A stretch of DNA of 32,000 nt. Origin: Wallemia ichthyophaga EXF-994. Its lineage: Eukaryota > Fungi > Basidiomycota. Of this stretch, positions 1 to 32,000 are shown in pieces. The notes beneath the pieces are model-generated. The model had not been told where the DNA came from, did no database searches, and saw nothing but the letters and a program-made list of their open reading frames with translations. The position numbers and the translations under genes were made by a program. Location of the stretch: assembly GCF_000400465.1 (NCBI RefSeq), contig NW_008806280.1, positions 120,001 to 152,000 of the forward strand, in the 5' to 3' direction. Within the stretch, counting starts at the first letter, position 1; each line of letters begins with the position of its first letter.

Positions 1-401
1 TGGCGTACAGGGACGCGAGGAGGAAGTAGTGATCATGTCGCTTGTGCGCTCGAATGATGCAGTGGGTGTCTAACGCTTTGTGCTTTTAGTTAGTTGATCA
101 CCGCTCACTACTCTCTTTTTTCTTTTAGGGCGAAGTAGGCTTTTTGAAGGAGGAACGCAGGTTGAATGTGGCTATGACCAGAGCTAAAAGGCAGCTGGTG
201 GGTGTTTTGATTTTTTTTTTCATTTGGCCGGGTGCTGATTTTGCATTGCAGATTGTCGTCGGGAATAGCGCAACTATCAGACGCGGGAGCACATACCTGA
301 AGAAGTGAGTTTGTTGAGGTTTTGATTTGTGTTTAGCTTATCACACGCGCAGGTGGATGGACTTTTTGGAAGAGCACGCTGATATTCAGGTGCCTGAGTA
401 A
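1..401 (+). CDS. HCS1: 3' end of a UPF1-like SF1 helicase, Hcs1/IGHMBP2 (SMUBP-2) type; 5'-truncated by the window
   Basis: Exons <1-61, 129-197, 252-304, 353-401 joined by GT-AG introns give [76 protein letters not shown]. This carries the QGRE and [10 protein letters not shown] motifs of Upf1/Dna2/Sen1-family helicases, and the tail resembles IGHMBP2. Absent from the ORF track. Confidence 0.8.
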
Positions 402-516
402 TTTTTCTTTGTAGATGACGAGATAAGCAAATGAGTAGATAAATAGACTTTTTTGCGTGCTCCTATCTGATTGGCTGAGAGTGTGATGATTTGAAAGAAG
501 ATGAATTGGATGCAAT

Positions 517-680
517 TGTTTACATGGGTGTTTTAAGCGTACCCGCGTGTGCTACTTTCCTCTTACGCCGCAACCGCAGATCTGGATAGGTGCACACCAC
601 CGCGCACACAAATAAAGACGCGTAATTTCAGAGCTAAGGAGCCTTTAAATGCTTCAGCCCCACTTCAGCATCGTATTTAC
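517..680. promoter_or_regulatory. Candidate cell-cycle promoter elements upstream of polo kinase (forkhead and MCB-like)
   Basis: TGTTTAC at 517-523 and TATTTAC at 674-680 are the forkhead core GTAAAYA on the - strand; ACGCGT (MCB) lies at 618-623. These are short motifs with only contextual support (yeast CDC5 is forkhead-regulated). Confidence 0.3.
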
Positions 681-822
681 ACCTCAAACGCCAACGAAAA
701 AGAAATAAATTCCTCATCAAGCTGATTTTGACGCGCCTGGGATCTCTCACCCGAACGACGACGACGATCGATTAAGCGGGATATTAAAGGATTTCTAAAG
801 CATACAGCACAGCGAAAACGTC

Positions 823-3131
823 ATGAAAACTCCGCCACGCCCAAAATCGACAAAGCTCTCCGAGACGTGCGCACCACCGCCGGAGACGATTAGAGATAAG
901 AAGAGGAATAAGAAATATTCGCGGCATGGGCTCTTAGGGGAGGTGAGAAATGACAGCGACGGGGATGAAAACGAATCTGACACTCGAGTAGGGCGGATTC
1001 GCACGAGTGTACGAAGTCGAGGATGACCACGGCGGGTTGCTTGCCATTAAGACAATATCTAAAACAGCGCTGCAGTCCAAGAAAAACAGGACTAAGGTGT
1101 GTCTTGAATTCTGATAATATTGTGACGCACACACTGACACACTCACAGCTCTATGCTGAAATCAAACTGCATAAAGCATTATCACACCCGAATATAGTCG
1201 GCTTTGAGGAATGCTTCGAGGATGAAGAAAACGTTTACATGCTGATGGAATTGTGCAAGGCAGGCAATATGATGGATCTTCTTCGCGCGAGAAAGAGATA
1301 CACAGCTCCAGAAACACGCTTCTTCCTCGTACAGCTTATAGGCGCGTGTCAGTACATGCACGAGCATTCAGTTATTCACCGTGACCTTAAACTGGGCAAC
1401 TTGTTTTTGGACGAGTCGATGAATGTCAAAGTGGGTGACTTTGGCTTGGCCGCTTTGATTGAGCGCGAGGGCGAGCGGAAGAAAACAATATGCGGTACTC
1501 CAAATTATATCGCTCCAGAAGTTCTATTTGATACATCGAATGGACACAGCTTTGAAGTCGACGTGTGGTCTATTGGCGTAATCATGTACACTCTTCTAGT
1601 AGGGAAACCACCGTTTCAGACCAAAGATGTCAAGGAAATTTACAAGTGGGTTTGAGACACTGCTGAGACATGCGCACTTAACACTCACCCTTCAGACGGA
1701 TAAAAGACAATTTGTACGAATTCCCAGTGGATGATCCAATCCCGACTGAAGCTGAGGATCTCATTTCGTGCATCCTGACACCAGATCCTAGTGGGTTTGA
1801 GTTACTTAATAACTTGATTTTTCAGCTAACAACAAACTCCAGACGACAGACCGACTCTTCACGAAATTTTAGACCATCCTTTCTTTAGTGGGATTACGCC
1901 GCCATCTATCCCGTCAACAGCGCGCATGTCTAAACCTGACTTCAGCAACGTGACAAACGCAATGTCTAAACATAACATGCGCAGGCTGCGTCAGCAAGTA
2001 GAGCTCGACATTTCACGCCCAATAGCGGCCAAGAATGGCGAAGAGAAGACGGAGAGTGTGTCTGTCGCAGAGCAGGAGAGGGAGTTCAACAAGGCAGTAC
2101 AACCATCATCGCCAATCTCCACACTGCTCAGCTCGGCCAGGCAGCCACTGATTGTTGCCAACAGTCTCCCATCGCAGCCGCTGCTTAGACAGGCGACAAC
2201 TGCAGCACTTGCTGAGAAAGAGAAGAAACAGAAAATGGAAATACACGCATCGAACAAGAAATACATGGAGAATTTGGAAAAGAAAGATGGCGAGGACGAG
2301 GAAATTGCTGATCAGAAGCTGAGAATAGTTAGTGAAATGGTCAACAACGATGAGAAAAATAAAGGAAAAGCGAGAGCATTGGATGAGAATAATCAACTTC
2401 CACCACCTAAAAGCAAAAGCAAGAGCAGTTGTTTTGTGGAAATGCACACTAATCTTCACAACGCATTCACTGCCAAACGTGAAGCAAAGCGTTTCGAGAT
2501 ACCATCACAATACCGCGACACAGATTCGGACAAAGCATCCAAAGTTTTCATAGTTAGTTGGTTAGATTACTGCAATAAATATGGAATGGGATATGCATTA
2601 ACTGATGGCACCGTTGGCGTGTATTTCAACGATTCAACATCCATGGTGCTATCACCTGCAAAGGAAACGGTTGACTATATAGCGTCTCGTGGTAAATCGA
2701 GCACAGCGGTAAGGAAAAATTTCAACATAGATAAGGAGATACCGAAGGATTTAGAAAGTAAGATGTTGTTGTTGAGACATTTCGAGGATTATATGCTCGA
2801 GAGGCTCTATGGAGCACGTTCATACACATACGTAGATGAAGAAAGGCGGAAGGGGATGACTTTTGTGCAGAGATACTATCGGATGAAAAATCTGATAGTG
2901 TTCAAGCTGTCAAATGATGTCGTGCAATTCAACTTTTATGATCACACCAAGATGATACTCAGTCAGGGAGGGTGTTTGGTTACATACATCGATAAGGATT
3001 ACGCGTTATCGAGATGGACACTGGATGAGATATTGGAAAAGCAAAGCAAGGATGAAAGGGAGAAGAAAAAGATGGAAGGGATATTAGTCAAGCTCAAGTA
3101 CTGTAAGGATGTATTTGCAACAGGGAGGTAG
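823..3131 (+). CDS. CDC5: Polo-like serine/threonine kinase (Cdc5/Plo1/PLK1), about 701 aa
   Basis: Exons 823-942, 992-1096, 1149-1645, 1696-1790, 1843-3131 stay in frame. Kinase motifs [23 protein letters not shown] and [16 protein letters not shown]. Two polo boxes: [12 protein letters not shown]...FND and QFNFYDHTK. An extra upstream exon cannot be excluded. Confidence 0.96.
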
Positions 3132-3195
3132 TGGCAAGTGTAAGAACATGACGATTAATAAAGTATGTGTACATGATGTGAGGTGTGTTTATAGC

Positions 3196-3631
3196 TTAAG
3201 CGATGTTACGGAGGACAAGAATGACGGAATCGCCGCTAATTTGGGTGTGGTTAGGAGGGTGTTTCAGTTAAAGACATAGCACTCACCGCAGGAACATTTT
3301 GCTAATGAATCTATCCTTATTGATTGGTTGCTTCCCTTTTCCTTTTGGAACTTCTGTCCACATTTCCTTTACATTTTCAAGCACCTAGGTGAAACGAATG
3401 AGAAGACAAGTAAAATGAGAGCAATTATAGTACCATATTTGAATGCCTATCGAAAGCTTTAACTCTTGCTAGCAATTTCCTGTTATTTCTCAAACTGACT
3501 AATATTTGAGTGTTATTCTTCACGCTCTGCTGGAGCACCGATAAAGGACCTTGGCTGAGTTCAAACTCCTCCAGTTGTCTAATTTGATCCTCATTCAACT
3601 CAGATTTTGGCGTATTTACGAATTCAGACAT
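3196..3631 (-). CDS. SMD2: Small nuclear ribonucleoprotein Sm D2
   Basis: Exons 3631-3434, 3384-3287, 3235-3196 give [12 protein letters not shown]...GPLSVL...[65 protein letters not shown]. Complete Sm1 and Sm2 motifs typical of SmD2. Confidence 0.96.
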
Positions 3632-3652
3632 GTAGCTTTACGTTGGCTTGTG

Positions 3653-4907
3653 ATGGTCAAGAGGAAACGAAGTGAGCCATTCGTATGCAATCATTGCGGA
3701 AAGTCTTTTGAAAAATTATCAAAGTATACAGAGCATACACGCAAGCACACCGGGGAGGTGCGTTTGGCTTGTCCAATTGATTTACCTACTAAACCACCCA
3801 TAGAGACCATTGAAGTGCTCAAAATGCAATGCTGTGTTTAGAAAAGATAGCCACTTAAAAGCACACGAGCGAACGCACGAATCAGAATCGAGTAAACCAT
3901 TCAGCTGCACTCACTGTGATAAACAATTCTGGACGAATCAACACCTAAAAAGGCATTTAAAAACACACGAATCAAGCTTCATTTGCAACTACTGCGATAA
4001 ATCATTCTCAAAACAATATCAACTTAGAAATCACGTCGCTGGTGAGCATAATCCAGTTGGTACTCTACCACACATATGTGCACACCCGGGCTGCACGAAA
4101 TCATTCCCTACAAACGCGAAGCTCAGAAGACATGCTCAAGTTCATCAGTCTGATAGATATAGCTGTGGACACGATCAATGTACTCACCTCTCTTTTAACA
4201 AATGGACCGAACTTCAGGCGCATATCAGACAAGAACATAAACCAACTTGTCCTTACGAGTCTTGTCACAAGGTTTTTAGTAATAGGACCAACCTCAACCA
4301 GCATTTGCTTCTCCATGACCAGAAAGAGGTGGAGAGGGAATTGGGTTTAGAGGAGCAGGCAAAAAACGTAAAAGGTGGTTTGGTTGCTAGAGATTTTCAT
4401 TGTCAGGTGCAGGGCTGTGACAAGAGCTTCAAATCTCACCGTGCTCTCACCGTCCACATCAACACCACTCATCTCAACATACGTCCCTTCGTTTGTCTCC
4501 AATGCGATAAGAGCTATGGCTACAAACATCTGCTACAGAGACACTTACAAACGCACAAAAAACAAAAGGATGTTAAGAAGCCAAAGAAGACCACTATCGA
4601 GAAGTTCACCGGTGTTGATTACATGAAAAGAAACATCGAATGCCCATATAAGGATATACTTGAGTTAGATACTCTCCCGGACTGCTCTTTTAGATATACT
4701 AGACGCTACGATCTACGTCGACACCTCGCCTCCAAGCATCACATTCACTTCACTAAAGAAGAGCTGGATTATTGGTTGGACGGAGGCATAGACGAGCAAG
4801 AAAGTGTCAGTGCGAATGAAGAAGAGCTGAACAAGGAGCATAAAAGCCAACATGAGAGCTTGACTGAGGATGAGGAGCTGGATCAATCAATAGAAGCGCA
4901 GGATTGA
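3653..4907 (+). CDS. PZF1: Transcription factor IIIA (5S rRNA gene factor), 10 C2H2 zinc fingers, about 402 aa
   Basis: Exons 3653-3757 and 3804-4907. Ten C2H2 fingers, including the TFIIIA-like finger SFNKWTELQAHIRQEH and a terminal finger ending RYDLRRHLASKH. Basic N-terminus MVKRKRS and acidic tail. Confidence 0.85.
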
Positions 4908-5157
4908 TGCAGCTAACATTTATATATTTATTTGTACTTAAATTGTAATGTTTGTAATATATGTATCATTTTGTAGCTATTGACTTTGTGAAAACTTCTC
5001 AGCGTCGAGCAGCGCTTTGTAAACATCCACTTATTTTTGACATGCTACAGGGATGATGATTTGTTTTGAAAATGCAAATTCATACTATAGAATCTAGAAG
5101 ATTCCAACACAATCTTCCTTGTCCCCATACCCCAACTATTTGTTTTTTTAGGAATGC

Positions 5158-5450
5158 ACCAGTCGATCCAAACCCCCTTCCCTCGGGATTCAGAGTTGAG
5201 CTGACCCCCACTTTGATTTACAATACATCATTTTCGATAAGTATTCATTGAATAATAGTGACCTTGATCCTCCCCTATAGCCAGGTTTTAAAAGGCCTCA
5301 AATCGAAAAATGTACTATGTTTTACAATGCTGTTACTGGCATTATTTAAACAAGACGGTCTGTATCAGCTCAAAATCACAATAAGAATCGATTGGGCGCG
5401 TGTAATACTCCTTGTTAATACTATGGCGTACTATAGAGCGATTTCGAACC
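5158..5450 (-). pseudogene. Decayed trimeric dUTPase gene (relic)
   Basis: One - strand frame, interrupted by stops, reads G..SLYST, IMPVTAL, GLLKPGYRGGSRSLLFN and GSAQL at near-dUTPase spacing. It is followed by tctgaatcccgagggaagggggtttggatcgactggt, which reads SESRGEGGFGSTG if two 1-nt deletions are repaired. Confidence 0.5.
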
Positions 5451-6084
5451 ATGACTCTCGATCAGCATGCAGAGCATGATTAGGAGCGCCAGAGATCTAA
5501 ATCTGGCAAAGCATATTTGTACCAGCCATAGCTATCAATCAAGCATTTTTATTTGGAGATCATCAAAAGTTGTAAATCATCATCCGAGATGAGTTAAGTA
5601 TGGCACGCGAAAAATCAATTCGATGGATAGTGAGTGAACAAAGAATACAAAGGTATAGTTGGAGTGCTCGAGAGCTACTGAGAAGAAAGGTGTTGTAAGT
5701 TTATACAGAATGTCTGAACACGAATCTGCTGTGCTCATCTTCATGTTCACTTGGTCATTTGCAAGGCCAATTGCATTGAAATAATGACCCCGACTATCTG
5801 AAAGCTGCTTTTAATAGTGGACCTTCATCCCCTCGGCTATCTCGTTGAATCGTACTGAGACCATCATAGTCGCAGCTCTTACTACCTATTCTTGCATCAT
5901 TTTAAAATAAATTAACAACTACATGCGTATATGCATTTCTTTAAAAATAACAATAAGAGATCATGTTAAGAATTGTTCACAAAGTAGTAGAGTGTTCGCT
6001 GAAGAGTGGAGGAATTTGTAGCGTTTGTTGTTAAATAAATAAATCGTCCATGCAAATATACGCCTCTAAAGTAAGCCTATTATT

Positions 6085-9000
6085 CTAGATAGATGTGAGA
6101 ATATCGTCGATTATGGCGTTAATCTCAGTTCTACGATCGTTGATAGCGTCGTTTCCATACTTGTCAGCAAGATCCTGTCTGATTGACTTCTTGGTTATAT
6201 TGTCCAGATCTGCCTTGCCAATTATGCCCCTGACGTCCATCTCGATTTCATTCCACGATATCGATTGACTCCCTCCACTGCCGTTGCTGTGTTGATTGTA
6301 TTCAGGTAGGGGTGTGACGGAGTGCGACTGCGGCTGTGGTGGCATGAATTGCTGTTGGGAAAAGTTCGTCGACATTCTCGGATCGTAGCCTCCGTAGAAT
6401 GAGTTGGACCAGTTTTGAGATTGCGGATATGGATGGTGTTGTGGTGGTGCCAAAGAATACATTGATGTGGTGTTTGGATAACCGTTGAAAGCGTATTGGG
6501 ATGGGTATGCTGATTGGCGGTAGATGCTCTGATTCGCGGACATTGAGCGCGGCACACCGCTCTGGTCCAATCCACCATACATAGATCGAGGGCCATAGAT
6601 ACTGGCTGTGTTAGCTGGTGATGGCGGCCTTGATGCTTTCTCAAATTCGTAAACTTCATCTCTGTAACCCGATTAGCTAGTGCGTTACTTCTCAGGAGTC
6701 TAACTCACCCTTGCTCCCACAGCTCAGCTTCATACTCAGCCCATGTCTTTAGTGGTATCACCTTTGGATCAAAGTGACCTTCATCATGTATCATCATTTT
6801 TCTGCCCTTTTCTCCTGTGATCGTGTGCGTCGAGCCCCATGAGAAATCATCAAAGTGCCAGAATGAATATAGCGGCAAGAAGAACGAGAAGAGCGGGATA
6901 GCGCAAATATAAACTATCATCCAGCCAATCTGTTCCCATTTACGATGCATAAGGAAGATTAGCGCTTGGAAACCATATATAGCGCAAAGCATAATGATAG
7001 ACGTTGTCGGTATGGTCTTTCCTTCAGCTGCTGCCAAGTAAATCAAGTAGACAATATAAACGACGGTGACTGGAGCGATAATTGTTGATAGCAGATCAAT
7101 GAAAACTATGAACCTCATCGAGAAGCAGCAGAAACCACAAAGCTTATCCAAGAATAACAGTTCGGCCAGGTTATGCACAGTGGAGTTAATCCATCTACGT
7201 CTTTGAGAGAGCAAAACCTTGATATCATCCGGTGCGACAGTCTGGGCTCTTGCATCGGCTGTAAATTTGGTCTTGAAGAGTGGGAAATGCTTGAGCAGAA
7301 TAGTAGTAAGATACCGATCTTCACCGAGATGCAAAAGATTCTTCAAGTGAAGCGTATTAACAACATTTTGACTATACTCGTCAATTACCTCAGAAGCGAC
7401 GAAAAGTGGACGATGAGTATCACTCGTGCGCAATCTATACATCGAAAAACATCCTGGTAAACATGTGATAGAGCCAAACAGAGACTCAAATGCTTTGGTG
7501 AGGTAGTGAGAGATATAGTACTCGTAAACCTGAGCCATAGTTACGATAGATTGCTTAGAATTAGCTAGAGAAGTTTCTCCACATAATGCCAAGATCTTTT
7601 TATCTCGCATGAACGATGATATAAACATAGAAAGACAGTCAGGATCGACCATAGTATCAGCATCGACGGCCAGCATATACTCGTAAAAATTGGGGTTAAC
7701 ACCAATAACATTCTTGATTTGGTGGTATATCTCCAACTCAAGGGGGTTCATTGGTGCGTCGAAATGAACTTTGTTCAGGAACCACATCAATGCCAATTGT
7801 GAGTCACGCTTACCTCTATTACCAGGCCTGCTACGTTCTGTTGGTTTACCGACTTTAGCCAGTACAATGTACGGTACGACGTGACCACGGTGCTCATAAA
7901 GACCACTATAGATTTTGCCCATATTGTGCTGCTTGTTACCCTCACCGATCGACTTAAAGCTGAGCGGTTCTGGATCGTAATTAGGATCAGCGCCTAGGAT
8001 ATCGAGGGCAATACGTGGTGTTGTACGGTCATTACCACTATAAAAAGTTAGTAATTCACGAAAATTCAATCAACACTCACCCTCCAATAATGTTACCATC
8101 ACAGATAACAAAAATGAGCTTGCGTTTATCATCGTAACGCGTAGCGGCGAGCGAGTCAATCGTCCGTCGCAGTGACTCTTCACCCTCAGTATAAGCAGGT
8201 ACCTGTAATTGTCAGCCAAAGCCTCGTTTCTATCAATCCACCTACTTGGAAAATGAGAAACTTGTCGTGCTCCTCCGGTTTCCGTCGTGTACCAAAGTTG
8301 ATAGCAGCCAAGAACTTGAAACCAATAATGACAATCATGAAAATTGATAGCGCGAGAAGGATGTAGTTTGAGAATTGACATGCCGTTGAGTTTCTTCTAT
8401 CCACTTTACCAATAAAGAAGAGATTCCGTAAACAGCTCATTTGACGAGCAAGGACGGTAGGATCTATAGCCAAGTCTTGAACATACTTAGTAACATCTTC
8501 CCCTGAATTTTGTTCAAATATTTGAACAATCGCTTCATGCATAAAGTGAGTGTCAATGTCAGTTGGAGCTGCCTCGTCTTCGCTAGATCCAACAAAACCA
8601 CCATCAAATGAGATGTACGGAGTCATATCGTAAACGCTGCCATTGATCACAGCTACATTGTTATTATCGTCCGCCATCTTTGAAATATCCTTGTCGGTTA
8701 AACCGACATGACCGACTCTGTAATTGTAGCGCATAATGACCATCTGCTCGTAATACCAATCTGGTCTTGAGTCATTAGTCCATGCTCTAAAGTCGTGGTA
8801 GTGGGCATTAGGTTCTGTAGATGTAGTGTTTGAGGCGTCAAGACCGACTAGCGGATTAACCGCTCCATCAACACCATTGCACAATGCCGATACTTGAACA
8901 GGAAGAAGATTAGAAACATCCTGACCACCATAATTCCAAAAGAGCCTGTCGTCGATAACTGATACAGCACCGCGGTGTGCATCGTGCATCTTAGTGAGGT

Positions 9001-12000
9001 CCATAACTTCGCCTCGAATACTGACAAATGTGTGATCAGGTTGAGATTCATGTGTATGAGCAGATATTTCATTCTGAGAGTAAACCCGCTGAGTGGGACA
9101 TATCACGGGTCCAAGGATAGCGATAACGAAGATAGCGCAAGCACAAACAAACCAGATGATGATGTTAATAGCCAACTTTTCCCTCCATGCTTGTCTGACA
9201 TCTTGTCTTTTCATTCTACCGAACCACTTGAGGAACGGAGAAGGAACGTACCAGGTCAATAACCAACAGAAAGCAACCCATCTTTTTCTAACACCAGATT
9301 CTCTCACTTCCTCTTGCGTTTCACTATCATCATACATATCCTTTTCGTCCATCGCAGCTTTATCGGCGTCCTTGAGATTCATGTTTGAGAACATGTTTTG
9401 AGATGGTGCGTACATTTCAGTGCCGATTTGACTGTTAGTTTCATTTTCATACTTTGATTGGGGATATATATCACTACCTTCGTACCCGAAAGACTTGTGG
9501 TCGTCGCTGTACATATCGTCGTGATCTTCGTCACGCTGAACGTTGGAAACGAGTGGGAGTGCGACACTAGAGCCATCGTGGTCACGAGTGGCGAAAGGAT
9601 CTGTCATGAGCTCTGAAGCTGGTGTAGTTGGTCCCTCTTCTCCAAGTGGTGCGTATGGACCGAATGGATCTGGAGTTGCGATATAATCCGCTTCTGATTT
9701 CTGATACTTGTTGAATTGACGTTGTTCCTGCTCGTCATAAGAGCGAATGTGATCTTCGAGATGTCGGAAGACGTTGTGAGTTATGAATACCTGTGGGTTT
9801 ACGTTAAGATGAACACTTTGTTTTTTTCTATTAAAAATCACTTACCTTATATGTACCAACGGCTAGCTCGCGCTCTGTCCATGACATCTTTTCGCGCATG
9901 TTAAGGATCTTATGCACAGTATCTCCCTGCATAATATCCATCTCGTTGAGTTCATCACCGTAACTCTCCACGAATTCATCATGCGTCATATTGATTGCCC
10001 ATTCGGCTACAGCAGACCGTCTTGCCACGGCTGGTATACCCGATGAACGAATTTGCGCCTTGACATGACGTGCCTCGAGCTGATTAGGCAGCTGGGTATC
10101 GTTGGGTGACAGGCAGAAGACGTACCATGGATAACAGTCCTCAAGCGTATCAAACAGAACATCAGCAGCATTCCTAAACTCTGTTGCTACACATGTGTTT
10201 GTTTCAGTTGAAGATTGGTGATCGACGACTTGGTCTTCTGGCATGTCTGGCAATTCAGGTTCATTATTTCCACGTCTCAAAGAAGGACCAGTCCGTCTTG
10301 TCGATGGTCTACGCCTTGGACCTACTGACTGTTGAGCGGCAACGAGAGTAGCTTCTGACTTTGGATGGAATTGCGTACTGATTGCATTGGATGTGAAAAG
10401 AGACTTGACGAATGGATTTTCCGATCCGTTTGTTGTCTTGTCATTGGTGACTCCACCTTTGAAAAGCGAAACGAAATCAGGATTAAGATTGTCGGTGTTC
10501 TTCTCAATCCAATTCTCGGCTGAGTAGGTGACGGTACCAGCGTAGTGGTTGATGGAGAATGTAGGATAACCAGACCGATCTGGTGGCGCCGTCTTGAATT
10601 TATTATTGTTACCCCAGCGTTTATTAAATGCTTCAACCATCGTATTGTCATTCTTCTTTGGCGCACGCTTAGCTTGGTCGTCCATTATATGAATTAAGCC
10701 ACCCTGCTTTGCACCAAGTAGACGCAAAACATCCGAATTGTCGTATTCTGAGAATGACACAGGTGGACTAATCTTACTCAATCCCTCGTGCTTGTGCTCC
10801 TCATAAGGACGAGTGAAAACATGCTGGAAAATCCAGTTTTGTAAGCGTTCATTGAGATAATTTACGCAAAATTGGTCGACAGAATTACCGCGATGACCGG
10901 TACTTGGATTGTTTTGAAAACCAGGTAGATCGAGAAAAGCAATGTAAGTTGAAAAGTCCTCTTTGCAGAGGTGTTGATTGATGTGTTCGATGATCCAGCT
11001 GAAGAGGAGAGAATAGAGGGAGCGAGCAAGGTCATCACGATTGGTAGCTGCACCGTCAACATCGAGAAAGACGGTACATACATCTTTCTTAACAAGTTTA
11101 GTGCGATATGAAAGAACACTTTCAAGTGCGTCTGGATGTACACCGAGGAACTCCGCAACAATGTCGAGTGTCTCTGTATTTCTAACTACAGCAGCATCTG
11201 GATTCCTTGCGTGGTCGATCGTGAATTCAAGGTTACCAAGGTGCAAGATTGCAGTGACGAGCTGGCAAATTTGAGCGACGTGACGCTTTGAAAATCCAGC
11301 AGCCTTGAAAGCGTTTTTGAGTTGACTGAATCTTGCAGCGTCCTCGCCATTACTAGCGCCTATCAAAGGACCGCTGCGTCTTCTGATTGCGCCTGAGGTG
11401 TAGCGATAGGCACCAAGATCCTGAAGTTTAAGATATTGGCGCTCCTCTTCACTGGCTCCAGCAGTAAGATAGTAGAAGATGTGATAGTTGCGCTCTCCTG
11501 GAGGAGGGTTTACAACTCTTGAGCGTTCAAAGTAATACTCAAGAGTTTTTGCACCGTAAAGTCTGCCACGGTCGTTGAATTGAAGTTCAGTATATTTGCC
11601 GAATCTCGAAGCATTTGCGTTGTGCAGGGTTTTTGCATTGCCAAAAGCCTCGAGGACAAACTCGGCAGAGGGAATCTGATCGCCAAGCTTGTGGCCTTTC
11701 TTGCCTGGTGGTGGGAGAGACAAATCAATAATAGTCCTTGTTGCCAGTCTTCTAAGTTCGGACTTTCCAGAGCCCGTTTCACCGCTTTTATAGGGTTAGA
11801 CGGGCAAGCGGGGAGACAGCAACTCACTTTAAAATGATATTATTATCTTTCGAGCTTCTGCGCATGTAATAGTAAGCGTCTGCAGCGATTTGGAAGATGT
11901 GAGGTGGTAGTCTTGTGCTATTATCAGTCTGCCTGTACTCGAGTGCGTAGTCGTGCAGGACTTTATCAGAATTAGCGGGGAGGTATTTAAGAGGGTTCAA

Positions 12001-12129
12001 GGCGACGAGCGAGGACGTTCCCAGTCGCGTATAGATCTGGTCTTCGAGGAAGCGATCTCGCAAATAGCTGAGCACAGCTTCGTCAGACGTATCCCGTAGC
12101 TTTGATATATCGTCCATGGTCGTGGACAT
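6085..12129 (-). CDS. Class V chitin synthase with N-terminal myosin motor-like domain (Mcs1/CsmA type), about 1937 aa
   Basis: Exons 12129-11828, 11784-9846, 9790-8246, 8202-8081, 8037-6709, 6661-6085 total 5814 nt in frame. Myosin P-loop GETGSGKS, switch [10 protein letters not shown] and switch II DLPGFQ. Cytochrome b5-like segments. Chitin synthase motifs DADT, GEDRYLT and QRRRW. DEK-C-like C-terminus. Confidence 0.96.
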
Positions 12130-12294
12130 GGTCGTCTTATCGATAAAAGCGCTTTTGCTAATCTGGCACTTGCGTCTTTGGCTGAAATCAAGAGGCTGTT
12201 CGAAGCCAAAAGGTTACGTAGGACATTCCAGTTGGAAATTTTTTTAGATTAGATTAAGTACAGGTATATAGGCGGAGGTGTATTATTCATTTGG

Positions 12295-13340
12295 TCACGT
12301 GCTGGAGCTGGCTCTGCCTCCAAATGCAGGATTCGGTTCGTCCTTTGTCTTGGTAAGCGACGCAGGCAGAAAGATAGCTTACGACGCACCTTCCTTATGG
12401 AGATTTTGATTCCCTGAGCGGCAAAGCACTGCAGCATGTGAGAGGAAGCCTGAATGGTATAAATTGATTACCTTTGACAGCGCAGTGCTGGACGTCATCC
12501 CCGGGAACCTGACACATGTAAGTGACGTGAAATTGAGCAATGAAACGCACTTCTTGGGCGAATAGACATGGAATTCGTTTGACATTGTTTGGGCTACGAT
12601 TGTCCTATTTTTATGTCCCACTATCAGCCTGGATTTGTGAGAAGATAAGACAGCGACAATATCCAACTCACGCTGCGATGTCCACAAGGCTAAACTGCAA
12701 CCTGAAGCTGTGTAAAGTCAACTTTGTGATTATATAATGCTCAGTACACAGCACTCACACGCCCTCCACGCGCACCGACAAATCCTAAGTTGAGTTAGAA
12801 ATGCACTAGCAGCTGACATGGACTGCACCTGGAAACAAAAAAAGATGCCGGGGTTGTTGTTGGTGTCCCTGAGCCTCATTCCCTCGGCTGTGAGGCTGCC
12901 GAGGAGATTCCGAATCGGAGTCTCTGAAGAGGTGTTTTGGTGGTGCGTGTTGGCGACTTGAGTGGCTGTGGATGAATTGAATACGTATGCACAAGATCGT
13001 AAGCCTTCAGAATCGAATATCTTGACCTGCACGAGCAAATGTTGTGGCGTGATGTCCCTGTCTGGCGTTAACTCGGAATCAAAGGAGGAGCTACGCACTG
13101 ATCAGGTATCTCAACCTCTGTGCCGCTCTCTAAAGTCTCGAAAGCCCGAACTTGGAGTACAGGCGGCGGATCTATCGGTCTCCTGTCCTTTTCGCCAAAG
13201 CCACACAATCTAGAGCGTATAGGCTGCTGTAAGATGTCTAGTGTGAATCTGATTGCATTGTTAGGCTTTAAATCTACTGGGTGCCCTGCTTACCGCACAG
13301 ATTTGCCTGCGAATTGACCATGACTGAAATTGTGCGTCAT
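12295..13340 (-). CDS. Velvet-domain transcription regulator (VelB/VelC-like), about 229 aa, 9 exons
   Basis: Exons 13340-13294, 13248-13099, 13057-12829, 12784-12759, 12707-12672, 12628-12551, 12508-12472, 12428-12390, 12342-12295; eight GT-AG introns of 41-51 nt, all phases consistent. Product contains QQPIRSRLCGFGEKDRRPIDPPP, RNLLGSL..GIFFCFQDLSVRVEGVFRLQFSL and FHVYSPKKFPGMTSSTALSKCFAAQGIKISIRKD. The start codon is uncertain; an upstream exon is possible. Confidence 0.9.
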
Positions 13341-13367
13341 CGTCGACTTGAAAGCTTTAACAGCCAC

Positions 13368-13379
13368 CGGATAAATGCA
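13368..13379 (+). promoter_or_regulatory. CSRE-like element 1 (carbon source-responsive)
   Basis: CGGATAAATGCA matches the yeast CSRE consensus CGGNYNAAYGGR with one mismatch; it lies about 390 bp upstream of the ICL ATG. Confidence 0.35.
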
Positions 13380-13625
13380 TTTAAAATTATTTGCGTGGGA
13401 GATATTGTTTGCTGTTTGTATCGCCCTCCTCGCTGTCTTTAGATCTGCAGATCTTACTCGGAAGCATATACATTTCCTCAATCTGAAGATGAATAAAATC
13501 TAATTTACATATTTGGGCCATTCTTGTCATCAGAGAAATTCCATTTTATGCCCTGTACATCTTACTTTATCCCTTAACAACTCCCATCGAGGTTGACACA
13601 GCGCACTCCCACACGCTGAGCATTG

Positions 13626-13637
13626 CGGAAGAACGGA
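13626..13637 (+). promoter_or_regulatory. CSRE-like element 2
   Basis: CGGAAGAACGGA matches CGGNYNAAYGGR with one mismatch; it lies about 130 bp upstream of the ICL ATG among further CGG/CCG triplets. Confidence 0.35.
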
Positions 13638-13766
13638 GCACCGAAGATGTGGATTATCGGGAACTATCGCCTATCGAGTCATTAGCCTTCTCGGAACGAT
13701 TAGGAAATGGCATCATCACACATACACAGCTGATCACTCGGCATTTCTCTTTCTCTAACAGCGAAC

Positions 13767-15629
13767 ATGACAGCAAAAGAAGATAATGAATTTAATAAAG
13801 AAGTAAAGGAGTTGGAATCCTTCTTCAGCGTGTGTTATTTCTTTGATATCCCTGATTGGATTCCTAACGTCACACGCAGCTTCCACGCTTCAAAAATACA
13901 GTCAGGCCGTACGCGGCAGCGCAGGTGGTCAGCAAGCGCGGCACAATCACCCACCACTACCCTTCTGATCTTCTCGCAAAGAAGCTGTGGACAATCCTCG
14001 AGCAGAAAGCTAAGAGGGGCGATACGAGCCACACGTACGGTGCACTCGATCCAGTCCAAGTCACTCAAATGGCGAAATACCTCGAAACAGTTTATGTTAG
14101 TGGCTGGCAGTCCTCGTCCACTGCTTCCTCGACCAATGAGCCCGGTCCCGATCTCGCCGATGTGGGTGGCAGCTTTCTTAATACTCCCTCTTTACTAACC
14201 CATATAGTACCCGTACGACACCGTTCCTCGCAAGGTTGAGCACCTCTTCCAAGCGCAGCTCTTCCACGACAGGAAACAGAGACACCAGCGCAGCTTAACC
14301 TCAGCCAGCGAGCGCGGTCCGGCTGTTGACTATCTACGCCCTATAGTTGCAGACGCAGACACTGGCCACGGTGGTCTTTCAGCGACTATGAAATTGGCAA
14401 AGCTTTTTGTTGAGAAGGGTGCAGCTGGTATTCACATCGAAGACCAGGCTCCTGGAACCAAGAAATGTGGCCACATGGCAGGTAAAGTTTTGGTGTCAAT
14501 CCAGGAACAGATAAATCGTCTTATCGCCATCAGATTCCAGTTTGACATTATGGGCGTAACAAACCTCATCGTCTCGCGCACAGACTCTGAAGCTGCGACT
14601 TTGATTACCACCAATGTAGATGATCGTGATCACGCATTTATCCTTGGTGCCACCAATCCAAGTATCGGCTCCCTCGTAGATGTCATGCGTCAGGCCGAGC
14701 TGGCAGGTGCCATTGGTCCTGCTCTCGAGAAAGTCGAGAGTGATTGGGCTGCTCAAGCTGGATTAAAGAAGTACAGCGAGGCGCTTGCTGACGCACTTCG
14801 CCAGAACAACATTAACGAGAGAGTCATTAAAAATTTCTTGAACGAAGCACATTTCGCAAGTCGTCATAAAACCACTCAGCTCGCTCAAAAGGCAGGTCTT
14901 CCAACTACGGTTAGCGTCTTCTGGGATTGGGATGCTCCGCGTACACGTGAAGGCTACTACCGCTACCAGGGCGGCACACAGTGTGCGGTGAACAGAGCCA
15001 TAGCGTTTGCACCTTACTGCGATTTAATATGGATGGAGGTGAGTTAATTGGTTAGCAAAGAAGCCTTGCTAACGCTATACTCTAGACGAAAGACCCTAAG
15101 CTCGCACGGGCAAAAGAGTTCGCATCTGGCGTTAAAGCCGCTTATCCAGATCAATGGCTGGCTTATAACCTCTCTCCATCGTTCAATTGGGATGCCGCTG
15201 GTCTGAGCCCACGTGAAATGCAGGCCTTTGTTTGGGAGTTGGGTAAATTAGGTTACGTTTGGCAGTTTATCACTCTCGGCGGTCTTCATTCAAATGCTTA
15301 CATTTCAGACAACTTTGCAAAGCACTTTGCTACAGAGGGTATGAAAGCCTATGTAGAACAGATCCAAAGAAAGGAGCGTGAAATAGGGTGTGACGTTCTT
15401 ACTCACCAGAAGTGGTCAGGTGCTGAATATGTGAGTTTTGTTTCACGCAATGAGGTGTCCTTACAATTTCAACTCAGATCGACGACCTTCTCTCGACTAT
15501 TCAGGGTGGTGTTTCATCAACTGCTAGTATGGGCAAGGGTAACACTGAAGCACAGTGAGTAGTGTTAATCCTCACTTGTCAGCGAAGCAGCTAATATGAC
15601 GCAGATTCGCATTACCAGCTAAATTGTAG
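13767..15629 (+). CDS. ICL1: Isocitrate lyase (glyoxylate cycle), about 540 aa, C-terminal PTS1 AKL
   Basis: Exons 13767-13829, 13880-14161, 14208-15038, 15086-15430, 15478-15554, 15605-15629. Signature [10 protein letters not shown] plus [32 protein letters not shown] and HQKWSGA. Ends FALPAKL*. Confidence 0.96.
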
Positions 15630-15738
15630 CTGCTGACCAAGGGCTGACTGTAACGAAATGACTTATTCCTATTCTTTCATTATATATCTTTGTAAAAAAA
15701 AGTACATGATTCTTAGTTTGTCAGAGGAAATGTAGTTG

Positions 15739-16830
15739 TCATTGTGGCAAATAACCTGCAAGCTCAGTCTGCAACCACTCCTCAAGATCTTTGTTTAGAG
15801 ATGGATCGGAAGTACGCTTATCAGCTATACCATGGCGTGCCCAAGGAATACCATACTGAATGAATCGTTAGGGAGTAAATCTTTTTAAAGCAGCTCAAAG
15901 CTTACTAAACCTTCTGTGTCTTTTTCCACAGTGCCAAGATACAGCTGAGTGAGCGAGCCTAGGCTGCTTGGATAGAGTATAAAGCTAGAGAAGAAGGCCT
16001 TCCAACCAGGTATACGCGTGTGTCTCCATAGCTCTGTTTGCAGTATACCGGGATGACAGCTGCTATGACTGACATTTACTTGCTGCTTGTTTAAGATATT
16101 GCTTATGACGGTATTACCAATTTTAGAATAACCGTACAAATCCCAAGTATTGATATTTGTGCTCCGTCTCAGATGGCCATCCTTAAGCAGATGGAAATCG
16201 ATACCTGTTTCATGTATGAAAAATGATTGCATAGCCGAAGAAGTGTGCACGACGCGCGCTTTTTCATTACGATAGTTGTTCTTGCTATAGTTGTCTAACG
16301 CAGGGTGGAGAAGAGTAGCGAGGAGATAGTGGGACATGACGTTAGTCTGAAACTGAATATCATAGCCTTGTTTGCTGAGCAGCTCGACTGGGGCAGCCAT
16401 GATTCCAGCATTGCAGAACAAAGCAGCTAGTTGAGTTTCTTTGTGCAAAAATTCGTGAGCTGCATTATTAACGGAATCGAAATCCGAAAGGTCAACAAGA
16501 AAGGGTTGGGCTGTCTTGCCAGTTTCATTGCGCAATTCATCAATCACGCTTTCGATCTTGGATTTATTCCTGCCACCGATGTAAACGTCGGCGTTATGGT
16601 GGAGTAGCGCGCGTGCAGTATCCTTGCCTATACCTGAAGAAGCGCCTGTTACTGTATATTGTAAAATTAGTAGTACTCATGGTTTAATACGCGCTAGACT
16701 GACCGATGATAGTCTTGTCGGTGAGATCGGGGATATCAGCATCTGTCCAAGTGGGCGATGGCGGGAATGTTTGTGTGTATAGATTGAATAAACCGCGTGG
16801 TAGCGTCGATGAGAGTATCCAGTCAAGCAT
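15739..16830 (-). CDS. Short-chain dehydrogenase/reductase (retinol dehydrogenase/WWOX-like classical SDR), about 329 aa
   Basis: Exons 16830-16704, 16651-15906, 15855-15739. DIPDLTDKTIIVTGASSGIG (TGxxxGxG), CNAGIM, catalytic YGYSK (YxxxK), HPGILQTEL and the YGIPWAR tail typical of fungal members. Confidence 0.9.
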
Positions 16831-16999
16831 CCTGCCAATTGCGTCTGATGATCGTTGGTAAGGACAAATAGAGAATCTATTAAAGCGTGAGCGTGTGAAT
16901 TACTCATATATCACTGATATTTATACACATCTCAATAAAAATTTACACTTCACGGAAATCTGAAGTCAAGAAGACAGATCTCATCAAGATACGCTCAAC

Positions 17000-19900
17000 A
17001 TGTCCACATTAGAGTTATACTGGCCTCTAGCGTCTAATAAAACATCAGAGCGACTTCAAGCCAGCTCAGACCTGATAAATTTATTGAACAAATTCCAACA
17101 AGATTTTAAGCCTGCAGATGAAGATAGGGATGGCGAGGAGAGCGATCACAGCGAGCCCAGCGATCAAGAAGAAGACACTGTTGATAAAAACCAGAAATCT
17201 GTTATCAAACGTATTGAAAAGTGGATTGAGAAGCATCACGCTCCAGATGTTTCATATGCAATCAAACGATTGATTAGAGGTTTGGCTTCACCAAGGGAAT
17301 CATCTAGATTGGGATTCGCTGTGACACTTACGCAGGTGAGAATTCTTTCATTTCCCCGAATAATCCTATTCACCCTCCTCAGCTTCTCTCAAATCTGCCT
17401 TTGCTCACCGTCGCGCATGTACTTCCGTTGATTAAGCACCACACTACCCCAGTTGGAAACGTTAAAGGCTCAGAAGAGAGAGACCTCATCTTTGGTAGAT
17501 TGTTTGGTATACAGGCAATCATCGAATCTGGTTTGATTAGCAGATCGACAACGACGCCGGATGATTTCAAGGAAACGATTAGAAATGTGACAGACCTTGG
17601 TAAGAATAAGGTCTGGTTGAAGGAGGCTACAGGATGGACTACCCTTAATGGCTTAAAAGAAGTCACCGAGAAGAATGTCAGCTGGTTGAACCAAGCAATC
17701 ACCAATTCACTCGATATTCTTTTTACTGGTGACGAGAAAGAAATTTGGGGTCCTGAGAAAGTTGGTATTCTTCTCTGGTTACAGTCAACGCATAGCGTAA
17801 GTTTGTCTGTTTCATTTGTTTCATGTTAACATGAGTCTAGGATATCGATTATTCTGAATACGTACAACCTATCTTCAAAAACCCTTTGCCTCTTGCTCCT
17901 CAAAATCTATCTGTTCTCGCTCGTATTCTTAGAGAAACTTCTATCGATGCAGAGAAGGCTACTTCCGGTTCAGGCGTATGGAAACCACAATTACACTGGG
18001 TCTGGCCTCAAATTCTCGACATATACTTCACTAGTGATAACCAAGCTTTCAAACCGCGCGCTTCATTCCAAGACTTCTATAGAATATGCATTGACGAATC
18101 ATTATTCCAAACCAACGCATCACCTCAGCGCAAATACTGGGGCTTTTCAGTCTTCGCTTTGGCCTTGCCACGCCTCACCAATGAGGACCTTGGTGCATTA
18201 TTCACTCCCAACTTCATGCGTACATGGATCAACAACCTTCGCGGTGAAGACAGAGTGTTGCACAAGGCTGCACTGAGAATAGCACAAGATCTGCAACCAC
18301 TCATCGCTCAGAATCCAAAGCTGGGATTACCTCTGATCTTGCAGCTCCTTGGCAAGCATGGCAGTGCAAACTTTGACAAATTGACGGGAACCAAGACTGT
18401 AGCCAACATTTTGTCATCCATGACTACTGACGGTGTCAGTGAGTATGTTGGATACTTGCGCTCATTTATTCAAGGCGAAACGAGCGATGTTAAGCAGCGC
18501 AAATGGGCTTTAGATCAATTACTTTCCCTTATTCGAAACTCTCAAATACCGCATGACGACGAGTGGGTTTGGAGTGCATTGGAGTGCTTCGTACTCAATG
18601 GTATCTTTGTTCCTCGCAAGCCGTCATCTAAATCAAAGCATGACGTACTCAAAAACCCACCACAACCTCCACTTTCAGACACGGATAGAGCTGCTGCTCG
18701 TTCACACCTTTTATCATCTCTTGCAGAACTCTCAAAAACACCAGACAGCAAGAAGCAACTGGGTGTAGACAAGAATGGTGATTTATGGGTGAAAAGAGTA
18801 TATGACTTTATTCAAAGTATTGAAAGCGAAAAGAACGTCATTACTGCTGTTCAATATGAGGAGGAAGTTTTAATAGCACGTAAAACCGCACTTGACAGTT
18901 TCAGCAATGTTAACAAGAAAGGCAAAGCACCTGAAACTCGTCACCACGCCTTTAGTCTATTGTTACTCAGTGTAGTACTCCAATCATACGATAACATGGA
19001 AGGTATATCGGATGTCCTTGACGAGTTGGCCAGTGCATCTTCCATGCTCTTCACCGTCAAGTCACCAAAGAAGAACAATAGTAAGCAACAAGAAAATGAA
19101 GATGGCGAGGAACCATCAGCAATGGCTGTTCTTGTCGATGTGCTTGTCTCTTTGCTTGAACGCTCATCATCATTTTTGCGCACAATGGCTATCAACGCAT
19201 TCACTGCATTCACACCAGAAGTCGACGAAGAGGCTTTGGATATGATTATCGCTCAGCTCTCCTCACAACCTGATGGTGAAGGTGAAGGTGAAGACGGTGA
19301 AGAGGAGAATGAAGAGATGGGAGACGATGAAAAAGGGGAGGAAGGGGAAGAAAGTGACTCTGAAAACGCTAAAGATGCTCAAGATGAAGTGGCTTCGGAT
19401 GTGAGTGACGACGATAAAGAGGACGACATCAACGAAGCTGTTGATCCAGAATTCGAACGCAAGTTGGCCAAAGCACTAGGTCAGCCAGTGTCAGACGATG
19501 AGGATGAAGAGATGGTTGATGAAGATGAAGATGGTGACGCTGTTGACAATGTTGACAACATGACGGATGAGCAGATGATGATGTTGGATGAGCAGCTGGC
19601 TGAGATATTTAAATCTAGAGTCGGCGATAAGAAGGCGAAGGAAGGGGCACAACGTGAAGCTCAACATACCAAGAACAGGCTCATAGATTTATTGGATGTT
19701 TACGCCAAGAAGCAGTCTTCAAATGCGTTGGTATTGAAGTTGATTATTCCGCTGGTAGAGATAATTGTCAATTCTGGTGCAACTGAGCAGCAGTTATCGT
19801 CCAAGTCCTCGGCTATTCTGAGACAACGTCTCACTAAATCGAAGGATATTCCAACAACAAACATCAACGAAGATGACTTGCTGGTCATATTCGAAGAAAT

Positions 19901-20688
19901 GCACAACGTCGCAAAGAAGTCAAGGACGAATGAGATTCTATCACTATGCAACCAATTGTCGCTGTACTTGTTCAGGATCATCACTTTCAATTATAGTGGC
20001 GCAGTTGCTGAATCGAAAGCCAAAGAAGTTTACATCTCAAGCTGGCAAGATTTCAGTAATAGAAAACACACAAAATTGAATCCAAGCGTGTTCACTGATT
20101 ATATACGCCGCTATCCAACCCAGTCGCTTAGTCTGCTTGATGAACTAGTTCAGACTGTCGTCGATGGCAAAGCTACAAATGCATATAGACAAATCCAAGC
20201 GTTGACGATGCTTCAAACCCTCTTTGGTCAACATAAGCAGTTGGTAAGTATTTTAATCAACGCTACTACTTTACTAACAGCTTCTTAAGATGGATGCTGG
20301 TAAGAAAGACGACATACTCGCATCAATTCCAAAGATCAGACAGGGCATATACTCATTCATCGCCACATCTTGCGAGTCAAAGGATAAGACAAACGCAAGC
20401 AAGCTGAAGGATGTCCTCAAGTCTGCACTGGCTTTGGTAAGGGTACACAAGAAGATAACGGATGAAAAAATAGAAGACGAATGGGATTTGACGACATTGC
20501 AGTCAATCGTCACCACCTTGGGCTCAATTGATAAGTTCAAGGGCGTGCAATCTCTAGCACAGCAACTGAGTGCTTTGATAACTCAATCAACATCCACCTC
20601 CAAAACTTCATCCAAGAAACGTAAGTCAAGCGGTAATGGCACGACTGAGCCGGAGCAGTCTGTCAAGAAGAACAAACAGAAACAGTAA
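17000..20688 (+). CDS. POL5: Pol5 / DNA polymerase phi / MYBBP1A-like nucleolar ribosome biogenesis factor, about 1186 aa
   Basis: Exons 17000-17335, 17383-17796, 17841-20243, 20281-20688 in frame. Family segments YAIKRLIRGLASPRESSRLGFAVTL, LVDVLVSLLERSS, MTDEQMMMLDEQLAEIFK and KNRLIDLLDVY; acidic insert and basic tail. Confidence 0.92.
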
Positions 20689-20794
20689 AAGTTTCATAAT
20701 AGAGAACCTGTTGGTATAAAGATATAAAATTATTAAAGTCGTAAAAAAATGTACAACTAATATTCATTATTTATCCGAGTGTCGCAATGCTGCA

Positions 20795-23700
20795 TCAGGT
20801 GAATGGATTAGGATGTACTCGTTCCTTGGCGAGTTGGTCGAGTTGTCGTCTATACTCCCTGTCCTCTTCCTCTTGTCGTTGCTGAGCGAATATTAGTAAA
20901 CTATAATGGTATTCAAGACGACACTAACCAATCGTTCAGCAGCTTGTTGTTCTCTGTGTTGCTCACGCAGCCTTTCGCGCTCGTCTATATAAGTAAGAAA
21001 CCCAGTCTTAGATCTTGACTCAGTCGTGAGATGTATGTCAGTTGGTTGAGTTTCCGTGTATTGCTCTCTTGCCGCTTTCTTCCGTCTCTCAAACTGCTCT
21101 TTAGACTCTGCGTGCAACTCCTTAAAGTTTGGCATCTCAGTACTGCGAAACTCTTTCTGATCCTTCTCGAACTGTCGCCATTGTTTGACTCTACTTTGAA
21201 ATCGTTCAGAATGTAACTGATGCCTATGATCTGAGTGAAGACCAATTGTGTTTTGCTCAATGTTAGTTATAAGATTGGGCGTCATAGATCGTCTCTTTTT
21301 CTCCCGCTGCTCTTCTAGTCGTCTTATAGACTCTAGACGATGTGTCTTGTTGGGTGATGGGAAGACGTGATTGCGTTTGCGACGCTTGCTGGGTGAGAGA
21401 AGAGATGCAGATGTAGATGGAGCAGCACGTTTTAACGTCGAAGCATATTCTTGTTGCCGCTCTCGCGCAGTCTTGCCATCTACTTTGAGAGGACTGTTAC
21501 TTGACATAGTGGGTATAATACGCCGAGAGCGTGTATTCCTGTTAATGAACGGCGAAGACTGATGTGATTTCTGAGCGACTGTTAGTGTGATGTGTAGTGT
21601 AGAGTATTGCTTACTTTGATTGGTGATTTAGTCTTACGTGCACGTGGACCACCTGTAGCGAAATTGAATGCAACTGGTACAGTTGTCTTGTTTTGGCTTC
21701 TTTGAGCGTCTCGTTGGCGTCTGGCGAAGAGATCGTCTTTGTTGGTAGGAGATGGTGGCCGAGGCGCATCTGTAGCCTTTCGCTTCCCTTTGTTGGAAGA
21801 TATGGATTTTGTGTCATTTGGTGCGGATCGTGAATTATTCTTGCTTTTAGTAGCTTGACGTGATTCTCTGTCTATGCGTGTCGCTCTCCGATTCCCGTTA
21901 CTGGAACTAGCGCCATTCTCCTCCGCCTCGTCGATAAGTATACCAAGCTGGGCCATGACTTCTTCGCGCTCTATATGCTCCTTAGAAAGTCTATACTCCT
22001 CTTCACGAGTAGATTTCTCCAACTCTTCCGCTCTCTCACGCGCGAGCTCAACGCCTCTCGCCTTTTGCTTTGCTACCTTAGCCTCGCGTTTTTTGCCAGC
22101 ATCGCCGCGCTCGTGCGTTTGCTGCTGCTGTTGATTTCTCCGGAGCTGCTCACGTCGATTCTTTTGTTCTTCCTCGACAGTCACTGCTTCCCTCTGTGAG
22201 CGATTTTCTTCACGTTTCTTCACCAGCTCTTCGCGCTCCAATTTAGTTTTCTCTTCCTGCCTCTTCCTCCTCTCCTGCTCGCGTGTGGCACGCTCTTTGG
22301 AAAGCCTAGCAGCCTCTTCTTCACGCTTTTTGGAGAGCACAGCCTCCTCTCTTTCTTTGCGCTCCTGCCTTTGTCTTATGCCGTGTTGCTTAGCTGCGCG
22401 TATAGCCTCTTCTTGGCGATGCTTGGCGGCCTTTGTAGCCTGTTCGCGCTCATTTGCAAGTCTAGCAAAATGCCGTTCTTTTTCTAACCGTGCTTCTTCC
22501 TCTGCCTTCTGTTTGGTGATTCTGGCTTCTTTGTCGGCTTTCTCTTTAGCCAATATGGCGAGATGGCGATCTTTTTCGTCGCGTGCCTTTTTATCTGCTA
22601 TTTCTGTAGCGATTCGAGCCTCTTCATCGGATTTTTCTTTCGCTAGTCTTGCAAGATGACGTTCTCTCTCAATGCGTGCTTCCTCTTCTGCTTTTTGTTC
22701 GGCAATTTGTGCAAGTCTGGCCTGTTCGTCTCTTTCTTTCTCTAGTCTGGCGAGATGACGTTCTCTTTCAATGCGTGCTTCTTCTTCGGCTCTTTCTTGG
22801 GCGATTTGCGCTAGCCTAACTTGTTCATCTCTTTCTTTCGCTAGCCTCGCAAGATGAAGTTCTCTTTCAACGCGTGCATCTTCGTCAGCTTTCTCTTTCG
22901 CTAGTCTCGCAAGATGACGTTCTCTCTCAATGCGTGATTCCTCTTCTGCCTTTTGTTTGGCGATTTGCGCTAGTCTGGCTTCTTCGTCAACCTTTTCTTT
23001 CGCCAATCTGGCGAGATGTCGTTCTTTCTCAAGGTATGCTTCTTTCTCTGCAATTTCTTTAGCGATTCTTGCCTCAAGTTGCTCTTTTTCCTTTCTTTCT
23101 TGATCACGCTGTTTTTTTTCCCTAGCCTCTATCTCACGTTCTTCTTTCTCCTTAGCTTCAGTTTCTCTCTTACGTCTGGTGTCCTCTTTCTTGCGTTCCT
23201 CATTTGCGACTTTCTCAGCTTCGACTTTAGCAGCTTCGACTTTAGCAGCGTGTTCCAATTTAGCTGATCTAGCTTGACGAATTTCTTCTCTCTTTTTAGC
23301 CGCCTCTTCGCGTTTTCTAGCAGCTTCGCGCTGATTAGCGATTCGCTCAGCATCCAAGCGTTGAGCAAGTTCTTTATCTGCCAACTCTTTCTCAGCTTTA
23401 GCATCAGCTTCGATTCTCTCACGATCGATACGTTCAGTTTCGCGACGTTGAGCAGCTTCGACGCGTCTACGCGCTGCGTTATCTCTCTCCTCCTTCTCCT
23501 GTCTTTTACGTTCATTTTCTATACGCTCAGCCTCAGCTCTAGCTGCCATTTCTCGTGCTAGACGTGCCTCTTCACGTCGTCTGTTCGATTCAGCACGCTC
23601 AAGACGGAATTTCTCCTGCTCGGCGCGTGCCGCGTGAGCCTTTTCAGTGGCTATTCGTTGTAGACGGGCTTGTTCAGCAGATGCGTTTGCTTCTTGTTCT

Positions 23701-24137
23701 TTTTCTTTCTCGTCTGCCTGCCTCTGTCGGACTGCTTCTGCATCTGCTTCGGCCTCTTCTGCTGCTAAACGCGCCATATGCTCCTCTTTGGCTTTGCGGA
23801 TAGCGTCTTCTTTGTGTCGAGCTGCAGGTGGGGATTCATTTTCAGACTGCTGATTGATACGCGCTTTGGCAGCGTCGAGTACCAAATCGACGCGACTGGG
23901 GGTGTGTTTGGAGGGAGAAAGGCGTGTAGAGTGGCGCGTGGAAGAAGGTCTATTGACTGGTTGAAAGACATCTGGTCTCTTAACAGGGGATGCATTATTC
24001 CTCAGTCTGTGTTGACGCTTTGGTGATCTTGTAGAGACAGTTGGGCTGTTTAAGAGGTTATTATTCAAGCCATTGAAGGTGGTATCTAAAAGATTATCCT
24101 CATTATTATTCAACTCGAGGTTAATCGATTGATCCAT
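20795..24137 (-). CDS. Large E/R/K-rich helical-rod protein with TPX2-like C-terminal motifs, about 1083 aa
   Basis: Exons 24137-21615, 21570-20929, 20881-20795 join the two ORFs in frame. Motifs TVPVAFNFAT, FRSTEMPNF and TQPTDIHLTTESR, then QQAAERLQRQEEEDREYRRQL..ERVHPNPF, recall TPX2 repeats and the TPX2 C-terminal domain. The gene is well supported; the family call is tentative. Confidence 0.75.
22450..23035 (-). repeat. Imperfect coding tandem repeat, 7 copies of (E/D)xH(L/F)AxL core modules
   Basis: Protein units such as EEARIERERHLARLAKEK interleave with DEQARLAQIAEQKA. Recurrent DNA blocks on the + strand include gcaagatgacgttctctctcaatgcgtg and ggcgatttgcgctag. Boundaries are approximate. 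Confidence 0.85.
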
Positions 24138-24228
24138 ATGATTGTTGGTGATAAACAGAACAATTTAATAGAGACGACCCTTGAATATTATAAGTGTAGC
24201 TCACTATTATTCTTAATCACCGCCCATC

Positions 24229-25110
24229 ATGACCGACTCCAGTAAATACCGCTCCTTCTCAATCAACGCCGATCTACTAACCCAGTACAGCGTACGCCTA
24301 TATAAATCCACATCAGTCATTCGGTATGTCTGATTATAAGCCTAGCAATGTAAAATGTTAGTTAGTTACGCCCTTTCCAACTACCCTGACAACCCGCAGC
24401 GTTTCGAAAGAGACAGAGAGGTGGCCTAATCAGAGGGACGATCATTGGATTGATATTCAGATGGATCTTCTGTGTGCTAATACTCGGGATAGTCATCGCT
24501 AGTGTGTTATAGTCTGATTACACAGTCACTCCTCTTACCCTCCTCAGTCGGCATAATCGCCACAATCGTTCTTTACGTAAAGCCACCAAATTTAGCCTTC
24601 TTGGGCGTTGAGGAGCCAAATAATGGCAGTACCGTATCCGCTATCAACAACGCATTGAGCATAAACTTCGATTTGCAGATTCAAGTCGATAACCCAAACA
24701 CCTTCGACATCACATTCAACGAACTCTACGCACAGCTCTTCTGGGGTGCTACTAACATCTCTATTGGCTATGGCAGAGTTGAGAATATCGATATTCGCAG
24801 TGAGAACACCACAAATTTCAGATACCCGTTCCATATCGTCTATAAGGCTAGCTATGATCCTAATAGACAAGTCCTTGGTGGTTTACTTGACTCATGCGGT
24901 CTCACAGATCCTAACAGCAAGCCTCCAATCGACATCCAATACGATCTCGATATCGACGTAAAAGCTCTTTCCGTAAATATCAAACAGACCATCAGCAATT
25001 CCATGTCTGTCACCTGCCCTGGCTTCAGTGAAAGCATGCTACAGGATGCTGTTGGCGATACTATCTCGGTAGATGTTTTGGTGGATGAGTTGACTAGAAA
25101 TCAACGCTAG
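24229..25110 (+). CDS. Single-pass membrane protein with LEA_2 (NDR1/HIN1-like) domain, about 247 aa
   Basis: Best model: exons 24229-24241, 24291-24356, 24400-24501, 24548-25110. Basic stretch RKRQR, then a long hydrophobic helix (WIFCVLILGIVIAIGIIATIVLYV), KPP, LQIQVDNPNTFDITF, IGYG and two cysteines. The 5' exons are less certain. Confidence 0.7.
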
Positions 25111-25166
25111 CTTTGTTAGCTCTTACTTGATTTATTTATTTCTATTAATAATGATAATGCATACGT

Positions 25167-27518
25167 CTAATTTCTTAGCAATGACAAAGCGTACTCCTCA
25201 TCGTCATCTATATCTCGTGTCTCACTTTCCTTCTTCTGCTTCTTCTGGCTCGATTCTTTGTCGTTGCTTTCACCATCACTACCACTCTCACCCTCAATCT
25301 CATCCTCATCACCCAAATCGAACTCCGGTGACACATAACCATCATCCTCGCCATCTCCAATAACAGCTTCAGCTGCATCATCGCTGTCGTCGCCCTCAAC
25401 CTCCCTATCCTTCCTCTTACGCTTCTTTTCATCACGTTTCTCCTTTGCAACTCTCTTATTCTCAACGTCAGCCAATTTGAGCTGTTTATTTTGTTCATCG
25501 ATAAACCGCTTCTTCTCATTATCGACGTCGACATCTTCCCCTTTCTGTAATTCGTACAGTTCATGCGCTTGTCCGTCCTCGTCGAAGCGCAATTTATGAC
25601 CAGGCTCGCTCTTCCCTGCGATCGCCTTCTTCGACTGACCCGCTCTAAGTTTCCGTTTTGAGAGGTTACCCGCAGCGTCATCTTCCTCTCCATCGCTACC
25701 ACCGCTCTCCAGCTCGTGATCGCGACGAGTGATTGTCATCAGCTCCTCATCCGACTCTCCCTCTCCCTCTCTATTCCTGTCTACAAGTGCATTGTAGTGC
25801 TCCGATAGCTGTCCTTGGTTCTTACGCTCGAAAAGTTTGTCATACTTGGTGCGCACCCCAGGTTTACTTTGTGATTCCTTTTGCGTTTGTTTCTGCAGCA
25901 CGTCAGTTTAAATCTACAAACTGCCAACACTTTTCAATCTCACCGCTAAATCAGTATCCTCACTATCATCTCCACTTTCCTGATTCTGCTCCTGCTCTTG
26001 CTCACTCTCACTCACCTCCTTCTTATCCTCCGCTCTCGCTCTTGCTTTCTCCGCCGCCATGAACTTAACCTTGGGCACACCAGGCAGACCGAGACTACCC
26101 GCGTATTCGCTGAGTGGGTAGCGCGTAACATCAAAGACCTCTTTATCCTTCATGAGATGCAGTGAGCGGACATAGCTAACGAAAGCCTTCTGAGCGAGGT
26201 ATTTGATTTCAGTATCTTGGAAAGCATGTGCTTGTAACGCATTCCCAATAGGTTGCATAAGTTTCTCCTTAATCTTAGTTCCTTTTGGCGTAATGTGTTT
26301 TTCTTCGAGTCTCTTTAACAATGCTTTCTCAGCAGGCTCGACTAGCATCAGCGCACATCCCTTGCTGTTGTAACGTGCTGTGCGTCCGACACGGTGTATA
26401 TAAGTGTCTGCATCTTCAGGCGCATCGAGTTGTACCACCCAGTCCACTGCAGGTATGTCCAACCCACGCGCTGCGATATCCGTCGCAAACAACACCGCAT
26501 GCGAAGCTCGACTGAACTGCGCAAGAGTCGCGTGCCGTTTCGCTTGCTTCAATTTACCGTGCAGCTGCATCAAACTTATACCAGGACGCAGGTGCGAGAA
26601 CGTCTCATATATGTGTCGTACTTGCTTACATGAGCTAGCGAATACGAGCACTTTGTTCTGTTTGTGACTCTTCACGAACCCGAATAAAACATCCAGTTTG
26701 CGGTGGAGAGGAACGAGTGAATAGAATTGCGCCAAATTCTTTGGTGTCGGATCTTCCCCATTATCCGTGTTTTTCAGCTCGACATAAGCTGGATCATTGA
26801 GACTCATCTTGGCAAGTGAGGCGACTGATGCGGATATAGTAGCCGAGAATAGCAAATTCTGACGCGTATGCGTTGGTGGTAGCTGGTCAATGATCGCGTG
26901 AACCGTCTTAGCGAATCCCAAATCAAGTATACGATCAGCTTCATCTAGGATCAGCATCTTGAGGTTATCGGCGCTAAAACCGTAAGTTTCGTCCATATGT
27001 TGTAGGAGACGACCAGGGGTGGCGATGAGAATGTTCATCTTATTCAGTCGCGTCTTCTCCTGCGCAACGTTCTTCCCTCCAATGAGCAGACCAGCAGAGA
27101 AAGTGTGATTGGTGCCTATAGCGTGGAGAACCTTGAATATTTGCAGCGCAAGCTCACGCGTTGGGGCTACGACGAGAGCACCTAGTCCATCAGTGCTCGA
27201 CCACTTTTCCTTGTACAACAGCTCGAGCATCGGCAGGAGATAGCTGAGCGTCTTACCACTGCCGGTGCGCGCTGAACCGACGAGATCCTTGCCTTTGAGC
27301 GCCAAATGCGTTGTCGCTGCTTGGATTTCCGTCATCTTAACGAATCCATTGCGCTTCATCCCCTTCTTGGTCTGCTGGGAGATAGGCAGCTCGTCGAACA
27401 GCTCAGTCTTCTCGCTCAGCTCCTTCTGGAGAGCGTGCATATCCCTGAGATTATTATCATCTGCCACACGCTTCTGATTTATGCGCTTGTAGGGTTTTGT
27501 CTGCTGCTTGGATTTCAT
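25167..27518 (-). CDS. DBP4: DEAD-box RNA helicase Dbp4/Hca4 (DDX10), about 766 aa
   Basis: Exons 27518-25944 and 25892-25167. Motifs ARTGSGKT, PTRELA, TPGRLL, DEAD, SAT, ARGLD and HRVGRTAR. Dbp4-type segments YETFSHLRPG and RTKYDKLFERKNQ. Confidence 0.93.
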
Positions 27519-27567
27519 CGTCGCGGCCAAAATGCAAGAGCAATACATCAACATACAAATAACCAAT

Positions 27568-29872
27568 TCAAGTCAAAATCTTAATGTCCTTATCCATCCC
27601 GCTCAAATACTCCAGTATAACCTCCCTCCTCTTATCCCAACCTTGTAATATTCTGTACCTGCTATCGTTGGATAAAATTTTCTCCATCTCGTCAATATTC
27701 ACCTGCTGAGCCAGCTGCTTGAGATCCTTATTCCCACCGCCGAACACGCCCTCGTCTGTCTCATCATCATCATCTTCCTCTGCTTTGAAGACCTTTTCTG
27801 CATCCTTTGTCGCATCTTCCTCCCCTTTCTTTACGCGGCCCCAGTATCCGACAAAGGAAGACTCTTTCAGAAGCTCCTTGAATTCCTTAACCGCGTTTCT
27901 AAACTTGGCTGCCTGCCACTCGACGTAGATTCTTTCTAGTTCTGCCACCGACGCGTCTAACACCTTCACCGCCACCTCGTCCTTGATCTTGTCGTGCACA
28001 TCTTCAAATGCATCATCGAGAGTCTTGAATTCCCTCTCAAAGAGCTCCTTCACCCCATTCACCCGCTTGTTGTAGATCCCATCGGCGTGCTCTTCGAAAA
28101 GGTCCCTCTTTCTTCTTACGCTGAGATCGACGTTGAATCTGCTGTCCTTGGCCAGCTCTCCTTCCAGCTCTCTCCACCTGATCTACATTTCCGTCAGTCA
28201 AATCAAAATTCCAGAACACCACCCACCTTGTGATTCCTCACCGTGTCTATCAACAAAGTCCGGTATTCTCTTTCAGCTTCATTGCCGGCTAGAGCAGTTT
28301 TGGACGCTTGCGTCTTCTTATCAAGACTTTCTCTTTCCTTATTGAAATTCTCTTGGCGTGCCTTAAGTGAGGCTTCAGCCCTGGCAGCTTTGTCTAGCTT
28401 TTTGGGCTCGTCTTCTATAGGCGCAGGTATTACGTTTTCTTCAGCTTTGGGTAATTCCTCTGGTTGCTCACCCGCCAATTCTTTCTTGTATGCGTTAAAG
28501 AGCGCTTCCTTGGTACTTCCCGACTGCAGCTTCTTATACGCAGAATGAGAAGAGAGTAGCGGTTTTAACTATTGAACTTTGTTAGCTTGGCAATGTGCAT
28601 ACACTCACACCGACCTCCTTGTAATCAGACTGAGCTGTAATATCGCTAGTGTCTCTCAGCAGCCTCTTGAATCCCTCCTCCACCTTCTGAGCTTCTTGGC
28701 GTTTAGCTGTCAAGTATAAAGTCAGCAATCACCAAAAGCAAAAGTCACTCTCACCTTCTCCCAACTCCCTTAACCACGATTTGAACACCTTTTCTCTCTC
28801 TTTGTCATCTCTACCGAATCCAAAGAAGCGTCTATCCTTCTTGAATGTCTTCCTGAATTCTTCGAAGCGCGCACGCGTGCTTGTAACCTCCGATCGAAGC
28901 AGCTCCCTGTAGCTGATGGCTGGGTCAACACTGACAGTACTCCTTTTCGCCGACTGCGCTTTATCCCTGCAATACTCATCGAATGCATCCTGCCTATCCT
29001 CGGTATTCCTCAGACTAGTATACCGGCTATCATTAACGAAAGTGGTAAGAGCCATATCCCAAGGCATGAGTGGATTGATATCATACTCCTCCAGCATGCT
29101 CTTGAACAGCGCGACGGCCTCTTCATGGTTATAGTTAGCTTCGATCTCTGCGGCTTTCTTCTCTTGGTATTCTCTCATACGTTCATTCTCCATCTCGCGC
29201 TGCTCAGCCAGCTCGGCATCGAGTATATTCTTATTGTGGTTGCGTTCTGCGTCCATTGCCGCCCGCGCTGCTGCTGCGTAGTCTGCGTCGTCTCCACCGT
29301 CACCGCTGCCGTCTTCATTTTCTCCATCCTCTCTGGCTTTCTTCGGCTCAACGTCTATCCAGCCGCTATCACCGGGCTCCTTCTGCTCACGCTTCCGCTT
29401 CTTCTCTGCAGCAGCAGCATTCCCATTCTGCTCGTCCTCTTCTAGCTGCGACACCTGCGATGCTATCTCAGCAGGCACCTCCCACACACTTTCCTTGCGC
29501 TCAGTGTGGAGGTAGAAGGTATTTCCGAGATTTGTCGTTATCCTCATCCACGCTGTACCTTCTATCGATGTCTTTTTCGCTGGTTTTTCTTTCTTGGTCT
29601 TCTTCGTCTGGCTTGGCTGTGCTGCAGGCGCAGCTGGCGCTTGCATCGGTGCTGGCGGCGGTGCCATTTGCATTTGCATTTGCATTCCAGCAGGTGGCAC
29701 AGGTAGCGGTCTCTTGTATGTGGATTTCTTTGTACTGGCGTTGTAGTAGTAAGGTGTACCCGACGGAGCTGAGCGATTTGCCTGTTAAATCACCTTATTG
29801 CACTCTAGCATCTCACCCACCCTTATGCTCTGTCCATCCTTCCGGCAGCGGTGGTGGTGGTATTCCATTCAT
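27568..29872 (-). CDS. WW + FF domain splicing/transcription factor (Urn1/Dre4/TCERG1-like), about 704 aa
   Basis: Exons 29872-29821, 29768-28755, 28706-28615, 28568-28227, 28182-27568. WW1 LPEGWTEHKAPSGTPYYYNASTKKSTYKRP and WW2 AWMRITTNLGNTFYLHTERKESVWEVP. Several FF domains (FKSMLEEYDINPLMPW...DSRY..RQDAFDEY). Confidence 0.88.
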
Positions 29873-29952
29873 TTTGATAGTATCGGTGAGAGAATTAACA
29901 CGCTTAAAACAAGGAAAGTAAACGTAAATGAAATAAATAGTCTATATTGCTT

Positions 29953-32000
29953 TTACTCTTGCAACAGATGCGCGTAATCGTCTGCACTAGCAAACATAGG
30001 TAACGCCTTCTTAGCTTTCTTGGCCGCTCTAGCTTCCTTGTTGTTACGTTTGCGCTTTCCGCTGACTTCTTCCTCCTCCTCTGGTTCACTACCGTCCTCC
30101 TCATCCTCATCTGCGCCAGGAACCTCCATGTCCTCATCAATAGACAACAGGTCATCCTCTTCGTCATCGAGACCACCAACACCTCCTTCGTTGTCCTCAT
30201 CATCCTTGTCCTCGTTATCCTCACCATCCTCATCATCCTCATCGGATTCTGAATCTGCTTTAGCTGCTTTGTCTTCCTCACCTTCAGCTTCGGCATCACT
30301 GTCCTCCAACATGGCAGGATCGACGTGGTCTTCATCACTCTCTTCGAGGTCGTCATTCTCCTGTCCTGGCATCGTAGCTTGCATAGCCTAAAGAGTGGTT
30401 AGAATTTACCATAAAACCAATTCAGACGATGCGCACCTTCCAGATCTCATCCTCGTCGAACTCTTCCTTATCATCAGATGCAGCATCGTTATCGCCATCC
30501 TCCTTCTCATCCTTCTGCTCATCCTCATCATCGAGATTGACATCTTGACCTTGGTCAGTATCATCGTCACTCTCGCCCACACCTTCATCGTCAGAAGCCT
30601 TCTTGCGCTTATCCCTCTTAGATGCTTTATCTTCCAACCTCTTGTTACGCTGATTGAAGAATTTATGGAAGAAAAGCTGATCAGGAGCTACATTTGCCTC
30701 CTTCTTCCTCATAAACTCGTTGCTGTTCATCATCAACTCTCTAGTAGCACCCTTGACATTAGAGACAGTTTGTGATCGGTCAGACGCAGCAATAGGTTGC
30801 ATGAGCGATGCACCCTTTGGCTTGATGTCTTTCTTTGGATTCTTGTAGACGAATCTGTCGAGGAAATGCATGAGTGTGTTGAGGTTGAGATCCGATGAAG
30901 TTTTCACCACTTCTCCATTCAGTAGCTGCTTAGCCTGAATAGATACAGAGGGGTGATAGTGCTTTGTGAATGGTATCAACTCCCACAGACAACTGTGCTG
31001 AGCATTGCTATATTGAGGATCGCGCTTGAACTTGTCGTAAGACGTCGAAGCTACTCCACCACTCTCATTCTCTTCCTCCTCATCCAACATCGCTCTCAAT
31101 GAGGGATGGCTAGCGAATATGCCGTTGAGATGGTAGAATGCACCGCAAATGAATGAAGGTGATTGTCCGAGTAGCATTTGCAATATACGCTTCACAAACG
31201 CTGCTACTCGGGCATTCGATGGATCTCTCTTCATAGCCGAGAACAACAAGTTGAGGTACATGGACTGCTTTGACGAGCCTCCCAGTCTTGGATCCAGCAG
31301 CGACTCATACAATGCACGGTAAAATCTGTCTGAGACTGTGTCCTTTATAATCGTTATTTGGTAGATTAGTTGTAATGCTTGAATAGCTATGTTGAAGGTA
31401 CCAGTGTGGGTGATTCTAAACAGAGTATTCATGTAATTATCGAAACTGAATTTGTCAGTACTGCGAATGTAAAGTCATTGGACTCACATTTTTTCATCAA
31501 TATCAGCGTATGGCATGGCACGGTGTACGCCGGCCAAAATACCGGCAACCATCTTAGACTTTTTCTCCTCAAGAGCCTCAGGATCATCTTCGACATCTTC
31601 CTTCTTGTCTTTCTTAACATTCTTACCTTGGTTTTTCTTACCCTTCTTAGCATTCTTAGCATCCTCCTTGGATTTCTTCACCAATGTTTCCTCCTCCCTG
31701 AGGAAATCTTTGAAGCAGTTAAAGTATATTTCTATCAGTTTGTTTGCAACGCCAGTGTCAGCCTTTGTGAACATGATCTGATTTAATGTAATAATCGCGT
31801 AGTACTTGGCAGAGTCTGACATGTTTGGACGGAAGATGAGATCACCGACTTCGCGACTGATAATGCCTTTCATTGCAGGGTGAGCTTGCAAGACAACAAG
31901 CAGCTGATTAGAAGCTTTTGATGCTACTTGACGAGAAGGATCACCCTATCCTTGATTTAGTTTTGTTATTGAGAAAAAGAAAATACCTACCAACTTGTTT
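29953..32000 (-). CDS. MAK21: Mak21/Noc1 (CBF domain, CEBPZ-like) 60S biogenesis factor; 5'-truncated by the window
   Basis: Exons >32000-31991, 31945-31488, 31445-30437, 30387-29953. NKLGDP, AKYYAIITLNQ, LAGVHRAMPY, SDRFYRALYESLLDPRL, KRDPQYSNA..CLWEL, acidic tract and PMFASADDY tail. Confidence 0.93.

What the first reader, a model, noticed from the sequence alone, without database searches (positions are those of the whole stretch)
12295..13340. Cryptic 9-exon minimal velvet regulator in what the ORF track shows as a CHS-ICL intergenic region
The 1.6 kb between chitin synthase and ICL shows only fragmentary ORFs. Splicing eight 41-51 nt introns, with exons as short as 26 nt, yields 229 aa that is almost entirely velvet domain. 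It has VelB-like ends (CGFGEKDRRPIDPPP; KKFPGMTSSTALSKCFAAQGIKISIRKD) but only a short low-complexity spacer where Aspergillus VelB has its long disordered insertion, and no VeA/VosA-type C-terminal extension. The last acceptor has two in-frame AGs 6 nt apart (12349-12350 and 12343-12344), giving isoforms with or without TK. Velvet proteins control development and secondary metabolism; such a fragmented gene is easily missed or mis-modelled.
Basis: partly seen in the sequence, partly recalled or inferred. Interest (0 to 1): 0.7.

Follow-up and report, generated by a model that had tools for sequence, protein, structure and literature searches.

The report
Already-annotated short VelB-type velvet gene
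The nine-exon gene is real and encodes a small VelB-like velvet transcription factor of the salt-loving fungus Wallemia ichthyophaga, but public databases already hold exactly this gene model with a velvet label, so it is an ordinary, known gene.

Summary
On the minus strand, 13340..12295, nine exons joined across eight GT..AG introns (41-51 nt) give a 229-aa protein. It matches Pfam Velvet at E=1.7e-67.

The window is Wallemia ichthyophaga EXF-994, scaffold KE007230.1. The 229-aa product is 100% identical, end to end, to the deposited protein J056_004175, which UniRef labels "Velvet domain-containing protein". The gene is therefore not cryptic. The 2013 genome paper already counts seven Velvet-domain proteins in this species.

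W. mellicola has a syntenic ortholog with all eight introns at the same residue and phase. Exons 2-9 have identical lengths, and substitutions fall mainly on third codon positions. That supports the model without RNA data.

Both sequence and predicted fold rank A. nidulans VelB above VosA and VeA. All 15 DNA-binding-region residues tested in VelB are identical here. Where Aspergillus VelB has a ~99-aa disordered insert, this protein has only 20 residues. That is short for a basidiomycete, but values of 17 and 22 aa are published.

The proposed ±TK isoform is unsupported, because W. mellicola has only the downstream acceptor. Expression and function remain untested. Interest is low.

The parts
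13294..13340 (-). Exon 1 (47 nt): ATG and residues 1-15, plus two bases of codon 16.
   Evidence: One search gives the model. It is the first ATG of the open frame with A at -3. W. mellicola has an equivalent 44-nt exon with the same phase and a conserved GQFAG(K/R).
13099..13248 (-). Exon 2 (150 nt). It includes the DNA-binding motif 1, residues 17-45 (13247-13161), FTLDILQQPIRSRLCGFGEKDRRPIDPPP.
   Evidence: R29, R38 and R39 align with VelB R71, R80 and R81, which are essential in A. nidulans (PMC13389560). The exon has the same length in W. mellicola with no gaps.
12829..13057 (-). Exon 3 (229 nt). It includes the 20-residue Ser/Thr-rich spacer, residues 94-113 (12975-12916), at the position of the VelB disordered insert.
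   Evidence: One search gives the exon and the spacer length. Residues 97-106 have pLDDT below 50 in the predicted structure.
12759..12784 (-). Exon 4 (26 nt), the shortest exon.
   Evidence: It has the same length and flanking splice sites in W. mellicola.
12672..12707 (-). Exon 5 (36 nt).
12551..12628 (-). Exon 6 (78 nt).
12472..12508 (-). Exon 7 (37 nt), encoding FPGMTSSTALSK, part of the conserved C-terminal motif.
   Evidence: It is 86% identical to W. mellicola at the DNA level.
12390..12428 (-). Exon 8 (39 nt), encoding CFAAQGIKISIRK.
12295..12342 (-). Exon 9 (48 nt including the TGA stop): the short C-terminal tail DEPNPAFGGRASSST.
   Evidence: The deposited protein uses this acceptor, and it is the only acceptor present in W. 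mellicola.
12343..12350 (-). End of intron 8 with two in-frame AGs 6 nt apart (12350-12349 and 12344-12343). The upstream one would add Thr-Lys.
   Evidence: One search shows both products. One search places the CTTAC branch-like motif 11 nt from the downstream AG and 5 nt from the upstream AG. Use of the upstream AG is not shown.
13341..13766 (.). 426-bp divergent intergenic region shared with the isocitrate lyase gene (ICL CDS starts at 13767 on the + strand). It is the presumed promoter region.
   Evidence: Gene coordinates come from the deposited record, converted to window coordinates. Promoter function is inferred, not tested.

Best explanation
This is the protein-coding gene J056_004175 of Wallemia ichthyophaga EXF-994. 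It is an intron-rich (8 introns in 690 nt of CDS) but otherwise ordinary member of the fungal velvet family, of the VelB type.

Shown or computed: the 229-aa product is essentially one velvet domain, an NF-kB-like beta-sandwich.

Inferred from A. nidulans VelB/VosA: it binds DNA through the N-terminal motif QQPIRSRLCGFGEKDRRPIDPPP, with the arginine cluster R29/R38/R39. It dimerises through the C-terminal two-thirds of the domain, as a homodimer or with one of the other six velvet-domain proteins of this species. It thereby regulates developmental or sporulation-type and stress or secondary-metabolism genes.

Between the two halves of the domain it has only a 20-residue Ser/Thr-rich, probably disordered linker. 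Aspergillus VelB has a ~99-aa intrinsically disordered domain there, which tunes VelB stability and partner choice.

The main mRNA most likely uses the downstream acceptor of intron 8, giving the 229-aa form.
For: Gene model:
- Exact spliced frame, 100% identity and coverage to the deposited 229-aa protein, and the same 1046-nt gene span in KE007230.1.
- A syntenic ortholog in W. mellicola, with the gene order DNA pol phi, adh_short, ICL, velvet, myosin-chitin synthase.
- All 8 introns sit at the same residue and phase. Exons 2-9 have identical lengths with no gaps, and indels occur only in introns.
- Differences by codon position are 42/35/131, and dN/dS is about 0.09.

Family:
- Pfam Velvet E=1.7e-67.
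- The AlphaFold2 model has pLDDT 87.3 and pTM 0.82. Its best PDB matches are the three solved velvet domains.

VelB type:
- phmmer scores: VelB 4n6r_B 134.9 bits, VosA 101.6, VeA 77.0.
- Foldseek E-values: VelB 4.5e-20, VosA 3.8e-15, VeA 2.3e-11.
- Named close hits are 'Velvet complex subunit B', 'Putative VelB' and 'Velvet complex subunit 2'.
- All 15 conserved DNA-binding-region residues mutated in A. nidulans VelB (L61 Q65 P67 R71 C73 G74 G76 K78 D79 R80 R81 P82 P85 P86 P87; PMC13389560) are identical here in the alignment.

Spacer: 20 aa against 94-99 aa in Aspergillus with the same boundaries. It has low pLDDT at residues 97-106.

Partners: the genome paper's Pfam table gives 7 Velvet proteins.
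Against: - I have no transcript evidence. The deposited model was predicted ab initio with GeneMark-ES (PMC3849046), so it does not validate the junctions independently. Only the comparative evidence does that.
- DNA binding, dimerisation and biological role are inferred from Aspergillus. None has been tested in any Wallemia species, and no paper in the library links Wallemia to VelB.
- The clade assignment rests on score ranking. My NJ tree, built with fragmentary VosA/VeA references and no bootstrap, did not resolve the position.
- The K/R-H residue pair reported at the N-terminal boundary of VelB inserts (PMC12614781) reads F-N here. That resembles Mucoromycota homologs more than Dikarya VelB.
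- No other basidiomycete appeared among the nearest named hits.
Confidence: 0.85

Rival explanations
1. The gene produces two functional isoforms, 229 and 231 aa, through the tandem acceptors of intron 8.
For: Both AGs are in frame and both give full-length products. Alternative 3' splicing is the second commonest alternative-splicing mode reported for this species, where 730 genes show alternative splicing (PMC3849046). The extra Thr-Lys would fall just after the conserved IRK, where model confidence is dropping into the low-confidence tail. It would probably be tolerated.
Against: W. mellicola has a single acceptor, which aligns with the downstream AG. The upstream AG lies only 5 nt from the one branch-like motif (CTTAC). 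The acceptors used in this gene lie 9-12 nt from theirs. Intron 2 already skips an AG 4 nt upstream of its acceptor. The deposited model uses the downstream AG.
Confidence: 0.15
2. The protein is not a VelB ortholog. It belongs to another velvet lineage (the VosA clan or a basidiomycete-specific clade) and merely keeps conservative motifs.
For: The spacer is short and the boundary residues differ from Dikarya VelB. My crude tree gives no supported placement. In core columns the identities are not far apart: 53% to VelB, 46% to VosA, and 56% to the incomplete VeA fragment. Most basidiomycete velvets fall in clades Bas-Velvet1-3, and the Bas-VelB clade is small at 58 proteins (PMC10845976).
Against: VelB is the best match by sequence and by fold, despite the gap penalty for its ~93-residue insert. 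CGFG(D/E)KDRRPI and QGIKIxIRK match VelB, not VosA (AGGKEKERKPV, QGVKLRIRK) or VeA, which carries a 3-residue insertion in motif 1. The closest named ascomycete proteins are all VelB/Vel2.
Confidence: 0.1
3. The model is an annotation artefact or a decaying pseudogene, pieced together from short fragments.
For: The exons are very short (26-39 nt). The deposited model is ab initio. No transcript data were available to me.
Against: The frame stays intact through nine exons. The complete velvet domain is present with a high-confidence fold. Splice sites and exon lengths are conserved in a species whose introns are only 38-62% identical. There is strong third-position bias and a low dN/dS.
Confidence: 0.02

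Closest known systems
Aspergillus nidulans VelB (PDB 4N6R chain B), the partner of VeA and VosA in the velvet complexes
   Same: It is the best sequence match (134.9 bits) and the best fold match (E=4.5e-20, TM 0.81 on the target). All 15 tested DNA-binding-region residues are identical, including R71, R80 and R81. The C-terminal motif KKFPG...QGIKIxIRKD is the same. A non-conserved Ser/Thr-rich segment interrupts the domain at the same place.
   Different: The segment is 20 residues here against ~99. There is no long N-terminal leader: the domain starts at about residue 11, against about residue 55 in VelB. The boundary reads YVFN instead of LVKH. Total length is 229 aa, against about 330-370 aa in Aspergillus and Penicillium VelB proteins.
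W. mellicola ortholog (WALSEDRAFT_62056; strain models such as E3Q11_00488)
   Same: It is 76% identical with the same neighbours. All eight introns share position and phase, and the spacer is also 20 aa.
   Different: The deposited W. mellicola models are imperfect. One starts at an ATG inside intron 1 and lacks exon 1. The other retains intron sequence. There is only one acceptor at intron 8.
Short VelB-type proteins of Mucoromycota, Glomeromycota and Zoopagomycota (the 'Muc-VelB' clade and its relatives in PMC10845976)
   Same: They are the nearest non-Wallemia hits, at 40-48% identity over about 90% of the query. They have similar lengths (about 220-300 aa), spacers of 10-50 aa, and an N-type boundary such as HVFN or LVIN.
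   Different: They belong to different phyla. They usually occur as several paralogs per genome (PMC12614781). They have fewer introns (4-6), only partly at shared positions.
Basidiomycete VelB proteins with short inserts (Melanotaenium endogenum 17 aa, Jaminaea sp. 22 aa; Table S1 of PMC12614781)
   Same: They are basidiomycete VelB-type proteins whose insert is about as short as the 20 aa found here.
   Different: Both are listed among the basidiomycetes, and to my knowledge belong to Ustilaginomycotina, not Wallemiomycetes. I could not fetch their sequences to compare. The basidiomycete average insert is 204 aa.

Membership tests
Velvet family (Pfam PF11754) | Significant match to the Velvet profile above the curated cut-off, spanning the domain. 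| tested here: met
   228.3 bits against a cut-off of 25, E=1.7e-67. There are two stretches, and the best covers residues 99-215, equal to profile positions 116-236 of 237.
Velvet family (Pfam PF11754) | Conserved N-terminal motif 1 and C-terminal motifs 2 and 3, separated by a variable region (PMC10845976). | tested here: met
   Residues 17-53 and 114-217 align to VelB, VosA and VeA. In the 99-sequence alignment the invariant columns include Q23, P25, R29, G32, G34, K36, D37, R39, P43, P44, K188, F190, P191 and G192.
Velvet family (Pfam PF11754) | NF-kB/Rel-like beta-sandwich fold. | tested here: met
   This is a predicted structure only. pLDDT is 87.3 and pTM 0.82. The top seven PDB matches are the VelB, VosA and VeA velvet domains; weaker matches go to p53 and STAT beta-sandwiches.
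Velvet family (Pfam PF11754) | Sequence-specific DNA binding and dimerisation. | not testable with these tools
   Only the residues can be checked. R29, R38 and R39 correspond to the essential VelB R71, R80 and R81.
VelB clade | Closer to VelB than to VosA, VeA or VelC. | tested here: met
   phmmer gives 134.9, 101.6 and 77.0 bits for VelB, VosA and VeA. Foldseek gives 4.5e-20, 3.8e-15 and 2.3e-11. Named near hits are VelB/Vel2. No VelC structure or reference was available.
VelB clade | Supported phylogenetic placement inside the VelB clade. | tested here: inconclusive
   In the NJ tree on 138 core columns, rooted on a VosA fragment, Wallemia sits on a long branch among VelB-type sequences. 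There is no bootstrap, and the partial VeA fragment nests artefactually.
VelB clade | An intrinsically disordered insert inside the velvet domain at the conserved site (PMC12614781). | tested here: inconclusive
   A 20-aa Ser/Thr-rich, low-confidence segment sits at the right place, and the published minimum is 6 aa. However, it is far below the basidiomycete mean of 204 aa, and the K/R-H boundary pair is replaced by F-N.
VelB clade | Heterodimer formation with another velvet protein (VeA or VosA in Aspergillus). | not testable with these tools
   Six further Velvet-domain proteins are reported for the species, but I could not retrieve them. VeA is described as Ascomycota-specific.

The most novel reading that the evidence does not exclude
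Wallemia may carry a natural 'insert-less' VelB within the Dikarya. This could be the near-continuous VelB-like copy that Koehler et al. (PMC12614781) suggest was lost in higher fungi. Alternatively it could be a secondary shortening that accompanied the extreme genome compaction of Wallemia. In A. nidulans the insert destabilises VelB and steers heterodimer choice. If that holds here, the Wallemia velvet network would lack that layer of control, which might relate to the species' reduced development and lost sexuality.
Probability: 0.2. Interest if true: 0.35.

Novelty: already known. Interest (0 to 1): 0.12.

Why it matters
It matters little beyond housekeeping. The gene and its domain label are already public.

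Three things have modest value:
- Comparative evidence now backs an ab initio model that has very short exons.
- The two deposited W. mellicola models of the ortholog are shown to be wrong. One misses exon 1 and the other retains intron sequence.
- Wallemia VelB-type proteins sit at the short end of the basidiomycete range for the VelB disordered insert. Wallemia is absent from the held text of the supplementary files of the two recent velvet surveys I checked.

This could make Wallemia a convenient natural comparison for work on what that insert does.

Tried and rejected
- A literature search for Wallemia plus velvet returned only the Velvet assembler and 'velvety' colony descriptions. Wallemia plus VelB returned nothing relevant.
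- The held text of the supplementary files of the two velvet surveys contains no Wallemia entry.
- The bacterial promoter/terminator scan of 12100-13800 was at shuffle level and does not apply to a fungus.
- Rfam at gathering threshold and ARAGORN found nothing in the whole window.
- tblastn of the protein against the window found no second velvet-like locus.
- The NJ tree with PDB-derived VosA and VeA fragments was too crude to settle the clade.
- NG86 and YN00 dN/dS failed because synonymous sites are saturated. Only the LWL85 value and the codon-position counts are usable.
- I could not map the gene to the per-gene expression table of the genome paper. Its accession is masked in the tools, and the locus tag does not occur in the held files.
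- I could not retrieve the other six Wallemia velvet proteins or any basidiomycete VelB sequence with the available searches.
- I considered horizontal transfer from Mucoromycota, because the nearest hits are early-diverging fungi. I rejected it. Identity is uniformly about 40-48% to all groups. The gene is syntenic in two Wallemia species. Its small introns match the others in this gene and the small genome-wide mean of 61 bp.

Full report
**What is there.** This gives an uninterrupted reading frame from ATG 13340 to TGA 12297-12295.

- Exons are 47, 150, 229, 26, 36, 78, 37, 39 and 48 nt.
- Introns are 45, 41, 44, 51, 43, 42, 43 and 47 nt, all GT..AG.
- The product is 229 aa. Using the AG 6 nt further upstream in the last intron adds Thr-Lys and gives 231 aa.

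The coordinates, exon count, intron sizes, quoted peptides and tandem acceptors are all confirmed.

**Whose gene it is.** The 229-aa product is 100% identical over 100% of its length to a deposited 229-aa protein. That protein is 'hypothetical protein J056_004175 [Wallemia ichthyophaga EXF-994]', labelled 'Velvet domain-containing protein' in UniRef.

The encoding record is scaffold KE007230.1 of GCA_000400465.1. The called gene there spans exactly 1046 nt and lies between isocitrate lyase and a myosin-motor chitin synthase. In window coordinates:

- the ICL CDS starts at 13767 on the + strand;
- the chitin synthase ATG is at 12129 on the - strand.

The genome paper predicted genes ab initio with GeneMark-ES (PMC3849046). 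Its Pfam table lists 7 proteins with PF11754 Velvet. So the gene is not cryptic.

**Is the model right?** The deposited model is ab initio and I had no RNA data, so I used comparison. W. mellicola has the ortholog in the same gene order: DNA pol phi, short-chain dehydrogenase, ICL, velvet, chitin synthase.

- In the DNA alignment every intron has GT..AG at the corresponding place.
- Exons 2-9 have identical lengths in the two species and contain no gaps. All indels fall in introns.
- Introns are 38-62% identical, against 62-86% for exons 2-9.
- An exact protein-to-genome mapping puts all eight introns at the same residue and phase in both species.
- Substitutions in the spliced frame fall 42/35/131 on codon positions 1/2/3. 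dN/dS is about 0.09 by LWL85, with synonymous sites near saturation.

This is the signature of a translated, constrained, correctly spliced gene.

Exon 1 is also conserved. W. mellicola has ATGAGGAAC...AATATAAG at L002 5921-5964, which has the same phase and encodes ..GQFAGRNI. ATG 13340 is the first Met of the open frame and has A at -3.

**The tandem acceptor.** W. mellicola has a single AG, which aligns with the downstream acceptor. In this gene, and in most introns of its ortholog, a branch-like YTNAY motif lies 9-12 nt before the acceptor that is used.

In intron 8 the only such motif (CTTAC) is 11 nt from the downstream AG and 5 nt from the upstream one. Intron 2 likewise passes over an AG 4 nt before its acceptor. 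I therefore infer that the 229-aa form is the main product. Minor use of the upstream AG is not excluded, and only junction reads can settle it.

**What it encodes.**

- Pfam Velvet scores 228.3 bits against a cut-off of 25, E=1.7e-67.
- Against solved structures, phmmer ranks A. nidulans VelB (134.9 bits) above VosA (101.6) and VeA (77.0).
- An AlphaFold2 model built on 99 homologs is confident, with pLDDT 87.3 and pTM 0.82. Stretches with pLDDT below 50 are residues 1-4 and 97-106, and the C-terminal tail is also lower.
- Foldseek gives the same order: VelB 4.5e-20, VosA 3.8e-15, VeA 2.3e-11. Distant p53 and STAT beta-sandwiches follow.
- Named close relatives are 'Velvet complex subunit B', 'Putative VelB' and 'Velvet complex subunit 2'.
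[quoted passage not shown] These include the essential R71, R80 and R81, which correspond to R29, R38 and R39 (PMC13389560; alignment).

My NJ tree used only fragmentary VosA and VeA references and did not resolve the position. The VelB assignment therefore rests on score ranking and motifs, not on a supported phylogeny.

**The 'minimal' aspect.** I used one pair of boundaries throughout: the xxVx(N/H) strand and the xRNLxG motif.

| Group | Segment length (aa) |
|---|---|
| Both Wallemia species | 20 |
| Aspergillus VelB | 94-99 (published value 99) |
| Other ascomycetes | 51-145 |
| Mucoromycota, Glomeromycota, Zoopagomycota | 10-121, mostly 20-50 |

Koehler et al. report mean insert lengths of 105 aa in Ascomycota, 204 aa in Basidiomycota and 28 aa in 'Zygomycota' (PMC12614781). 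They never saw a zero-length insert, and the minimum was 6 aa. Their table lists basidiomycete values down to 17 aa (Melanotaenium) and 22 aa (Jaminaea).

The Wallemia protein is therefore at the short extreme for its phylum but not unprecedented. Across fungi as a whole, velvet-only proteins of about 190-260 aa are common among the nearest representatives. The exhaustive search found 3247 representatives at E<=1e-3 and 106 at E<=1e-30. There is no C-terminal extension: the protein ends 14 residues after the domain.

**How it most likely works.** Shown or computed: this is a constrained gene encoding a complete velvet domain with the VelB-type DNA-binding residues.

Inferred from the Aspergillus literature (PMC12614781, PMC13389560, PMC10845976): the protein binds DNA with its N-terminal motif and dimerises through the rest of the domain, probably with one of the six other velvet proteins of the species. 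It would then regulate developmental and stress or metabolite genes.

In A. nidulans the insert lowers VelB stability and promotes selective heterodimer formation. A 20-residue linker suggests that this control layer is weak or absent here. That is speculation. No Wallemia velvet protein has been studied in the searched library.

**Side observations.**

- The gene has 8 introns in 690 nt of CDS, in a genome that averages 2.41 introns per gene.
- Compared with Fennellomyces, Rhizophagus and A. calidoustus velB homologs (3-6 introns), intron 1 shares its column and phase with Rhizophagus.
- Intron 2 lies two codons from a phase-2 position that all three comparators share, in a variable loop. It is probably the same intron.
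- Introns 3, 6, 7 and 8 are not shared with any of the three.
- Both deposited W. mellicola models are flawed.
- No non-Wallemia basidiomycete appears among the 120 best named hits or the ten representatives I looked up.

**Verdict.** The gene is an already annotated, ordinary member of a well-known family. The isoform idea lacks support. Interest is low.

Noticed in passing
L002 5921-6957 (W. mellicola CBS 633.66, JH668223.1): The deposited 216-aa model WALSEDRAFT_62056 starts at an ATG inside intron 1 (L002 6001). It misses a conserved 44-nt exon 1 (5921-5964, MRNYRQGQFAGRNI...). A corrected 228-aa model maps exactly with eight GT..AG introns.
   Followed up: yes
Protein P0003 (W. mellicola E3Q11_00488 cluster, 10 member sequences): This 246-aa model retains intron 5, which appears as a 15-aa insert WVQSCVFVCRLTNSR. 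It also adds 4 residues from intron 7 and reads through intron 8 into a wrong C-terminus. The same small-exon gene is therefore mis-modelled across a set of strain annotations.
   Followed up: partly
window 12130-12294 and 13341-13766: Gene spacing is very tight. Only 165 bp separate the velvet stop codon from the ATG of the downstream same-strand myosin-chitin synthase gene. A 426-bp divergent region is shared with isocitrate lyase. The velvet 3' end and the chitin synthase promoter and 5'UTR must overlap or abut.
   Followed up: no
window 12295-13340, compared with L003, L004 and L005: Intron density is about 11.6 per kb of CDS, against a genome mean of 2.41 introns per gene. Introns 1 and 2 appear ancient, being shared or nearly shared with Glomeromycota, Mucoromycota and Aspergillus velB homologs. 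Introns 3, 6, 7 and 8 are not shared with those three.
   Followed up: partly
window 13062-13063 (minus strand, inside intron 2): An AG lies 4 nt upstream of the acceptor used by intron 2. Using it would shift the frame. It lies 6 nt from the TTAAC branch-like motif and is evidently skipped.
   Followed up: partly
hit lists: Apart from Wallemia, no basidiomycete is among the 120 best named hits or the ten representatives looked up. The nearest relatives are Mucoromycota, Glomeromycota, Zoopagomycota and ascomycete VelB, all at about 40-48% identity. This may reflect slow evolution of the short form and divergence of other basidiomycete velvets. It was not resolved.
   Followed up: partly
protein P0052: A velvet protein is deposited under the plant Carpinus fangiana (FH972_021225). 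In my crude tree it groups with ascomycete VelB, so it is probably fungal contamination of a plant assembly. PMC10845976 raises the same question for plant velvet hits.
   Followed up: no
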